Of a stretch of 64,000 bases of DNA, positions 1 to 64,000 are shown piece by piece. The stretch's first letter is position 1, and each line of letters starts with the position of its first letter. The stretch is from Escherichia phage EC100: the sequence record NC_105587.1; one strand, given 5' to 3'. Both the position numbers and the translations under genes were made by a program. The notes beneath the pieces are model-generated. The model did no database searches. It had not been told where the DNA came from and worked only from the letters and a program-made list of their open reading frames with translations.

Positions 1-256
1 AGCTCAGGGAAACTGGGACAGATTTGTGGCCGTAATTTTCTACATACATAACCATTTTGTAAGATTTACGGGTGGCATTTTTAGCTTTAGGCTTCTGACG
101 AATCGGAGCCGGATTATTCAGTGCTTGCGCAGCCTGAGCATCGGTAGGGTGCTTACGCAGGTGGCGTTCCAGACGAGCTTTGCGATTAGCCTCGGTCTGT
201 GGGAAAGTTTTAACTGTAGTAGCTGCTTGAGTTTTTGCGTTTTTCTGCTTAGCCAT
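1..256 (-). CDS. hypothetical protein, 3' end beyond window (start ATG at 254-256)
   Basis: Manual reverse translation gives an open frame from ATG 256 to the window edge (MAKQKNAKTQAATTVKTF...); AAGGAA Shine-Dalgarno 7 nt upstream; codon usage like other strongly expressed genes here; preceded by a cassette promoter. Confidence 0.45.
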   Translation of the reverse strand, partial: MAKQKNAKTQAATTVKTFPQTEANRKARLERHLRKHPTDAQAAQALNNPAPIRQKPKAKNATRKSYKMVMYVENYGHKSVPVSLS

Positions 257-294
257 TATTTGTTTTCCTTTTTGTTTATCAATTTATGAAGTAT

Positions 295-323
295 ATTATA
301 CGAGAATTTGAAGCGTTTAGCAA
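295..323 (-). promoter_or_regulatory. sigma70-type promoter, TTGCTA-17-TATAAT
   Basis: -35 TTGCTA (318-323 rc), 17-nt spacer, -10 TATAAT (295-300 rc); member of the repeated cassette. Confidence 0.55.
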
Positions 324-331
324 ATGAATTT

Positions 332-781
332 TTAATTTATTAACTGTAAGCTTCTTTTAATTTCAGACCTTACCTGCATCAAAAGAACTCCCAAAGTATT
401 ATCCCCGATGCCTCGGCAAACACCCCAATATGTATCTCCCCAGGTATTTCCTTCAATCAAAGTTGCATTTTCTGTTGCTAACAGTTTATCTCTCAAATCA
501 GGGAGTGCAAACTTTAACCGTAAAAGCTCTAGCATTACATCATCTTTTACCTTATCCCAGTCAGAGCGTAGAGTTAATTTACGTCCTCTACGTTTAGCAA
601 CTCCTGCATTTAGGGAGCGTAGTACATGAGCTACATCATCTTTTTGGTCGGATTTCATAGCCTGAAAAGCATGTTCTACAGTATCAGCATGCCATATTTC
701 ATTTAGATATTCGAAAGTAATTGGTGATAAATAAAAGTTAGATAAGAAACTATAAGCACCTTTAAATTCAGTAATCTTCAT
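332..781 (-). CDS. NADAR (YbiA-like, DUF1768) domain protein
   Basis: 149 aa; N-terminal SNFY motif and ...HAFQAMK... conserved core typical of NADAR/YbiA. Confidence 0.65.
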   Translation of the reverse strand: MKITEFKGAYSFLSNFYLSPITFEYLNEIWHADTVEHAFQAMKSDQKDDVAHVLRSLNAGVAKRRGRKLTLRSDWDKVKDDVMLELLRLKFALPDLRDKLLATENATLIEGNTWGDTYWGVCRGIGDNTLGVLLMQVRSEIKRSLQLIN

Positions 782-1062
782 TTTTTACGCCCCGCATCTT
801 TGGCCTCTTCGGCTGTATAGATATACTGGTAAGCCCCTTTGGAGTAGGCTGGAGCAGTACACAGTTTCTTACGCTCAATCTCTTCTTGAGCTTTTCTTTC
901 GCGTTCAGCTAATTCTTCATCCAGATAAACTAAACGTTGTTCTGGAGGAGGTGGAAGACGTGTTTCTGGCTCACCAATATTAGCCTTTCTTATTTGACGA
1001 GGTGATTGTGCACGTTTTCTCAATGATTTAAACCCTAGTGAATTTGAGTTATAAATTCGCAT
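778..1062 (-). CDS. hypothetical protein
   Basis: 94-aa ORF overlapping the downstream gene by 4 nt; GAGGAGG SD; cassette promoter upstream. Confidence 0.5.
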   Translation of the reverse strand: MRIYNSNSLGFKSLRKRAQSPRQIRKANIGEPETRLPPPPEQRLVYLDEELAERERKAQEEIERKKLCTAPAYSKGAYQYIYTAEEAKDAGRKK

Positions 1063-1089
1063 AAAGCCCTCCTCACTTTCAATACGAAT

Positions 1090-1118
1090 ATTATACTAAA
1101 TTAGAGAGCTTTAAGCAA
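1090..1118 (-). promoter_or_regulatory. sigma70-type promoter, TTGCTT-17-TATAAT
   Basis: -35 rc of 1113-1118, -10 rc of 1090-1095. Confidence 0.55.
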
Positions 1119-1138
1119 GAAGATTTTTAATTTATTTA

Positions 1139-1615
1139 TCACATCTCAGCCATTTCAGCTTCAGTAATAACTGTGTTACACAAAGCATCTACAGCTTCAT
1201 TACCACTAATACCAGAATGTCCTTTAACCTTAATAAAGGTAGGATTAGTATTATGAAAGTTGATATACTGCTGTGTTAATTTAAATGCTTCCTGCCAAAG
1301 TTCTAGATTAAGAGGAACTTCACCATCTGCTTTCTTCCAGCCTTTTCTTTGCCAAGAAAACATCCAACTTTCCATACCATTTTTGCAATAAGCAGAGTCA
1401 GTATAGATAATAATTGGTCTATTATCTTTTTTAACGGACCAACGTAGAGCTTCTACAATAGCCGTGAGTTCCATCTCATTATTTGTAGTTTTAGGACTAT
1501 ACCCAGATTTAGAACCTAAACGATCGTCGTTATCATCATAGACAATAAAACCCCAAGCACCTAAACCCGGATTGCCTTTACATGCACCATCTGTGTAAAT
1601 GTGGAAAACCGACAT
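1139..1615 (-). CDS. rnh: ribonuclease H (RNase HI family)
   Basis: 158 aa; YTDGAC(K)GNPG, TNN(E)MEL, YTDS and KGH motifs of RNase HI. Confidence 0.85.
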   Translation of the reverse strand: MSVFHIYTDGACKGNPGLGAWGFIVYDDNDDRLGSKSGYSPKTTNNEMELTAIVEALRWSVKKDNRPIIIYTDSAYCKNGMESWMFSWQRKGWKKADGEVPLNLELWQEAFKLTQQYINFHNTNPTFIKVKGHSGISGNEAVDALCNTVITEAEMAEM

Positions 1616-1815
1616 TATTTTTCACCTTCTGTTATCTCTTTAGTTTTTGACTGGGTAGGAGACTTGGGTTTTATAGCCTCTAACTCTCTATCCAGAAATT
1701 CCTCTATTGCTCTATCTACAAAATAATCATATGGTAAATGATAATATTCTGATAGAGTAAGAAGTTTGAGTTCTTGCTTTTCTGTTAAATAAACTTTCTT
1801 TCTAAAGAGTCCCAT
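1615..1815 (-). CDS. hypothetical protein
   Basis: 66-aa ORF, start overlaps rnh; cassette promoter upstream. Confidence 0.45.
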   Translation of the reverse strand: MGLFRKKVYLTEKQELKLLTLSEYYHLPYDYFVDRAIEEFLDRELEAIKPKSPTQSKTKEITEGEK

Positions 1816-1841
1816 ATGTGTATCTCCAATTTATAAAATAT

Positions 1842-1870
1842 ATTATATTTAAATTTCACTAAATAAGCAA
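1842..1870 (-). promoter_or_regulatory. sigma70-type promoter, TTGCTT-17-TATAAT
   Basis: -35 rc of 1865-1870, -10 rc of 1842-1847. Confidence 0.55.
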
Positions 1871-1879
1871 ATGAAATTT

Positions 1880-1903
1880 AAATATAATAGCCCCGAAGGG
1901 CTA
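1880..1903 (-). terminator. rho-independent terminator after thyA
   Basis: TAGCCC-cgaa-GGGCTA hairpin followed by a T-rich tract on the minus strand. Confidence 0.5.
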
Positions 1904-1909
1904 TTTAAG

Positions 1910-2749
1910 TTAAGAGGACATTTTAGCTTTAAGAGCTGGATGAGGATCGTACCCCTCTAAATGGAATGACCAAGCTGCCGTATTATTTTCTAGTAAGTCG
2001 TAAAGATCTACAAACTCTGGCATTACTAGAGTTGGTAAAGAACGAGGTTTACGTTTTACCTGTTCTTCTACCTGTTCCATATGGTCATTATAGATATGAG
2101 TATCACCACCACTAAAGATAAGATAACGAGGTTTTAATCCTGTCAGTTTTGCTAATATATGTGTTAATAAAGCATAACTAGCAATATTGAAAGGTAAACC
2201 GAGGAAACAATCTACAGAACGTTGTGTCCATTTAAGGTCTAGGTATCCATCGTTACTTACATAGCATTGGAAGCCGTAGTGACAGGGTGGTAATGCCATC
2301 TTATCCAGTTCAGCAACGTTCCATGCAGAAACTAGATGTCTGCGGCCATGAGGATTATTCTTGAGTCCCTCAATAAGTTCTAGAATCTGATCTCGCCCAC
2401 CAAAGTTACGCCACTGTTTGCCATATACTGGTCCTAGATTACCCTTATCATACCCCATACTTATAGCTTGGTCTTCATAATTTGGAGTCCAGATGGTCCA
2501 CTGCCCTTCGTCACGACCAAATGTGAATACACGTAGATCATGAAGATTTGTGGAACCAGACAAGAACCATAAAAGTTCTCCTACTACTGATTTCCAGGCC
2601 AGGCGTTTGGTAGTTACAGCTGGGAACCCTTCACGTAGGTCGAACTTAGCATAGGAATCAAAAATTGAAACTGTGCCTGTTCCTGTACGGTCATTACGGG
2701 GTTCACCTAGTAAAATTACATCTGTCAAAATTTTTAAATATTGTTGCAT
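1910..2749 (-). CDS. thyA: thymidylate synthase
   Basis: 279 aa; ThyA-like N-terminus (RNDRTGTGT), active-site region and C-terminus. Confidence 0.9.
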   Translation of the reverse strand: MQQYLKILTDVILLGEPRNDRTGTGTVSIFDSYAKFDLREGFPAVTTKRLAWKSVVGELLWFLSGSTNLHDLRVFTFGRDEGQWTIWTPNYEDQAISMGYDKGNLGPVYGKQWRNFGGRDQILELIEGLKNNPHGRRHLVSAWNVAELDKMALPPCHYGFQCYVSNDGYLDLKWTQRSVDCFLGLPFNIASYALLTHILAKLTGLKPRYLIFSGGDTHIYNDHMEQVEEQVKRKPRSLPTLVMPEFVDLYDLLENNTAAWSFHLEGYDPHPALKAKMSS

Positions 2750-3282
2750 TAATAAGTAACCAATTCCTGTACAAATCGCAGGCTGTTATCACTGTTTGCG
2801 CCAACTGCATAGACTAATCGGGTGGATTCATAATTATAATCCAGTATCATACTATCTAGGTGTATATCTGCCTCTAGCTTCTGTTCGCTAAAGATTGTAG
2901 ATACAAAAGCACTTTCTATATGCCCATGTTGGTACATTTCTAGAAGAAGATTAGCTCCGCCTAGAACTACTGTTTGCTGATCTTTTAGAAAAGTAGGTAA
3001 TGTATCACCTATCATTGATATGGGAGTGTAAATATCATGTGTAATATCGTCTGGCAGTGGACGATCAGCACGAATAAATAGGTCAGAAGCTCCAATCATA
3101 CGTTCCCTAACGGCGTATGGAAGAGCTAAATAAGTACCTGCCCCAATAATAATATTATCAGGATTTAGTACATCTAATTGTGAATAAAAAGCATCTAGTT
3201 CTTCTTTAAAAGAACCCCAGGGAAGCTTACCTCGGAGGCCGAACTCCCCATTCGGCCCAACTGCATATATTGCTGTAATCAT
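2749..3282 (-). CDS. frd: dihydrofolate reductase
   Basis: 177 aa; DHFR-like N-terminus (IYAV...GxxGxLPW); sits between thyA and nrdB. Confidence 0.75.
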   Translation of the reverse strand: MITAIYAVGPNGEFGLRGKLPWGSFKEELDAFYSQLDVLNPDNIIIGAGTYLALPYAVRERMIGASDLFIRADRPLPDDITHDIYTPISMIGDTLPTFLKDQQTVVLGGANLLLEMYQHGHIESAFVSTIFSEQKLEADIHLDSMILDYNYESTRLVYAVGANSDNSLRFVQELVTY

Positions 3283-4424
3283 AGGAAATCTCCAAATTCA
3301 TTGCCCAGATCTTTCAGAGTATCAGTAGAGGTCTCAGTTACCTGACCTACACGGTAAGCTGCACCAATCTGGATTTCTTGTGGAGCAGGCTGTAGAGAAG
3401 TAGTATCCAACCAGTTCATGATCCACGGAATAGGGTTTTTGGTGATTACTGGTAAGTGACTAGGCCATTCTACACCAATGTGCATAAATGCGTTACGTCC
3501 CACAAAGTACAAGTATTCTTCTAGAAGTTCTGCATTCAAACCAATCAGACTACGACCTTTGAAGATGAAATGACCCCATTCAATTTCAGTTTTCAGAGTT
3601 TTCAGGAGCTGTGCTGGTGCTTTAGCCACTGCTTCATCTACCAGATCTTTGTCAAACTGCTGGAACATAATCTGGATGATTGTTTTAGACATCTGAGTAT
3701 GTAGGGCTTCATCTTTAGCAATCAACTGCAGATTTTTAGCAATACCTTGCAGAATATCGTTCTCTGCTAACGCAAAGGTACATGCAAAGGATGCGTAGAA
3801 CTGCATTGCTTCTAGACCGTAGATTGCAAAATAAGCGTCTAATAACTTAGCCTGAGTTTCACGTTTAACTTCAGGAAACTCTGTTTCTGGGTAAGTATTA
3901 TCACCACGATGATCGCGTACTGCGATGAAATACTGACCTAACTGGTACAATTCATCGAACAGTTCAACAGAATCAGCGATACGTGCGAATGCTTCTTGGT
4001 TTTTAGTTACAGAATCAATAAATTCTGCCGGATCAGTCAGCACATTACGGATAATATTGCTATACGCACGACTATGCAGGTCTTCAAAATAGCTCCACTG
4101 CTTGAGCATACCTTCCAATTCTGGACGGCTTACAAGCGGCATAATAGCTGCTTCAGGAGCACGACTGATAAAGGAATCTGTTTGAGTCTGCCATGCTAAG
4201 TTCAGGAGTGTGATTTCCTGGATTTCACGTGGGAGATTGGGCCATTGTTTCTTATCTGCTTCCAGACTGATTTCAGTTTCAGTCCAAAATTGAGAGCGTT
4301 GCAGAAGTGCCAGACGTTCTAGTTCTGGATGTGCTACACGTACATAATCTGCGATACCTAGAGAATCGCCCAGGAAAAGATCAGCGTTAGTATGATCCCA
4401 ATTCAGGTTTAGTAAAGTAGTCAT
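3279..4424 (-). CDS. nrdB: ribonucleotide reductase class Ia beta subunit
   Basis: 381 aa; ferritin-like di-iron RNR small-subunit pattern; GAGGA SD. Confidence 0.9.
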   Translation of the reverse strand: MTTLLNLNWDHTNADLFLGDSLGIADYVRVAHPELERLALLQRSQFWTETEISLEADKKQWPNLPREIQEITLLNLAWQTQTDSFISRAPEAAIMPLVSRPELEGMLKQWSYFEDLHSRAYSNIIRNVLTDPAEFIDSVTKNQEAFARIADSVELFDELYQLGQYFIAVRDHRGDNTYPETEFPEVKRETQAKLLDAYFAIYGLEAMQFYASFACTFALAENDILQGIAKNLQLIAKDEALHTQMSKTIIQIMFQQFDKDLVDEAVAKAPAQLLKTLKTEIEWGHFIFKGRSLIGLNAELLEEYLYFVGRNAFMHIGVEWPSHLPVITKNPIPWIMNWLDTTSLQPAPQEIQIGAAYRVGQVTETSTDTLKDLGNEFGDFL

Positions 4425-4455
4425 TGATTTTCCTCTTTCTCACTATTTCAGGAAT

Positions 4456-4484
4456 ATTATAGCAAATCAGGTAGCGATTAGCAA
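4456..4484 (-). promoter_or_regulatory. sigma70-type promoter, TTGCTA-17-TATAAT, for nrdB-frd-thyA
   Basis: -35 rc of 4479-4484, -10 rc of 4456-4461. Confidence 0.55.
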
Positions 4485-4494
4485 GTAAAATTTC

Positions 4495-4530
4495 AAAGAA
4501 AAAGGAGACCCGAAGATCTCCTTGTTTTTT
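4495..4530 (-). terminator. rho-independent terminator after nrdA
   Basis: 8-bp stem with UUCG tetraloop (AGGAGAUC-uucg-GGUCUCCU) followed by UUUUU. Confidence 0.65.
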
Positions 4531-4531
4531 A

Positions 4532-6862
4532 TTATAACTGGCAACCACCAGAAGCACAACCCGCTGCTTCTTCACCAGCTCCTCCACCATTCGCAGTGTT
4601 AAAGTTAGCATAATACCAAGTTTTTATACCGTACTTAACAGCAGTCATGAAATCACGAACTACTACTGGGCCAGGGATGATTTCATTCTCGAATTTAGAG
4701 TAATCATAATACATCTGGAAACTTGATGACTGATTCAAGAATTTTTGGTAAACGGCGTTCCACTTGATCCACTCAGTGCGATCAATATCATAGGCCAGTT
4801 TATAGCTCATTAATGTTTCCCAATCAGTCGCACCTGGGGCAATTGCAATTACTTTATTCACTGCACTACCCTTGATAGATACAATCTTACGAGGTGGCTC
4901 AATTGAGTTGGTAACACCTAACAGAACAGAGGAACTTTCTCCCGGCATCTGAGCAGTCAGAACAGAGTTACGCATACCGTATTTCAGAATATCTGCACGG
5001 AGAGATTCCCAATCCATTTCTAGACCTACGGATACCAGCTCATCAACAGTTTTCTTATACGTGTCGATTACCAGAATTCCTTTGGATGGTTTAGTACGAT
5101 TAAACCATTCACATGCACCTTGTTCTTTAGCCAGACGTACAGAGGCTTTATGTAGGAAGTAAGACAGTTTTTCAGCCTCACGGTGAATCCAGTTACGTGC
5201 TTCAACGCCTTCATAAGCCAGACCTTCTGCTGCCATTGCACCTGCTGCGTTCATAAGGCCAATACCAACGTTACGACGTTTCTTAGCTGTATATTCCATA
5301 GTTGGGAACGGATAGTCCTGAATTTCAATAATTGTATCAACGAATTTCAGGAGGATGTAGCAAGTTTTTTCCCACTCAGCCAGAGATTCCATGCGTCCTA
5401 GTACAACACCACCTAAGTTACACAGAGATACTTCCCCAATATCCTCCGGCTTCATTTGATCAAGTTGTTCTTTTGTTTTATACAGTTCCGTGATATGATG
5501 GAGCGGGCGTGTAGGCTGAGTAATTTCAACACAAAGGTTTGTCATACGGATTGGATCAAGGAAGTTACCGTGACGATTAGATTCCCCAATGTGGTGCGCA
5601 TACATGCGTCCTGTTTCCATTCGGATACGTAGCCAGGTATCTAGGATTTCTTTTGCAGAGACTTTAGGAGCTGCTGGAACTGTTTTTCCTTCGTGGTCGA
5701 TCTTTGTAAGAGATGCCACACGTTTCTCCGCTGCCACATAGATTTCTTCAAATTTAGCCTCGTCATCACTATAAAACGCTTCATGAACTTCTGGAGCATA
5801 GAAGTATGACATTAGCGTAATATCTTCATTTTTCAGATAACGTTTTAACAAAAGATTGTTGAAACTCAGAGAATAATCCATCTTATCGATTTTATTCTCA
5901 TCTGTAGCACGTTGTTGCTTAACCTGCATCAACTGGATGATTTCAGGGTCAAAGTAAGGATAGGATACAGTAGCAGAACCACCACGAGTTTGCTGAGTAT
6001 TAGCCTTTACTGATCGGTCAATGTGTCGATAATATGGCAGTTTTCCGGAATGCGGGAATGCCCCATTTCGCACCGGATCAGCAATTGATCGGCTTTCAAG
6101 ATGATACCCGATTCCCGCTCTGGCTGCGACCATTTTAAAAACGATGTGCTCGGCTGTGTCGATTGAATCCAATGTGTCAGTGGAATCCACGAGGCAGCAA
6201 CTAGCAAATCCACGGTCACTAGAGCGCAAGCCAACCAATGGCGGCGTAGGAACGTTGATTTTGTGGAGCGACATTGCATTGTAGAGGTCGATTGCATCTA
6301 GAATTGTCCAGTTAGGTTGAGATAACATCGCCATTGCCATGCCCATATAGGCAAATTGCGGGGTTTCGTAAATTTCGCCAGTTGCGATATTACGACGGGA
6401 ATACTTATCAAAGAATTGTTTCAGTCCTCCGCTAGTGAAAAGACGGTCACGATCATGATCAATAACCTGATTCAAAGCCTCAAACTGCTCATCGGTAATC
6501 CATGCACTCATGTCTTCCCATGCACCTACACTAACCATATGATCGTGGAAAAAGCGTAGAGAAGGTGGTTCGAAGGAATCATAAAGGCGTTTACGCATCT
6601 GCGCAAGACGTAATTCCTTTGCAGGCACGTCGTATGCTGGATTATCTTTGATAAGACTTTCAGCAGCTTTAATTAACGCATCCATCAGAGTATCGGAATC
6701 TACAACCCCTTTAGGCAGAGTTTTTTGAGCAGCCATAGTAATGGCTGACCAACTTACATCAACTGTTTTGCAACCATACTCTGCCCAACCATTGAGTTTT
6801 TCAGGAGCAAAGTCTTCTACAGTACCGTCACGTTTAATTACTTTTTCAATGCGATGGCTCAT
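4532..6862 (-). CDS. nrdA: ribonucleotide reductase class Ia alpha subunit
   Basis: ATP-cone N-terminus (IEKVIKRDGTVEDF), large catalytic body, C-terminal CxxC tail; start set at ATG 6862 (AAAGGAAAA SD) rather than the ORF-track ATG 6967. Confidence 0.9.
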   Translation of the reverse strand: MSHRIEKVIKRDGTVEDFAPEKLNGWAEYGCKTVDVSWSAITMAAQKTLPKGVVDSDTLMDALIKAAESLIKDNPAYDVPAKELRLAQMRKRLYDSFEPPSLRFFHDHMVSVGAWEDMSAWITDEQFEALNQVIDHDRDRLFTSGGLKQFFDKYSRRNIATGEIYETPQFAYMGMAMAMLSQPNWTILDAIDLYNAMSLHKINVPTPPLVGLRSSDRGFASCCLVDSTDTLDSIDTAEHIVFKMVAARAGIGYHLESRSIADPVRNGAFPHSGKLPYYRHIDRSVKANTQQTRGGSATVSYPYFDPEIIQLMQVKQQRATDENKIDKMDYSLSFNNLLLKRYLKNEDITLMSYFYAPEVHEAFYSDDEAKFEEIYVAAEKRVASLTKIDHEGKTVPAAPKVSAKEILDTWLRIRMETGRMYAHHIGESNRHGNFLDPIRMTNLCVEITQPTRPLHHITELYKTKEQLDQMKPEDIGEVSLCNLGGVVLGRMESLAEWEKTCYILLKFVDTIIEIQDYPFPTMEYTAKKRRNVGIGLMNAAGAMAAEGLAYEGVEARNWIHREAEKLSYFLHKASVRLAKEQGACEWFNRTKPSKGILVIDTYKKTVDELVSVGLEMDWESLRADILKYGMRNSVLTAQMPGESSSVLLGVTNSIEPPRKIVSIKGSAVNKVIAIAPGATDWETLMSYKLAYDIDRTEWIKWNAVYQKFLNQSSSFQMYYDYSKFENEIIPGPVVVRDFMTAVKYGIKTWYYANFNTANGGGAGEEAAGCASGGCQL

Positions 6863-7006
6863 TTGGTTTTCCTTTTTATAGTTATCAGGATTTAGGAAAT
6901 AGTTTACTTTATTCTCAGTCATTTGGCAAATAAAATTTTCTGATAGAAAAGGCCCGAGTATTTTCATACCCAGGCCTTCTGTGTTGTCAGTCTAGTTTTT
7001 GGCCAC

Positions 7007-7204
7007 TTAAGTTCTCAGCAGAATATCTATTGAGGTACTTAGTTCATTATAATTGAAGGGCCGATTTGGATTTGAGGTTACAATTTTCCACGCTAGGGTA
7101 GTCTTAGGACTATCTTCCCCTTCCTTACGTGTAATCATATTAGCAGCACTCAGTGAAGTACGATGTATTTTTGTTTTACGGTGTAGATGTACGACGTTTC
7201 CCAT
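7007..7204 (-). CDS. hypothetical small protein
   Basis: 65-aa ORF starting 1 nt after the phoH stop; no other support. Confidence 0.3.
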   Translation of the reverse strand: MGNVVHLHRKTKIHRTSLSAANMITRKEGEDSPKTTLAWKIVTSNPNRPFNYNELSTSIDILLRT

Positions 7205-7205
7205 A

Positions 7206-7967
7206 TTACACCTTCCCCATGTCTTTAAAAATATCGTAGAATGCTTTAGACTCAGCAGAACGAACGTTATCGATCAATTCGATCATTGAGAATGGAGCAT
7301 TTTCATATTTCTCATAAACTTCCATAAGAAGTGCTAGACCTGAGTCACCTTTAATGTCTTTCTGAGCTATATCTCCGCAGATAATTAAACGGCAGTCTTG
7401 TCCTACACGAGTTAGGAGACAAACCATTGCCTCAACGGAAATATTCTGAGCTTCATCGACAATTACATAGGAGTTGTTGAAAGTTCTGCCACGAGCATGT
7501 TCTATAGCCAAAAATTTAATTTTCTGGCGTTCGACATATCCCTTATAGGCATGATCACCGATGGCCCATTTCATACCATCAGCTATTGGCTCCAACCAAG
7601 GCTCTAGCTTTTCTGCTAGATCACCAGGAAGCATACCAAGAGACTTACCTAGAGGTTCATTAGGACGTACGAGAATCACTTGCTCAATATCTGAGTGAAT
7701 GTCTACGAGTTCCTGAGCTGCAAGAACGGACGGGATAAAGGTTTTACCTGTACCTGGTTCACCGATACCTACAGTCACTGTGTTGTTCTTGATCATATTG
7801 ATATATGATTTTTGCTCTCGGTTTTTACCTACTAGGGATTTAGCAACTGGGTTAGCGTAATCATTAGAAAAATCAGCCTGAATTACGTTATTCTCATATT
7901 TGTTGCCACGCTTTCTTGAACCATTGCGGTTCTCTCTTTTTTGACGTGCTTTTCCCATAAATAACAC
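7206..7967 (-). CDS. phoH: PhoH-like ATPase
   Basis: 253 aa; Walker A GEPGTGKT and Walker B VIVDEAQN. Confidence 0.85.
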   Translation of the reverse strand: MLFMGKARQKRENRNGSRKRGNKYENNVIQADFSNDYANPVAKSLVGKNREQKSYINMIKNNTVTVGIGEPGTGKTFIPSVLAAQELVDIHSDIEQVILVRPNEPLGKSLGMLPGDLAEKLEPWLEPIADGMKWAIGDHAYKGYVERQKIKFLAIEHARGRTFNNSYVIVDEAQNISVEAMVCLLTRVGQDCRLIICGDIAQKDIKGDSGLALLMEVYEKYENAPFSMIELIDNVRSAESKAFYDIFKDMGKV

Positions 7968-8031
7968 TCCTATAGTGTACTTCGCTAACAGAGGATCAAC
8001 AAAAAGATCTTGTTTATCAACTTACAAATAT

Positions 8032-8060
8032 ATTATACCAGTATATGCAGTAAAAAGCAA
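8032..8060 (-). promoter_or_regulatory. sigma70-type promoter, TTGCTT-17-TATAAT, for phoH
   Basis: -35 rc of 8055-8060, -10 rc of 8032-8037. Confidence 0.55.
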
Positions 8061-8270
8061 CTACAATTTTAAATAAGCCTATGATATTGCATTTAAATAA
8101 AAAATTTGCTTGCTTTTAACGGGAAATGTATGGTATTAGATAATCATTTTATACCGCGTACATAGGTGCGTGATTATACTATTTTAAGTACAAAATAGCA
8201 AATAAATTTTTTAACAATTTGCTAACCTTTTAGCACAGATCAAAATACAATATCTAAGAGAAAAATTATA

Positions 8271-8299
8271 TTGACATTTGCCCTTGAATAAGCTATAAT
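8271..8299 (+). promoter_or_regulatory. consensus sigma70 promoter, TTGACA-17-TATAAT, for nrdD
   Basis: Perfect -35 (8271-8276) and -10 (8294-8299) hexamers with 17-nt spacer, in an AT-rich 360-bp divergent region. Confidence 0.7.
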
Positions 8300-8328
8300 A
8301 GTAGTCTTAGCTAGAGAAGGAGAGTATA

Positions 8329-10203
8329 ATGAATCGCAATGATGAACTAAAGTACAAGGAAATGCAGTCCTTGATTAGAAACTGCAAAGAAATTATTGAG
8401 GGTTCTGCTGATGAAGAGCTTCTCTTTAATAATGCGAATAAACCCTCTGAGCGTTTCCCTACACAAAGGGATATGCTTGCAGGGGAATTGAGTAAATATC
8501 TGATTCTAGAAGAAATGCCAATTCAGATTCGAAATGCTCATATGATTGGTGATATTCACTTTCATGATGCTGATTACGCTGCTTTAGGCATGACTAACTG
8601 TTGCCTAGTAGCCCTGGAAGATATGTTGAAAAATGGTATGAAAGTTGGTAATGCTGAAATTAGCACTCCAAACTCTATCACTACTGCGGCTGCTATTACA
8701 GCTCAGATTATCACACAGGTTAGTTCCCATCAGTATGGAGGTACTTCTGTAGACCGATTAGATGAGGTATTGGCTCCTTATGTTCGTAAGTCTTATGATA
8801 AGAATCATGCGTTTGCAAAACGTTGGACTAAGGATGAAGCCAAAGCATCAGTAATGGCTACGGAGATGACTGAAAAAGAAGTCTATGATGCTTGTCAAGG
8901 TCTAGAGTATGAAATCAATACGATGTTCAACTCTAATGGTCAGAGTCCATTTATTACCTTTGGTTTTGGTCTAGGAACTTCTTGGGAAGCACGTCTAGTA
9001 CAGAAAGCAATACTGAAAGTACGTATGGATGGCTTAGGCATCAATAAACGTACAGCTATCTTTCCGAAACTGGTGTTTGTTCTGCGTGATGGCGTAAATA
9101 TGAAGCCAGGAGATGTTAATTATGACATCAAGAAGTTAGCTATGAAATGTACTGCTGAACGTATGTATCCGGACTATATAAGCTATGATAAGGTTGTGGA
9201 AGTTACGGGCGACTATAAAGTTTCTATGGGCTGCCGTTCATTCCTAGCTGCTACAGAAGATGGTGAAACTGCCGGTCGTAATAACTTAGGTGTTGTTTCT
9301 ATAAACTTGCCTAGAATTGCTATCGAAGCTGAGGGGAATATTGATCTATTCTTTGATTTGCTTGAGTTACGTGTGGATACAGCGTTAAAAGCATTGGAGT
9401 GGAGGGTTGATCGCTTAAAATACATTCAAGCTAAAGCCGCACCCATCCTCTATATGTCAGGAGCCTTTGGATTACGCTTAGGGCCTGATGAGTATGTATT
9501 CGATCATTTCTATAACCGTGCTTCTGTATCTCTGGGGTATATTGGTTGCCATGAAATGTTACAGTTCATGTTTGGCAAAGATGTGGATACAATGTCAGAC
9601 ACCTGTATTAAGTTTGTACAACGTGTTCTACAGTATATGCGGGATAGAGTGGATCAGAAGAAGGAAGAGACTCAGTTAGGCTATAGTCTGTATGCTACAC
9701 CATCAGAGTCCCTATGTGATCGCTTTTGTCGTCTAGACCATGAATATTTCCCGGAGCATGAAGATATTCTGTCCAAAGGTTACTACACTAACTCACACCA
9801 CCTCGATGTGGAGCGTAAGGTTGCTCCAAACGTGAAGTTTGACTATGAATCTAATTTTACTCCAATTGCATCTGGTGGGTGTATTTCCTACGTGGAATTA
9901 CCAGACATGAAACGATTCCCAGATGCACTGGAATGGGTTATTAACTATGCTGCTAGTAAGGTTCATTACTTTGGTATTAATACTCCAGTGGATTCTTGTG
10001 GTAAATGTGGATTCTTAGGTGAAACAGTAGCATCCGAAGATGGATTCAAGTGCCCTATCTGTGGTAATCATGACCCTGAAACTCTTGAAGTAACTCGTCG
10101 AGTTTGTGGGTATCTTGGAAATCCAGGTGCTCGTCCGTTTAACCCAGGCAAACAACATGAGGTTATGGGCAGGGTGAAACATCAGGATATTCTAGCTAAA
10201 TAA
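8329..10203 (+). CDS. nrdD: anaerobic ribonucleotide reductase, class III catalytic subunit
   Basis: 624 aa; C-terminal Zn-ribbon CGKCG...CPICG and glycyl-radical motif RVCGYLG. Confidence 0.85.
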   Translation: MNRNDELKYKEMQSLIRNCKEIIEGSADEELLFNNANKPSERFPTQRDMLAGELSKYLILEEMPIQIRNAHMIGDIHFHDADYAALGMTNCCLVALEDMLKNGMKVGNAEISTPNSITTAAAITAQIITQVSSHQYGGTSVDRLDEVLAPYVRKSYDKNHAFAKRWTKDEAKASVMATEMTEKEVYDACQGLEYEINTMFNSNGQSPFITFGFGLGTSWEARLVQKAILKVRMDGLGINKRTAIFPKLVFVLRDGVNMKPGDVNYDIKKLAMKCTAERMYPDYISYDKVVEVTGDYKVSMGCRSFLAATEDGETAGRNNLGVVSINLPRIAIEAEGNIDLFFDLLELRVDTALKALEWRVDRLKYIQAKAAPILYMSGAFGLRLGPDEYVFDHFYNRASVSLGYIGCHEMLQFMFGKDVDTMSDTCIKFVQRVLQYMRDRVDQKKEETQLGYSLYATPSESLCDRFCRLDHEYFPEHEDILSKGYYTNSHHLDVERKVAPNVKFDYESNFTPIASGGCISYVELPDMKRFPDALEWVINYAASKVHYFGINTPVDSCGKCGFLGETVASEDGFKCPICGNHDPETLEVTRRVCGYLGNPGARPFNPGKQHEVMGRVKHQDILAK

Positions 10204-10210
10204 GCTAATC

Positions 10211-10245
10211 AGCCAGGTTGCTAGTCGACCTGGCTTTTATTTTAT
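10211..10245 (+). terminator. rho-independent terminator after nrdD
   Basis: AGCCAGGT / ACCTGGCT 8-bp stem followed by TTTTATTTTATTT. Confidence 0.7.
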
Positions 10246-10274
10246 TTGCTTTCAGCTAAAAATTTATGTATAAT
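10246..10274 (+). promoter_or_regulatory. cassette promoter, TTGCTT-17-TATAAT
   Basis: Followed by the conserved leader ATAGATTTATAAATTTGAGAGGAG and ATG at 10303. Confidence 0.6.
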
Positions 10275-10302
10275 AGATTTATAAATTTGAGAGGAGAAAG
10301 AT

Positions 10303-10515
10303 ATGAGGATTCATAAGGTAGATAAAGATCGTATCTATTTTGTTATGGACTCAGGAGCATATGGTTCCATTCTCTGTGAGGATATAACTAAATTATGTTT
10401 AGTAAATACTTGGATGGACGAAGAGAAGATTGATCCTAGGGCGGGATTGTGCTTATCTGAGCCCGCCCTTTCTATTGCTAATGCAGAAATTGAAATGTTT
10501 GAGGAACAAGAATGA
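10303..10515 (+). CDS. hypothetical protein
   Basis: 70-aa ORF directly behind the cassette promoter and SD. Confidence 0.45.
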   Translation: MRIHKVDKDRIYFVMDSGAYGSILCEDITKLCLVNTWMDEEKIDPRAGLCLSEPALSIANAEIEMFEEQE

Positions 10516-10715
10516 AAAACGTAAAACATCTTAAATATCGCTTAATTTACAACGGACGTATGGAAACAGAAGATCTGGCCCAACTAGCTATTAATTCTAA
10601 TGAGGTTACAGTGCGTGCACTGGCAATTGAAAAGTTGCGTGCTTCTTATGAAAATCGTGTTATGGAACTAGAGGAGAAACTTTATGGACTTCTTGAATCA
10701 GAATCTAAAAAGTAA
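10512..10715 (+). CDS. hypothetical protein
   Basis: 67-aa ORF, 4-nt overlap with upstream gene. Confidence 0.4.
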   Translation: MKNVKHLKYRLIYNGRMETEDLAQLAINSNEVTVRALAIEKLRASYENRVMELEEKLYGLLESESKK

Positions 10716-10878
10716 TCCAGAAAACATGCTTATTGAGCAGTGGAACTTTGGTTATAATGCTGGTGTAGCTACTTGTATTGCTAGATTGGATATGCTTATT
10801 AAACAAGAAAAGGTACGCCCGGAGGAAGCAATTTTACTCCGAAATATTATCGAAGGATTTAAGCAAGGAATCGTATAG
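10684..10878 (+). CDS. hypothetical protein
   Basis: 64-aa ORF in operon context. Confidence 0.35.
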   Translation: MDFLNQNLKSNPENMLIEQWNFGYNAGVATCIARLDMLIKQEKVRPEEAILLRNIIEGFKQGIV

Positions 10879-11714
10879 TGCGTAGATTAATTATTATTAG
10901 CGGTGCGGGTTTGAGTGTTGAAAGTGGTGTACGAGCTTTTCGTACTGATACTGCTAGTGGTAAAGCATTGTGGGATGATTATGACTTAGAAGAGGTATGT
11001 AATATTCATGCCTTTCGTGGTAATTTTTATCATAAAACTCATATGTTTTACAACAAGCGTCGTGAAGAGCTAAAAACTGTTGAACCCAATCTTGCACACT
11101 TGCGTATTGGTGAATGGTATAAGAAATATCCGGGTCAAGTAGTAAACTTGACTACCAACGTTGATGACCTTATTGAGCGTGCTGGCGTTCCACATAGTGA
11201 CATTCTGCACATTCATGGGTATTTAAAAGAGGTTGTTGTAGCTGATAGCTACAATAGTAGCAATAAACGAATTATTGATATTGGGTATAGCTCTATTGAC
11301 CCAGATGATTATAAATGGGTTAAACCTAATGTAATCTTCTTCGGGGAACATGCTCCAGCATATGCAGAAATGTACAATGTTTTTGATGGTATTACCAGTC
11401 AAGATATGATCATTGTGGTTGGTTGCTCTAATCAAGTAATTAACTTCTACTGGGAATTATTCCCTGTTCTTAATCTGACTTCTGCAAAACTTATGGTAGT
11501 TAACTACTATGATAGTGCTCTAGCGGTGGAACCAGGCTATCAAGGTATGACTCGTAGTGAGATGTACCAATTGGAAGAACGCGGTATCCCTTACTGGAGT
11601 AAAGGTGCGGTAGATGCTTTCAGTGACCCTGGTTTTATTGCTCGTGTAGAAGCCCATTTAGAGGGTAGACCTTATGTGCCGGAGAGAATGGGGAACAAAT
11701 ATGTCCATAGTTAA
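10878..11714 (+). CDS. Sir2 (sirtuin)-like NAD-binding protein
   Basis: 278 aa, GTG start; GAGLSVESGVRAFR, TTNVDDL and HIHG motifs; no CxxC...CxxC zinc ribbon seen. Confidence 0.7.
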   Translation: MRRLIIISGAGLSVESGVRAFRTDTASGKALWDDYDLEEVCNIHAFRGNFYHKTHMFYNKRREELKTVEPNLAHLRIGEWYKKYPGQVVNLTTNVDDLIERAGVPHSDILHIHGYLKEVVVADSYNSSNKRIIDIGYSSIDPDDYKWVKPNVIFFGEHAPAYAEMYNVFDGITSQDMIIVVGCSNQVINFYWELFPVLNLTSAKLMVVNYYDSALAVEPGYQGMTRSEMYQLEERGIPYWSKGAVDAFSDPGFIARVEAHLEGRPYVPERMGNKYVHS

Positions 11715-11883
11715 ATCTGTGTATACACATCCCGATGATATATTTGTATGGGCGGATGGTAGTTGGTGTTATCGATGTGAGCTATGGGAAATGGACTATA
11801 AATCCGATGACTATGGTGTCATATATGTTGATACGGCTGAGTATGATACGTTCTTAGAAAGGAACAAAAATGGAAATAAGTAA
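11701..11883 (+). CDS. hypothetical protein
   Basis: ATG at 11701 overlaps the Sir2 gene end by 14 nt; ORF-track start at 11674 is less likely. Confidence 0.3.
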   Translation: MSIVKSVYTHPDDIFVWADGSWCYRCELWEMDYKSDDYGVIYVDTAEYDTFLERNKNGNK

Positions 11884-12376
11884 TACTCCAATTATTTTTC
11901 TAGACATTGATGGGGTGCTTAATTCGAGCATCTCCCACCATCATGCACCTGATGATGAAAAGATTTTCTTTGGAAGTGACTGGGTTTTTAAACCACTTCT
12001 CAAGGCTTTTCAGGACTTTATTCGTCCTTCTCCAATAATGATTGTTGGGGTATCTTCATGGTTCTCTGTCAAGAATGAGATGGAGAACGTTCAGATTATG
12101 GCCGGATTAGATCTTATCGATCGTTTTCTTGGTACAACGGATTTTACTGGTGGTGGGCTATCTAGAGGTAATTCTGTTCTTCGCTTCGTTGAAAAGCATA
12201 AGCTCAAACATTGGTGTGTGCTGGATGACGCTGGTGCTATGATGTATCAGTATCCAACGGTTATAGTCAACGGTAGAACTGGAATAAATCTTCAAGATTT
12301 AAGAGCTGTTAGCTATATGTTAGAATTTAGTCCAGATCTTGAAATGTGTAAAGCCCTACAACAATTTAAGGTGTAA
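11870..12376 (+). CDS. HAD-superfamily phosphatase-like protein
   Basis: 168 aa; motif I FLDIDGVL near N-terminus and a C-terminal LDD acidic motif. Confidence 0.45.
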   Translation: MEISNTPIIFLDIDGVLNSSISHHHAPDDEKIFFGSDWVFKPLLKAFQDFIRPSPIMIVGVSSWFSVKNEMENVQIMAGLDLIDRFLGTTDFTGGGLSRGNSVLRFVEKHKLKHWCVLDDAGAMMYQYPTVIVNGRTGINLQDLRAVSYMLEFSPDLEMCKALQQFKV

Positions 12377-12378
12377 AT

Positions 12379-12807
12379 ATGTTCAATAATGTATTCTCTA
12401 AAGAAGCTAACCCAATATTGGTTAATTTTTGGCGTACTCTTCCAGACAACCTGTACAATGAGGCTATTAATGCTCTGAAAATATGGTGTGAGAATAATGA
12501 AATCTCCTTTGCTTTTAAAGGTGAGATTGAAGAAGCTCCCTGTATTGGTTTAATTGTGCAGGTAGAGGATGGCTTTGAAGAGATTGTCGGCTGGAAAGAG
12601 TTAGATGAAATGGGCTTGGTTTTTGCGTTAAACTATAAGCTGTTTATGCCTAATAAGCACCGTATTGTTGTTAACTATAAAACCAGTGAATCTCCGGGCT
12701 TTCAAGTTAATGAACATTACGGTTGGTCTTACTCACCGGAAGAAGTAAATGATGGTATACAAAAACTTCGTCGTTTTGGTTATCAAATTCCGGGTTTAAC
12801 CGCCTAA
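12379..12807 (+). CDS. hypothetical protein, paralog 1
   Basis: 142 aa; shares E(L)D..MGL(V/I)(F/V)ALN(Y/F).LF.P core and C-terminal (I/Y)(P/V)GL with the next ORF. Confidence 0.5.
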   Translation: MFNNVFSKEANPILVNFWRTLPDNLYNEAINALKIWCENNEISFAFKGEIEEAPCIGLIVQVEDGFEEIVGWKELDEMGLVFALNYKLFMPNKHRIVVNYKTSESPGFQVNEHYGWSYSPEEVNDGIQKLRRFGYQIPGLTA

Positions 12808-12817
12808 AGGGGGCACA

Positions 12818-13210
12818 ATGGAACAAGTATATTGGCGTCAGATTGATCCTAGTTTGGTGAAGCGTGCGGAGAAGCTGCTACAACGTTGGTTGGGGGTAAG
12901 ACAAGCCTCCTTCACTTTTCCGGAGCAGCAAATAGACGATCCCTGTGTTGGTGTTTTCCTATCAGGCTACGCTAGGGAATGGGAATTGGATTGGAATGAA
13001 TTGTCTGCTATGGGTTTAATTGTTGCACTAAATTTCTCTTTGTTCCATCCACGTGGTTTGGCCATATGTCGTGTGCCTGATGACGGTTGTTCGCCCCATC
13101 TTTTACAGGTGGAAGATGATATTTGGGAGTACACTCCAGATATTCTCAAAGAAGCCAAAGAACAATTAAACCGTGTTGGGATCTATGTTCCGGGGCTAAA
13201 TGATAAATGA
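12818..13210 (+). CDS. hypothetical protein, paralog 2
   Basis: 130 aa; tandem paralog of 12379-12807. Confidence 0.5.
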   Translation: MEQVYWRQIDPSLVKRAEKLLQRWLGVRQASFTFPEQQIDDPCVGVFLSGYAREWELDWNELSAMGLIVALNFSLFHPRGLAICRVPDDGCSPHLLQVEDDIWEYTPDILKEAKEQLNRVGIYVPGLNDK

Positions 13211-13233
13211 TTTTTATTAGTTGACCTCTGATT

Positions 13234-13262
13234 ACCGAGTCATTTTGGCTCGGTTTTCTCTA
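13234..13262 (+). terminator. putative rho-independent terminator
   Basis: ACCGAG / CTCGGT stem followed by TTTCTC. Confidence 0.4.
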
Positions 13263-13301
13263 TGCTCAAAGACACTGATAGCACCATCCGGAAAATTTTA
13301 C

Positions 13302-13330
13302 TTGCAGGATGCCCAAAATCTTGATATAAT
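13302..13330 (+). promoter_or_regulatory. extended -10 promoter (TTGCAG-17-TATAAT with TGn) with no ORF behind it
   Basis: TGATATAAT extended -10 at 13322-13330; the next ORF starts about 500 nt downstream. Confidence 0.5.
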
Positions 13331-13827
13331 ATTTATATTGAATTGAGAGACATTAGTAAAAATTGATTTTGCTAATTTTTCTTGTTTACAATCCGCGATA
13401 CGGAACAGTTAGGCTGCCCCATTAAGGGTTGTTTTAACTATTACTAGTGTTTATATTGCATTAGTTAATCTTCAATTAAGTGATCTGTGTACCCTGAATT
13501 CGGAAAGGTAAATCCAAACCGTGCATATTTAGCTCGTTATATAGGCAGAGTTTTATATGGGGGTGCGAACGAAAAGAGCAGCGAATGGCGGCACGTACAG
13601 TAGTCACCTACCAATAGGATAGTGAGGACAAATAGAATCGGCTTAGCGGCCAATGACCTAGGTTCTATTCTGTATATGAGCGAAGAGAGCACAGCACTGA
13701 GATATGATAACTTATTCATATTGTTTGATGATAATTGATGTTTACGTAAATAGTAGTAATAGTTGTTCTATTCTTTCTGAATAGTCCTAAAGAAAAGATT
13801 TCGATTAACCAACACAGGAGTATTGTT

Positions 13828-15666
13828 GTGTTTTCTATCCTTCAAGGTCACGCCGGATTTTCTCGTGATTTAGCAACAGGTATTTGGCGAGAAATCAAAG
13901 CGGAAGATTATACCTTTGCCAAGCGATTCTCGAAAGAGCATCCAGAAGGTAAACCAGCTTCTATGCCCTTCAAATTTGATGTAATAGAAGAGCACGACCC
14001 ACAAAGCCTTGCCGAAATGTTACCCCTTATGAGACGTTTAACGTCTGACCCTCATATCGTTGCGGTACGAGGTCGATGTCTTGCACCTAAAAATAATGTG
14101 CGACGTAAGAAAGGTAACTTTAATGTATCTAATCCTAGTAATATTATTGCTATGGACGTGGATGGTATCCTAGATACCGGTGGGTACGACAAATTTAATC
14201 TTGTTGGTATGGCCCGCCACATTATTAAGATGTTGAATAGTATTAGTGAGGATATGTTTCCTCTTGATGCAGGCTTTATAGCTCATGCATCATCTTCGGC
14301 TGGGCTAAAACCAGGTATCCGAATGCACTTAATGCTAGAATCTAACGTCAAGGTAACTCAGGGTCAGCTAAAGTTCTTATTTACATCTATCAACGATAGT
14401 AGTAAGCAAAAATTTGGTTTTGATATTGCCGACCTAGCTTATTATTCATCTGTCCAGCTCCACTATTTTGCCGACCCCTTATTTAGCGATGGTATTGTTG
14501 ATCCGTTTAAAGCGGAGAGTAAGCCACGTCTGGTGTATGTTAAAGGTTCGAAAGTAAATTTGCCCAATAATCTAGTTGACTATGAAACAACTAGAGGGGA
14601 GTTTAAGGAAGAGTTTTATTCTTTACTTGATCAAATTAAAGGCAAAAAGATTGCTTCTGATAAAGTAGAAGAAACCATCAGCGAGTTAGAAGAGGCTGAT
14701 GATGGAGTGTATTTGCGTATTATCCCCAAACTATACCATAGAGCATTAGAGGATGGTGTTGATTTTGCATGGCTAGAACGTGAGATTAAACCAGCTTTAT
14801 CTGAATATATTGCAACTAAAGATAACAGTCGTAATATTCAAGATTACTTTAATAACGGTCGTAAGCAGGCTCTCAAAGCGTTTGTTAATAATTCTAAACG
14901 TGAGATTCCATTAAATCTGAAAGGTGTTCCACTTAAGAAATTAGAAGTGGATTCTCCACCAGAAGTTCCATACCTGAAGATTAATATTGTGCCCCCAAAA
15001 GGCCATATAACATTTGTTAAGGCAAGTCTTGGTACGGGTAAAACTACGGCAGTAACTAAATGGCTGGACGCAGGTGTTCTTCCGGGCAACTTTTTAGCAG
15101 TTACAAATACTAGAGCACTGGTATCTTCAAATGCCAAGAAATTTAGTGCAGGACAATACGATAAGTCTGTAGATATGCTCAACTTTAAGCGTGGAGCTAT
15201 TGATCGTATGTCCACAACTATTCACTCTTTGCATAAGTTCAAAAGTTTTATTGGGCAAATAGACACCATTTTTATTGATGAATGTGACGCTGTAATGAAT
15301 GACCTATTATTCGCCCCTGTTGTTAAACAACGTCGTGAGTGTATTCAAGTTCTACGTGACATCCTCATGACAGCTAAGACTGTAATCTTATCCGATGGTG
15401 ATATTAGTGCTGAGACGATTGAAGCATATGGTTCTCTAATTGATTTTGATAAACCGGTTGCATTTTATAATCATCACCGTAAAATGCTGTCAAAAGCTCA
15501 TGCTTATGAGTTCCCTGATGAGTCCAGTATTTGGGTTGCACTTCAGACTTCTCTAGAGATGGGTGAGAAATCTATTCTAGTATCTGATTGTGGCCCGGAT
15601 GAGCTAAATGAGAAAGGTATGGCACTGCGTCGTAATACGGGTGCGTTAGTTAAGGAAATCCATTGA
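13828..15666 (+). CDS. helicase-like protein, N-terminal portion, ends at in-frame TGA
   Basis: 612 aa, GTG start with AGGAG SD; Walker A GTGKTT and Walker B IFIDECD. Confidence 0.6.
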   Translation: MFSILQGHAGFSRDLATGIWREIKAEDYTFAKRFSKEHPEGKPASMPFKFDVIEEHDPQSLAEMLPLMRRLTSDPHIVAVRGRCLAPKNNVRRKKGNFNVSNPSNIIAMDVDGILDTGGYDKFNLVGMARHIIKMLNSISEDMFPLDAGFIAHASSSAGLKPGIRMHLMLESNVKVTQGQLKFLFTSINDSSKQKFGFDIADLAYYSSVQLHYFADPLFSDGIVDPFKAESKPRLVYVKGSKVNLPNNLVDYETTRGEFKEEFYSLLDQIKGKKIASDKVEETISELEEADDGVYLRIIPKLYHRALEDGVDFAWLEREIKPALSEYIATKDNSRNIQDYFNNGRKQALKAFVNNSKREIPLNLKGVPLKKLEVDSPPEVPYLKINIVPPKGHITFVKASLGTGKTTAVTKWLDAGVLPGNFLAVTNTRALVSSNAKKFSAGQYDKSVDMLNFKRGAIDRMSTTIHSLHKFKSFIGQIDTIFIDECDAVMNDLLFAPVVKQRRECIQVLRDILMTAKTVILSDGDISAETIEAYGSLIDFDKPVAFYNHHRKMLSKAHAYEFPDESSIWVALQTSLEMGEKSILVSDCGPDELNEKGMALRRNTGALVKEIH

Positions 15667-15681
15667 AACTCTACCTCAGAT

Positions 15682-16617
15682 GTGGATATTCGACGTATTC
15701 TGGATTACACAACTAATGAACTAATTGATCAACAAATTGATTGCTTATTATGTAGTCCATCCGTAACGAGTGGTGTTGACTTTAACTATTTTGATAACGT
15801 ATTTGTGATTACTAGAACTAGTAATCAAGCGCCAAACATGCGTTTCCAAGCAATCAGGCGCGACCGTGGTGCTCAGAATATCTATTATTTTATTGATAAA
15901 TCCACTAGTGGATTCTCCGCAGGTTCTGAACAATATAATATTGATGAGGGTTGGCTGGAGTTAGCACAGCAATTATATGCACGTCGCAGGGAGCTGGAAT
16001 CTAGGAACTATACTAGTACTTTACGTTATTACTTGCTTGATCAGGGTGCAACTATTGATATTTTCAGTGAAAGCTGGGGAACTATTGAAGGTGCTGGTAA
16101 AGAGTACACAGAAGAGCGAATCAAAGCTATTCTGCACTCAACTCCTGATTATTGTGCTCCACGTCATGCGGATGCGTATGAAGCTAAGCTACTTCTTGTT
16201 CGCTATTATCATCTCGAGTCTATTAAAGATGTAACAGTTGAGCATGTTGAACAATATATAAAAGATAAACCGAATGATCGAGCTGCATTCTTCCATAAGA
16301 TGCACGAGATGTTCTGGGAAGATATTAAGAAGTGTTCAAATGTGACCATTAAACCATTCATAGAGGCTCTGAAAGGTAAGAAGAAAGATTTCTTCCTTAA
16401 AACCGGTCAGAGTGCTAACCCAAAATATGCTAGAATGTATCTTGGCATGATGGGTATTGGTAAGGATATGAACACGGAGAATATCGTAGACTGGTACAGA
16501 ACCTACTGTAAAATCGAGTGTATGCCAATTCCTTATAAATTCATGACTGACGAGGAAAAACATATGCACGATGAAGCAATGTCAGAGCTAGGTGCTAGAA
16601 ATGACAGTGAAGAATAA
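15682..16617 (+). CDS. helicase-like protein, C-terminal portion (same frame as 13828-15666)
   Basis: 311 aa in the same reading frame 15 nt after the TGA; helicase-like SPSVTSGVDF motif; no SD in front of its GTG. Confidence 0.5.
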   Translation: MDIRRILDYTTNELIDQQIDCLLCSPSVTSGVDFNYFDNVFVITRTSNQAPNMRFQAIRRDRGAQNIYYFIDKSTSGFSAGSEQYNIDEGWLELAQQLYARRRELESRNYTSTLRYYLLDQGATIDIFSESWGTIEGAGKEYTEERIKAILHSTPDYCAPRHADAYEAKLLLVRYYHLESIKDVTVEHVEQYIKDKPNDRAAFFHKMHEMFWEDIKKCSNVTIKPFIEALKGKKKDFFLKTGQSANPKYARMYLGMMGIGKDMNTENIVDWYRTYCKIECMPIPYKFMTDEEKHMHDEAMSELGARNDSEE

Positions 16618-16834
16618 AAAATGGGAAACAAGGAAGTTTCCAGTAAAAGAACGTAAAGTTCCTGTTTATGATACTTCGGAAAAGCTATGTAGGGTGGTAC
16701 CACATAGATTAGCTGGTATCCCTAACATATCCGAGTGGTTACTTAAACAACGGAGGACTAACGTATCTCTTCGCATAGGGTTTGAGTTAGATAAAGTATA
16801 TGCTGAACTTTCTTCTTTGCTCAAGGAATCGTAA
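16592..16834 (+). CDS. hypothetical protein
   Basis: 80-aa ORF overlapping the helicase 3' end. Confidence 0.3.
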   Translation: MLEMTVKNKKWETRKFPVKERKVPVYDTSEKLCRVVPHRLAGIPNISEWLLKQRRTNVSLRIGFELDKVYAELSSLLKES

Positions 16835-16842
16835 AAATTTAT

Positions 16843-16871
16843 TTGCTTTCAGGAAAATTTTTCTGTATAAT
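16843..16871 (+). promoter_or_regulatory. cassette promoter, TTGCTT-17-TATAAT
   Basis: Near-identical to the 10241-10302 cassette, including the leader ATAGATTCATAAATTTGAGAGAGGAG. Confidence 0.6.
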
Positions 16872-16902
16872 AGATTCATAAATTTGAGAGAGGAGTTTAA
16901 AT

Positions 16903-17607
16903 ATGGCTGGTTCTCGCAGAAAGAAACATATCCATGAAATCCCGGATGAAGTCTTTAAAAAAGTTATAGAGCATCTGGAGAATGGTGGTACTAAGAAAGC
17001 AGCATGTGAAATGCTCGGCGTATCATCCAATCCAACTATGGAAAGGATGATTGAAGAATGGCAAGACCGCCAGATTCAAGTTGCCGAAATGAAGAAAAAG
17101 AAACGTGGCACACTTATTGAAGGCATAGAGTTAGCCAACGTTATTGAGCAGTATTTATCTGGTGATTCTTTTGAAGAAATTGCCGATCGTAATTATCGCT
17201 CTGTAGCAATGGTTAAATCTGTTCTGGAACGATATGGTGCTCTACTTCGTTTTAACGATATTGTAGATCCATTGAATCCTCCAATTATTCCTGATGATGC
17301 TGTAGCAGAAGAATTTGCAGTTGGTGAGCTTGTTTGGGTTCCTGGATACCAGTGTATCGGTGAAATCAAAAAAGCAATGGATAATCCTGTTGGTTGTTAC
17401 CGTGTTTGGCTTCTATCAGAAGGCAAACAACAGAACGTTCATTATATGAATTACGAGCTGGCTTCTGTTAAACATCTGGAAAAGTTAGGAGTAGACGTAA
17501 AATCTTTAGGATATAAGTGGACTCGTGAAGAAATTATTACGTTGATTAACGAAGCTGTTAAGGCCGCCTTGAAACTTGATAAAGAAAAAGGAAAACGCCG
17601 TGAGTAA
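16903..17607 (+). CDS. hypothetical protein, possible HTH DNA-binding protein
   Basis: 234 aa behind a cassette promoter; N-terminal GGTKKAACEMLGVS helix-turn-helix-like stretch. Confidence 0.5.
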   Translation: MAGSRRKKHIHEIPDEVFKKVIEHLENGGTKKAACEMLGVSSNPTMERMIEEWQDRQIQVAEMKKKKRGTLIEGIELANVIEQYLSGDSFEEIADRNYRSVAMVKSVLERYGALLRFNDIVDPLNPPIIPDDAVAEEFAVGELVWVPGYQCIGEIKKAMDNPVGCYRVWLLSEGKQQNVHYMNYELASVKHLEKLGVDVKSLGYKWTREEIITLINEAVKAALKLDKEKGKRRE

Positions 17608-17863
17608 ACTAACAGATTTGCTTAAAGATGGAGATGTAAAATATCTCCAGCGGGATAGCTGGGGTAACTGGGATGCTCGTACTTATTACTCTACTATTAT
17701 AAAAGTAGATGTTGATAATAATGATATTGTCGAGTTTACCTGGTGGCCCAATGAAGATGGGTATACCAAGTTCGGTATAAAAGACGCAACATGGAAAACC
17801 ACCTCCCTAACCCTAGAAGAAGCTCTGGCGGATGATTGGGAGATCGTTGAGCTAGATGTGTAG
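17600..17863 (+). CDS. hypothetical protein
   Basis: GTG start at 17600 with AAAGGA SD overlapping the upstream stop; ORF-track TTG start at 17576 is less likely. Confidence 0.35.
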   Translation: MSKLTDLLKDGDVKYLQRDSWGNWDARTYYSTIIKVDVDNNDIVEFTWWPNEDGYTKFGIKDATWKTTSLTLEEALADDWEIVELDV

Positions 17864-17883
17864 CAATTACTGAAAAATTTCAG

Positions 17884-17912
17884 TTGCTTAATCCTATAAT
17901 TCTTGATATAAT
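17884..17912 (+). promoter_or_regulatory. sigma70-type promoter, TTGCTT-17-TATAAT
   Basis: -35 17884-17889, -10 17907-17912 with TGn. Confidence 0.5.
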
Positions 17913-17969
17913 ATTCTCATAGTTTGAAAGAACTATTCTGTTTAATTCTTAATTAAGGAAATATAAAAT

Positions 17970-18380
17970 ATGACTACTCCAACTCAGTGGACTGATGAAC
18001 TGTTTGAAAAAATGTCTTCCGAATATGTTGCTCGTATGGAGCAATTCCCAGAGGATGAACGTCCGGGCGTTAGCATGGAAATTGTTAGTGAAATTGCCCA
18101 GGAAAATGGTGTAACTCCGAACGGTTTTCGTATGAAGCTGACTAAAGCAGGTTTGTATATCAAGAAAGCTGCTGGTTCTACTTCTAAATCTAGCGCATCT
18201 ACTGGAGAAAAAGCTTCCGGTGGTTCTCGTACCTCCAAAGCTCAAGCCCATGCCGACCTTCGTTCAGCGTTCTCTGATGCTGGCTTAGCACCAGATTTTC
18301 TGGATGATGCAATTATCGACAAATTGACCGGTAAAGCGGCTGCTCATCTGGCAGAAGCAATCCGAGCTATCACTAAGTAA
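17970..18380 (+). CDS. hypothetical protein
   Basis: 136-aa ORF with AAGGAAA SD; codon usage like strongly expressed genes. Confidence 0.5.
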   Translation: MTTPTQWTDELFEKMSSEYVARMEQFPEDERPGVSMEIVSEIAQENGVTPNGFRMKLTKAGLYIKKAAGSTSKSSASTGEKASGGSRTSKAQAHADLRSAFSDAGLAPDFLDDAIIDKLTGKAAAHLAEAIRAITK

Positions 18381-18415
18381 TTTTAGATAAATCCACCACA
18401 AAAGGAACTATAGCT

Positions 18416-18712
18416 ATGACTAAAGCTGAAATTATTGCACAGTGCGAAAAATTTGGTGAGTTTTATCTTCATTACGAGAAACTTCGTCAGAAAGGAACCA
18501 CGTACCTTCAGGGTACAATGGAATTTGATCCAGCCCAAGATAAATATCTGGCTGAGCGTATTAAACGTGAACGTATTCGTAAAGCGAAAGATGATGAAAT
18601 CCTTGTCTTCTCTCGTACTAATGATAGCTTCCGTTTTATTCCTGTCGAGAAAGTTCGTCGTGTGACTAGCCTCCAATCAGAGTTAGATCGTGCTTCTCCA
18701 GTAGGCCGATAA
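18416..18712 (+). CDS. hypothetical protein
   Basis: 98-aa ORF with AAGGAA SD. Confidence 0.5.
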   Translation: MTKAEIIAQCEKFGEFYLHYEKLRQKGTTYLQGTMEFDPAQDKYLAERIKRERIRKAKDDEILVFSRTNDSFRFIPVEKVRRVTSLQSELDRASPVGR

Positions 18713-18721
18713 GAAAACAAT

Positions 18722-18745
18722 TAGCCCCTATATGGGGCTTTTTGT
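18722..18745 (+). terminator. rho-independent terminator
   Basis: AGCCCC-tata-GGGGCT hairpin followed by TTTTTGTG. Confidence 0.65.
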
Positions 18746-18762
18746 GTATTTGGGATATGTAA

Positions 18763-19071
18763 ATGAGCGAACAGGTAAATCAAAACTATGAAGGACACGT
18801 TGATGACCAGTCCATCATACTTTGGGAGAAGGAGGGAGAACAAGTAAGATTAACAGTATCTGAATTTCGTGGGAATCTATACATGGGTATTCGTTACTGG
18901 CTTCTTGATATTAATGATGAATGGTTTCCAACGAAATCTGGCTTCTCTTTTCCTTACACCCTAGAAACAACATCACAGCTTTTCTATGCGTTTACACAGA
19001 TTCTCAGCGAATCTGAGGTTTTACATGAAGTACAGAAACGAGCTGAAGAACTCAAAGCCAAGAATGCCTAG
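18763..19071 (+). CDS. hypothetical protein
   Basis: 102-aa ORF between two terminators. Confidence 0.45.
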   Translation: MSEQVNQNYEGHVDDQSIILWEKEGEQVRLTVSEFRGNLYMGIRYWLLDINDEWFPTKSGFSFPYTLETTSQLFYAFTQILSESEVLHEVQKRAEELKAKNA

Positions 19072-19088
19072 TTCTTGGCTTTTTCTTT
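19057..19088 (+). terminator. rho-independent terminator
   Basis: GCCAAGAA / TTCTTGGC 8-bp stem followed by TTTTTCTTT; the stop codon lies in the loop. Confidence 0.65.
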
Positions 19089-19098
19089 ATAAATGTAT

Positions 19099-19127
19099 TT
19101 GCTTTCAACTCAGTTTTGATATATAAT
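19099..19127 (+). promoter_or_regulatory. cassette promoter, TTGCTT-17-TATAAT, for ligase subunit A
   Basis: -35 19099-19104, -10 19122-19127. Confidence 0.6.
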
Positions 19128-19158
19128 ATTTATATAAATTAATGAGAGATATAAATAA

Positions 19159-20130
19159 ATGACCAATGTAAAAGAATTTATTAAACGCTGTCAAGAAGCA
19201 TATTATCAAGGCATGTCTTTAATCTCTGATGAAGAATATGATCGCCTGGTAAAACGCTTCCCGTTAGAGGAAGAGATCGGGCCTAAGGGTGATATTCCAC
19301 ACCTATATCGTATGTATTCTTTACAGAAAGTTTATTATAACCGTGGGGATAAACCACCATTTAATCCTTTAGGTCAGGTAGAAACTGATAAGTTAGATGG
19401 TTGTGCAATTTCTCTGCTATATATTAACGGTGAATTTGTTCAAGCATTAACCCGTGGTAATGGTATTCTGGGAAATGATGTAACAAGCAACGTAAGATTG
19501 CTGAACATTCCTAAAAAGATTTCCCAAAAAGTACCTACTCAAATCACTGGTGAAGTTCTAATTACAAAAGAAGTAGAAAATAAACGTAACTTTGCCTCTG
19601 GTGCTATTAACCTCAAAGATAGTGATGCTTTCGTACAACGCATTGGAGAAGGCGGTTTAATCTTTGTTGCTTACGGTATCCAATGTTCTGCTGAATCTGT
19701 AGGTATTACAGAAGCATATTTAAAAGATATGCTTTGGCTAGAGAAGGAGAACTTCTTAACAGTTGTTAATGTGCGTTCCTTTTTTAAATGGATTCCTACG
19801 GACGGTAAAGTTGTTCGTATTAATGACAATAACAAATTCTTCCGTGAAGGCTGGACTAATAAATTCCCTCGTGGAGCATTCGCCATTAAAGAGGATGAAG
19901 AAGGCGAAATTACAACTCTTACTAAAGTTGAATGGCAGGTAGGGGCTTCTGGTAAAGTAACTCCAGTTGGTTATTTCGAACCGGTAATTATTGATGATGC
20001 TACAATTGTTAAAGCGACTCTTAATAACGTTGATTATATTAACTCTCTTGATCTAGAGATCGGTTGCCAGATTCGAGTGATTCGTGCTGGTGGTGTAATC
20101 CCGTGCATAGTAGAGCGAGTATACGATTAA
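19159..20130 (+). CDS. lig: NAD-dependent DNA ligase, subunit A (adenylation and OB domains)
   Basis: 323 aa; KxDG adenylation motif (KLDGCA) and LigA-type OB-fold segment (WQVGASGKVTPV...RAGGVIP). Confidence 0.8.
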   Translation: MTNVKEFIKRCQEAYYQGMSLISDEEYDRLVKRFPLEEEIGPKGDIPHLYRMYSLQKVYYNRGDKPPFNPLGQVETDKLDGCAISLLYINGEFVQALTRGNGILGNDVTSNVRLLNIPKKISQKVPTQITGEVLITKEVENKRNFASGAINLKDSDAFVQRIGEGGLIFVAYGIQCSAESVGITEAYLKDMLWLEKENFLTVVNVRSFFKWIPTDGKVVRINDNNKFFREGWTNKFPRGAFAIKEDEEGEITTLTKVEWQVGASGKVTPVGYFEPVIIDDATIVKATLNNVDYINSLDLEIGCQIRVIRAGGVIPCIVERVYD

Positions 20131-20180
20131 TACATAACCCTTTGCTACCCATCTACCATATCGGAATTATAAAGTGGTTA

Positions 20181-20209
20181 TTGACATTTTCGCCGCTTAG
20201 GTATATACT
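20181..20209 (+). promoter_or_regulatory. sigma70 promoter, TTGACA-17-TATACT, inside the ligase spacer
   Basis: Consensus -35 with near-consensus -10. Confidence 0.5.
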
Positions 20210-20274
20210 ATTATCATTCAGTTGAGGGATAGAAAGTTATGGCGAGGGTAAGCAAAGTTAGTTAAAATTGTAGT

Positions 20275-20302
20275 TGCTAAATGCTTAAATACTTGCTATA
20301 AT
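20275..20302 (+). promoter_or_regulatory. cassette promoter, TTGCTA-17-TATAAT, for ligase subunit B
   Basis: -35 20275-20280, -10 20297-20302. Confidence 0.55.
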
Positions 20303-20332
20303 ATTTATATAAATTGATAAGGAAGAAATTTG

Positions 20333-21112
20333 ATGAAAATCGAAATTCCAACACAATGTCCCTCTTGTGGTTCTAAGCTAGATCTTGTCAACGGACAATT
20401 ATTCTGTCGTAATAAGTCCAACTGTCCAGCGCAATCAAGTAAGTTAATTGAGAACTTCTGTTCAAAAATGAAGTTAAAGGGCTTTGGCCCAAAAACTATT
20501 GAGAAGCTGGAGCTGACGAAGATTTCAGAACTATTTTACCTAACCGAAGAAGATTTGGTTAGAGCCGTGGGTAGCAAGGTTGCCGCTAAGTTAATTAGCG
20601 AATTAAATACTAAAGTTCGCGGAGACATTGACTTTGGTTCAGTTCTCGGTTCTTTAGGAATCCCTCTAATTGGAGAGGTTGCAGCAAAGAAATTGTCCCA
20701 AAATTGCACCAGTTTTCAAGATGTGAAGGCTGACGGCAAGGCTGGAGAAAACTATAAAGCCTGGCTAAATTCCCCACAAGGCAAGGATGTTATCGAATTA
20801 CCGTGGAAATTCACAACTGGTATTAAAGGTGCTAAAGCTGAGGTCATCATTACTGATGGTCTAGTAGCCCAGCCAAATGGAATCGCGGTGTGTATTACCG
20901 GGTCTTTGCAAGATTTTGCAAATCGAACGGATGCAACAAACTATTTAGAAGGTCTAGGATATACGGTTAAGAAATCCGTTACCAAAGACGTCAAATACCT
21001 AATCTGTGAGGATGAATCTAAGCGTTCTTCCTCATCTTATAAGAAAGCCGAAACGAATGGGATAGAAATCCTGTCGATTAAAGAACTATTGGAGAAAAAT
21101 AATAATGTCTAA
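20333..21112 (+). CDS. lig: NAD-dependent DNA ligase, subunit B (Zn finger, HhH, BRCT-like)
   Basis: C4 zinc finger CPSCGSKLD...CRNKSNCPAQ at the N-terminus, then HhH-like GFGPKT; ATG at 20333 (ORF track starts at TTG 20330). Confidence 0.75.
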   Translation: MKIEIPTQCPSCGSKLDLVNGQLFCRNKSNCPAQSSKLIENFCSKMKLKGFGPKTIEKLELTKISELFYLTEEDLVRAVGSKVAAKLISELNTKVRGDIDFGSVLGSLGIPLIGEVAAKKLSQNCTSFQDVKADGKAGENYKAWLNSPQGKDVIELPWKFTTGIKGAKAEVIITDGLVAQPNGIAVCITGSLQDFANRTDATNYLEGLGYTVKKSVTKDVKYLICEDESKRSSSSYKKAETNGIEILSIKELLEKNNNV

Positions 21113-21872
21113 ACTGAACTGGAACGTAGAAGGTGTAACCGAGTCTCTGAAAGCAAAAGCCACTGCTCTGGGTGTTGCTGTAATCTCTCAAGAACAAGTA
21201 GCGGCTATCGCTGCTGAACTGGCTGCTGAAACTGGCAAAGACGTTACCGCTCGCTCTGTTGGCTCTAAGCTGCGTAAAGAAGGTTTCGAAGTACAGAAAG
21301 CTAACGAAGTACAGAAATCCCCGTGGACTCCTGAGCAGGAAGCTGAACTGGTTGATTTCCTGAACGCTCATGCTGGTCAGTATACCTATGCTGAAATCGC
21401 TGCTGCTGTAGCTGGTGGTCAGTTCGGTGCTAAGCAGGTACAGGGTAAGATCCTGAGTCTGGAAATGACCGCTTCTGTTAAACCAACTGAAAAAGCTGCT
21501 GCTGTTCGTTCCTTCACTCCGGATGAAGAAACTGACTTTGTTAATCAGGTTGTTGCTGGAGCTACTATTGAAGCTATCGCTGCTCACTTCGGTCGTAATA
21601 TCAAACAGATCCGTGGTAAAGCTCTGAGTCTGCTTCGTGAAGGTCGTATCGCCGCTATGCCGGTACAGGAAACTTCAAGTGCTAAAACTCGTGAAGATCT
21701 GTTAGAAGGTCTGGATCTGGCTAACATGACCGTTGCTGAGATCGCTGAGAAAACTGGTAAGTCTGAGCGCGGTGTTAAATCTATGCTGTCTCGTCGTGGT
21801 CTGGTTGCTAAGGACTATGATGGTGCCGCTAAGCGTGCTAAACTGGATGCAAAAGCTGCGGCTGCTGAATAA
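21105..21872 (+). CDS. hypothetical protein with four HTH-like repeats
   Basis: 255 aa; four ~35-aa repeats of pattern xxE(I/V)AAxx...(K/R)x(V/I)xxKxLSL; Ala-rich; codon bias like highly expressed genes. Confidence 0.6.
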   Translation: MSKLNWNVEGVTESLKAKATALGVAVISQEQVAAIAAELAAETGKDVTARSVGSKLRKEGFEVQKANEVQKSPWTPEQEAELVDFLNAHAGQYTYAEIAAAVAGGQFGAKQVQGKILSLEMTASVKPTEKAAAVRSFTPDEETDFVNQVVAGATIEAIAAHFGRNIKQIRGKALSLLREGRIAAMPVQETSSAKTREDLLEGLDLANMTVAEIAEKTGKSERGVKSMLSRRGLVAKDYDGAAKRAKLDAKAAAAE

Positions 21873-21888
21873 TCTGGTAAATTAAACC

Positions 21889-21922
21889 TAAGGGGAGGGG
21901 GCTATGCTCCTTCCCCTTTTTG
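21889..21922 (+). terminator. rho-independent terminator
   Basis: AAGGGGAGGG / CCTTCCCCTT stem followed by TTTGCATTT. Confidence 0.55.
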
Positions 21923-21954
21923 CATTTAGAAGGCACGAAAGCGTGCAAAGGAGA

Positions 21955-23427
21955 ATGACCTTGTTTAACGTGCAAGCTGTAGTGTTGAAGATGCTTCTAG
22001 CTTCCGAACAGAAGCAAATAGCATTGGAAACATTCTCAAAACTGCATAAAGATCATTTTAATGACGCTTTCTCCTCAATTTACCAAGCCGTCCAGAATTA
22101 TTATAAAAAATATAACACAATGCCGTCCATTGACGCACTGATGCTTGAGTCTAATAGGAACGCCCGCCTTTCTCAAGCTCTAGTCGTCTTAGCTAACACT
22201 CAAATTCCAGAAGTGAGCATGGAACAGGCACTTGAAGTCCTAGAGGCCGAATATACACAGGATTTATTCCTGAAGCTTCTAGAAACAGACGTGCTTCAAG
22301 ATTTAACAATGCTGGATCAGGGAGAAATTCTCAACCGAGTTGCCTCCCTTCACTTAAAATTAGAAGAGAAAGTAACGAATACTGGAAAAGTATTCAACGC
22401 AGATAACATGCGTATTTTCCAGAGAGAAGAAGATACCAAACTGAACTTAATCGCTCTTGGTATTTGTAATGAGTTCGACGCTCAAATTGGTTTAGCTCGC
22501 ACAGAAACGTTACTGCTTGGTGGTTGGCGTGGTACTGGTAAATCCATTATCTGTTCAAACATACAGGTTCAGCAATATTTGAATGGAGATATTGCTCCAT
22601 ACTTCTCAATTGAGATGAAAGAACATGAAGTATTTAGACGTAATCTAGCCATGTTAGCTGGTGTATCAGCATTAGCAATGCGTAATAATACTCTAGAAGG
22701 TGCAGCTCTGTTGAGGTTGGCCAGAACTAGAGCTAGAATGTTTAATGGTGGTGAAGAGCTTTTTGATAACTTCGTTAAACAGTACACAATGGCTAAGATG
22801 AGTGATTTCTACGATATGGAGAGTAAGCTAATAGAGGGATATGAACTACATACTCCTATGATTATTGTTTATGATCCTGAGCTGTCCATTACAACAGTTG
22901 ACGTAGAATTAAATAAATTAGTTGCTAGATATGGTGATAAAGTTACAGTAGCTTTACTGGACTATATTAACCAAACCCGACTTCCAGACTCTAAAACCAT
23001 TGATATGTATGACTGGAAAGAACAGATGGTTGTTAGCTCGTCTTTCAAATCTATCTGCCAGAAACATAACGTGGCTGGAGTAGCTCCTTACCAGATCGAT
23101 CAAGATGGTAGAACACGTATGTCAAAGGGGATTCTTGATTCCGCAGACATGGCTGCTAATCTTAATGCTGCAAAAGCTGATAATGGTCAAGGTGCTATTA
23201 TGTTTGACTTCGTTAAGACTCGTTCTTCTGATAGCGTGAAGTTTATGCCTAAAATGAACTGGGAAACTCTGCGAATGGATAACACTACCAATCTAGCAAT
23301 GGAAGATATATCTCAAATGGAAGCTGAGTTCGTTATCCCTATTGAGAAGGATAAGTCGGCTCAACCTAAACGTGCTAAGAAAGACAAAGCTGAAAATTCA
23401 ACAGGTGAACAGGCCAGCGATATATGA
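21955..23427 (+). CDS. DnaB-like replicative helicase
   Basis: ATG 21955 with AAGGAG SD (ORF-track start 21904 lies inside the terminator); Walker A GGWRGTGKS; gene immediately precedes primase. Confidence 0.6.
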   Translation: MTLFNVQAVVLKMLLASEQKQIALETFSKLHKDHFNDAFSSIYQAVQNYYKKYNTMPSIDALMLESNRNARLSQALVVLANTQIPEVSMEQALEVLEAEYTQDLFLKLLETDVLQDLTMLDQGEILNRVASLHLKLEEKVTNTGKVFNADNMRIFQREEDTKLNLIALGICNEFDAQIGLARTETLLLGGWRGTGKSIICSNIQVQQYLNGDIAPYFSIEMKEHEVFRRNLAMLAGVSALAMRNNTLEGAALLRLARTRARMFNGGEELFDNFVKQYTMAKMSDFYDMESKLIEGYELHTPMIIVYDPELSITTVDVELNKLVARYGDKVTVALLDYINQTRLPDSKTIDMYDWKEQMVVSSSFKSICQKHNVAGVAPYQIDQDGRTRMSKGILDSADMAANLNAAKADNGQGAIMFDFVKTRSSDSVKFMPKMNWETLRMDNTTNLAMEDISQMEAEFVIPIEKDKSAQPKRAKKDKAENSTGEQASDI

Positions 23428-24314
23428 GTAGAATAACAGAACTACTTGATCTGAAAGGCATTGAATATAAAGACACAGGTGGGGACATCCTCATCTGTTG
23501 TCTCAATCCAGATCATGACGATAAACACCCAAGTTTGCGTATTGATCCTGAAACAGGTATTATGCACTGCTTGAGTTGTGGCTTCGGTAAAGGTATACCG
23601 AGCATTTACCATTATTTTAATGAGACTCAGTACCGACAGTCTCCAAGACTATCACAGGTACGTAAAAAGATTTCAGAGATTAGGAATGGATCTACGAATC
23701 TTGCAATTCCTGAATCTGCTTACCTTTTCGAAGGTGATTTCCGAGGTATAAGTTCTAAGACCTTGAAGAAATATTTTGCTTTCCAACACCAAGCAGACTG
23801 GGAAGGCAGAATTGTATTCCCAATCACAGATGCTGTTGGACGCAATATCCTATTTTTGGGTCGTTCTATAAACAGTTCTGCCCCTCCTAAATACTTAGTA
23901 AAACCAAAACAAGTTTCACCACCAATTTTTCCTGTACGATATAATACTCCAGTTCTTATTCTAGTTGAAGGTATCTTTGATCTGCTAAATCTAGAGGATA
24001 ATGGTATAGACTATGCTTCTTGTTGCTTTGGTACACATCAGTTTACTTCAGACAACATTGCGGATAAGTTTAGTCCTTATATTATTGCTGGTGTAAAAGT
24101 TGTTGTTATCTTACTAGATAATGATGCTTCGGGTAATAAAGCTGCACAAGCACTGGCCAAGCTAATTCGTACAAAAACGCGTTTAACACCTGTAGTTGCT
24201 AACTTTCTTCTACCTGAAGGTAAAGACCCAGGTGACCTAAATAAAGAAGAAATTGATATGTTAGCAAAACGTATTGAAATTTTAGTTGCTGAATCGCTTA
24301 AAGATTTGGTATAA
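23424..24314 (+). CDS. DNA primase (zinc-binding plus TOPRIM)
   Basis: 296 aa; CHC2-type zinc motif CCLNPDHDDKHPS...HCLSCG and TOPRIM motifs LVEG, DNDASG. Confidence 0.8.
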   Translation: MSRITELLDLKGIEYKDTGGDILICCLNPDHDDKHPSLRIDPETGIMHCLSCGFGKGIPSIYHYFNETQYRQSPRLSQVRKKISEIRNGSTNLAIPESAYLFEGDFRGISSKTLKKYFAFQHQADWEGRIVFPITDAVGRNILFLGRSINSSAPPKYLVKPKQVSPPIFPVRYNTPVLILVEGIFDLLNLEDNGIDYASCCFGTHQFTSDNIADKFSPYIIAGVKVVVILLDNDASGNKAAQALAKLIRTKTRLTPVVANFLLPEGKDPGDLNKEEIDMLAKRIEILVAESLKDLV

Positions 24315-24376
24315 TATATTGGTAAGTTAGAGAAGAAACACTGAAGTTATACTTACTTACCAAGAGGAGATTAAAT

Positions 24377-26944
24377 TTGAAAATCGCAGTAGTTGATAAA
24401 GCTCTAAATAACACTCGTTACGATAAATATTTCCAGCTATACGGCGAGGAAGTTGATGTATTTCATATGTGTAACGAGAAGTTATCTGGTCGTTTGCTTA
24501 AAAAGCACATTACTATTGGAACACCAGAAAACCCATTTGATCCGAATGATTATGATTTTGTTATACTGGTAGGTGCCGAACCTTTTCTGTACTTTGCAGG
24601 TAAGAAAGGTATTGGTGATTATACCGGTAAACGTGTAGAGTATAATGGATATGCTAACTGGATTGCGAGTATCAGCCCAGCCCAACTACACTTTAAACCT
24701 GAAATGAAACCAGTTTTCGATGCAACAGTAGAGAATATCCACGATATTATCAATGGTCGTGAGAAGATTGCAAAAGCTGGTGATTATCGTCCTATTACTG
24801 ACCCTGATGAGGCAGAAGAATATATCAAGATGGTGTATAATATGGTTATCGGACCTGTCGCATTCGACTCCGAAACCTCAGCACTATACTGTCGAGATGG
24901 TTATCTGCTCGGTGTTTCTATGTCTCACCAAGAGTATCAGGGTGTATATATCGATTCTGATTGTCTCACAGAGGTTGCAGTATATTATCTCCAGAAAATT
25001 CTGGATAGTGAAAACCACACTATTGTTTTTCACAACTTGAAGTTTGATATGCACTTTTATAAGTACCATCTGGGACTTACTTTTGATAAAGCGCATAAAG
25101 AACGCAGGCTTCATGATACCATGTTGCAACACTATGTTCTAGATGAACGTCGTGGTACTCATGGCTTGAAATCTCTAGCGATGAAGTACACCGATATGGG
25201 TGACTATGACTTCGAACTAGATAAGTTTAAAGATGATTACTGCAAAGCACATAAAATTAAGAAAGAAGATTTCAGTTATGATCTGATTCCTTTTGATATT
25301 ATGTGGCCATATGCTGCAAAAGATACAGATGCTACTCTACGTCTTCATAACTTCTTCTTACCAAAAATTGAGAAGAATGAAAAACTTTGCAGTCTGTATT
25401 ATGATGTTCTAATGCCTGGTTGTGTATTTCTCCAGCGTGTTGAGGATCGTGGTGTACCTATTTCTATTGATCGTTTAAAAGAAGCTCAGTACCAATTAAC
25501 CCATAATCTGAATAAAGCTCGTGAAAAGCTGTATACTTATCCAGAAGTAGTTCAGCTAGAGAAAGATCAGAACGAGGCATTTAACCCTAACTCTGTTAAG
25601 CAGCTACGTGTTCTTCTGTTTGACTATGTTGGCTTAACTCCAACAGGTAAACTGACGGATACTGGAGCAGACTCTACAGATGCAGAAGCTCTGAACGAAT
25701 TGTCTACGCAGCATCCAATTGCTAAGACTCTACTAGAGATTCGTAAGCTGACTAAGCTGATCTCTACTTATGTTGAGAAAATTCTTCTGAGCATTGATGC
25801 TGATGGTTGCATTCGTACTGGCTTCCACGAACACATGACTACTTCTGGTCGTCTGAGTTCTTCTGGTAAACTGAACCTGCAACAGTTACCTCGTGATGAA
25901 TCTATTATCAAGGGTTGTGTAGTAGCTCCTCCTGGGTATCGTGTAATTGCATGGGACTTAACAACTGCGGAAGTTTATTATGCTGCTGTTCTATCTGGTG
26001 ATAGAAATATGCAACAAGTATTTATCAACATGAGAAATGAACCAGATAAATACCCCGACTTCCACTCTAACATCGCACACATGGTATTTAAGCTCCAATG
26101 CGAGCCTCGTGATGTTAAAAAGTTATTCCCAGCTCTGCGTCAAGCAGCTAAAGCAATCACCTTTGGTATTCTGTATGGTTCTGGCCCAGCTAAAGTAGCT
26201 CATTCTGTTAACGAAGCTCTTCTGGAACAGGCTGCTAAGACAGGCGAACCGTTTGTAGAATGTACGGTTGCAGATGCGAAGGACTATATCGAAACTTACT
26301 TCGGTCAGTTCCCGCAGCTTAAGCGTTGGATTGATAAGTGCCATGATCAGATCAAGAATCATGGGTTTATCTATAGTCACTTTGGTCGTAAGCGTCGTCT
26401 GCACAATATCCACTCCGAAGACCGTGGTGTTCAGGGTGAAGAAATTCGTTCTGGATTTAACGCAATCATTCAGTCTGCTTCCTCTGATAGCCTCCTTTTA
26501 GGTGCTGTAGATGCAGATAATGAGATCATTTCTCTTGGCCTGGAACAAGAGATGAAGATTGTTATGCTGGTTCATGACTCCGTAGTTGCTATTGTTCGTG
26601 AAGATTTGATCGACCAATACAATGAAATCCTGATTCGTAATATCCAAAAAGACCGTGGTATTAGTATTCCTGGCTGTCCGATTGGTATTGATTCTGATTC
26701 TGAGGCTGGAGGTTCTCGTGACTATTCCTGTGGTAAGATGAAGAAGCAGCATCCATCAATCGCTTGTATTGATGATGATGAATATACTCGTTATGTCAAA
26801 GGTGTGTTACTTGATGCAGATTTCGAGTATAAGAAACTAGCTGCAATGGATAAAGAGCATCCAGATCATAGCAAATACAAGGATGATAAGTTTATTGCTG
26901 TATGTAAAGATTTGGATAACGTAAGAAGGATTCTCGGTGCTTGA
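24377..26944 (+). CDS. DNA polymerase, family A, with 3'-5' exonuclease domain
   Basis: 855 aa, TTG start with GAGGAG SD; exonuclease motif FDSET; polymerase motifs KAITFGILYG and VHDS. Confidence 0.9.
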   Translation: MKIAVVDKALNNTRYDKYFQLYGEEVDVFHMCNEKLSGRLLKKHITIGTPENPFDPNDYDFVILVGAEPFLYFAGKKGIGDYTGKRVEYNGYANWIASISPAQLHFKPEMKPVFDATVENIHDIINGREKIAKAGDYRPITDPDEAEEYIKMVYNMVIGPVAFDSETSALYCRDGYLLGVSMSHQEYQGVYIDSDCLTEVAVYYLQKILDSENHTIVFHNLKFDMHFYKYHLGLTFDKAHKERRLHDTMLQHYVLDERRGTHGLKSLAMKYTDMGDYDFELDKFKDDYCKAHKIKKEDFSYDLIPFDIMWPYAAKDTDATLRLHNFFLPKIEKNEKLCSLYYDVLMPGCVFLQRVEDRGVPISIDRLKEAQYQLTHNLNKAREKLYTYPEVVQLEKDQNEAFNPNSVKQLRVLLFDYVGLTPTGKLTDTGADSTDAEALNELSTQHPIAKTLLEIRKLTKLISTYVEKILLSIDADGCIRTGFHEHMTTSGRLSSSGKLNLQQLPRDESIIKGCVVAPPGYRVIAWDLTTAEVYYAAVLSGDRNMQQVFINMRNEPDKYPDFHSNIAHMVFKLQCEPRDVKKLFPALRQAAKAITFGILYGSGPAKVAHSVNEALLEQAAKTGEPFVECTVADAKDYIETYFGQFPQLKRWIDKCHDQIKNHGFIYSHFGRKRRLHNIHSEDRGVQGEEIRSGFNAIIQSASSDSLLLGAVDADNEIISLGLEQEMKIVMLVHDSVVAIVREDLIDQYNEILIRNIQKDRGISIPGCPIGIDSDSEAGGSRDYSCGKMKKQHPSIACIDDDEYTRYVKGVLLDADFEYKKLAAMDKEHPDHSKYKDDKFIAVCKDLDNVRRILGA

Positions 26945-27434
26945 TTTCAAATTGCCCGTCTATGCGTTACGGGCGTTTGTATCAATTGAGCAAGAAGGTG
27001 ATTATTCCGTAATTACAACAAGATATAATAAATATGTGCTAGATAACAGGAAGTTGCCTGGCACGTTTTCTCAACGTAGGCTTATTCTATTTGAGAAACG
27101 GAAAGAATTACCGTACAAGCTCTATCCTATTAGAGGTAGAATATCAATGTTGTCCCAATTAGTTGGGTCAAAGCGTAGCCAATTTATAGATTCTGATGGA
27201 AATCTTATTAATTGGAAGAAAACTACGTTCTATGATGTTGTTACCTCTAAAGTTTTGCATTCAGCTAGAATTTATAACGGAAAATACCAATGCTATGTAG
27301 CTAAAGTTCCATATCCATTTGTATTATCCTATGTTCCAGCGTATATAAGCTATATTCTGGTAAATAATAGCCCTGTTATTTATCAAGTCCATCAAGAGGA
27401 GCCTGAAATTCCTAGACTTAGAATAAAATTATGA
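26937..27434 (+). CDS. hypothetical protein
   Basis: 165-aa ORF, GTG start overlapping the polymerase stop. Confidence 0.4.
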   Translation: MLDFKLPVYALRAFVSIEQEGDYSVITTRYNKYVLDNRKLPGTFSQRRLILFEKRKELPYKLYPIRGRISMLSQLVGSKRSQFIDSDGNLINWKKTTFYDVVTSKVLHSARIYNGKYQCYVAKVPYPFVLSYVPAYISYILVNNSPVIYQVHQEEPEIPRLRIKL

Positions 27435-28783
27435 AGGTTGTTATATCTAATAAAGCCTATTTCAAGCCCGATGATGAACTTTGGGATTATTGTAGTAAGC
27501 AAACCACTTATCACATTGAGACAATGACTAGTAAATACCCTATTATGTATAAGAATAGTGGTGTTGTTGCTAAAGAGATTAAGTGGATTCCTATCACGCG
27601 TCTAGATTTACTAGATGCTAAAGGAGTAAAATACGAATTAGTCGATAAACGCACATTAGCCCCAGTAGATATACCAAAACCTAAGTTTAAGCTGCGTGAA
27701 GAAGACCAGCTCCCAATATATGAAGAGTGCGATGATACCTGTATTATTAATGGTAAGCCTGGATTTGGCAAAACTATCCTAGCCCTGGCACTTGCGTATA
27801 AATTTGGCCAGAAAACTTTGGTAATTTGTACCAACACATCTATTCGTGAAATGTGGGCGGCAGAAGTTCGTAAATGGTTTGGGTTCGAACCGGGCATTAT
27901 AGGTTCTGGGAAATACAATATTGATCCACCAATTGTAGTCAGTAATATTCAAACAGTAAATAAACATGCGAATAATCTTTCTAAAGTATTCGGTACTGTT
28001 ATAGTTGACGAAGTTCACCATTGTGTGGCTACAACTTTCACTAACTTCCTAGAAATATCATGTGCTCGCTATAAGATTGGACTATCTGGAACATTAAAAC
28101 GTAAAGATGGTCTACAAGTTATGTTCAAAGACTTCTTTGGATATAAGATCTTCAGCCCGCCTGTTAATAATACTGTTGCACCTACAATCCATAGGTACTC
28201 TGTACCTGTTGAGTTATCAGGAAATCAGAATGTGCCATGGGCATTACGTGCTAATGATGTGTACAACCATCCTGAATATCGAGAGACTATTATAAACTTA
28301 GCACACTTATACGTGAATATGGGGCATAAAGTACTCATTGTAAGTGACAGAACAGAGTTAATCCAAACAGTACTAGAAGCTCTCGCACAGCGTGGTGTTA
28401 CAACATATGAAATTATAGGGGCAACTCACTTAGATGACCGATTAAAAATTCAGGAAGATATAGCAAAAGGTGGACCTTGTGTACTTGCAGCAGCTCAAAG
28501 TATCTTCTCTGAAGGTATTTCCCTTAATGAGTTGTCTTGTTTAATAATGGGAAGTCTCATTAATAATGAATCTCTCATCGAACAGCTTGCAGGACGTGTT
28601 CAACGTATTGTCGATGGTAAACTAGACCCTATTGTTGTAGATCTAATTATGAAAGGTGGCACTGGACTAAGACAGGCTTCTGGACGTATGGCAGTATATC
28701 GTAACAACGGGTGGAAAACTATTACCATGACCCCTGAGAAAGCAGTTCAATTAGCTAAAATTGCATTTGGCAACAGCTCATAA
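27431..28783 (+). CDS. SF2 DEAH-box helicase (T5 D10-like)
   Basis: 450 aa; Walker A GKPGFGKT, motif II DEVHH, C-terminal helicase motifs. Confidence 0.8.
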   Translation: MKVVISNKAYFKPDDELWDYCSKQTTYHIETMTSKYPIMYKNSGVVAKEIKWIPITRLDLLDAKGVKYELVDKRTLAPVDIPKPKFKLREEDQLPIYEECDDTCIINGKPGFGKTILALALAYKFGQKTLVICTNTSIREMWAAEVRKWFGFEPGIIGSGKYNIDPPIVVSNIQTVNKHANNLSKVFGTVIVDEVHHCVATTFTNFLEISCARYKIGLSGTLKRKDGLQVMFKDFFGYKIFSPPVNNTVAPTIHRYSVPVELSGNQNVPWALRANDVYNHPEYRETIINLAHLYVNMGHKVLIVSDRTELIQTVLEALAQRGVTTYEIIGATHLDDRLKIQEDIAKGGPCVLAAAQSIFSEGISLNELSCLIMGSLINNESLIEQLAGRVQRIVDGKLDPIVVDLIMKGGTGLRQASGRMAVYRNNGWKTITMTPEKAVQLAKIAFGNSS

Positions 28784-28795
28784 ATGATGTATAAT
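28767..28795 (+). promoter_or_regulatory. sigma70-type promoter, TTGGCA-17-TATAAT, first of a tandem pair
   Basis: Followed by the conserved leader ATAAATTTGAGAGAG but no ORF. Confidence 0.45.
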
Positions 28796-28866
28796 ATATA
28801 CATAAATTTGAGAGAGAAAGTTTCGGATTGATAAGAAAGTCCGAAGCAGAAAAATAAAAATTTTAG

Positions 28867-28896
28867 TTGCTAAATTCTCTCGAAATCTAGTATAAT
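28867..28896 (+). promoter_or_regulatory. cassette promoter, TTGCTA-18-TATAAT
   Basis: Followed by leader ATAAATTCGAGGAG. Confidence 0.5.
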
Positions 28897-29003
28897 ATAT
28901 ACATAAATTCGAGGAGAAAATAAAAATTAAATTCTTCGATTATGAAAAGCTATACTTACTAGCTAGAGGAAATTCCGACCTAATTATTAAGCTATTCAAA
29001 AGA

Positions 29004-29288
29004 ATGCTTACAGAGCCTGATGCTCACCAATTATTGGTCGGTCCCTCATTCATTTTGAATGAATCAACTATTGTTGATAATCCAAATAAATTGTCTAATA
29101 GACAACTGGCAGAATATCTAGGAATTTTAAGTCTACGAAATTATGCCGAATACAAGTTTACAAACGATCCTAGTTTGGACATACAATATGTTCCAGTATG
29201 GATACCACGTTTAGTAATCGACACTAACCCACTAATCGCAATTAACAAATCGAAATTAATCTTTAAAGAGGAAATAAAATATGGCTAA
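29004..29288 (+). CDS. hypothetical protein
   Basis: 94-aa ORF with weak SD overlapping the next gene start. Confidence 0.3.
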   Translation: MLTEPDAHQLLVGPSFILNESTIVDNPNKLSNRQLAEYLGILSLRNYAEYKFTNDPSLDIQYVPVWIPRLVIDTNPLIAINKSKLIFKEEIKYG

Positions 29289-30054
29289 GTCTTGGGGCGA
29301 AACTACTGGCGGTTCTAACGATAAAATCGAATTCCTGAAGTTCAACAACGGTATCACTCGTGTTCGTATCGTTTCTGGTGTTCTTCCACGTTATGTCTAT
29401 TGGCTGACCAATAAAGAGGGTAACGTAGCTCCTTTCGAATGTCTCCGTTTTAACCGTGACAAAGAGAGCTTTGTTCGTGGTAAAGCTGATCCGGTTCATG
29501 AGATGGGCTTCTTCGAGAAAGAGCTGGATAAAGACGGTAATCGTGTTCCGCTGAAACCGAAGAAAAACTATATCGCTTTTGTTATCGACCGTTCTGATAA
29601 CAAACTGAAAGTAATGGAAGTCAAGGCTACTATTCTGAAAGGCATCCAGTCTATCATGAAGCAGCTGAGCCTGGCAACTCCGTTTGATATTGATATTTCT
29701 ATCGAGAAAAAAGGTAAAGGTTTCGATACTGAGTATGATGTACAGCAGATTGCTGCTATGCAGTTCCAGATTAAGCTGCAAGATCCTAACAGTGCAGAAT
29801 CTAAGCAATATGCTGCAGATGTAGATCTGATCGGTGAAGCTATGTGTGATGAAGATGGCGACATCATTAAGTTCGAAAAAGTTCCTTCTCTGGAACAAAC
29901 CTATCCGGTTCCTACCTATGAAGAGCAGAAAGAAGCAATTCAAGCCTTCATGGAGGGTCGTGAGAATAAAGATGATGATGCCAAATCTGGTAATAGCAAT
30001 GCAGGCTCCCAGAAAGGTATTGACACAGAAGCTGCAAGCGATCTGGATGACTAA
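29281..30054 (+). CDS. hypothetical early protein with acidic C-terminal tail, possibly ssDNA-binding
   Basis: 257 aa; strong SD AAGAGGAAA; codon bias like highly expressed genes; C-terminus DTEAASDLDD; located between helicase and SbcCD-like genes. Confidence 0.5.
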   Translation: MAKSWGETTGGSNDKIEFLKFNNGITRVRIVSGVLPRYVYWLTNKEGNVAPFECLRFNRDKESFVRGKADPVHEMGFFEKELDKDGNRVPLKPKKNYIAFVIDRSDNKLKVMEVKATILKGIQSIMKQLSLATPFDIDISIEKKGKGFDTEYDVQQIAAMQFQIKLQDPNSAESKQYAADVDLIGEAMCDEDGDIIKFEKVPSLEQTYPVPTYEEQKEAIQAFMEGRENKDDDAKSGNSNAGSQKGIDTEAASDLDD

Positions 30055-30059
30055 TAAAT

Positions 30060-30085
30060 AGAGGGGCTTCGGCCCCTTTCTTTTT
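30060..30085 (+). terminator. rho-independent terminator or attenuator just upstream of sbcD
   Basis: AGGGGC-ttcg-GCCCCT hairpin followed by TTCTTTTT, 6 nt before the sbcD ATG. Confidence 0.65.
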
Positions 30086-30090
30086 AACCA

Positions 30091-31068
30091 ATGAGAATAT
30101 TATTTAGTGCTGATCATCATATCAAACTAGGACAAGATAAAGTTCCAAAGGAATGGCAGAAGCGTCGCTTCCTGATGCTAGGAGAACGGTTAAATGATAT
30201 ATTCCATAATCATAACTGTGATCTTCATATTGCTGGTGGTGATATACTTGATGTTGCCGACCCGTCGTCAGAAGAAATAGAACTGCTTGAACAGTTCATG
30301 TCAAGACTCGACCATCCAGGCAAAATCTTTACTGGAAATCATGAAATGCTAACTAAAACCATTTCATGTCTATATCACTATGCAGGAGTTATTAATAAAG
30401 TAACTAGTGGGAAGTGGGAAGTAATTACCAAACCATATCGTTCTCCTGAATTTGATATTGTTCCATATGATGAGATCCATAAATCTAAGTGGAAATCTCC
30501 TGAATCAAAACTATGTTTCACACATGTTCGTGGTGAAATCCCTCCACATGTAAAACCAGAAATTGATCTAACTAAGTACAACTGTTATGATACTGTAATT
30601 GCTGGTGATTTACATTCTTATACTAATAGCCAGACTATCGGACCTACTAGACTTCTCTACCCAGGGTCTCCATTAACTACGTCGTTCCATAGAGAACGCA
30701 CAAAAGGTACAAATGGTTGCTTTATCGTTGATACCGACACATTAAAAGTAGAATGGATTGAACTAGGTGATTTACCTCAACTGATTCGTAAAACAATCGG
30801 AGTTGGTGAAGAGATGGAACCTAGTGATTATGATCGTGTAGTCTATGAAGTTACTGGTGACGTTGTTCAATTAAAGTCTATCAAAGACTCTGATTTATTA
30901 GATAAGAAGATTAACCATCGAGTTACTAAAGACGCTAAGTTAAATCTTGTTGATCTTGATATGTTAGGTGAACTTGAACTTTACTTCCGTGAAGTTGAGA
31001 AGCTATCTCAAGGCGACATTGATAGAATCTTGGCTAGAGCTGCGAAATATGTCAAAGATTACAATTAA
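30091..31068 (+). CDS. sbcD: SbcD/Mre11-like nuclease subunit
   Basis: 325 aa; calcineurin-like phosphoesterase motifs DHH, GGD, GNHE. Confidence 0.85.
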   Translation: MRILFSADHHIKLGQDKVPKEWQKRRFLMLGERLNDIFHNHNCDLHIAGGDILDVADPSSEEIELLEQFMSRLDHPGKIFTGNHEMLTKTISCLYHYAGVINKVTSGKWEVITKPYRSPEFDIVPYDEIHKSKWKSPESKLCFTHVRGEIPPHVKPEIDLTKYNCYDTVIAGDLHSYTNSQTIGPTRLLYPGSPLTTSFHRERTKGTNGCFIVDTDTLKVEWIELGDLPQLIRKTIGVGEEMEPSDYDRVVYEVTGDVVQLKSIKDSDLLDKKINHRVTKDAKLNLVDLDMLGELELYFREVEKLSQGDIDRILARAAKYVKDYN

Positions 31069-32887
31069 GACACTAAAATTTAGTAACGTTATGTCTTACG
31101 GTAAGGACATCGTAATCCATTTCGATAAGAATCCAGTTACTCAACTAATTGGTGGCAATGGGCTAGGGAAATCCACCATCGCTACGGTTATCGAGGAATT
31201 GTTTTATAACAAGAACTCACGGGGTATTAAGAAGGATGCTCTGTTCTCTTGGTCTTCCCCGAAAAAAGAGTATGATATGCACGCTTATTTCTCGAAAGAT
31301 GAAGATGAGTATGAACTGCATAAAGTAGTTAAGTCAACTGCTAAAGTAACTCTTATTAAGAATGGGGAAGATATTAGTGGGCACACGGCAACCCAAACAT
31401 ACAAGATGATTGAAGAGATTATGGGTGGTGACTTCCAAACATTCACCAAACTAATTTATCAATCAGTAGGTTCCAATCTAGACTTTCTAAAAGCAACAGA
31501 TGCAACACGTAAGGCTTTTCTTGTTAACTTGTTCAATCAAGAACAGTACAAAGAAATGTCAGAAACTATTAAGGCAGACCGTAAAGAAATAGCAAATACC
31601 TTAAATAATTTGCAGGGCCAAATGGCTGTAATTACGAAAATCCTTGATGGAAAGAATAATCTAGGAACTTTGCAGGAACCTGTAGAAGTACCAGAGTTTG
31701 ATGAAGAGCCATTAGCACAAGAACTTACTAAATCGAAAATTAAGGCGGCATTAGCCAAGTCTCAAGAGGCTAATATTACTAAATTGCGTAATTTGGACAA
31801 AGCTGTACAAGTTGCCGAACAATCTTTCGAGCCTTTCAAAAATTTACCCGCGCCCACTGACCAAAATGAAGAGATCTCGAGTGTTACGCGTGACCTAACG
31901 ATTGTGACCTCACGTGCGGGCGAAGTTAAGAAACGTTATCAGAAGTTCAAGCAAGAGGCTTCAAATACTGAATGTCCTACCTGTGGTACTCATCTGGATA
32001 CAACTGCTGCGCAAAAAGCAATGGATATGGCTAGAACAGAATATGATCCTCTGTTCAAAGAGAAGCAATCTCTTGAAGCTAAGCTAGAACAGTTGAAGAA
32101 AGAACAACTTGAGTACGTTGCATATACTAGAGCAAAAGATGCTTTGGATAAGGCAGTAGCAGCTAGAGACGAATTCAAGAATTCAATGAGTGATACTTCT
32201 TTTGAAGAACTCAATGTGCAAAACCTACAGGTGCAAATCCGACAACTAGAACAGGAAATCGCCGATGGCCGTTCTAAGGTTGCAATTGCCAAAGAGCATA
32301 ATGCAAATGTTGAATTAGCCAATGCAAAATATAAAGCGAAACTAGAACAGATTGAGAAAGCTGAGGCAGAAATGTCTGAGATTACTTCCAAACTGGATGG
32401 AGTATCAGAAGCTGTTGCTGATCTCGATATTCTGATCGCCGCATTGAAAAATCTGGTAGGGTATAAACTAGAGCATAGTGTGAAAGTATTTGAAGAGCTT
32501 ATCAATAAATATCTTTCTATTATGACTGGCGGTAAATTCGCACTTGGATTTGAACTTGATGAAACAAAATTACAAGTAGTAATCTTCAATGATGGAAACC
32601 GTACTAGTATGGAGAACTGCTCCACTGGTCAGCAAAGTCGAATCAATCTAGCAACCCTGTTAGCTATTCGGATGCTGTTAACATCTATTAGTAAAGTTAA
32701 TATTAATCTTCTATTCCTTGATGAAGTAATTAGCTTTATTGATACAAAAGGACTTGATACTCTCGTTGAACTATTAAATGAGGAAGAAAGTCTAAATTCT
32801 ATCATTGTTTCTCATGGGCATACGCATCCATTAGCCCATAAGATTACTGTTAAAAAAGATGCAGAAGGATTTTCCTACTTAGAATAA
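31049..32887 (+). CDS. sbcC: SbcC/Rad50-like ATPase subunit
   Basis: ATG 31049 (ORF-track start 30968 is upstream in-frame); Walker A GGNGLGKST, long coiled coil, ABC signature STGQQS and Walker B LLFLDE. Confidence 0.85.
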   Translation: MSKITIKTLKFSNVMSYGKDIVIHFDKNPVTQLIGGNGLGKSTIATVIEELFYNKNSRGIKKDALFSWSSPKKEYDMHAYFSKDEDEYELHKVVKSTAKVTLIKNGEDISGHTATQTYKMIEEIMGGDFQTFTKLIYQSVGSNLDFLKATDATRKAFLVNLFNQEQYKEMSETIKADRKEIANTLNNLQGQMAVITKILDGKNNLGTLQEPVEVPEFDEEPLAQELTKSKIKAALAKSQEANITKLRNLDKAVQVAEQSFEPFKNLPAPTDQNEEISSVTRDLTIVTSRAGEVKKRYQKFKQEASNTECPTCGTHLDTTAAQKAMDMARTEYDPLFKEKQSLEAKLEQLKKEQLEYVAYTRAKDALDKAVAARDEFKNSMSDTSFEELNVQNLQVQIRQLEQEIADGRSKVAIAKEHNANVELANAKYKAKLEQIEKAEAEMSEITSKLDGVSEAVADLDILIAALKNLVGYKLEHSVKVFEELINKYLSIMTGGKFALGFELDETKLQVVIFNDGNRTSMENCSTGQQSRINLATLLAIRMLLTSISKVNINLLFLDEVISFIDTKGLDTLVELLNEEESLNSIIVSHGHTHPLAHKITVKKDAEGFSYLE

Positions 32888-32890
32888 AAC

Positions 32891-33373
32891 ATGGCCGTAG
32901 ATAGTAGAGAGAAAGGTAAGCGTGGTGAATATCAGGTAAGAGATATTCTACGTGAGCGTACAGGTCTTGAGTGGGAACGTGTTCCTGGCTCTGGTGCTTT
33001 TGGCCAGAGCCACGGATTGAAGGGTGACATCTACCTTCCACCACAAAGCGGACACATTAGTAAATACTGCTTCGAAGTTAAGTGGTATAAAGATGATAAT
33101 ATATCAAGTAATTTATTTAATGTTGGTGAATCCACTCTAGAGAAGTGGTGGCAGCAGTGCTCACGTGAAGGCGAGCAGATGAACTCCAAACCTGCATTAA
33201 TATTCAAAAAAGACAGAGGACAGTGGTTAATAGCTTTGGATAGCTCAGACCCGATGGTTGACAACTTAATGAGTCGTACCCATATGGTGTTAAATAAGAA
33301 AGGCATGGAAATCGTAATCGGTTTATTTGAGCCGTGGCTACATAATGCATCTGTTGAGGACTTAATTAAATAA
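32891..33373 (+). CDS. putative Hjc-like / PD-(D/E)xK nuclease
   Basis: 160 aa; pattern GKRGEY...VPGSG...GDIYL...FEVKW resembles archaeal Hjc-type resolvase core. Confidence 0.4.
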   Translation: MAVDSREKGKRGEYQVRDILRERTGLEWERVPGSGAFGQSHGLKGDIYLPPQSGHISKYCFEVKWYKDDNISSNLFNVGESTLEKWWQQCSREGEQMNSKPALIFKKDRGQWLIALDSSDPMVDNLMSRTHMVLNKKGMEIVIGLFEPWLHNASVEDLIK

Positions 33374-34248
33374 TGAGCAAATCCTGGGGAAAATTTATTG
33401 AAGAAGAGGAAGCTGAAATGGCTTCCCGTCGTAACCTAATGATTGTCGATGGAACTAACTTAGGCTTTCGCTTCAAACATAACAACAGTAAAAAACCATT
33501 TGCCTCAAGTTATGTTTCAACTATTCAATCTTTAGCAAAATCCTACTCCGCAAGAACTACGATTGTTCTAGGTGATAAGGGGAAATCTGTATTTCGTCTA
33601 GAACATCTACCAGAGTATAAAGGTAATCGTGATGAAAAATACTCACAACGTACAGAGGAAGAGAAAGCACTGGATGAACAGTTCTTTGAGTACCTGCGTG
33701 ATGCTTTCGAGTTGTGTGAAACCACATTCCCAACTTTTACCATTCGTGGTGTAGAAGCTGATGATATGGCAGCTTATATTGTTAAGCTCATCGGGCATCT
33801 TTATGATCACGTTTGGTTGATTTCTACCGATGGTGACTGGGATACTTTATTAACGGATAAAGTTTCCCGATTTTCTTTTACTACACGTCGTGAGTATCAT
33901 CTTCGTGATATGTATGAACATCATAATGTTGATGATGTTGAGCAGTTTATTTCCCTGAAAGCAATTATGGGAGATCTAGGGGATAATATCCGTGGTGTTG
34001 AAGGTATTGGGGCAAAACGCGGGTATAACATTATTCGTGAATTCGGTAACGTTCTGGATATTATTGATCAGCTTCCACTACCCGGAAAACAGAAATATAT
34101 ACAGAATTTAAATGCTTCGGAAGAATTGCTTTACCGAAACCTAATTCTGGTTGATTTACCTACCTACTGTGTGGATGCTATTGCTGCTGTAGGTCAAGAC
34201 GTATTAGATAAGTTTACAAAAGATATTTTGGAGATTGCAGAACAATGA
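33373..34248 (+). CDS. 5'-3' exonuclease / flap endonuclease (T5 D15-like)
   Basis: 291 aa; FEN-family N-terminus LMIVDGTNLGFRF, acidic active-site clusters, HhH-like GIGAKRG. Confidence 0.9.
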   Translation: MSKSWGKFIEEEEAEMASRRNLMIVDGTNLGFRFKHNNSKKPFASSYVSTIQSLAKSYSARTTIVLGDKGKSVFRLEHLPEYKGNRDEKYSQRTEEEKALDEQFFEYLRDAFELCETTFPTFTIRGVEADDMAAYIVKLIGHLYDHVWLISTDGDWDTLLTDKVSRFSFTTRREYHLRDMYEHHNVDDVEQFISLKAIMGDLGDNIRGVEGIGAKRGYNIIREFGNVLDIIDQLPLPGKQKYIQNLNASEELLYRNLILVDLPTYCVDAIAAVGQDVLDKFTKDILEIAEQ

Positions 34249-34691
34249 TTAAAATTAAGTTAACTCATCCAGATTGTATGCCTAAGATTGGATCTGAAGA
34301 TGCCGCAGGTATGGATCTGCGAGCATTCTTTGGTACTAACCCTGCAGCGGATTTACGTGCTATTGCACCCGGCAAATCCCTGATGATTGACACCGGTGTC
34401 GCGGTAGAAATTCCGCGAGGTTGGTTCGGTTTGGTAGTTCCGCGTAGTTCTCTAGGAAAGCGTCATCTGATGATTGCAAATACCGCGGGGGTGATTGATT
34501 CAGACTATCGTGGTACTATTAAGATGAACTTGTTCAATTACGGTTCTGAAATTCAAACTCTGGAGAATTTTGAAAGACTTTGTCAGTTAGTGGTACTACC
34601 GCATTACTCAACCCATAATTTTAAAATCGTTGACAAACTAGGAGAGACTGATCGTGGTGAAGGTGGGTTTGGAAGTTCGGGAAGCAAATAA
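34245..34691 (+). CDS. dut: dUTPase
   Basis: 148 aa; dUTPase motifs AAGMDLRA, VPRSSLG, GVIDSDYRG and C-terminal RGEGGFGSSG. Confidence 0.9.
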   Translation: MIKIKLTHPDCMPKIGSEDAAGMDLRAFFGTNPAADLRAIAPGKSLMIDTGVAVEIPRGWFGLVVPRSSLGKRHLMIANTAGVIDSDYRGTIKMNLFNYGSEIQTLENFERLCQLVVLPHYSTHNFKIVDKLGETDRGEGGFGSSGSK

Positions 34692-34715
34692 CCTACATAT
34701 CAAATAAATAATAAA

Positions 34716-34750
34716 CCCCAGAGGATTTTGTCCTCTGGGGTTTTCTTTTA
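34716..34750. terminator. bidirectional rho-independent terminator between convergent early and late operons
   Basis: 10-bp perfect stem CCCCAGAGGA / TCCTCTGGGG flanked by an A-run upstream and T-run downstream. Confidence 0.75.
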
Positions 34751-36478
34751 CTTAGCTTTCAATATATTTATTTCTTCTTGCAATTCTTCAACTTTATTAA
34801 TAAGCCACTTAACCGCAGCAACGGAATCAAGCAACATAACATTTTCATCGATGGCTAACGTTTTCTCTCTTCCTGGATCTCCGTATTCCCGTACATATTG
34901 GGGATCTATTTTCTGTAAATCCTGGGCTATAAAACCGCGCCTCACTTGTTCATTCTCATCATTTTTATAGATGTATGATTTATAGGGCATCTGCTTAATA
35001 TTACTTATTGCAATATTAGTATCGATGGACTGAATATTTTTCTTTAGTCTTTCATCACAAATCGGAGATTTTGAAAAAATATAATTTAACGAACCATCGT
35101 TGTACCCATATTGAATATCAAATGAATTATCAATAAATGTAAACACGGTAATACTCTTGCCATTACCTTGTTCACCATCTGGCAGTGCCCAATCCCTTAC
35201 TTGAGCAATTGCAGCTCTAGGATAACTATTGCTAGAATCAGGATAAGATATTTGTCCAAAACAAGCAAAAGATCTATAGTTTTTTAGTGAATTACCGCTA
35301 CCACCCCCAAGAATTGGAACGAAGGCACTATACGCTGTGTTATTCCACCAGTCTGGCGCGCGATAAGCGCAGTGACTATAGGAATTCCCTGTACCGACTC
35401 CGGCCGGCCTATGAGATGTTGAAAACTGACCATTACTGTCATACTTAATGCTTACAGGGATTCCTCTATCATCTGATATAGTTAAACTAACACCCCATGC
35501 ACCATTAACCACTTTACTTGATTTTAGTTCCGCTACTACATTTGCACTGGGTGATTTATACTCAGATTTAACACTACCTCCAAAAACGACAACACCTGAA
35601 TTGGGGGTTGTTTTATCCGCATTAATAACACTCCACGAGGTATTAGCAGCCACGAACCCACCAGAAGCACGGATTACCCACACACCGACAAAGTTTCGTG
35701 TAAGAATCTCATCTGTTGATGCCCCGTAAATCGGACTTGATATTGAGGCATTGAATTCGCAGGTATTATAACGCCCAGATAAAGCTGTAGACCCTGGAGC
35801 GATTCCGTCACCTCTTCCGTCAGGAAACGCATTATTGTTTGCATTAAAGCAACCACCTGTATGTCCTAATACCTGGGCATAGGTTTGAGAGGCATATGTG
35901 GTGAAAAAACCTGTAATATTAGGCGCAGCGGATTCGAACAGTTGCCCATTTGCACCACTATTCCCACCATCTCCACGGCCATAAAGAGCACGTATTGATC
36001 CCTCCTGCACCCCATTCTTATCTGGAACACGAAAGGTTGTTGTCCCATCCCCAGATGAGTATCTGCCACGCTGAAATTTATCTGCTAACCAAACTGAATC
36101 ATCTATAGCCCCAACCATTTGTGCATACGCCCAAAGTTCAGGCCAGTCAGCCCTATTAAGAAGCTGTCCATCCGAAACGACTTCGTATGGTTGAATATAC
36201 GCACGACTATCTCGGAGGTGAAAATCACCAACACCGTAGTTCATAACACCATTCATAGTGGGTCCAACTGTACCAGTGTTAATCTTATTCTCTACCCAAC
36301 GTTTAGTTGCGGCATCATAATCCCCAACAGGATCACCAGCAAGAGGGGTTGAACCAATAGGTCTTACATTTAGCCACGCTGCTGCACGGTCTGCTAAGTC
36401 ACTCAGGTTATTATTTTTATTAAGTGACTCATTTTTAAGTTTTGTAATATCCGTAGGAATTACTGTTTTAGTTACCAT
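34748..36478 (-). CDS. L-shaped tail fibre distal subunit with C-terminal intramolecular-chaperone (S74-like) domain
   Basis: 576 aa; C-terminal ...CDERLKKNIQSID...IAQDLQKIDPQYV resembles the autoproteolytic chaperone domain of tail fibres. Confidence 0.65.
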   Translation of the reverse strand: MVTKTVIPTDITKLKNESLNKNNNLSDLADRAAAWLNVRPIGSTPLAGDPVGDYDAATKRWVENKINTGTVGPTMNGVMNYGVGDFHLRDSRAYIQPYEVVSDGQLLNRADWPELWAYAQMVGAIDDSVWLADKFQRGRYSSGDGTTTFRVPDKNGVQEGSIRALYGRGDGGNSGANGQLFESAAPNITGFFTTYASQTYAQVLGHTGGCFNANNNAFPDGRGDGIAPGSTALSGRYNTCEFNASISSPIYGASTDEILTRNFVGVWVIRASGGFVAANTSWSVINADKTTPNSGVVVFGGSVKSEYKSPSANVVAELKSSKVVNGAWGVSLTISDDRGIPVSIKYDSNGQFSTSHRPAGVGTGNSYSHCAYRAPDWWNNTAYSAFVPILGGGSGNSLKNYRSFACFGQISYPDSSNSYPRAAIAQVRDWALPDGEQGNGKSITVFTFIDNSFDIQYGYNDGSLNYIFSKSPICDERLKKNIQSIDTNIAISNIKQMPYKSYIYKNDENEQVRRGFIAQDLQKIDPQYVREYGDPGREKTLAIDENVMLLDSVAAVKWLINKVEELQEEINILKAK

Positions 36479-36487
36479 TATAAAACC

Positions 36488-36766
36488 TTATGCCCATACT
36501 CTAAGAGGCTGTTCTAGCTGAACTATAAAAGGCTCGAAGTATTCGTAAGTAAAGGATTCATCAAGAATCCTTACATTAACATAGTATCCTTCATTACGGA
36601 CGTACATAGGCTCCTCATCATCTGGCGAGGAGATTTCAGTATAAGTATAGCCAATCTCGTCCAGGAGAAACATATCTCGTAACTCTTCATTTTCTTGCCA
36701 ACTTATTCCAACTAAGAAATTTTTATATTCATTCTTGTCTTTAAATTTTAGTGTTATGTCTTTCAT
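36488..36766 (-). CDS. hypothetical acidic protein between tail-fibre genes
   Basis: 92-aa ORF, 4-nt overlap with the upstream gene. Confidence 0.4.
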   Translation of the reverse strand: MKDITLKFKDKNEYKNFLVGISWQENEELRDMFLLDEIGYTYTEISSPDDEEPMYVRNEGYYVNVRILDESFTYEYFEPFIVQLEQPLRVWA

Positions 36767-39177
36767 ACAGACTCCCTCATTTGACGATCTGTTAATTCTT
36801 TATGCCAGATTCTAAAGTTTCTGACATGCCCGAAAAGATGTTTCCCACCATCTGCACTAATGCCGCCAATACGAAGATTTTTAGATAAACCAGCTTTCCA
36901 TGTTGTTTTTACAGGCGCACCGAACACAGCGTTTGTTACGCATCTTAATTCTGAGTTTTTGTTACAAACGAAACCTGTCACCATTTTCCCGCTTGTTTTT
37001 GTTGATACTGGCGTATATGACTGACTTACTCCCAACTGAGAATAAGGCAGCGGTTCTACTGTATCACTTGATGGAGCTCTGAAAGCAACTAATAACTGGT
37101 CTTCTGGTAAATTTGCTACATGTACTATCCTTGGGGCTGAGTTTGGAGGTATATCCCAGTTTCTGTTTACCTCAACAAGTAGACTTAATGGTATAGATGA
37201 TGGTTGATTGCAATCAGTTGGTATTAAAACCATGTCACTAGCGCGAGTTGCTGGCGCACCTCCTGTGATTATGAATGAAGAAGCGCACGATCCGGTCTCT
37301 ACTTGAGGTGTAGCTAAGTTAAGCGATGCACCTGTTTGTATAACACTTTCATTTTCAGGGCATACAATCTCAAAACGACAAACAGCAGATAGATCTGTAT
37401 CAAATCCGAATGTCGTTTCAAAGTACCACCAATCACCATCTTTTACCGATCTTGATGTGTATAAAGGACCAGAAGTTACCTTACCAGTATCAAGATCGAG
37501 AACTGAATCAGAATGAAAAATTGCTACACCATCAGTTACTTTTGCAAGCCTCATTCGAAGCCTAGAATTAGACCCTGCTTTAGCACGACATGACACTGTA
37601 ATATAATCACCCGTTGTTCCGCTAATAGCATTACCTATCACCATGCTCAAAATTTGATAGCCGGCAGCGTTTGGTGCTTCGTTTGTTACAGTTACACGCC
37701 CATAATTGAATCTACCATCGTTTGACTCCTCGATACCTATCGATGCTGTTTTATTCCATAATGCCGGTGAGTTGGAATTTAAGAAATAATTAGTTCTTTG
37801 CCCTTCAATAAGCAAACCATCTCGTTCAAATCGCGGTTCGTCAACTTCAGCAATGGTCAATATACCGGACTTATTAATATATGTCGCAGTTGATGCACGG
37901 GTAAAGCTAACAATCTTGTCGCTAGGCAGTGTTATTTCCTCATCACCGACTGTTATTTTTTTATAGCCTGGTGCAAAGCCGGTGATCATATCTAGAGAAT
38001 CGTTAAACGGTATCCATACATCTGGAAGAGGTTGAATGTCGGGGGTAGAATTAGCAGCAGCTTCTGATCTATCAGCCTCAGTTTTTGAACGGTCGGCTTC
38101 AGTTTTAGCAGTATTAGCACTATTGGCAGCATTAGTAGCTTGTTTTCCAGCTTCAGTAGCAGAATTTGCAGCATTAGTTGCAGAAGCAGCAGCTTGGTTT
38201 TTTAAAGTTGTTGTCTCAGATACCGCGCTATCCTTAATACCTTGTGTATCTATTTTTAATTGCTCAACATCTGCTTTTAAAGCTGTTGTCTCTGTTACAG
38301 CACTATTTTTAATGGCTTGGGTATCTGTTTTTAATTGCTCAACATCTGCTTTTAAAGCTGTTGTCTCTGTTACAGCACTATTTTTAATGGCTTGGGTATC
38401 AGATTTTAACTGTTCAACATCTGATTTAAGTCCTTGAATAGTAGTTACAGATTGACTGGCGGAAGTTGCAGATCCTGCAGCATTAGTTTCACTAGCCTTA
38501 GCTTTTGTTTCCGAGGTTTTTGCATTGGTTTCAGAGATTTTTGCCGCAGATGCCGATGCAGCAGCTTGCTCAGAGAATATTTCCGCCTCATTCCTAAAAC
38601 CGTTAGAAGCAGCAGCTGATTGAGCTGCATTAGTCTCACTGATTTTTGCTTTATCTTCACTAATTTTTGCAGCTGCAGTCGAAGCAGCAGCATTAGTTTC
38701 ACTAGCCTTAGCATTAGTCTCGGAGGCCTTAGCTTTGGTTTCACTAGACTTTGCATTAGTTTCTGATGTTTTTGCATTAGTCTCGGAGGTTTTAGCCTTA
38801 GTTTCACTAGCTTTCGCATTAGTCTCGGATACTTTAGCTGCTGCAGCTGATTCTGCAGATTTAGTAGCAGAAGTGGCAGACTGAGTAGCAGAAGTAGCTG
38901 ATTGGGTAGCCGATGCTTCAGAAGCTCCAGCGGAAATAGCAGCTTCCTGCTCCGAATTCTTAGCATTAAGTTCTGAGGTTTTAGCTGCTATTTCAGAATC
39001 TTTTGCAGCCGCAGCAGATTTAGCAGCGGCCTCTATAGAGGATACTAACTCATTAGCAGTAATAGAGCTAATAGAATTTCCAAGAGTTACTGTGTATCTA
39101 GGAAATTTACTAGCAGTAGCTTTAGTATCATCAATATTTAATATTTGTTGTACAATAATCTTAGTAGTTATTGCCAT
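36763..39177 (-). CDS. L-shaped tail fibre proximal subunit (pb1-like N-terminal part)
   Basis: 804 aa; long Ala/Ser/Thr-rich low-complexity region with SETNAK heptad repeats and three 25-aa tandem repeats. Confidence 0.65.
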   Translation of the reverse strand: MAITTKIIVQQILNIDDTKATASKFPRYTVTLGNSISSITANELVSSIEAAAKSAAAAKDSEIAAKTSELNAKNSEQEAAISAGASEASATQSATSATQSATSATKSAESAAAAKVSETNAKASETKAKTSETNAKTSETNAKSSETKAKASETNAKASETNAAASTAAAKISEDKAKISETNAAQSAAASNGFRNEAEIFSEQAAASASAAKISETNAKTSETKAKASETNAAGSATSASQSVTTIQGLKSDVEQLKSDTQAIKNSAVTETTALKADVEQLKTDTQAIKNSAVTETTALKADVEQLKIDTQGIKDSAVSETTTLKNQAAASATNAANSATEAGKQATNAANSANTAKTEADRSKTEADRSEAAANSTPDIQPLPDVWIPFNDSLDMITGFAPGYKKITVGDEEITLPSDKIVSFTRASTATYINKSGILTIAEVDEPRFERDGLLIEGQRTNYFLNSNSPALWNKTASIGIEESNDGRFNYGRVTVTNEAPNAAGYQILSMVIGNAISGTTGDYITVSCRAKAGSNSRLRMRLAKVTDGVAIFHSDSVLDLDTGKVTSGPLYTSRSVKDGDWWYFETTFGFDTDLSAVCRFEIVCPENESVIQTGASLNLATPQVETGSCASSFIITGGAPATRASDMVLIPTDCNQPSSIPLSLLVEVNRNWDIPPNSAPRIVHVANLPEDQLLVAFRAPSSDTVEPLPYSQLGVSQSYTPVSTKTSGKMVTGFVCNKNSELRCVTNAVFGAPVKTTWKAGLSKNLRIGGISADGGKHLFGHVRNFRIWHKELTDRQMRESV
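38206..38430 (-). repeat. three 75-bp in-frame tandem repeats inside the tail-fibre gene
   Basis: Near-identical 75-nt units encoding ALKADVEQLK(T/S/I)DTQAIKNSAVTETT. Confidence 0.8.
38680..38870 (-). repeat. 21-bp in-frame repeat array (SETNAK units) inside the tail-fibre gene
   Basis: Reiterated GCATTAGTCTCGGAGG / TTTGCATTAGTTTC units on the plus strand. Confidence 0.7.
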
Positions 39178-39599
39178 TATCTAGTTACCCCATCACTGAT
39201 AAATACTTTACCCTCCATTATACGAAAAGAGCTAATAGCTGATCCTATGACATCTCGTGTCATAATTATATCATAGTATCCTGCAAAACGTTGGCGAGGG
39301 TTATACTTATCTCTCTCTTTGGTAGCTTTTTCACCAATATTATCTACCGCCTCTACAGGTAAACTTATAGCTATGGCACCTTGAGCAGCATCAATAATTT
39401 TAGTAGTAAAAGATGCCAAAGTTTCCGCATTCTCATCAAGCCCGGCCTTTATAGTACCCCTTAGAGAATACCCCGTTAAGTTAACAGGGGTATTTGTAGG
39501 TGGATAAGTACTATCATCAACATCTAAGAATTGCATCATTAGACCATAAGGTACTTTCTCATCTATCACTAAGTCTATAACTCTATTTTCAGTACTCAT
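39177..39599 (-). CDS. tail collar protein (T5 p132-like)
   Basis: 140 aa, between pb4-like and tail-fibre genes; assignment by size and position. Confidence 0.45.
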
Positions 39600-39605
39600 T
39601 ATTTA

Positions 39606-41678
39606 TTACCTTATATGGATATACCCACTATTTAGGTCTATCTTCATCTTGTAGTATGCCTCAGGATTCCCGGATAACGCAGCATTTCTATCATAAATGA
39701 TGTTAACACCGATCTGAGATAAGAAAGCATTTCCTGCTACAATTTTATCTGCCGTCACCGTCCCATTAACAATCATGTTTCCGTGGAGAACCATTGCAGG
39801 GCTAACCCAACCAGACCCATTCCATTGCCTTGTAAATGCTGATTGTGGAGCATTACTATTAAATTCGGTTAATACATCATATCTAACAGGAGGACTACCA
39901 AAGTTATTCTGGAAGAAGGCATTAGCCTGCCCATCATCCCAGCCCCCAAGACCAGGAATACCTAAGGAGTACATTCCAGGACCACGTTGTCCATCATGTC
40001 CTATAGTACCCTCAGTACCACTCCACTGAACTACATCAGACCAGCTAGTACCTTCAAGAAGTTTGTTAGTAACGGGATCAAGCGTACCTGTAGTGGCATA
40101 GATATTCTGTGTCATATCTGTACGGTTAGGTGGAGTTTTTGACCAACCAGGAGGCGGATAATCTTGTTCTAGTGGTTTAGCAGGTAGAGATGTTGCTAAC
40201 TTATAAACAAATACTGTTTGCTTACCTTGCATACCAGTACCCAGATCTACATCACCATTAGGAGTTCCAATAACTACTCCACTAGAAATACGTAGCACAT
40301 CACCATCATAACGAATCCACTGTGTGGCATTACCAATGTCTAATTTAGCTTTGGCAGAGGTATTATCCATACCCATCCAAATACCAGAGTTATTATCCCC
40401 CCAAGATTTACCTTGAGTGTAAATTGCTGGATTATCCTTACCAGATAAGTTAGTCATGATAAAGTTCGCAGCATTAATATCTCTAGTAATTACTTTACCA
40501 TCAACGTTAACAACACGGTTTATAGGGTCAAAAGAAATAGGTGCTTTTCCTTCTTCATCTAGCAGACCAATGTTAATAGCACCAGTAGCTGCGTCGATTA
40601 AGAATGTCTGTCTCCAGATTTCTCCATCTTTCATGCTGCCCTTAATAAAGGCATAATTAACATCAATACCCGTCTCATTGACAAAGCTGTTGTCTAGAGG
40701 AGTATCTTCATTAAGTATAAACGTTACAGGAGCTGATTCTGTTATATCTTGCTTATTTGGTCCCCAGGCAATTGATGATACCTTAAAAGTATGCTCAACT
40801 TTCCATGGGAATGATATAATCGTTGCAGCTCTAGCAGCCCCAACGTTTATCTTTTGAGCTTTAGCCCAGCCAGTCTTAGCGTATTCTTCAGAGTTTATAT
40901 AAGTAACCAGAAATTCACGGACATTAGCACCCGCACCACGTTCCCAGTCCCACTCTATTCTGACATCATATCGTTCCTTACCATCTGCAATTCGTGCAGC
41001 TTTAAAGGCAATGTTAGTAGGTGCAGTAGGTGGTACAAAATTATAAGCTACAGTGAAAACGCTAGGATATTCATAATAACCAGATGAGTCAACTGTAACA
41101 CCATCTGGCATCGTAACTTGACCAGATATTCTGATCTTATAGTCGCCAACAGGAACACCACCAAATTTGATAGTAGGTCCCAGCGCACCTATATAATACT
41201 TAACCCATTCACTATCTTCTGATGCAGTACTTTTTAATTCAATAGTGCAGTAACTAGCTTCACCAGTAGTATCTACAACAACTATTGGAGCACCAACACC
41301 TACGTCGACGGGTTCTGATTCAGATCTTGCTGCAACAATTATTGGCTTTTCCTTTGTTCTAAAGTTAGTTTCATTAGAGAGGTTGATACCAATTTTTGCA
41401 TTTAAAAGCTCTGAGTCAATAATTGAGTCATAGAAAGCCCCCTGAATCTCATAGGAGGTAGAGGGGGTTAGATTATTAATCATTACGAAGAAAGTATCTA
41501 TACCGGTGTAATCACGTCTATCTATACTTTCTCCTATTTTTAACCAAAAAGATCTACCAATAACATCATAATCAGTATAAATGGAGTGCTGGACATAAGC
41601 CAAAGTATATCCAGTCATTATACTATTTAAGACCATTTTGGCTGGTGCATTATTTGAAATCATTAAATGGATGCCCAC
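39606..41678 (-). CDS. baseplate / tail tip protein (T5 pb4-like)
   Basis: 690 aa, downstream of the hub gene; assignment by size and position. Confidence 0.5.
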   Translation of the reverse strand: MGIHLMISNNAPAKMVLNSIMTGYTLAYVQHSIYTDYDVIGRSFWLKIGESIDRRDYTGIDTFFVMINNLTPSTSYEIQGAFYDSIIDSELLNAKIGINLSNETNFRTKEKPIIVAARSESEPVDVGVGAPIVVVDTTGEASYCTIELKSTASEDSEWVKYYIGALGPTIKFGGVPVGDYKIRISGQVTMPDGVTVDSSGYYEYPSVFTVAYNFVPPTAPTNIAFKAARIADGKERYDVRIEWDWERGAGANVREFLVTYINSEEYAKTGWAKAQKINVGAARAATIISFPWKVEHTFKVSSIAWGPNKQDITESAPVTFILNEDTPLDNSFVNETGIDVNYAFIKGSMKDGEIWRQTFLIDAATGAINIGLLDEEGKAPISFDPINRVVNVDGKVITRDINAANFIMTNLSGKDNPAIYTQGKSWGDNNSGIWMGMDNTSAKAKLDIGNATQWIRYDGDVLRISSGVVIGTPNGDVDLGTGMQGKQTVFVYKLATSLPAKPLEQDYPPPGWSKTPPNRTDMTQNIYATTGTLDPVTNKLLEGTSWSDVVQWSGTEGTIGHDGQRGPGMYSLGIPGLGGWDDGQANAFFQNNFGSPPVRYDVLTEFNSNAPQSAFTRQWNGSGWVSPAMVLHGNMIVNGTVTADKIVAGNAFLSQIGVNIIYDRNAALSGNPEAYYKMKIDLNSGYIHIR

Positions 41679-44512
41679 TCCACAGACTGTTCTCCATCAT
41701 CCCCTTCAGCTCTAATACGAAAATACAATTTTCTATTTATACCTAGAGCACCGCTGTTCTGGAGAGCAAAATCTGCCTTATTATACGTTAATAAATAGTC
41801 ATAAGTATACTGATTTTCAATACGTACACTTCTTAACATCCTATTTTGTGAATCGTGTATTTCAAGGGTATAAAATATACTCTCTATTATATCTTCTTCA
41901 GGTATTCTATCCCAGGCTAGTTTCACATCTGGGCCAACAAACTCAGTTACATCTCCAGAAGCAGTATTAGTTACCCTAAAATTAGATACTACACTAAGAT
42001 TTTTAGCGGAGTTAAGTTCTATGGACAGAGTCACCGGAGAACTTCTTCTACCATTAATATCTACTGCCCTTATTTCAAATATTGCTAAACCTGCAGGCTC
42101 TCCAATTACCTCTTGGATCATGCGTTCATTGGGATTTGTTTCTAGTTGCTGCACAATATAAGGTTCAGCATGACCGGAATGCACAATAGAGTAGTAAACT
42201 ACATTATTGGTTAGACTCGGAAACCAGGATAACTCACCATTTTTACCTATAGAGCCTACTAAACCGCCAGGAGTAGGAGTATATTTAAAGTCTCTAGGAG
42301 GAAGGACATTGTTACTAATATCAGGAATATCATTACTGCTATTATCAACCTGCTCAGAGTTGATGAATACATCCTCTCCATACTCCTGTAAGGTAACATT
42401 TATCTTTCCTTCTCTAGAGTTTTCCACTTCGTCTACTAGGAAGTACTTTTTATCCCATCCGTAACGATCGTAAGTAAAGGCGATAGCATCATTGGGTTCA
42501 ATCCCTATGAACTGGTATGGTAATGAGAAAGAAAGTGTTCTTGAGTATCTGGATTTCTTAAGTTCTCTGTCTGCAAAACTTCTAGCAGTATAGTAGTTAG
42601 TTATATTTGCAAAAGATAATTGTAATTTTTTATCTAAATTTTTATCTTGCTCTTTATATTTAGAATTATAGAATGTGATGGCATTCGTTTTCCAGCTTAA
42701 TGCAGGATCTACAATAGATGCCTGCACTGAGTTGAATTTATTTCTACCAGTAGTATCTGATAGCTCCAAATCACCGTAAGTATCTAGAAAATTAATCTCT
42801 AATGGAGTATTAGAGTATTTTTCTACAGTAACTCTATACTGGCCAGATAAGTTGTTAATAGCCCCGCCATAGGACTCTAACAAACCTTGCACATTTTTAA
42901 ATACTGATTCAGATGTATCTAGAATAGTATTCATTTGTACTATTTGTCTATTTTCTGCTACTGGGTCAGTCCACCCAACGTATCTCCAGTATGGCTGCCA
43001 AGATACTTGGTATGATTCATCTATAATATCTAGGATAGCAGCTTCTTGTATTAATTGCTGAAGAGGGAACTGATCAATAGTAATGTTTGCGCCATACCTA
43101 TCTGAAGTTAAGTAGTCAAGCGTTTGCCAGATACCATTTAAACTAGTACTATTAGCCGTTACTCTACCATCAGAATGATAGATTTTTATCTTCTTACCCT
43201 GAATTTCAGCACTAACTTCTGGAATCTCAGTTCTATTTTCATTAATAGTAAAGCGCACTACCGCATATGCAGTATCCAATAGCTTATACCTAGCATCCCA
43301 GTATTCAGGTCCATTGCCATTCATATTTTGAAGATAGAACCCTCGTTCTTTCGCTATGTTTACTAATACTTCAGAAGCCGTTTGATTAGATTTCCCATGA
43401 TAAGTCCAAATTCTTATATCACCATTACCATCGTTGTATTTATACTCCTGTCCATGTACGGAAGGGCTACTAGAAGATGTTCCTGATGCTATTCTCTGCA
43501 TGGTATCTCCGGCTACTTTTTTAACACCGAAACAGGTTCTAGCAGAGCTATCATTAGAGTCCATACAAATCATAGGATTATCACCAAAGGAAAAATCAAG
43601 AAAACCGTCTATCTCTCCCTCAGCAAAAGCATATACTACGTAAACTATATTAGGATTGTGTAGTTCTGTATCCGCAAAAACAGGTATTCCAGGTATTTTC
43701 TGTACACCATAAACTACTGGTATATACTTAGCAGCAAGGTTAAAATCTATATCTACTTCTTTAGTAACAGTCTCATAGTATTTTTTAAGACTATAGCTTC
43801 TAGATAAACCAAATAGTTTTTTCTTAGACTTTAGTTTATATCTTTCTTCCTGTACCTGATACTTTGCTAGAATAGAGATACTTTTATTGGCATGAAAGAA
43901 TCCATAGTCTTCTTGATATTCAGGTCTTTTAGCACCGTTAGATGGAACTAATTGTCCTGCTACAACTTCAAGTCCTCTATGAGAAGCATCATCAGTATAT
44001 CTACCATTAACTCTATCGAAGTCATAGAACTGATTAGAACAATTCCAAGTAATTGTAGAGGTTCCAACTCCAGAAGTACTAACGTTGTCCTTAATACCTC
44101 CCCCAGTAATTCTCCCCCTAAAATATAGTAGAGGACCATTTGTATCTGGGTCTACAGGTAAAATGGAGCCATCCTCCATAATAATTGCTTGGTGAATTGA
44201 TACTATTCTATCTAAAAAGGACACACCATTCTGCACTAATTTCAGTACTTCATCCTGCGCTGTACCCGTAATAGTAAAAGATAGACTGCCAATAGATAAA
44301 TCTCTATTTTGTTTATGTGTGCTAATGGACTTAACCTTACCGGCCTGGTACAAAATACCATTATATAGTACATCTCTAAAATAATCAGTTAAATAAATAA
44401 AAGCAGTACTAGTACCAGTAGAGCCAGGTAATTCTAGGGAAATTAGACTAGCAGTTTTTATTCTGCTATTATTTTTTAAGTAGTTTCTAGCACTATCTAG
44501 TATTTTCTTCAT
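41663..44512 (-). CDS. baseplate hub protein (T5 pb3-like)
   Basis: 949 aa, follows the distal tail protein gene; assignment by size and position. Confidence 0.6.
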   Translation of the reverse strand: MKKILDSARNYLKNNSRIKTASLISLELPGSTGTSTAFIYLTDYFRDVLYNGILYQAGKVKSISTHKQNRDLSIGSLSFTITGTAQDEVLKLVQNGVSFLDRIVSIHQAIIMEDGSILPVDPDTNGPLLYFRGRITGGGIKDNVSTSGVGTSTITWNCSNQFYDFDRVNGRYTDDASHRGLEVVAGQLVPSNGAKRPEYQEDYGFFHANKSISILAKYQVQEERYKLKSKKKLFGLSRSYSLKKYYETVTKEVDIDFNLAAKYIPVVYGVQKIPGIPVFADTELHNPNIVYVVYAFAEGEIDGFLDFSFGDNPMICMDSNDSSARTCFGVKKVAGDTMQRIASGTSSSSPSVHGQEYKYNDGNGDIRIWTYHGKSNQTASEVLVNIAKERGFYLQNMNGNGPEYWDARYKLLDTAYAVVRFTINENRTEIPEVSAEIQGKKIKIYHSDGRVTANSTSLNGIWQTLDYLTSDRYGANITIDQFPLQQLIQEAAILDIIDESYQVSWQPYWRYVGWTDPVAENRQIVQMNTILDTSESVFKNVQGLLESYGGAINNLSGQYRVTVEKYSNTPLEINFLDTYGDLELSDTTGRNKFNSVQASIVDPALSWKTNAITFYNSKYKEQDKNLDKKLQLSFANITNYYTARSFADRELKKSRYSRTLSFSLPYQFIGIEPNDAIAFTYDRYGWDKKYFLVDEVENSREGKINVTLQEYGEDVFINSEQVDNSSNDIPDISNNVLPPRDFKYTPTPGGLVGSIGKNGELSWFPSLTNNVVYYSIVHSGHAEPYIVQQLETNPNERMIQEVIGEPAGLAIFEIRAVDINGRRSSPVTLSIELNSAKNLSVVSNFRVTNTASGDVTEFVGPDVKLAWDRIPEEDIIESIFYTLEIHDSQNRMLRSVRIENQYTYDYLLTYNKADFALQNSGALGINRKLYFRIRAEGDDGEQSVEWASI

Positions 44513-45123
44513 AAACTTTCCCGTAAATTTAATGAGATGCCGGAATATGTTCCGTTATTATTTAATGTAGATCCGAAAGCATCACCATTCATGAGTTTTG
44601 TTCTAAATAGTATTCCGTTAAACACTGGTTTCTCAGCCCCAGTAGTAGTTATAAATAAATCAGGGTATAAGTTTATAGACCACGTATTGCCTGATTTATT
44701 GAATGATGTTATTTTATATACTTTTGGATGGTTAGATAGCTTAAATAGATCCCCCGGTTTTGGAGTACCGATAAGAAGTCCTTTTGTATCCATAGTTATA
44801 TTAGAACCCTTCTGTCCAGCAGGTATACTTACTAGACTAGTATTACCTCTAACTCTAAAAGCTTCGTATTGTGGTAATATAACATCTATATAACCACCAG
44901 TCCTTTTGTATTCTAGAATAAAAGCATCTAGAACACTATATTCATCTGGAAATAATTCTGGGTAAGAAATATTTATACCCCAGTATTGAGCGGATACCTT
45001 AACTTCGTTAACTTTACCATTTGGTAACTCATCACGAATTACTGGGTCATTATCAATCAGGTTAACACTTTCGAATCCTAAGCCTGAAAGTTCCGGATTC
45101 GTGTATGGGTCTGGTAATCTCAT
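44509..45123 (-). CDS. distal tail protein (T5 pb9-like)
   Basis: 204 aa, directly downstream of the tape measure gene. Confidence 0.6.
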   Translation of the reverse strand: MRLPDPYTNPELSGLGFESVNLIDNDPVIRDELPNGKVNEVKVSAQYWGINISYPELFPDEYSVLDAFILEYKRTGGYIDVILPQYEAFRVRGNTSLVSIPAGQKGSNITMDTKGLLIGTPKPGDLFKLSNHPKVYKITSFNKSGNTWSINLYPDLFITTTGAEKPVFNGILFRTKLMNGDAFGSTLNNNGTYSGISLNLRESL

Positions 45124-45194
45124 AGTTAATTTCTCCTCTTTAATAACAATATTATAATAGTATTAGAAAATTTTATCAAGAAATTTTTATTTTT

Positions 45195-45225
45195 CCATAA
45201 AGAAAAGGAGGACTCAAAGTCCTCC
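45195..45225 (-). terminator. rho-independent terminator after the tape measure gene
   Basis: GGAGGAC / GTCCTCC hairpin followed by UUUUCUUUAUGG on the minus strand. Confidence 0.6.
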
Positions 45226-45232
45226 TCCAGTT

Positions 45233-48200
45233 TTAAGAATTTCCTAATGTTTTCAGACTAGCACCGTTCTCATTCAGAGCTAATTCTACTGCGTCTCTTA
45301 GAGCACTACTATTACTAGAAGCAAACTCTCTAAAACTTGCAGCATCCATAGCACTAATATTCAAGATGATAGGTCTTCCTGAAGTTGAGTTAGATGAGGT
45401 TTTTAACTCATCATTAGGTGTAGCTTTCATAGGAACCATAGGGGTAACTACTTCTGTACCATGCTCACCCATTTGATAGCTAACCCCAGGGTACATATTA
45501 CCACCCTCAGCACGAGGAACGAAAGAGTTAGCACCGCCTATGCCTTTATCGCCACGAATATAAGATAATTCACCAGCATTAGCAGACATGGACACATCTA
45601 TATTCTTCTGACGTTCTCCTAAGGTTAAATAACTAGTTGTATCCGCCCCAGAATCTGCAATAGAAGACATGCCAGATGCAGAAGATGCTTGTGCTAACGC
45701 CAATGCACCCGCTAAACCTGCCGCAACCATTAAAGGAATAGAGAACGGGTATGGTACAGCTGTTGCCGCTTGCATTACAGCTACTGCAGTTTGGATGATA
45801 ATCTGCTTCTTAGCTGCGTCTTGTTGAATCTTCAGCTTTTCAGCTTCCAACTTCTTCAACTTAGCTTTAGATGCTTCTGATTTACCATCACGTTTCTGTT
45901 CTGCTGCAATAGCCTGATCAATTGCACTAACTTGTTGGCTAGTACTATATTGAATCATCGAGGCTACAGTCTGCATACCAGAAGCAATCATAGACGTAGT
46001 ATCTAGGGATCCCTGGGAGAACTGAATCATAGAGTTAGTTAAATTACCCATGCTTTGAGCTACAGCAGTTGCTTCGGAATTTAACTCAGATAGTTTAGAA
46101 ATTGCTTGGTCATACGAAGACATCCTATTCTGCATATCAGCAAAATCTTTATCTGCTCCAGATAGGCCAGTTGTAGGAGTATAAGTAGCTCCAACAGAAG
46201 AACCTACCTGTTGCTGCATCTGAGCATTACGTTGTGCTGTTAAAGCTGACATCTGAGCCCTTGTCTTAGCTATTTCAGCATTCCAACGCATTTGCTCATT
46301 AGCGTTACCTTTGGTAAGTTCTTTCATCTGAGTATAAAAATCTAACTGCATTTCCATTTTTTGCATTTCCCCTGCCAGAGGGAACATGGAAGTTAGAGTA
46401 TTTTCAAAGGCTTCTTGCCTTTTACTGGTCATTTCAGCTTGCTGGTTCTGACGGAATTTCCATATTTCACGTTCAATTTGGGCTTGAGAACGTCTAGACT
46501 GTTCAGCCTCTTTCTGTTTGTCCGCTTGTTTTGTATACCATTCGTACTTCTCTTTTTCAATGGTCAATTCAAGATTTAACTGTGCTAGACGATACTGAGT
46601 ATCTGTCATAGTACGGTTATTTAAGAGAGCTATCTCACGATCTACACCAAGAATTTTATCTGTGTAATCCTTGACCTTCTTCTGAGCTTCCATACCCTGA
46701 TTGGTAAGTTTAAGTTTCTCCAGCTGAATTTTTTCAATTTCTTTCTCAACAGCTTTATTTCCCTGGTTTGTTTGAAGAACACGGCGTAAAGCAGCTTCTT
46801 GCTCTTCTAACTGTTGGAGTTCTAAACGCCTACCGGCTTCCTGTGCTTTTTCTTTATCCTTAGTTTGGTTATATACATCAGCTATCTTCTGTTGAACTGC
46901 TAACTGATTTTTAGTTTCATTACCGGTTAGTTTAACATACTCAGATAAGGCCTGAGACGCAGTTTTCATTTCAGACAGAGTGTTATAGCCTAGGTTAAGA
47001 TTTTTAACGTACTCATCTGCACTTTTACCAGTACCTAGAGATAGAGATTCTATATTTTTTATAGCATCTGCTAAAGTAGCACTAGTTTTAGCAGCAGTAT
47101 CTGTATTCTGAGCAACGTTCTGTATGTCATTAGCTAAGTCACTAGCCGTTTTCTTAGTCTGATTGTACGCTTTCTGCTGCTCAGTTAGTCCTTTTAATAC
47201 AGTAGAGTTAAAATCGTATACAGCATCAGGATCAGTAGTATCTCTCTGTAGATTAATCTGTTTCTGAAACTCTGGATTAGCTTTTGCAGCAGCAGCACCC
47301 GCAGCTTGATAGGCTGACTTCCAAGCATTAAGGTTTTCAGTAGAATCTTCTACTTCCTTACCTAGTCTGGTTACTTGTAGACCCATAGCCGCAGTTTCTT
47401 CTACGAACTTTTTATTAGCTTCGGAAGCACCAGCAGCAGCAAGACCAACAGGAATACCTTCACCAACTTGACGTATGGCTAGTTTTGTATAGAAATCTGC
47501 TTGTTCCATTCGTTTGTCGAACTCAGATTTTAGCTTATTACGCTTATCAAGAGATTCCTTATACATATCTAGAGCTTTATTATAGCCTTCTTCAGAAGCA
47601 GCCAAACTTAAAGCAACAGCACCAACGTTGGTAGGATCTATCTGTCTATTAGTTTTTTCTTGCGCTCTAGCTGCCTCAGCAGATATCGAAGCCTGAGAAG
47701 TGTAGAATACAGTATTGATAGCATCAATTACTGGCCCTAAATACTTAGCAGCAGCCTGCTGAATCTTTCTCAGGGCGGCATCTGCATTAGCAGCAAATTG
47801 CTCCCATGGAGTTGCACGTAGTACTTCATCTAGGTAGCCAAACCTCTTAGTAGATTCAGCAATTACCGCGTTAGCGTATGCTTGTTGTTTCTGGAAAGTG
47901 GTAAGACTATTAACATTATATGTTATACCTGTGTTTGCAGCATTTAACTGTTTAACATAATCGGCGTATGCGTCATTAAGACGGATGGTGACACCAAGTT
48001 CATCCAGAAGTTCGATTTCTTGTTTAGATACGCCCTTAATTACACGGTTAAGTGCATCAGTCATATCAACACCAAGAACAGCAGCAGCACGACGAGCTAC
48101 TAAACCAAATTTATTAAGTTGTTCGGCATCAAATCCATAAGCAGATGCTGAAGATGCCTGTCTCATTGCTTCCTCAAAAGAAATAGCATATCCAGCAGCT

Positions 48201-48916
48201 TCTTGTAGTGATCTAGCAAGGGTCTGAACAGGAGTACCTGTCTGAGTACCTACTATAACACCAAATTTTTCTAGACGATTTAGCTGGTCACCTAGTTTAA
48301 GTTGTTCGAACGCTGATTGCAAAACGAAGATGTTGGAAGCAAGAGCTGCGTACATAATAGGTAAACTACCACCTATCTTAGCCATTGCTGCAAAATCACG
48401 AGTTGCACCACGTGCTGAACCAGAAGTATTACCAATAGCTCTAGAAGCTCTACCAGCGGCACCAGCAGTGTCATTAAAACCCCTAGCTGTGCCACCTAAT
48501 GCTCTATTAGTATCATATAACCTATCTTGAACTTTCTCTGTTGCAGCTGCAACATCATTGCCCATTGTTTTAACAGATCTAGAAACCCCATCGAATCCAA
48601 CTTCTAGCTTATCAGCTACCTCTATCATTGTAATAGCAAGGTCGTCCAGCTTAGTTCCTATATCATTAATAGATTTAGTAACACTAAGCATACCCCTACT
48701 AGCTTGCATTTTAGTAAGACTTTTTGCTGCTCTATCTGCTGCCCTCTCAATGGAGTATAGAGTTTTGGGCATTTTACCTAACTGTTCATTCGTTAGCTCA
48801 GAAGCCGCAGCAGCATTCTCTAATGCATCAGATACGTTTTCAATAGACTTTGCAGTACGAGTTGCCCCCTTCTGTTTAACGTCTATTAGTAATTCTCGTA
48901 TTAGCTTATCAGTCAT
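45233..48916 (-). CDS. tape measure protein (T5 pb2-like)
   Basis: 1227 aa, long coiled-coil and Ala/Gln-rich stretches, hydrophobic segment near the C-terminus. Confidence 0.85.
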   Translation of the reverse strand: MTDKLIRELLIDVKQKGATRTAKSIENVSDALENAAAASELTNEQLGKMPKTLYSIERAADRAAKSLTKMQASRGMLSVTKSINDIGTKLDDLAITMIEVADKLEVGFDGVSRSVKTMGNDVAAATEKVQDRLYDTNRALGGTARGFNDTAGAAGRASRAIGNTSGSARGATRDFAAMAKIGGSLPIMYAALASNIFVLQSAFEQLKLGDQLNRLEKFGVIVGTQTGTPVQTLARSLQEAAGYAISFEEAMRQASSASAYGFDAEQLNKFGLVARRAAAVLGVDMTDALNRVIKGVSKQEIELLDELGVTIRLNDAYADYVKQLNAANTGITYNVNSLTTFQKQQAYANAVIAESTKRFGYLDEVLRATPWEQFAANADAALRKIQQAAAKYLGPVIDAINTVFYTSQASISAEAARAQEKTNRQIDPTNVGAVALSLAASEEGYNKALDMYKESLDKRNKLKSEFDKRMEQADFYTKLAIRQVGEGIPVGLAAAGASEANKKFVEETAAMGLQVTRLGKEVEDSTENLNAWKSAYQAAGAAAAKANPEFQKQINLQRDTTDPDAVYDFNSTVLKGLTEQQKAYNQTKKTASDLANDIQNVAQNTDTAAKTSATLADAIKNIESLSLGTGKSADEYVKNLNLGYNTLSEMKTASQALSEYVKLTGNETKNQLAVQQKIADVYNQTKDKEKAQEAGRRLELQQLEEQEAALRRVLQTNQGNKAVEKEIEKIQLEKLKLTNQGMEAQKKVKDYTDKILGVDREIALLNNRTMTDTQYRLAQLNLELTIEKEKYEWYTKQADKQKEAEQSRRSQAQIEREIWKFRQNQQAEMTSKRQEAFENTLTSMFPLAGEMQKMEMQLDFYTQMKELTKGNANEQMRWNAEIAKTRAQMSALTAQRNAQMQQQVGSSVGATYTPTTGLSGADKDFADMQNRMSSYDQAISKLSELNSEATAVAQSMGNLTNSMIQFSQGSLDTTSMIASGMQTVASMIQYSTSQQVSAIDQAIAAEQKRDGKSEASKAKLKKLEAEKLKIQQDAAKKQIIIQTAVAVMQAATAVPYPFSIPLMVAAGLAGALALAQASSASGMSSIADSGADTTSYLTLGERQKNIDVSMSANAGELSYIRGDKGIGGANSFVPRAEGGNMYPGVSYQMGEHGTEVVTPMVPMKATPNDELKTSSNSTSGRPIILNISAMDAASFREFASSNSSALRDAVELALNENGASLKTLGNS

Positions 48917-48924
48917 ATTTTATT

Positions 48925-48964
48925 TTTCCCAATAAAAAAGGCTCTGGGCAAATCACCCAGAGCC
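48925..48964 (-). terminator. rho-independent terminator directly upstream of the tape measure start
   Basis: GGCTCTGGG / CCCAGAGCC 9-bp stem followed by UUUUUUAUU; the ATG follows 23 nt later. Confidence 0.6.
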
Positions 48965-48998
48965 AAGCCTCATCGTGGAACGCCCATTGGAGGAAACT

Positions 48999-49490
48999 TT
49001 ACCGTGCTCGAGATTTGGCATGCGGCTTAACGTTAGGTATTCTACCGTTTTGCGGCTTATGCTTCTCAGCACGTTTACGTGCAGCGTCTACAGCTTTAGC
49101 ATCAAATATATTGATAATGTGTAGAACAAATTCTTTTTCTATAGGGTCGGTAATCCCATAAATATCAAATAAAACACCTAAAGCAGCCTTGTCTTTACCT
49201 ATAAAGATAGGGAAGTCACCAGGTATGAAACAGTCAACTAGACTATTATAAATATTCATACTAATAGCTACAATAGGTGGAAAGTCTTCAAGTTCAACAG
49301 GCATAGCCTTAGGATCAGGTTCTATACCCATTGACTCACAAAGTATTAAATATTGTTGTTTAGTCATTTTAGATGCTGAGCTTTTAATACACTTATCTGC
49401 AAAATCAGCAACAGCATCTAGTAGTTCTTTACGCTTTTGAGCTACGAAAAGTGTCGAGGTGGAACACTGTCTGGTTGATCCAAGAATCAA
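48999..49490 (-). CDS. tail assembly chaperone, downstream frame (possible frameshift extension)
   Basis: 163-aa ORF in the +1 frame relative to 49429-49848, overlapping it by 62 nt; the only start is a non-ATG codon. Confidence 0.35.
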   Translation of the reverse strand: MILGSTRQCSTSTLFVAQKRKELLDAVADFADKCIKSSASKMTKQQYLILCESMGIEPDPKAMPVELEDFPPIVAISMNIYNSLVDCFIPGDFPIFIGKDKAALGVLFDIYGITDPIEKEFVLHIINIFDAKAVDAARKRAEKHKPQNGRIPNVKPHAKSRAR

Positions 49491-49848
49491 ACGCAGCAGA
49501 GTTCTGCATAAGCATTACAGCATTATCACGACTAAATGGAACTTCAGTAGTAGGATCAGCATCTGTCTCAATCAGCATCAGCTTTTCAACGTCACCTACA
49601 GTCAAACCAGTCCAACCTTTAATTGCAGCATCAACGAAAGCTTCAATAAACTTATCGTCATCCTGTACTTGAATTAGAGTACCATTAACCCACTCATCGC
49701 GTTTGGCGGAAGAGATAACACGCTTAGAGGTAGCACGAGACATATAGTTAAGCTCTAGCTTAAAGTTTGGCATACCTGGGTATGAAAGAGTAATAGTACG
49801 GGTATCAAGGGTAATATCTTTTAAATTAATCATTTTTAATTTCTCCAA
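49429..49848 (-). CDS. tail assembly chaperone
   Basis: 139 aa immediately upstream of the tape measure gene. Confidence 0.5.
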   Translation of the reverse strand: MEKLKMINLKDITLDTRTITLSYPGMPNFKLELNYMSRATSKRVISSAKRDEWVNGTLIQVQDDDKFIEAFVDAAIKGWTGLTVGDVEKLMLIETDADPTTEVPFSRDNAVMLMQNSAAFDSWINQTVFHLDTFRSSKA

Positions 49849-50728
49849 AGAAATCTATTCTCACTGGGTCTGAAGAAGCAGTAGGTATAATATCCCACTC
49901 AACTTTATACACATCTGAGAAATCTAGGCGTTTTGTAATACGTGCTAAAGGAAAATCTATAGAAATACTATTATTTCTTATATTTAAAGGTACATCGGTC
50001 TCTGGTTCGATATTGTAAACCATATCTCCAGCAAAACGTTTTAAGTAATATAGAGAAATGGTTGCCGAAGCATTCATTTCATTTACATAGGCTCTTTTAT
50101 TATTATAGATTTTATTTATATCAAAAACACTCTTATCTTCTCTCCAAGAGCATTGCTGTTGAAAAGATAAAGAGGCGGAAATAAGGCCAGGTAAGATGCT
50201 ACCGTTAGTAGAAACTATTACCGGGCTATAAGACATTGCTTCACCCTGTATAATAGAAGCTGCTTCTCTATATGTAGATACTTCGGAGAATTTCCCTGAC
50301 TCAATACCAACGTTAAGAATTGGTATATTCTTATCTAAAGAAAAATCTACTGTAGATACATAACAGTTTTCAAAATATACACAGTTGTTATCTTTATTTA
50401 CTATATAGATATTAAACATAATAGGTTCAATATTGTTACTATATAGTGGTAGTAAGAAAGTATTACCTTTTCTGTCAAAACCTAGCCATTCAAAAAAGTT
50501 AGCTTCAGTAAGTGTATTACTAAAATTTATTGCTAGAGAGATAGAAGAAGGAGTTTGAGCATTTATAATAGAGTCTGCATAGTTAGTTCTACGATGAATA
50601 GTCCTACGAAGGGTCTTAAATTCTTCGTAGGATGTTTGTACATCATAGTTTGATAGGGCATCAAAATGAAATGCCCTACCATCATACTCAACTATAACTT
50701 TTGACTCTCGCATTAGAGAGTAGTACAT
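49826..50728 (-). CDS. tail structural protein (T5 p140-like)
   Basis: 300 aa between tube and chaperone genes; assignment by size and position. Confidence 0.4.
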   Translation of the reverse strand: MYYSLMRESKVIVEYDGRAFHFDALSNYDVQTSYEEFKTLRRTIHRRTNYADSIINAQTPSSISLAINFSNTLTEANFFEWLGFDRKGNTFLLPLYSNNIEPIMFNIYIVNKDNNCVYFENCYVSTVDFSLDKNIPILNVGIESGKFSEVSTYREAASIIQGEAMSYSPVIVSTNGSILPGLISASLSFQQQCSWREDKSVFDINKIYNNKRAYVNEMNASATISLYYLKRFAGDMVYNIEPETDVPLNIRNNSISIDFPLARITKRLDFSDVYKVEWDIIPTASSDPVRIDFFGEIKND

Positions 50729-50732
50729 TTAT

Positions 50733-52139
50733 TTAACCACCAGCACTAACTGTGATAGTTTTAGTACCTTCTACACCAGAACCGTCTTTAGCTACAGCCT
50801 TCACAATAACTGCACCAGTTTTAGAAGCGTCAGCTGTTAATAGCCCAGATTCTGCATCAATCGTAGCTGCGTTACCACTAGAAATAGACCAAGTTACAGC
50901 CTTATTAGTAGCTTCTGGAGGTGTTACCTCAACAGACATCTGTAAAGTATTACTATTTGTTACAGAAACAGCCTCACCTGCAGATTTAACTATAATGGAT
51001 TTAACGGGAACTGGAGGAGTTTTAGCACCATCTCCGGTAGCAATTAGATTCGCTATTGTAGTTTTGGTATACTTGTTAGAGAAGCCTAAGTATCCTTCGT
51101 CACCAGTATCCAAATCAGTAGGAATAGCTTTAAACTCTACTGAAGTACCAAGTACATCATCAGTCTCAATAGTAGGAATGTTAACGTGCGCCTGTTTAGC
51201 AACTAACACAGCTGCCGGACGTTCATCATCGTATTCACCACCCAAAATAAGTGCAATTTCAAAACGGTTAACTACCTTAAGGGTTTTGACAAGATCTTTG
51301 TACAGTTCCATAGAACCAAGAGACTTATCATTAAGGTATGCTGTCAAAGAACCCGTTAACTCAAACGCACCTGTAAATGAGCCGATTGGAATATTTACAC
51401 GGGACATAATATTCGGGGTTAGGTACGTGATGTTGTTATTAATGGTAAAAGTACCACCAGTAATAGGAATATCATATGCCTTATCAGAATCCATATCCTT
51501 AATTTTTAGGATAGTTAACTTGTTCTTAATGTAAGAACTCTGAATAGTCATATAGGTTTCATCATCAATACCTAGTGCATCTGGATCAAATGGTTGGCTA
51601 TCTAACGGGATGAGCTGATTACCATTACCAGACCAAGTTACACGACCAATATCCTCAATATCAACGTTAACTTCTGCCTGGTTGATCTGGCAAGAGTCAA
51701 TATAGCTCCATGCTTTGTCAGTAAGAATGTAGATGTGCAGCATAGCCAACTCATGATAAGAGTTATCTTTAAAGTTAACCATGAAGTTAGCTTCATTATT
51801 ATGCGCACCTGTGTCTCCCTCAAGGTTTAGTGCTTTACCACTAGAAAGAGCATGCCATAACATGTAGTCGGGAACAATCTGTTTATTAGAGGTTTTATCC
51901 TTGTATGGCAGGATATAAGTAGAAAAACTCCACTCAGCCGCATTTAAGGAATCGTTAAAACGTTTAGAACCACGAGTAGGCCGCGGACCAGCTTCGTTAA
52001 CAGTAATATCTGTTGAGTTACTGTCCTGACCCCAAGAAATATCATCCTGAACTAGAATCTCTTGCGTGTTGGTCTTATCGTGACCAGTCTTAACCGTAGA
52101 CACGAAGATTCGAGTATTACGTAATAGTTGTAAAGACAT
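50733..52139 (-). CDS. major tail tube protein with C-terminal Ig-like domain (T5 pb6-like)
   Basis: 468 aa; C-terminal ~90 aa with bacterial Ig-like (Big_2-type) pattern; AGGAG SD. Confidence 0.75.
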   Translation of the reverse strand: MSLQLLRNTRIFVSTVKTGHDKTNTQEILVQDDISWGQDSNSTDITVNEAGPRPTRGSKRFNDSLNAAEWSFSTYILPYKDKTSNKQIVPDYMLWHALSSGKALNLEGDTGAHNNEANFMVNFKDNSYHELAMLHIYILTDKAWSYIDSCQINQAEVNVDIEDIGRVTWSGNGNQLIPLDSQPFDPDALGIDDETYMTIQSSYIKNKLTILKIKDMDSDKAYDIPITGGTFTINNNITYLTPNIMSRVNIPIGSFTGAFELTGSLTAYLNDKSLGSMELYKDLVKTLKVVNRFEIALILGGEYDDERPAAVLVAKQAHVNIPTIETDDVLGTSVEFKAIPTDLDTGDEGYLGFSNKYTKTTIANLIATGDGAKTPPVPVKSIIVKSAGEAVSVTNSNTLQMSVEVTPPEATNKAVTWSISSGNAATIDAESGLLTADASKTGAVIVKAVAKDGSGVEGTKTITVSAGG

Positions 52140-52165
52140 TTAATTATTTTCTCCTAATCTGTAAC

Positions 52166-52651
52166 TTATCTGCGAAGTGACCTACGTGGAGGCTGATACC
52201 TCACTGTTACATTTATTTCTGCTAAACCATATGGGGCCAGTAGACCCTCATCTGTACTAACTGATGTAATGCTCATATCAGTCGCCTCACATGGGAAGGT
52301 CGATCCATTAGGTTTACTAACAGTATATTCTAAATTTCCACCTGTGTCAATAACGGTTTTTATATCCGCTACGAGTTTTTCAAGTTGCTCTTGAATGTCT
52401 GTTTTCTCTTTATCATACACCAGGATAGGAAGTTCTAAAAACATCCACTGTTGACCTGAGGGAAGATACTGCCCAGTTTCAGTTCCGATATGAACTGCAA
52501 CATAAGGAAACTCTCTTATCTCCTCAAACTTATAAGTTTGACGTGAGACGTTTCCATACAAGTTATTAAAATATTCATCTGGTTGGGAGCCATCCATTTG
52601 TTTGGCTATTCGATCAACCAGAGCTTGTGCTATACTTGTTCTGTGATCCAT
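52166..52651 (-). CDS. putative tail terminator / head-tail joining protein
   Basis: 161 aa directly upstream of the tube gene. Confidence 0.4.
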   Translation of the reverse strand: MDHRTSIAQALVDRIAKQMDGSQPDEYFNNLYGNVSRQTYKFEEIREFPYVAVHIGTETGQYLPSGQQWMFLELPILVYDKEKTDIQEQLEKLVADIKTVIDTGGNLEYTVSKPNGSTFPCEATDMSITSVSTDEGLLAPYGLAEINVTVRYQPPRRSLRR

Positions 52652-52654
52652 TTA

Positions 52655-53422
52655 TTAGGTTCCTTGATTAACCTTAATTTTGTATCTGGAGTGAATTAAG
52701 TCTCTTGCAGCTTTAGCTATCGCCTCTCCAATTAATCTTTGAGGGTTTCTAGCACCTGGGTAGGGTCGTAATGACAATCTTCGATATGTGGATACTGCAG
52801 GATTAAATACTGAATATGGACGTACCATATAATTATATGTAACATTTAATTCAGGAGCACCTTTGCTAGTTCCAACATCTCTAAGCATAACATCTTTAAC
52901 TTTTAGAGAATTTGCAAAACGACCTGTTCTAAATTTAAGTGGAGCTCCTGCTTTTTTCATATCCTTTATTAAGTATTCTTTAGCAACCAACTCCAGAATA
53001 ACCTTCATATTGCTATTAGATACAAAACGTCCTGAAGCACCTGTTACTGCACCTGAGTATCCATCCTCTACGTCTCTAGGATCCCCAAAGTTTACCTGTA
53101 CTCTGCCTGTAGAACGTTTTTTACCTACAGCGGATTTTTTGCCAGCGGTTGCTTGTATTAAACTCTCTAGAGCACCTAAATCTCCCGAAAGATCTAAACT
53201 AGAGGATACGGCTTTTAGTATAGAGGCTGTTCTAACATCAAGAAGATCTTGTGATACGGGTTTTGAAAATTTAAAAGATACTTGAGCAACAGTACCATCT
53301 CTGGTAGGATCTTTTAACCCTGTCTCAACAGAGTACACAACAGTATTCTTATTATTTTCAGATCGTCCTGCAGTATCTAGCTGCTCTTTAATAATTTGTT
53401 TAGCTAGATCGGAAAGAGACAT
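52655..53422 (-). CDS. hypothetical structural protein
   Basis: 255 aa in the head-tail connector block. Confidence 0.4.
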   Translation of the reverse strand: MSLSDLAKQIIKEQLDTAGRSENNKNTVVYSVETGLKDPTRDGTVAQVSFKFSKPVSQDLLDVRTASILKAVSSSLDLSGDLGALESLIQATAGKKSAVGKKRSTGRVQVNFGDPRDVEDGYSGAVTGASGRFVSNSNMKVILELVAKEYLIKDMKKAGAPLKFRTGRFANSLKVKDVMLRDVGTSKGAPELNVTYNYMVRPYSVFNPAVSTYRRLSLRPYPGARNPQRLIGEAIAKAARDLIHSRYKIKVNQGT

Positions 53423-53934
53423 TATACTCTCCTATATACTTCAATAATAGTACGAATATGCTCTGGGATACCAGACTTAGTGCTATTGAAGGTTACTGTT
53501 TCACCACCAATTGTTTTAGCTTGGCGATAATCTTGTTTATGCCAATGATCTACTAGCATACACGCTGCAAGTTTGAGATCTTCAGGCACTGGGTTAAATC
53601 CACCTTGTGTATATGCTACATCCATATAACCTTCTGGAGGATTAAATTTGAGAAGGATAATACCGTCAGAGTATAGCTTATACTGCTCTGGGTCAATCTC
53701 ATTATCGTTAATCGTCACTTTAGTTACGGAGGTAGCAGATGGTGAACTCAGAAAATATTTCCTACGTGTAGGTTTTGTATTGATTAACTGGTCTACCGCA
53801 TCAGCATCATCCATGCCTAGAAGGCTCGTAATCAGCGCATTGGCAGCAGTAATCATCATTTCTACACCAGATTCTAATTCAGGTCGTTTTAAGCTACCAT
53901 ATAATCTATAATCTTCGGCTGTGATGATTTGCAT
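53422..53934 (-). CDS. putative head-tail adaptor / head completion protein
   Basis: 170 aa; N-terminal MQIITAEDY...L pattern typical of head-tail connector proteins; first gene after the capsid terminator. Confidence 0.45.
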   Translation of the reverse strand: MQIITAEDYRLYGSLKRPELESGVEMMITAANALITSLLGMDDADAVDQLINTKPTRRKYFLSSPSATSVTKVTINDNEIDPEQYKLYSDGIILLKFNPPEGYMDVAYTQGGFNPVPEDLKLAACMLVDHWHKQDYRQAKTIGGETVTFNSTKSGIPEHIRTIIEVYRRV

Positions 53935-53939
53935 TTATT

Positions 53940-53974
53940 TTTCCCAATAAAAAAGGAGAGCCGAAGCTCTCCTT
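53940..53974 (-). terminator. rho-independent terminator after the major capsid gene
   Basis: AAGGAGAGC-cgaa-GCTCTCCTT hairpin followed by UUUUAUUGG on the minus strand. Confidence 0.65.
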
Positions 53975-53993
53975 ATCGGCTGAAAAGCCTGTA

Positions 53994-55370
53994 TTAAGAT
54001 GCAGCGTAAGCACCAGATACAACGCCGTTTTCGAAGTAACGTTGCAGGTTAACACGCTGAGTAACGTAGTACGCATCACGCTGTTTACCAGCTTGGCGCT
54101 CACGTTCAACAGTAACAGCACGCTGACGCGGCATTACGAAGTTATCTTTATAAACAATAACTGCGAACTCTGCAGAGTTAGCTTTAGCTGGGAAGTACTC
54201 AGAAACTACAACCGGCAGACCATAAATACGACCAACCTGACCCTGCAGTTTAACAGCATCATTACCAACCTGTGCAACATCCTGCCATTCTTCATCTTCC
54301 AGCAGATCGTAGTAAGCATCCATAGATACGATCAGTACCAGTTTGCTCAGTTTCAGACCATGACGGCCCAGTTTACGACGCAGTTTAGAGATAGTTTTAG
54401 CAGTTACCAGAACAGAACCATCAGCTTTAGCTTCAGTAATAACTTTAGCACTGTCGCCTTCAGCCAGTTTCAACAGACCTTTCGGCTTACCAGTACCATC
54501 ACCAGTCATAAACGCTTCTTCGATAGAAACAGCATGTGCTTCGATCAGGCGCTTACGCAGCAGCGGTAGCAAGGAGAAGATTGCATCTTCTTCAGTTTCA
54601 TCAGTAATGAATGACTTAGCAGCCAGTTTATAGGTTTTGAACTGAATTTCAGTCAGAGCACCTTTAACTTCGTTACCAGTAGTAGTGTCAGTACCGTATG
54701 TGTTAGCATCTACCCAAGTAGCTTTACCAGCATCTGGTTCAACCAGCATAGTAAGAATTTTGCTGGACATTGGCAGTTCTTCAAACAGAGCACCAACTAC
54801 CAGTTCTTTCTGCAGATCACGAATAATACGCTGAGAGAAAATAGTTTCATAGCTTTCACTAGAAACTTCTACTGAAGAGGACTGGTTTACAGTTTTCAGG
54901 TGTCTCTGGCCATGTTCGGTATCAAATACACCTTTTTCCATCACGTAAGACAGAAGAACCAGTTTTTCAACTTCATCTTCAAAGTTTTCCTGAGTACCGT
55001 ACAGTGCTTTAGCTACGCTATCACCAACGAAGGAACGTCCTTCACGAGCTGCCAGCAGAGATTTGATTTCGTCCTGAAGACCAACAATAGTTTCCTGTTG
55101 TTTTTCTACGGTCTGTGCGAACAGTTCATTACTCTTCTTAGATTTCTCATCCAGCGACTTAACCAGTTCCAGAGCCTCTTCCAGACGCTTACGGTCTTCG
55201 CCAACTGCTTTAGAAACCAGGTCATTCATACGAGCCAGTTCTTTTTCTTCCTGCTCTTTACGCATACGTTCAGCTTCCTGAGCTTTCTGAGCAGCGGTCA
55301 GACCTTCCAGAGATTTAGCCAGATCACCCAGACCAAGTTCTTCTTTCAGCTTATTAATATCAATAGTCAT
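53994..55370 (-). CDS. major capsid protein precursor (HK97 fold with N-terminal delta domain; T5 pb8-like)
   Basis: 458 aa; N-terminal ~150-aa coiled-coil scaffold-like domain, then capsid body; strong codon bias; terminator downstream. Confidence 0.85.
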   Translation of the reverse strand: MTIDINKLKEELGLGDLAKSLEGLTAAQKAQEAERMRKEQEEKELARMNDLVSKAVGEDRKRLEEALELVKSLDEKSKKSNELFAQTVEKQQETIVGLQDEIKSLLAAREGRSFVGDSVAKALYGTQENFEDEVEKLVLLSYVMEKGVFDTEHGQRHLKTVNQSSSVEVSSESYETIFSQRIIRDLQKELVVGALFEELPMSSKILTMLVEPDAGKATWVDANTYGTDTTTGNEVKGALTEIQFKTYKLAAKSFITDETEEDAIFSLLPLLRKRLIEAHAVSIEEAFMTGDGTGKPKGLLKLAEGDSAKVITEAKADGSVLVTAKTISKLRRKLGRHGLKLSKLVLIVSMDAYYDLLEDEEWQDVAQVGNDAVKLQGQVGRIYGLPVVVSEYFPAKANSAEFAVIVYKDNFVMPRQRAVTVERERQAGKQRDAYYVTQRVNLQRYFENGVVSGAYAAS

Positions 55371-55387
55371 TTTTAAATAATTCTCCG

Positions 55388-56020
55388 TTATTCTTTAACG
55401 TAGCCTAAAGCTATCGCAAGTTTTTCTAGTTCAGAAAGATTACGTTCTTGAGCTGGGACAGCTTTAGAACTTATTGCAGTAAAAGATTTACGCCATTCAG
55501 TATAATCATGACCATTCATGCTCTTAGCGAGATTGAACGTTGAGTCCTGATTACAAGGTACAGAAACTACCGAAACTTCGTATAGTTCTAAATCTTTAAT
55601 AATAAATATATCAGTAGCTTCATCCCACTCTGCATCTAGGCAGCGGAATCCGATACTAAAAGTTTTCAGTACACCGTTTTTAATTAGTGAAAAGATAGCC
55701 GGATCAGAACTTTCATAGATCTCGCATTCTATTTCGAGACCCATTTCAGTAGGATTAAGATCAATACACTTGCCGATTGGACGACGATGGTCGTGTCCGA
55801 AAAGAATAATCGGGTTTTTCATGTAGTTAGCAAGTGCATTAGATGTTTTCCATGCCGAGGCAGGAATTACATCACCAGCGCGATCTTTACTAATTGTATT
55901 AGCGAATCCACGGATTTTTACAACACCTTCTTTGGATTCGCTATCAATAGATTTAATATAAGCATCTAAATGAACCGGTGCTGATTTTAACTTGTTATAG
56001 TCAATAGCAGCTTGTGTCAT
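55388..56020 (-). CDS. prohead protease (HK97 S78-like)
   Basis: 210 aa, directly upstream of the capsid gene; prohead-protease-like composition with conserved His and Ser. Confidence 0.7.
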   Translation of the reverse strand: MTQAAIDYNKLKSAPVHLDAYIKSIDSESKEGVVKIRGFANTISKDRAGDVIPASAWKTSNALANYMKNPIILFGHDHRRPIGKCIDLNPTEMGLEIECEIYESSDPAIFSLIKNGVLKTFSIGFRCLDAEWDEATDIFIIKDLELYEVSVVSVPCNQDSTFNLAKSMNGHDYTEWRKSFTAISSKAVPAQERNLSELEKLAIALGYVKE

Positions 56021-56023
56021 TTA

Positions 56024-56509
56024 TTAGCCTCCAGGAACAGTAGGATTAACTGTTACAGCACATGCAGTAGAATCCTTACTTACTTGCTTACTATCTGTTA
56101 CAGTTACTTTATAAGAGCCGGCATCCTCAGCTGCTGCTGTAGGCTTAGTATAGGTAGCTCCTGAAGCATCCGGAATCGGAGAACCATCTTTAGTCCATGC
56201 ATAAGTATATGGACCAGTACCACCAGCTGCAGTAACAGAAAGTGTTAATGCTGCTCCCTCTTCAACGGACATGCTAGCAGTTAAATCTTTAGAAAGAGTT
56301 AATGGTGGAGCAGGAGGAACTGCTTTACCATAAGCCTCTACAAATTTCTTCCATACTTTACGGTTAGTATGCGCAGATGAAAGCCCTAGTTCTCTACGCA
56401 GAAAAGCATAGCTAGGAACATATTTATGCGCAGCAACCGTAGCAAAGAAGATATGAGATTCTGGCAGTTTTTCACCAAAAATGGTCTTTAGACCATTATA
56501 ATCAATCAT
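56024..56509 (-). CDS. capsid decoration protein with Ig-like domain (T5 pb10-like)
   Basis: 161 aa; C-terminal Ig-like segment LTLSVTAAGGTGPYTYAWTKDG...YKVTVTD. Confidence 0.5.
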   Translation of the reverse strand: MIDYNGLKTIFGEKLPESHIFFATVAAHKYVPSYAFLRRELGLSSAHTNRKVWKKFVEAYGKAVPPAPPLTLSKDLTASMSVEEGAALTLSVTAAGGTGPYTYAWTKDGSPIPDASGATYTKPTAAAEDAGSYKVTVTDSKQVSKDSTACAVTVNPTVPGG

Positions 56510-57723
56510 TCTTTATCTCCCTCGGTGGAACCCTGAGGTCTACCACCTTCTTGACCAGATACACCTGTTGCAGAACCAGCAACGTTAGCAGGAATACGAA
56601 TCCTATCCATCTGCTCATCATCTAAAGGTTCAAGGTTCAGCTCTAAACGAGCTTCGTTACCAGTCATAATACCATTATTAACCAATGAGGTTAAATGTTT
56701 AGCCTCAGCTTCTTTATCTGGTGTTAATGCAGCTACTTCCTTAGTATTAGGAGTAATCTTATAACCAAAAAAGAAAGTAAGAGAACTAGTCAGTTTGTTC
56801 AGCATAGGAATGATAGTCATATAATAGAACAATTCGATGTTTGGTCGAATATTCGCATTATTACCACCATCAAGCAGTACTTGCGGAACTCCAAAGGCTA
56901 GACAAATAGATTTATTAAATCCTTCGATGTCTTCCTTAAAGTCTAGATCTTTAAAAGAGGATATTTGGGAGTACGGTTTAGCTTTCATACCACCATCTAG
57001 AATCAGGACAGAGGACTGACCAGTACTAGGATTATAATCTAGTTGTAATTCTTCTTGTTTACGCTCACGCAATTTCTTGTTCAGGATTTCATCCGTCTCA
57101 AGAATAAGACCAATCACGGTTCCGTTATCGAGGAATTTCTCTTTAAAGTTAAGCATCTTAGAACGCTTCTCAAGAGAATCAATAACAGTAGCAACACGAG
57201 ATTGTCCAGAAATTTGAGAATTTGTGCCGCACACGTAACTGTTATCCTTTATAAAGATAATCTCATCTACGCGATAGTCTATCTGATTATTAAATATAAA
57301 TTTTTTGATAAACTTATTGGCATCTGCCTCTACTTGCATTAGTGCAGCAGGGACATGGTAAAGTGCTGTGCCATCCCAATAGATGTATGCACAACCTTCA
57401 AAAAGTAGGTCAGTGACTACAAGTCTACGGAATGTGCTTATATCCATGAATGGATTAGGTCGTACATTTAAGAGAGTGTCTAGAGTCTTTGTCTTGATGC
57501 CATTAGCATACGTGACAATATTATATTTATCTCCGACAGTATAAGAACACTCCGCCGCACTATCTATAACCATATTAGCAGTTCTATTGAGAATCTCAAT
57601 TTTACTGTAGGCTTGTCCAGTGGTAAAAGGCTTACGGTTAGTGCGATGACTAACTGGTTCCATGTCTCTTATAATACGTTGACCCGGATTTAGCTTTTCA
57701 GTAATCCAGCTTTTAAAACCCAT
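56506..57723 (-). CDS. portal protein
   Basis: 405 aa, position between terminase/HE genes and the protease; acidic C-terminal region. Confidence 0.75.
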   Translation of the reverse strand: MGFKSWITEKLNPGQRIIRDMEPVSHRTNRKPFTTGQAYSKIEILNRTANMVIDSAAECSYTVGDKYNIVTYANGIKTKTLDTLLNVRPNPFMDISTFRRLVVTDLLFEGCAYIYWDGTALYHVPAALMQVEADANKFIKKFIFNNQIDYRVDEIIFIKDNSYVCGTNSQISGQSRVATVIDSLEKRSKMLNFKEKFLDNGTVIGLILETDEILNKKLRERKQEELQLDYNPSTGQSSVLILDGGMKAKPYSQISSFKDLDFKEDIEGFNKSICLAFGVPQVLLDGGNNANIRPNIELFYYMTIIPMLNKLTSSLTFFFGYKITPNTKEVAALTPDKEAEAKHLTSLVNNGIMTGNEARLELNLEPLDDEQMDRIRIPANVAGSATGVSGQEGGRPQGSTEGDKE

Positions 57724-58175
57724 TATAAGAACCTTGCGAATCCTGATTTTGTTTCAGTCTTGACTTGTGTCTTTTCTTGAGGATTCTGTAATTTGTCTTT
57801 CTGCTTTTGAACCCACACTTTTTGCTTATTAGCAGAAAATAAAGGAGGTTCTTTTGTGTAAACCTTATGTAATAATTGGTGATGGTGCTGGCACAATGTT
57901 ACCACGTCCCTAACTAACTCATGCTCATATTTCTTGTAGAATGCTTCCCTATTTGAAAGGACGATATTCTCATCAGTGAAATCCAGCTGGAGTTCTTTAG
58001 CAAATTTTTTTATTAGCTGAGATATAGTATGATAATGATGAAGTTCTAGGTCTTCACTACTACCACATATAGCACAGCAACCATCCTTACTATACCTAGA
58101 TTTTATACCATCCCTCATTATGGAAATGGCATCACGTTTGTACTTAGTATTAGTGGCCATAATCCTCCAATCCAA
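57723..58175 (-). CDS. HNH homing endonuclease
   Basis: 150 aa; HNH motif CAICGSSEDLELHHY...N...LCQHHHQLLH. Confidence 0.65.
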   Translation of the reverse strand: MDWRIMATNTKYKRDAISIMRDGIKSRYSKDGCCAICGSSEDLELHHYHTISQLIKKFAKELQLDFTDENIVLSNREAFYKKYEHELVRDVVTLCQHHHQLLHKVYTKEPPLFSANKQKVWVQKQKDKLQNPQEKTQVKTETKSGFARFL

Positions 58176-58824
58176 AGCTACTTAGAAAGATTACTATATC
58201 CTCAGGAGCAACATTAAAAAATTCCGTGCTTCCTGTAAAATTAGAAAACCCACAGTTTTTATTATAATATTCTCTGTGAACTTCCTTTTCTAAATCTAAA
58301 GCAGTCTCTCTATCTGGCAGATGATACATGGTGAACAAGTATAGGTCAGAAAATCCAGATTCTCTTTTAACTTCATTCAACCGTTTCTCAGGGTATAAGC
58401 TTATGCCTACTTTAGTACCGCTAGAGGAGGACATGATATAAAGGAATCCACCATTCTCCCACTTAAGAGAACAATAAGGGCATCTCTTACCTTGAGTCAA
58501 TCCATCTAAGGTAATGAAACAGTCATGCCCATTATTGCAGCGTAGATGTAGTTTTGTTTTAGCATTAGTATAGCTGCTTAACAGAGTATACCCTATATTA
58601 GATATTCTGTTACTAACTTCATCTAACGATATTGTATTATTGGAGCAGTGTGGACAACCTCTCCCCATATGGAGTATAGAATGTGGTGTTGCTTCCCAAA
58701 CGTGTGCTCTCTGGCATTTAAATACTGTTTTTGTACGTTGGTTTACATATTCACCGACAATTTGGATTCCACGATCAGCTAATCTAATATTTATATCTTT
58801 TATTGTTAGCTTTTGTCGACCCAT
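58150..58824 (-). CDS. GIY-YIG-like (T5orf172-type) endonuclease with two zinc ribbons
   Basis: 224 aa; two C...H...GxGCPxC zinc-ribbon repeats, then GGFLYIM...KVGIS...RLNE module; AGGAG SD. Confidence 0.5.
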   Translation of the reverse strand: MGRQKLTIKDINIRLADRGIQIVGEYVNQRTKTVFKCQRAHVWEATPHSILHMGRGCPHCSNNTISLDEVSNRISNIGYTLLSSYTNAKTKLHLRCNNGHDCFITLDGLTQGKRCPYCSLKWENGGFLYIMSSSSGTKVGISLYPEKRLNEVKRESGFSDLYLFTMYHLPDRETALDLEKEVHREYYNKNCGFSNFTGSTEFFNVAPEDIVIFLSSFGLEDYGH

Positions 58825-58954
58825 AGAATCTCCTACACCTCATGTAGAGCATTAATTTTTCTTGTTTACGTTCTATTATGGGAGAAGTTCTCCCGATCAA
58901 TGAATATAGTATACATAATCGTATCGAATTTGTAAAGGGGATTTTAAAATGCAG

Positions 58955-58985
58955 GAATGGGATACCAACTGAGTAGTATCCCATC
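58955..58985 (-). terminator. putative terminator after the terminase large subunit
   Basis: ATGGGATAC / GTATCCCAT stem followed by a T-rich tract on the minus strand. Confidence 0.4.
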
Positions 58986-58995
58986 CTATATTTAT

Positions 58996-60312
58996 TTATT
59001 TACCACGGGAAATAGAGTAAATTCCATAGCGCAGCGCATCACAGAGGTGAGAGTTAGCATCATGACGTGGTTTTTCACGTGATAATTTTTCTTCACCTTC
59101 TTGGAAGTCCCATTTATAGTTCTGCAACGCATGGATTAATGAGGAACATGAAGCATCTACAATAATCTTGCCCTGCTGGAATAGCGCTTGCAAGCATGCT
59201 AGACCGTCTAGGACAGATTTTTTAGCTGGAGCTGATGCAATTTCATGTTCATAAGCTAAGTCCTGACGGAACTGAGCTGCGGCAGAGTCAACAAAAATAC
59301 GATCAACTTTATAACGATCTATACAGTGCTGAATATAAGCAGCATGCTGAGCTGTGGTCTTCTCCGCCTGCTGGTACTCTTCTAATACATAGTAAGTATC
59401 CGTATCGTAATGATACTTGATAGTAAGAACTGCTGTAGGATCACGATAACCAACGTCAATGCCAAGCAATGTTTCGAATGCTTCATCATCTTTAAAGAAG
59501 TGACGCATACCTTTGAGATCTTTAACATGGTCGATGGCATTAAAGGTATCGAAGATCTGACCTTCGAATACAGAGAAGTCAGCCTCGTATTCTTGTCGGA
59601 AGTAGTTTTTACTAACAGTACGACGTGCTTCTTCGATGTCATTAAGGTCAGCACGTGGGTTATCACGATATGTACCATGAATAGATACCCAGTTAGGTAA
59701 TGTATCATCAAATCCATAGGCGTAAAACTCTTTAAACCAGTTACCCCCACGAGGAGTAGAGATAAATAGAGCCTTAGAATTAGGCTTATCTAGAGTAGGA
59801 CGCAACTGAACTCTAAAGGCATCACCACCCACATCAGAAATTGCCGCCTCATCGAAGATGATAAAATCATATGAACGTCCAACTGCGGAGTCAGCCTGAG
59901 CGGCAGAAGCTAGTTTAAATAGAGAACCATTAGCTAACTCAATCTCTTTATCTTTAGCGTTCTCACGTTCGGTCTGTAGGCCATACTTCTTAATAAGACC
60001 ACGAATCTGAGACCATCCGATGTTGGCCAGTGAGTAGTTAGGAGCAACTACTAACACTTTCACATTAGGTTCCAACAATTTTAGGAATCCAAGTGTATAT
60101 GCTATAAAGGATTTGCCTACACGGCGTGACACACACGCCGTTACAAAACGATGTCTAGGGTCCTCTAAAGCATTAATGATTGCTATTTGAGGACCATTAG
60201 GTGTAATACCTTCTTGTGCTAGTATTCCTGAAACAGGTAAACGAAAGAAACGTTTATCTATCCCGAAATCAATAACATCTACTGTGTTAACGTAGGGTCT
60301 TGATACTTCCAT
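58996..60312 (-). CDS. terminase large subunit
   Basis: 438 aa; Walker A-like RRVGKS, Walker B-like DFIIFDEAA, C-terminal nuclease domain acidic residues. Confidence 0.85.
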   Translation of the reverse strand: MEVSRPYVNTVDVIDFGIDKRFFRLPVSGILAQEGITPNGPQIAIINALEDPRHRFVTACVSRRVGKSFIAYTLGFLKLLEPNVKVLVVAPNYSLANIGWSQIRGLIKKYGLQTERENAKDKEIELANGSLFKLASAAQADSAVGRSYDFIIFDEAAISDVGGDAFRVQLRPTLDKPNSKALFISTPRGGNWFKEFYAYGFDDTLPNWVSIHGTYRDNPRADLNDIEEARRTVSKNYFRQEYEADFSVFEGQIFDTFNAIDHVKDLKGMRHFFKDDEAFETLLGIDVGYRDPTAVLTIKYHYDTDTYYVLEEYQQAEKTTAQHAAYIQHCIDRYKVDRIFVDSAAAQFRQDLAYEHEIASAPAKKSVLDGLACLQALFQQGKIIVDASCSSLIHALQNYKWDFQEGEEKLSREKPRHDANSHLCDALRYGIYSISRGK

Positions 60313-60794
60313 TACTTCTTACCTCCAGTAGCTAGGGAAGTAATTAGGTCCATGTAGTTTTGATCCCCAGCTCCAGCAATAATATTATTCTGGATATTGG
60401 TCTGGTTAGCTGGAGTACGGGCTGCTGCCTTCACTTTCTCCAATTCTACCATCATTTTCATTTCTTCCATCTTCATCTTGTGTGCCTTCCAGAGAATGTC
60501 CATAATATCCTGGTCAGAACCCATGCCAGTTTCTTCTAGCTCTTCTAGCTTACGCTTAATAACTTCATCTAGAACACCAAATAAACGATCTCTATTACGG
60601 AATCCACTCTCCATAAAAATATCATTTAAGTAGTTTTTAACTTCGCTACGATTCATAATATCTCGGAAAGCAATTTCAGACATTCCAAGACTACGTGCGG
60701 CAGAAGGCACATCACTCCCGCACTGTAAATAAGCTTCAATTACATCCATCCCTTCAGGGGACATAAGATCTGGTACTAATACATCATTTGCCAT
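60312..60794 (-). CDS. putative terminase small subunit
   Basis: 160 aa, immediately upstream and overlapping the large subunit; HTH-like [12 protein letters not shown]. Confidence 0.5.
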
Positions 60795-60804
60795 ATTTCC
60801 TCCT

Positions 60805-62727
60805 TTAGGTAAGGCGTTGAATTATAAGTTTAATATTTGGTAAGCATGCTTTCATGCCAATTATATTGCTCATAGAGGATTCTAACCAAATAGAGATATT
60901 ATTATTTCCATCATTTCTCATATAGTATGTTAGAGTATAGTAACCCGTTTGACCTACGGATCCTGGCAACCCAGATACCCAGTACGGAGTTGGAGTATAC
61001 CCAGCAGCCTGTAATTTACAAGCATTTACTACAGTACCTTTAATAGTAAAAAATGGTACATATTCTCCTGCAGGTAGGGACAATATTTGGTGAAGTTTTT
61101 TATCGATAGTATTGCCACCCATTCTAAACCTACTATCGCCATATTCAGCGCCTTTAGATAGCATTTCCGTAGGATTAAAGCAGCCAATACCTCCTGCAGA
61201 CAACCATGTGTCATCCAGGAACTCCATAGTACATACAATTGCGCCATTTCTACTACTATTAAGATCTAGTCCCACGGTGCCAACATGCACGGAACCATTA
61301 CCCTGAAATACTATGTTACCAGATAGTACAGTACTTCCGCTACCACCTAGAAGTCTTAAAGGTAAAAGATTCTCACTCCAAACATCTCCATAATTGCTGC
61401 CTATTTTTGGAGGATTACTAGAAACATACCAAGATGCTGAAGGTAAAAAGTTATAAATACTAACTACATTAGTATTTAAACCACCAACGTTACCGCCTTT
61501 AATACTTGGTGCGTTATTGCTTTCCGTAGTGGGCAGCCCAAATGTTGCTATGCCAGAGATCCCAGTAGAGGGGGCACCCATACTCAAGTTACACCCAACA
61601 TCACGAAAATCAGCCCTGTTACCGACATTGAAGTTTTTCTCTATAAAGTTGATAAACTTCCAAGATGTATTATTAACGTTAATCCCTTTAATAATAAATT
61701 CAGTGGGGCTTAATTTTATATCATTACCTGTGAATAATCCAGCATCAATACTATAACCTGAACCATTATACACTAAGTTAGTAACATACCAGGTAATTTT
61801 AGATGGATAAATACCGAGGTGCTCACTATATATACCTATGGGCCCATTAGCAGCATCATTCGGATCACCCATACTTTCCCAATACGCATAGTTAGTGGGA
61901 TCAGCACGTGCGAAACCTACAGAGTACTTAGGGGCCGAGGGATTGCTAGGATTAGACATAAAGTTAAGAGCCCCAGAACTAGAAGCACCGTGCACGGCTC
62001 CAGCAGTAGTATAGTTAGGCCCCTCCATACCGTAAAGAACTCTATTACAAGACCTTCCACGAACATATATGGCATTAAATCCAAAGTTTCTAGCTCCGGG
62101 ATGCCTAACGTAGTCGCTAGGGATAGTTAGAGTTCCTGAATCCGGCACTACATATCCTGAACCATCCCAGGCAGACTTATAAAGAGCGGCACCCCCTAAG
62201 TACATTGCACTAGATGCAAACCCTCTACGTCCACTAAAGGCTCCAAATATATGCTGACATCCAGTACCATCTCTTAACTTTTGTGGTATAGTGCCACTAG
62301 TACCTGTATTAAAATAGCCTACATCAAGTGAAAGATCGGCACTAGCTGTTATTTGTGTTTTTAACCCACCCTGAGACATAACCTGAGGATTTATAATACC
62401 ATAGGCTTTTGCACCTACCCCCATAGACATGCCAGATAACATATGTCTAGAGCCATCAGAAAACTCAATTTCTGTTAATACAACCCTATTAGGGTCATTA
62501 TTATGTAGCTGTGTAATTCTACTAGGCATTTCAGACCAGTAATAGTCACCAGCGCCCTGATCCAATCTTAATCCAGTAGAATGAGTTTCCGTTATAATTA
62601 CGTGCGGCATATCTGAATGAAAGATGGTTTGGGAATCAGGGTTGATATGTTGGTTAGTATCTCCACCACTACCCCTTCGCAGTGAGAGTATAGATTTGTT
62701 ATTTAGCTTACCAGCGAAAAAACTCAT
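60805..62727 (-). CDS. oad: receptor-binding tail protein (T5 pb5/oad-like)
   Basis: 640 aa; Gly/Ser/Asn-rich beta-type composition; divergent from an Llp-like lipoprotein gene. Confidence 0.6.
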
Positions 62728-62746
62728 AAGTTCTCCAAAAATTTAG

Positions 62747-62775
62747 TTGCTTATACTGCCATAATTCTGTATAAT
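62747..62775 (+). promoter_or_regulatory. cassette promoter, TTGCTT-17-TATAAT, for llp
   Basis: -35 62747-62752, -10 62770-62775, GAGGAG SD before ATG 62807. Confidence 0.6.
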
Positions 62776-62806
62776 AGTATTATAAATTAAATAGAGGAGA
62801 ATGTAA

Positions 62807-63040
62807 ATGAAAAAATTATTTTTAGCTCTGGCAGTGGTACTTCTTTCGGCTTGCTCTACTTTTGGGCCTAAGGATATTAAATGTGAGGCCTACTATATAC
62901 AGGATCATGTGAAATATAAGGCTAATGTTTTTGATAGAAAAGGGGATATGTTTTTGGTGTCACCAATTATGGCCTATGGGTCTTTCTGGGCCCCGGTAAG
63001 CTACTTTACCGAAGGAAATACATGCGAGGGAGTTTTCTAA
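62807..63040 (+). CDS. llp: Llp-like lytic-conversion lipoprotein (superinfection exclusion)
   Basis: 77 aa; signal peptide with lipobox LLSAC; small Cys-containing mature domain; adjacent and divergent to the receptor-binding gene. Confidence 0.7.
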   Translation: MKKLFLALAVVLLSACSTFGPKDIKCEAYYIQDHVKYKANVFDRKGDMFLVSPIMAYGSFWAPVSYFTEGNTCEGVF

Positions 63041-63194
63041 GTAAAAACCACCCCAGTAACCATCACCACTTAAGATGAATCTAGTGCAGAATTAGTTCAG
63101 GATGCCACACAAGACACTATGGAGGGTGTGATGGGAATATTTACACTAATCGCTGCAATTGCTAGAATATTTTAAATACCACACTTATAGGAGC

Positions 63195-63332
63195 ATGAAA
63201 GATATGTCAAACAAAAGAAAGAGCAGACGTGGAGAAGTGTACGATAGCTGGATTAATAGCTTTGGGTTCGGAACTATCCTATTCTTTATTTTCGTAGGTT
63301 TTTGGTTAGCAGCTATGGCGGGGTGGATTTAA
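63195..63332 (+). CDS. small membrane protein (45 aa)
   Basis: Hand-found ORF with AGGAG SD; basic N-terminus then one hydrophobic helix (TILFFIFVGFWLAAMAGW). Confidence 0.3.
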   Translation: MKDMSNKRKSRRGEVYDSWINSFGFGTILFFIFVGFWLAAMAGWI

Positions 63333-63439
63333 TGGAATGGGTAATTATTGCACTACTAGGGATTGTGATTATTGGGCAATGTATTTTAGATAATCACTTA
63401 GCTAGAGTTGAAACTTTATTAACGGAGAAACGTAAATGA
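63332..63439 (+). CDS. small membrane protein (35 aa)
   Basis: ATG overlaps the upstream stop (TAATG); hydrophobic helix EWVIIALLGIVIIG. Confidence 0.3.
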   Translation: MEWVIIALLGIVIIGQCILDNHLARVETLLTEKRK

Positions 63440-63630
63440 TGGAGGTAGCAATTACACTAATAGTAATACTAGTTTGGGTAATCTTTATTGCCTCTCGTAT
63501 TGTGTACGTTCGCCTAAAAACTCTAGAAGCCCAGGTAAAACAACAACAAGTTGCTCTAGAAAAGCTAGTATTACTCCAACGTTGTGATAGCACCCGTATT
63601 CTGCAAATTGAGAGGGAATTAGATGTTTAG
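63436..63630 (+). CDS. small membrane protein (64 aa)
   Basis: ATGA overlap with the upstream ORF; N-terminal TM helix then coiled-coil tail. Confidence 0.35.
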   Translation: MMEVAITLIVILVWVIFIASRIVYVRLKTLEAQVKQQQVALEKLVLLQRCDSTRILQIERELDV

Positions 63631-63868
63631 TATTATAGTTGCTTTTATTATCGGAGTAATCGCGGGAGTTTTCGGAATGACTGCGGCTATTAACAAGCAT
63701 CGTAAGTATACTGCGGAAGTATCGCGGGAGATTGCGGAAAGAGAGCGGAAGTTTGACGAGAAACGTGCGGAGTTTGAGCGGGAGTGGTCGGATGGATCTC
63801 GGGCGTCGCGGAAGAGATTTCGTGAGTTTAGACCAGAGCACAGGTTTGATGACCCTTCTATGCGCTAA
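63623..63868 (+). CDS. small membrane protein (81 aa)
   Basis: Overlaps the upstream ORF; N-terminal TM helix then charged Arg/Glu-rich tail. Confidence 0.35.
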   Translation: MFSIIVAFIIGVIAGVFGMTAAINKHRKYTAEVSREIAERERKFDEKRAEFEREWSDGSRASRKRFREFRPEHRFDDPSMR

Positions 63869-64000
63869 TTTGGAAATCTCGAAATTTCATAAGATTACAC
63901 ATGGAGGTGTGTCCAGTGGCCCTCCAGATGAGAATGAGTCTCATTACCGCCTGGTACTTAGCAGGCTAATAGTCACGGCATGTTATCATTACACACCGTG

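Follow-up and report, generated by a model that had tools for sequence, protein, structure and literature searches.

The window, by which we mean the entire 64,000 nt stretch of DNA that was analyzed, carries two divergent genes separated by a spacer of 79 bp (62728-62806). The leftward gene, oad (60805-62727, minus strand), is a 640-aa ORF encoding pb5, a receptor-binding tail-tip protein of the T5 (predicted FhuA) type. The rightward gene, llp (62807-63040, plus strand), is a 77-aa ORF encoding the precursor of a lytic conversion / superinfection exclusion lipoprotein. A terminase small subunit gene (PHROG 3802) occupies 60312-60794, so that oad is situated between this gene and the divergent llp. 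The original prediction had described a divergent pair of 640-aa and 77-aa ORFs, and both were recovered at these coordinates and on these strands.

Deposited phage genomes were searched with megablast. The interval 60600-63200 is 100% identical at the DNA level, over the full query, to four records, EC104, EC105, EC122 and EC142, which are Escherichia Tequintavirus isolates from bird faeces (PMC9583813). Phage T5 is 89.5% identical to the same interval. The window is colinear with the annotated T5 record AY543070, where the order is the terminase large subunit gene, T5.156 (assigned to the terminase small subunit through PHROG 3802), oad (pb5), a pair of opposed promoter features within the spacer, and llp, followed by four small single-transmembrane ORFs. 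In this record oad and llp are T5.157 and T5.158, llp is spelled 'lpp', and a mature peptide and an acylated Cys are annotated. T5 and the window agree in gene order, orientation and protein lengths (640/77 aa). They also have in common the 79-bp spacer, the two promoters, the lipobox and Cys residues of Llp, and the key contact residues. The T5 proteins pb5 and Llp both have solved structures in complex with FhuA (PDB 8B14, 8A8C, 8A60, 7QJF). Sequence identity, retention of key residues, synteny and promoter motifs all connect the locus with T5. We regard it as almost certain that the window belongs to a T5-type siphophage (Tequintavirus, EC104/EC105/EC122 group) and that the locus is its host-recognition and superinfection-exclusion module.

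The identity to T5 is uneven. It falls to ~82% over the middle of oad (61000-62200). On either side (60600-61000 and 62200-63400), in the terminase genes and in the 5' part of oad, the spacer and llp, it is 92-98%, with 96-98% for llp and the 5' part of oad. The changes are nearly all synonymous. This mosaic suggests that the core of oad diverged long ago and that recombination occurred at its edges. Further Tequintavirus relatives of the window are SP15, vB_EcoS_FFH_1 and Salmonella phage S130/S131. The whole window is identical to no single deposited record, the best being EC105 with 99.1% identity over 40000-64000. EC122 has 73 mismatches to the window in 57600-64000, all of them from 58951 on (the terminase large subunit gene region), which indicates mosaicism among the EC104/105/122 isolates.

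pb5 and Llp

The 640-aa protein is identical to T5 pb5 at 607/640 positions (95%) with no gaps. It matches PDB chains 8B14_B and 8A8C_B over its full length (residues 1-640) and belongs to PHROG 4815, 'receptor binding tail protein' (E=1.5e-257, covering 1-640). The gene had been predicted as a pb5-like receptor-binding gene; its product is an ortholog of T5 pb5, which goes beyond that description. A Shine-Dalgarno sequence, GGAG (62733-62736, minus strand), was read from the sequence 5 nt from the oad ATG at 62727.

The residues by which T5 pb5 contacts its receptor were then compared. Four loops of T5 pb5 enter the lumen of FhuA (van den Berg et al. 2022, PMC9586334). Gln115 at the tip of L1 and Phe170 at the tip of L2 contact the FhuA plug, and L4 comprises residues 570-590 (PMC9586334). 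Gly166, the site of a classical oad mutation (G166W), sits in the pb5-FhuA interface, and the loop 571-580 is a FhuA contact area (Degroux et al., bioRxiv 10.1101/2022.09.22.509047). Gln115, Gly166 and Phe170 are all unchanged in the window protein, and L4 is identical at 19/21 positions, the differences being A576G and N578T. Together with I116V, which is beside Gln115, these make 3/33 substitutions in or adjoining the FhuA-contacting loops. SP15, FFH1 and S130 carry all three in their own pb5 proteins, which are 98-99% identical to that of the window. The sole nearby change specific to the window allele, among 7 aligned pb5 sequences, is M160I. Since substitutions are found in and near the contact loops, fine specificity for FhuA variants could differ from that of T5.

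The 77-aa ORF is an ortholog of T5 Llp. The two precursors are identical at 75/77 positions (97%), and the window protein matches PDB 8A60_B (FhuA-Llp complex; E=6e-50) and 7QJF_A over its full length. It was also assigned to PHROG 1119, 'Cor superinfection exclusion protein' (E=4.9e-19, over 1-76). Identity between Llp and Cor is merely ~20% (PMC9586334), and the 'Cor' label is therefore a broad grouping. The Cor proteins of T1, phi80, N15 and HK022 resemble Llp as small outer-membrane lipoproteins that exclude FhuA-dependent phages. In contrast, these phages belong to different families from the window phage, and their receptor-binding proteins are unrelated. Given the PHROG assignments and the identity to T5, both ORFs are genuine genes and not chance reading frames.

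A signal peptide and lipobox were called in Llp by regular expression and manual inspection of the motif, in agreement with the earlier description of a lipoprotein precursor with the lipobox LLSAC. The precursor begins with MKKLFLALAVVLLSA followed by CST. Its n-region contains 2 Lys and leads into a hydrophobic core, and residues 13-16 form the lipobox LSAC. The signal peptide (62807-62851, plus strand) thus ends in L-S-A before Cys16. In the T5 record mature Llp likewise starts at this Cys, and lipoprotein signal peptidase is named as the processing enzyme. Mature Llp (62 aa; 62852-63037, plus strand) is 61/62 identical to T5. In T5 Llp, Cys1 is lipid-anchored, Cys11 and Cys58 form a disulphide, and Ile39-Trp46 fills the space of the FhuA switch helix (PMC9586334). 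Cys1, Ser at +2, Cys11, Cys58 and the segment IMAYGSFW at Ile39-Trp46 are all present in the mature window protein. The two differences from T5 are M8L, in the signal peptide, and M16I, the sole one in the mature protein, where relatives have M, I or V. The llp Shine-Dalgarno sequence, GAGGAG (62794-62799, plus strand), was read from the sequence 7 nt from the ATG and is kept in relatives. Inactivation of FhuA by T5 Llp excludes T5 and confers resistance to phi80, colicin M and albomycin (PMC9586334). With 97% identity to T5 Llp, the window protein would be expected to inactivate FhuA as well.

Relative to T5, oad has 195 synonymous and 33 non-synonymous codon differences, and llp has 6 and 2, respectively, which argues for purifying selection on both genes. 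Scans of Pfam and NCBIfam gave no match for pb5 or Llp. Neither collection has a model for pb5 or Llp, so the empty scans are no argument against the assignment, and family membership rests on the PHROGs, the PDB matches and direct comparison with T5.

The GenBank records of EC104, EC105, EC122 and EC142 (ON185581-ON185584) call the llp ORF 'lysozyme'. One alternative is that the ORF does not encode a receptor-blocking lipoprotein but, for example, a lysozyme, or that it is a non-functional remnant. The label is in its favor. Against it, the ORF matched no lysozyme or other Pfam/NCBIfam family, and its T5 ortholog is experimentally characterized and crystallized. Also against it are the signal peptide and lipobox, which are intact, the conservation of the promoter and Shine-Dalgarno sequence, and the 6 synonymous and 2 non-synonymous codon differences from T5 noted above. 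We judge this reading to be exceedingly improbable. The 'lysozyme' label was rejected as a misannotation, given the missing lysozyme family match and the 97% identity to T5 Llp, and it looks like an annotation-pipeline error.

The region following llp was also inspected. A consensus scan of 63040-63160 found no intrinsic terminator, and the fold of 63036-63175 was no better than that of shuffled sequences (z = 0.04). A promoter-like TTTACA-17-TAGAAT with an extended -10 TG is present at 63140-63168 (plus strand), ahead of a run of small ORFs (63140-63868). These ORFs encode single hydrophobic segments and are the equivalents of T5.159-T5.162; no terminator is evident between them and llp.

Promoters of the spacer

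Two promoters can be recognized in the spacer. P_llp (62747-62775, plus strand) is a T5 early-type sigma-70 promoter cassette consisting of TTGCTT (62747-62752), 17 nt and TATAAT (62770-62775). It lies inside a plus strand promoter feature of the T5 record. A pattern search for TTGCTT-17-TATAAT that tolerated one mismatch found 12 copies in the window vs 1.33 expected, with a maximum of 4 in 100 shuffles. The flanks are shared as well: AAAAATTTA precedes the copies, and ATAAATT and a GAGGAG Shine-Dalgarno sequence follow them. Eleven of the 12 copies are within 295-20302; the llp copy is alone in the remaining 44 kb, i.e. the late region. P_llp shows extended similarity to the copy at 16843, which is PN25. 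The claim that llp is driven by a cassette promoter is correct, since the cassettes form a family with a PN25 member.

The promoter at 16843-16871 (TTGCTTTCAGGAAAATTTTTCTGTATAAT) with its flanks (16818-16915, plus strand) matches the classical T5 promoter PN25, which is used in expression vectors; this identification rests on a published primer sequence (PMC4447248). Of the 11 cassettes other than P_llp, which share A-rich boxes upstream and ATAAATT boxes downstream, those up to 8201 point leftward (minus strand) and those from 10246 rightward (plus strand). This strand switch suggests that early transcription diverges near 8.2-10.2 kb.

Llp is expressed early according to Decker et al. 1994, as cited in PMC9586334, and an early cassette at llp fits this published expression.

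P_oad (62779-62807, minus strand) is a predicted leftward promoter consisting of TTTACA (62807-62802), 17 nt and TATAAT (62784-62779). A promoter scan ranked it best in the region, with 11/12 consensus matches, and T5 has an annotated minus-strand promoter that encloses it. The llp start codon shares its first base with the -35 hexamer of P_oad. P_llp and P_oad are interleaved face to face, with their -10 boxes 3 bp apart on opposite strands. The predicted start sites, ~62782 on the plus strand and ~62772 on the minus strand, each fall within the opposite core promoter. From this geometry, simultaneous occupancy of both promoters by RNA polymerase seems unlikely.

The spacer is identical to that of T5 at 78/79 bases. 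The llp promoter cassette can be recognized even in IrmaTschudi, where the genes on either side are unrelated or have diverged strongly. As a regulatory element, the spacer appears to be a conserved joint between differing coding sequences. IrmaTschudi 1410-1508 aligns with window 62720-62815, with the cassette and Shine-Dalgarno region kept between Tequintavirus and Epseptimavirus.

The interleaved promoters raise the possibility of a toggle from early to late expression, in which the receptor-binding protein could be kept off during synthesis of the receptor blocker. Separately, the substitutions in L4 and L1 might tune the recognition of natural FhuA variants. The first idea comes from the promoter geometry and the second from sequence, and we put both forward as doubtful proposals.

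Receptor assignment among T5-like phages

The original prediction left the receptor as FhuA, BtuB, FepA or other. BtuB is the receptor of most Markadamsvirinae, with FhuA (T5, probably S131) and FepA each used by a few (PMC8594841). The window receptor-binding protein was compared with all phage records by tblastn, and the distribution of identities was sharply bimodal. The T5 type comprises about 28 records, with identities of 86% or more. The receptor-binding proteins of Klebsiella Sugarlandvirus phages have ~40% identity, and those of the remaining several hundred T5-like phages have ~28-31%. The window type of Llp occurs in just 32 records, every one at least 89% identical, and it adjoins a T5-type pb5 gene in every region inspected. 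The bimodal identity of the receptor-binding protein and the association of this Llp type with T5-type pb5 place the window module in the FhuA type. FhuA, rather than BtuB or FepA, is the receptor predicted by orthology.

We considered whether the window protein could be a pb5 homolog with a changed receptor, for instance BtuB or FepA in place of FhuA, as in BF23, DT57C or H8. Receptor modules are indeed swapped among T5-like phages (PMC4728585; PMC8594841), and the window allele does carry two substitutions in the contact loop L4 and one beside Gln115. On the other side, receptor-binding proteins outside the T5-type cluster are only ~28-40% identical to the window protein, T5 pb5 is 95% identical, and Gln115, Gly166 and Phe170 are kept. 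The cognate Llp points in the same direction, being 97% identical to the FhuA-specific Llp of T5, while the BF23-type Llp is not homologous to that of T5 and gives no protection against T5 (PMC4728585) and the IrmaTschudi lipoprotein is unrelated. A switch to BtuB or FepA was rejected on these identity grounds and is, in our estimate, very improbable.

The architecture itself is more widespread than the T5-type proteins. The hrs-llp locus of BF23/DT57C (BtuB) and the corresponding locus of IrmaTschudi-type Markadamsvirinae have the same arrangement, a receptor-binding protein gene and a divergent small lipoprotein gene with an early-promoter cassette. BF23/DT57C also follow the same logic, in that the cognate lipoprotein blocks the receptor (PMC4728585). 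IrmaTschudi (Epseptimavirus) served as a control. It has the same architecture, but its receptor-binding protein is ~29% identical to that of the window and its lipoprotein (MKKLLAIVVAAVVLTGC...) is unrelated in sequence.

Two other relatives were examined. In slur09 (506-2738 of the extracted region), pb5 is 65% and Llp 91% identical to the window proteins, so divergence of the receptor-binding protein and of Llp is decoupled within the T5-type Llp group. In vB_Kpn_B01, a Sugarlandvirus with a receptor-binding protein of ~40% identity, a small ORF divergent to the receptor-binding protein gene (1163-1387 of the extracted region) has an N-terminal hydrophobic helix. This ORF was tried as an Llp analog and rejected as it has no lipobox, which implies that a lipoprotein partner is not universal in Demerecviridae.

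Proposed mechanism and significance

The steps of the mechanism are established for T5, and by orthology the window phage would proceed as follows. Transcribed leftward along with the terminase genes, oad would yield pb5 as a late gene product. A pb5 monomer would be carried at the tip of the central tail fibre, and its distal loops would enter the extracellular lumen of FhuA, the outer-membrane ferrichrome transporter. The pb5-FhuA interaction would bind the phage irreversibly and trigger DNA ejection. llp would be transcribed rightward from its strong early-type promoter, early after infection. Llp would then be exported and cut by signal peptidase II after LLSA, leaving Cys1 to be lipidated, and the Ser at +2 would sort it to the inner leaflet of the outer membrane. 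From there, Llp would bind the periplasmic face and plug of FhuA, with the FhuA plug in a non-native conformation. By reverse allostery the FhuA loops EL7 and EL8 would be folded inward, removing the pb5 binding site. Infected cells and debris would stop adsorbing T5-type phage, which would protect against superinfection and prevent the loss of progeny on debris.

The original prediction that Llp blocks the phage's own receptor is upheld in a more precise form, in which Llp exerts the block allosterically from the periplasmic side and is not an external plug of the receptor (van den Berg et al. 2022, PMC9586334). The reading of the locus as a pair governing host range and exclusion is likewise supported, and orthology to T5 allows the receptor to be named as the FhuA type. 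Through the same orthology, FhuA binding, lipidation, exclusion and the timing of expression are all expected to be as in T5.

The locus is already known and is ordinary, the sequence being in GenBank and the mechanism in the literature. The T5 biology of oad and llp was established between 1991 and 2022, structures of both complexes included. As the locus has already been deposited and annotated, it does not constitute a discovery. In practice, this allele can be assigned with confidence to the FhuA type, and the 'lysozyme' label that the EC104/105/122/142 records carry can be corrected. The ideas of a less trivial nature that remain are interference between P_llp and P_oad and the possible fine-tuning to FhuA variants through the loop substitutions. 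For the phage itself, the locus sets the terminal receptor, predicted to be FhuA, and the specificity of superinfection exclusion, which makes it useful for annotation, the design of phage cocktails and the prediction of cross-resistance.

Follow-up and report, generated by a model that had tools for sequence, protein, structure and literature searches.

In some other phages, superinfecting phages are excluded by small inner-membrane proteins, of which T4 Imm, P22 SieA and HK97 gp15 are examples. Phage T5 has a single characterised exclusion gene, llp, and this encodes a protein of a different kind: Llp, of the Cor family, carries a lipobox, resides in the outer membrane as a lipoprotein, and varies in step with the receptor-binding protein. 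The four genes considered here lie beside llp, in the same orientation, and are probably co-transcribed with it, yet their products have neither signal peptide nor lipobox and do not vary in step with receptor type. They resemble Imm, SieA and gp15 in being small membrane proteins dispensable for lytic growth in the laboratory, and they adjoin a gene with a proven role in exclusion. They differ from these three proteins in that there is no similarity at the level of sequence or profile, and in that their soluble parts are predicted to be cytoplasmic. Among the known exclusion families (Cor/Llp, Imm, Sp and Sie), ORF1-4 match none; only the neighbouring llp has a match, to phrog_1119 (Cor). A classic model phage, T5 has many small membrane proteins that are conserved yet uncharacterised, and these four are among them.

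The window, that is the whole 64,000-nucleotide stretch of DNA analysed, makes up the right-hand end of a T5-like phage; it is 100% identical to Escherichia phage EC105 and ~94% identical to T5. The four ORFs are homologues of T5.159, T5.160, T5.161 and T5.162, which correspond to orf1-orf4 of GenBank X75922 (Decker et al. 1994) and to ORF148-151 in AY587007. Over this region nucleotide identity with T5 is again ~94%, and the ORFs agree in order, length and overlaps and likewise lie between llp and the right terminal repeat, so that these are the same genes with allelic differences only. The same arrangement, with llp followed by four co-oriented, overlapping ORFs and then by the right terminal repeat with the convergent dmp, is found in 34 related loci. 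The T5 annotation describes each of the four as 'contains single transmembrane domain', and the EC105 GenBank record already holds all of them under the label 'hypothetical protein'. The initial annotation of this DNA was thus right to call them genes, whilst overlooking that they are T5.159-162, annotated since 1994; as sequence features they are already known. It is very probable that they form a cassette in which four genes, orthologous to T5.159-T5.162, are coupled in translation and encode very small bitopic proteins of the inner membrane. In practical terms, the analysis provides corrected gene models, with an ORF1 of 42 aa and a mini-ORF which is a pseudogene fragment, along with a testable hypothesis of function. 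The features of the locus are collected in the table.

Table. Features at the right end of the window (positions in the 64,000-nucleotide stretch)
Feature	Position	Strand	Evidence
llp promoter, TTGCTT-17-TATAAT	62747..62775	+	X75922 annotation (82-110, mapped to window)
llp, lytic-conversion lipoprotein, 77 aa, FhuA-blocking type	62807..63040	+	phrog_1119, E 4.9e-19
Remnant of a decayed phrog_16810 gene, holding the 14-aa mini-ORF	63041..63203	+	alignment to HK6
Candidate internal sigma-70 promoter, TTTACA-17-TGcTAGAAT	63140..63168	+	10/12 match plus TG
ORF1, T5.159 homologue, 42 aa	63204..63332	+	phrog_8596, E 3e-32
ORF2, T5.160 homologue, 35 aa	63332..63439	+	phrog_6369, E 7e-26
ORF3, T5.161 homologue, 64 aa	63436..63630	+	phrog_5851, E 7e-32
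ORF4, T5.162 homologue, 81 aa	63623..63868	+	phrog_6447 'membrane protein', E 1e-46
Right terminal repeat, approximate start	63910..64000		T5 repeat_region 111532 mapped to window
Terminator-like hairpin between ORF4 and convergent dmp, cut by window end	63967..64000	+	partial stem

The PHROG profile matches of ORF1-ORF4 each span the whole profile. The ORFs had been described as chained by TAATG and ATGA, and both junctions are present, the former as a 1-nt overlap between ORF1 and ORF2 and the latter as a 4-nt overlap between ORF2 and ORF3; to these must be added a third junction which had been omitted, the 8-nt overlap of ORF3 and ORF4 (ATGTTTAG). The length of 45 aa originally given for ORF1 has to be revised. 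The ATG at 63195, from which it was counted, stands 1 nt from GGAG, and at least 8 relatives have ACG, ATT or ATA in its place. It is the ATG at 63204, ~10 nt downstream of a conserved GGAG, that is conserved as the start, so ORF1 has 42 aa, in agreement with the T5 annotation.

Four lines of evidence bear on the reality of the reading frames. An unbroken chain of ATG-initiated ORFs spans 100% of 63204-63868, against a mean of 15% and a maximum of 75% in dinucleotide shuffles (n=3,000), and the chain and its hydrophobic segments exceed chance. The frames of ORF1, ORF2 and ORF4 are intact in all 34 related loci and that of ORF3 in 27, with gene order kept. Start/stop overlaps and Shine-Dalgarno motifs persist across these loci at nucleotide divergence of up to ~27%. 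In-frame pN/pS is 0.18 for ORF1, 0.27 for ORF2, 0.41 for ORF3 and 0.40 for ORF4 (0.25 over codons 1-66 of the latter), whereas shifted frames give 0.7-2.0, and the sense frame is the lowest for all four. Together these findings bear out the reading of the region as four genuine genes, co-oriented and coupled in translation. They leave very little room for the view that the ORFs are untranslated and that the region is a leader or trailer, part of the terminal repeat, or coding on the other strand, an explanation which we consider extremely improbable. What speaks for it is that the proteins are very short, that gene callers disagree on the start of ORF1 (42, 45 or 57 aa), that several records leave ORF1 unannotated, and that peptide evidence for the four frames is absent: neither proteomic nor ribosome-profiling evidence for the proteins was found, the Bas33 dataset searched being RNA-seq only, and the literature searched yielded no ribosome profiling of T5. 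The terminal repeat, which had been named as a possibility that would undo the gene assignments, is ruled out since it starts at ~63910, ~40 nt past the ORF4 stop; in phage Elw, 'Right Repeat 1' begins 43 nt past that stop. An Rfam scan of 62700-64000 returned nothing meaningful. The antisense strand does lack stops for 74-130 codons in all relatives, but when ORF4 is recoded at random with synonymous codons, a mean of 80.3 out of 81 antisense codons stay open, and the openness of this strand over ORF4 is therefore compositional. The 118-aa antisense ORF at 63485-63841 was accordingly set aside as a by-product of composition, its partial pN/pS signal being the expected mirror effect.

Upstream of ORF1, a 14-aa mini-ORF with its own Shine-Dalgarno sequence had been proposed at 63131-63175. 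The ORF is physically there, with GGAGG 5 nt upstream of its ATG, but its standing as a gene is contradicted by poor conservation and by homology to phrog_16810. Among the 12 phages with this llp type the ATG is found in three and the TAA stop in three; the window and T5 alone combine the two, so the mini-ORF is unsupported as a gene, a role already largely refuted by this lack of conservation. The frame across 63041..63203 aligns through two stop codons to an intact 105-aa protein of phage HK6 (E 9e-12), and the nucleotide alignment reveals two deletions relative to HK6. The intact HK6-type gene is a member of phrog_16810 (E 5e-65) and is found with at least 80% coverage in 171 phage records; in Epseptimavirus relatives the gene, of 104-105 aa, is intact. 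In the window, by contrast, a frame of ~104 aa is interrupted by two in-frame stops and two deletions and lacks a conserved start. The mini-ORF, which corresponds to the middle of the intact gene, is therefore a pseudogene fragment of a decayed phrog_16810 gene, lying outside the cassette. The hydrophobic nature of the peptide, the well-placed GGAGG and the intact ORF in both the window and T5 might instead suggest that it is a working micropeptide gene, or that it regulates the cassette as a leader peptide; given its poor conservation and its homology, and given that a candidate promoter sits within it, this is very improbable.

That promoter, at 63140-63168, is retained as a lineage-specific candidate. 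Outside the window, T5 and S130 it is not strong: at the aligned site in BtuB-type loci 5-7 of 13 positions match, and only the -10 TAnnnT is widely kept. The probable start of the transcription unit holding the four ORFs is the llp promoter, for which AY587007 also gives the annotation 'putative early promoter T5P41'. A terminator is neither annotated nor found between llp and ORF1, folding there being no better than in shuffles (z +1.26), and within the unit from llp to ORF4 a strong hairpin occurs only after ORF4. At the same place T5 carries a hairpin of 15 bp (dG -24.2, z -7.0) which its annotation gives as a rho-independent terminator, whilst in relatives sharing the sequence type of the window this position is occupied by a different hairpin (z -5.0). 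Most simply, llp and the four ORFs form one early unit which ends at the hairpin that it shares with the convergent dmp. For T5, transfer of the left repeat in the first step has been described (PMC10644984). The four ORFs lie outside the ~10-kb direct terminal repeat and do not belong to the pre-early genes of that step. RNA-seq of Bas33 accords with this, since at 20 min transcripts of the block reach levels like those of llp, and since the block is silent, with no reads, when second-step DNA transfer is blocked, although these data were analysed without strand specificity and the per-gene values are erratic (0.5-460 TPM for adjacent genes).

Each ORF has one hydrophobic segment, as the initial annotation had stated, with maximum Kyte-Doolittle values of 2.23-2.99 over 17 residues and 2.13-2.74 over 19; only 8.6% of the window's 187 small ORFs reach 2.2 over 17 residues. 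The N-terminus of ORF1 is basic, and its hydrophobic helix lies at the C-terminus, as in tail anchors. In ORF2 the hydrophobic helix begins at residue 1 and is followed by a short basic tail. The N-terminal hydrophobic helix of ORF3 runs into a coiled-coil-like helix, and the AlphaFold model is a single helix over residues 2-63 (pLDDT 87.6); in ORF4 it leads to a highly charged helix and a variable tail, the model being helical over residues 2-68 (pLDDT 72). The distribution of charge predicts anchoring in the inner membrane and, by the positive-inside rule, it is probable that the soluble parts of all four proteins face the cytoplasm. The coupling of translation suggests that the proteins are made in fixed proportion, and they may act together.

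Scans of the four proteins against Pfam, NCBIfam and PADLOC gave only sub-threshold noise from transmembrane or coiled-coil segments. For ORF4 these included LapA_dom (2e-4), ZapG-like (6e-3) and FtsL (0.02); the scores of 21.6 bits against LapA_dom PF06305 and 17.0 bits against ZapG-like PF06295 fall short of gathering cut-offs of 28 and 33.5, respectively. A search of 5.8 billion proteins with ORF4 and ORF1 found T5-like phage proteins only, at 67% identity or above, and an HMM profile of ORF4 run against 1.84 billion representatives gave 5 matches, all of the same family. In these searches the four proteins are confined to T5-like phages and match no known family.

Among the relatives the cassette is conserved across two genera which infect several hosts, Epseptimavirus included, whilst its surroundings change. 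The llp module is replaced in most of them by an 88-aa lipoprotein, with homology resuming at ~63163, and llp is exchanged together with the receptor-binding module while the cassette stays. The cassette has itself been subject to gain and loss. ORF3 is cleanly absent from 7 of the 34 loci, a 51-aa paralogue of ORF2 (E 7e-7) is inserted in some relatives, and the last ~15 residues of ORF4 are replaced where homing endonuclease genes have been inserted. A link of ORF3 to the ORF2/51-aa paralogy is only suggestive (E 0.019). Loss of ORF3, gain of the ORF2 paralogue and the lack of cost on knockdown in the laboratory mark the cassette as an accessory module. This last point comes from CRISPRi-ART in T5, in which knockdown of each of T5.159-162 gave no fitness phenotype and all were scored 'Not Fit', a label which is weak evidence as many T5 genes expected to matter (tail, endolysin) carry it too.

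Superinfection exclusion, host takeover and lysis timing had each been put forward in the initial annotation as conceivable roles. The best explanation for these features, and one that we propose tentatively, is that the cassette serves to convert the inner membrane of the infected cell after DNA injection. The left end of T5 DNA enters the cell first, and llp and the cassette are therefore the last of the unique genes to arrive. Both would belong to the same post-injection programme of envelope conversion. In it, Llp closes the outer-membrane receptor, and the role of the four proteins would be to alter the inner membrane, by resealing it or by preventing more T5-type DNA from entering. Such action would be independent of the receptor, because the cassette is unchanged when llp is swapped together with the receptor-binding gene. 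The fuller version of this proposal, namely a receptor-independent inner-membrane system which is produced only after the infecting genome has completely entered the cell, and which either reseals the membrane or stops the DNA of any superinfecting T5-like phage from entering, whatever outer-membrane receptor that phage relies on, we regard as unlikely. It would represent a second, family-specific layer of lytic conversion, made up of four coupled micro-proteins without relatives elsewhere. Action at the inner membrane after DNA entry would also bear on two long-standing questions about T5, namely on how the channel of two-step injection closes and on how related phages which use other receptors are excluded. 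Against conversion of the inner membrane stand several considerations. The synteny with llp is the sole tie to exclusion, and for two genes to be neighbours in a phage genome counts for little as evidence; the proteins have no homology to Imm, Sp, Cor or Sie proteins or to any other characterised family; topology comes from charge distribution alone and the inner-membrane location is a prediction; and no experiment assigns a function. In the literature searched no paper's text mentions T5.159-162 by name, and no experiments on exclusion phenotypes of the four proteins were found.

Lineage-restricted, fast-evolving and dispensable small genes with a history of gain and loss are also typical of accessory or anti-defence loci. 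The cassette might, then, encode micro-proteins for host takeover or counter-defence, inhibiting a target in the host inner membrane (for example an abortive-infection effector bound to the membrane, or a protease, or a factor in division or envelope biogenesis) instead of acting on incoming phage DNA. The PHROGs class of phrog_6447, 'moron, auxiliary metabolic gene and host takeover', points the same way, as does the architecture of ORF4, in which an N-terminal transmembrane helix precedes a predicted cytoplasmic coiled coil as in the bacterial bitopic proteins of the ZapG/YhcB-like (PF06295) and LapA_dom (PF06305) families. Those family matches, however, are all below curated cut-offs and reflect composition of the transmembrane-plus-helix type, the only profile relatives of ORF4 being T5-like phage proteins. 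There is no PADLOC match, this role has neither a known target nor a phenotype, and universal conservation in two genera with several hosts is less typical of strain-specific counter-defence genes. Such a role is possible, though rather doubtful. Timing of lysis is a good deal less likely. Small proteins with a single transmembrane helix and charged tails do resemble holins, antiholins and i-spanins, and the N-terminal membrane helix followed by a coiled-coil-like helix in ORF3 and ORF4 recalls the Rz-like i-spanins in particular. In T4 the t-type holin is regulated by small partner proteins; T5 has a holin of this T4 t-type (phrog_860), which the cassette might modulate. But the lysis genes of T5 lie elsewhere, with endolysin (T5.040), holin (T5.041) and Rz-like spanin (T5.044) annotated together ~90 kb away, and this weakens the case. 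ORF1-4 match no holin or other lysis family, have no spanin PHROG or Pfam match at E <= 0.01 and are not adjacent to an endolysin gene. An i-spanin has type II topology (N-in, with a periplasmic coiled coil), a partner outer-membrane lipoprotein encoded within or next to its own gene, and a place in a lysis cassette, whereas here K/R residues come only after the helix, from which the opposite N-out/C-in arrangement is predicted, and the only lipoprotein nearby is Llp, with a known different role. The unit carries an early promoter, and knockdown of the four genes has no effect on fitness, whilst the holin C1 was scored 'Fit'.

More distant Demerecviridae differ at this position, Proteus and Vibrio phages having unrelated genes there. 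The Klebsiella T5-like phage vB_Kpn13-P3, which lacks llp and counterparts of ORF1 and ORF2, has two genes (74 aa, phrog_37669, and 153 aa) lying, as the cassette does, between the receptor-binding gene and the convergent dmp. The positional analogue weakly matches Rz-like spanin PHROGs (E 0.003-0.07), which lends the lysis reading some further support. In both products, as in ORF3 and ORF4, a hydrophobic helix at the N-terminus leads into helical or charged sequence; the two genes have no BLASTP similarity to ORF3 or ORF4, and are analogues by position and shape only.

ORF1–ORF4, the four small overlapping ORFs downstream of llp (the gene of an FhuA-blocking lipoprotein), form a chain that the initial annotation described largely correctly. 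They cover 63204-63868 without gaps (100%), whereas coverage in 3,000 dinucleotide-preserving shuffles averaged 15% and reached 75% at most. The stop/start overlaps proposed earlier are present, TAATG at ORF1/ORF2 and ATGA at ORF2/ORF3, and the third junction is an 8-nt overlap (ATGTTTAG). Shine-Dalgarno-like motifs upstream of all four starts are conserved. Of the original lengths, 35, 64 and 81 aa stand, but the 45 aa given for ORF1 becomes 42: ATG 63195, 1 nt past a GGAG motif, gives way to ACG, ATT or ATA in eight or more relatives, whereas ATG 63204, which has a GGAG some 10 nt before it, is kept. Each product has the hydrophobic segment ascribed to it, with hydropathy maxima over 17 residues of 2.23-2.99; only 8.6% of the window's 187 small ORFs reach 2.2 or more.

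Features from the llp promoter to dmp, the convergent gene beyond ORF4
Feature	Position	Remarks
llp promoter	62747-62775	annotated in X75922; putative early promoter in AY587007
Decayed phrog_16810 copy	63041-63203	llp-ORF1 spacer; 104-105 aa when intact, unknown function
Mini-ORF	63131-63175	14 codons, GGAGG motif
Candidate internal promoter	63140-63168	TTTACA-17-TGcTAGAAT
ORF1	63204-63332	42 aa
ORF2	63332-63439	35 aa
ORF3	63436-63630	64 aa
Antisense ORF (rejected)	63485-63841, minus strand	118 aa; overlaps ORF3 and ORF4
ORF4	63623-63868	81 aa
Partial hairpin	63967-64000	between ORF4 and dmp; cut off by window end

IMG/VR and GenBank supplied 34 distinct loci related to this one for comparison: every one has unbroken frames for ORF1, ORF2 and ORF4, 27 have one for ORF3, and the overlapping junctions are kept. 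In the annotated frame, pN/pS (Nei-Gojobori) is 0.18, 0.27, 0.41 and 0.40 for ORF1 to ORF4, and 0.25 when ORF4 is limited to its conserved codons 1-66, against 0.69-1.97 in shifted frames. Thus ORF1–ORF4 are conserved, selected and translationally coupled coding frames with hydrophobic products, and it is scarcely credible that the region is non-coding. The antisense strand also carries a stop-free run of 74-130 codons in every relative. For every ORF, however, the sense frame has the lowest pN/pS, antisense included, and when ORF4 is randomly recoded with synonymous codons the antisense stays open over a mean of 80.3 of 81 codons, so its openness is a by-product of ORF4's Glu/Arg/Lys-rich composition.

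The genes are real, and they were known before. Window 62700-64000 is 100% identical to the record ends of Escherichia phages EC105 and EC104 in GenBank and shares about 94% identity with phage T5, where ORF1–ORF4 are annotated as T5.159, T5.160, T5.161 and T5.162, each noted "contains single transmembrane domain". They are orf1-orf4 in X75922 (the 1994 llp/oad/dmp record), ORF148-151 in AY587007, and hypothetical proteins with exactly matching coordinates in EC105. The observation thus rediscovers genes already on record though uncharacterised, and its interest is modest.

The mini-ORF that had been placed upstream with its own Shine-Dalgarno motif is present, but it is not a gene. Among 12 phages of the window's llp type its ATG occurs in three and its TAA stop in three, and the window and T5 alone have both. 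In phage HK6 the stretch is longer and forms an unbroken 105-aa ORF, with which the window frame aligns across two stop codons (E 9e-12); the intact 104-aa form matches phrog_16810 at E 5e-65. The intact gene occurs in 171 phage records at 80% coverage or more, mostly of Epseptimavirus, and extends ~60 nt into the start of ORF1 in a different frame; in Bas26, of that genus, the order is llp, phrog_16810, ORF1, ORF2, ORF3, ORF4 and convergent dmp. The mini-ORF is therefore a pseudogene fragment of a decayed fifth gene, of which T5 keeps only the C-terminal half. Counterparts of 63041-63203 lie in related loci L040 (625-942), L027 (2323-2637) and L043 (1595-1909).

The llp and receptor-binding module has been exchanged between phages while the cassette (ORF1–ORF4) was kept. 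Homology restarts at about 63163, the recombination boundary, within the decayed remnant; the swapped block (62700-63163 versus loci L004-L028) encodes a 77-aa FhuA-type lipoprotein versus one of 88 aa in BtuB-type phages. The cassette itself is plastic. ORF3 is cleanly absent from 7 of the 34 loci (L012, L014, L015, L021-L023, L025), by deletion exactly from its start codon to that of ORF4, which leaves ORF2 coupled straight to ORF4. The ORF2 allele of these loci is a distinct one of 34 aa with ...ARIERKLR... at its end; it is also found beside ORF3 in L027 (2710-3008). L004, L017, SUT_E1520, HK6 and Bas33 contain an inserted 51-aa ORF2 paralogue (E 7e-7). In many relatives homing-endonuclease genes lie directly 3' of ORF4, and its last ~15 codons give way to unrelated tails; this end, by the terminal-repeat edge, resembles a hot spot for insertions. 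The endonucleases, HNH-type and of at least three kinds, adjoin or overlap the ORF4 homologue (L005, L019-L021, L024-L026 and L028 around 3180-3720; L038 1435-1720; L042 11881-12420).

The cassette lies in a transcribed region, downstream of an early promoter and outside the terminal repeat, which begins at about 63910, beyond the end of ORF4 at 63868; the refuting case raised beforehand, terminal-repeat sequence, does not apply. No terminator is annotated between llp and ORF1 or was detected there by scanning or folding, and the internal promoter candidate has a good score in the window, T5 and S130 alone and a poor one in loci of the other llp type. Given the llp promoter, llp and ORF1–ORF4 are thus most simply one unit, and would be co-transcribed. 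The first terminator-like element on their strand lies downstream of ORF4: a 15-bp hairpin in T5 (dG -24.2 kcal/mol, z -7.0) and, at the same position in relatives of the window's sequence type, one of different sequence (z -5.0). The position, 63967-64000 in the window (compare L044 1879-1917 and L010 3346-3384), fits a conserved bidirectional terminator just within the repeat. In Bas33 at 20 min, RNA-seq reads fall on the homologous block and are essentially absent when daunorubicin blocks second-step DNA transfer (PMC13250531 Dataset S1). TPM in two control replicates was 462/408 for the ORF3 homologue, 162/137 for the ORF2 paralogue, 219/127 for llp, 22/13 for the ORF4 homologue and about 1 for the 108-nt and 129-nt genes (PMC13250531); being uneven between genes and not strand-specific, these data show transcription of the region only.

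ORF1 has five K/R within its N-terminal 23 residues and a C-terminal hydrophobic segment; in ORF2, ORF3 and ORF4 the segment is right at the N-terminus, followed by 4, 8 and 18 K/R. By the positive-inside rule, the soluble parts are predicted to be cytoplasmic, and the proteins probably reside in the inner membrane, where they may act as a complex. AlphaFold models single helices for ORF3 (residues 2-63, pLDDT 87.6) and ORF4 (2-68, pLDDT 72, tail disordered).

The left end of T5 DNA is the first to enter the cell (PMC10644984), so ORF1–ORF4 follow among the last unique genes, and they vary independently of the receptor. Hence their products might, speculatively, bring about a conversion of the inner membrane once injection is over, either resealing it or excluding other phages whatever their receptor, paired with Llp at the outer membrane; this is a tentative possibility. 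A host-takeover or counter-defence role is a slightly less likely rival. Pfam, NCBIfam and PADLOC scans gave no match above thresholds, and each protein has a separate PHROG of unknown function. Lysis timing is improbable, the T5 endolysin (T5.040), T4 t-type holin (T5.041) and Rz-like spanin (T5.044) being annotated away from the cassette. In a CRISPRi-ART screen T5.159-162 were "Not Fit" (scores -3.55 to -4.11; PMC11879866 source data), as were many structural and lysis genes (PMC11879866), which makes the label weak evidence of dispensability. None of the papers searched mentions T5.159-162 by name in its text, and neither proteomics nor ribosome profiling of the four products turned up in the papers and datasets searched.

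In large-scale protein searches relatives of ORF1 and ORF4 are restricted to T5-like phages, the ORF4 profile finding five matches in 1.84 billion representatives; no ORF1–ORF4 homologues were found in more distant T5-like phages of Klebsiella, Proteus and Vibrio. Klebsiella phage vB_Kpn13-P3, which lacks llp, has 74-aa and 153-aa genes between its receptor-binding gene and dmp (L046 3872-4560), with an N-terminal helix and helical tail as in ORF3 and ORF4 but no detectable sequence similarity to them; Proteus and Vibrio T5-like phages have unrelated genes there. Annotation errors around llp and ORF1–ORF4 occur in ON185582 (the window's phage), OR621298, AP019559 and OP594723. In EC105 (ON185582) llp is called 'lysozyme'; ORF2 and ORF3 homologues in Elw and SP15 bear the name 'tail fiber protein' or 'tail assembly protein', and a shortened ORF4 homologue in PS3-1 'tail fiber protein'. 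ORF1 is left without annotation in several public records.
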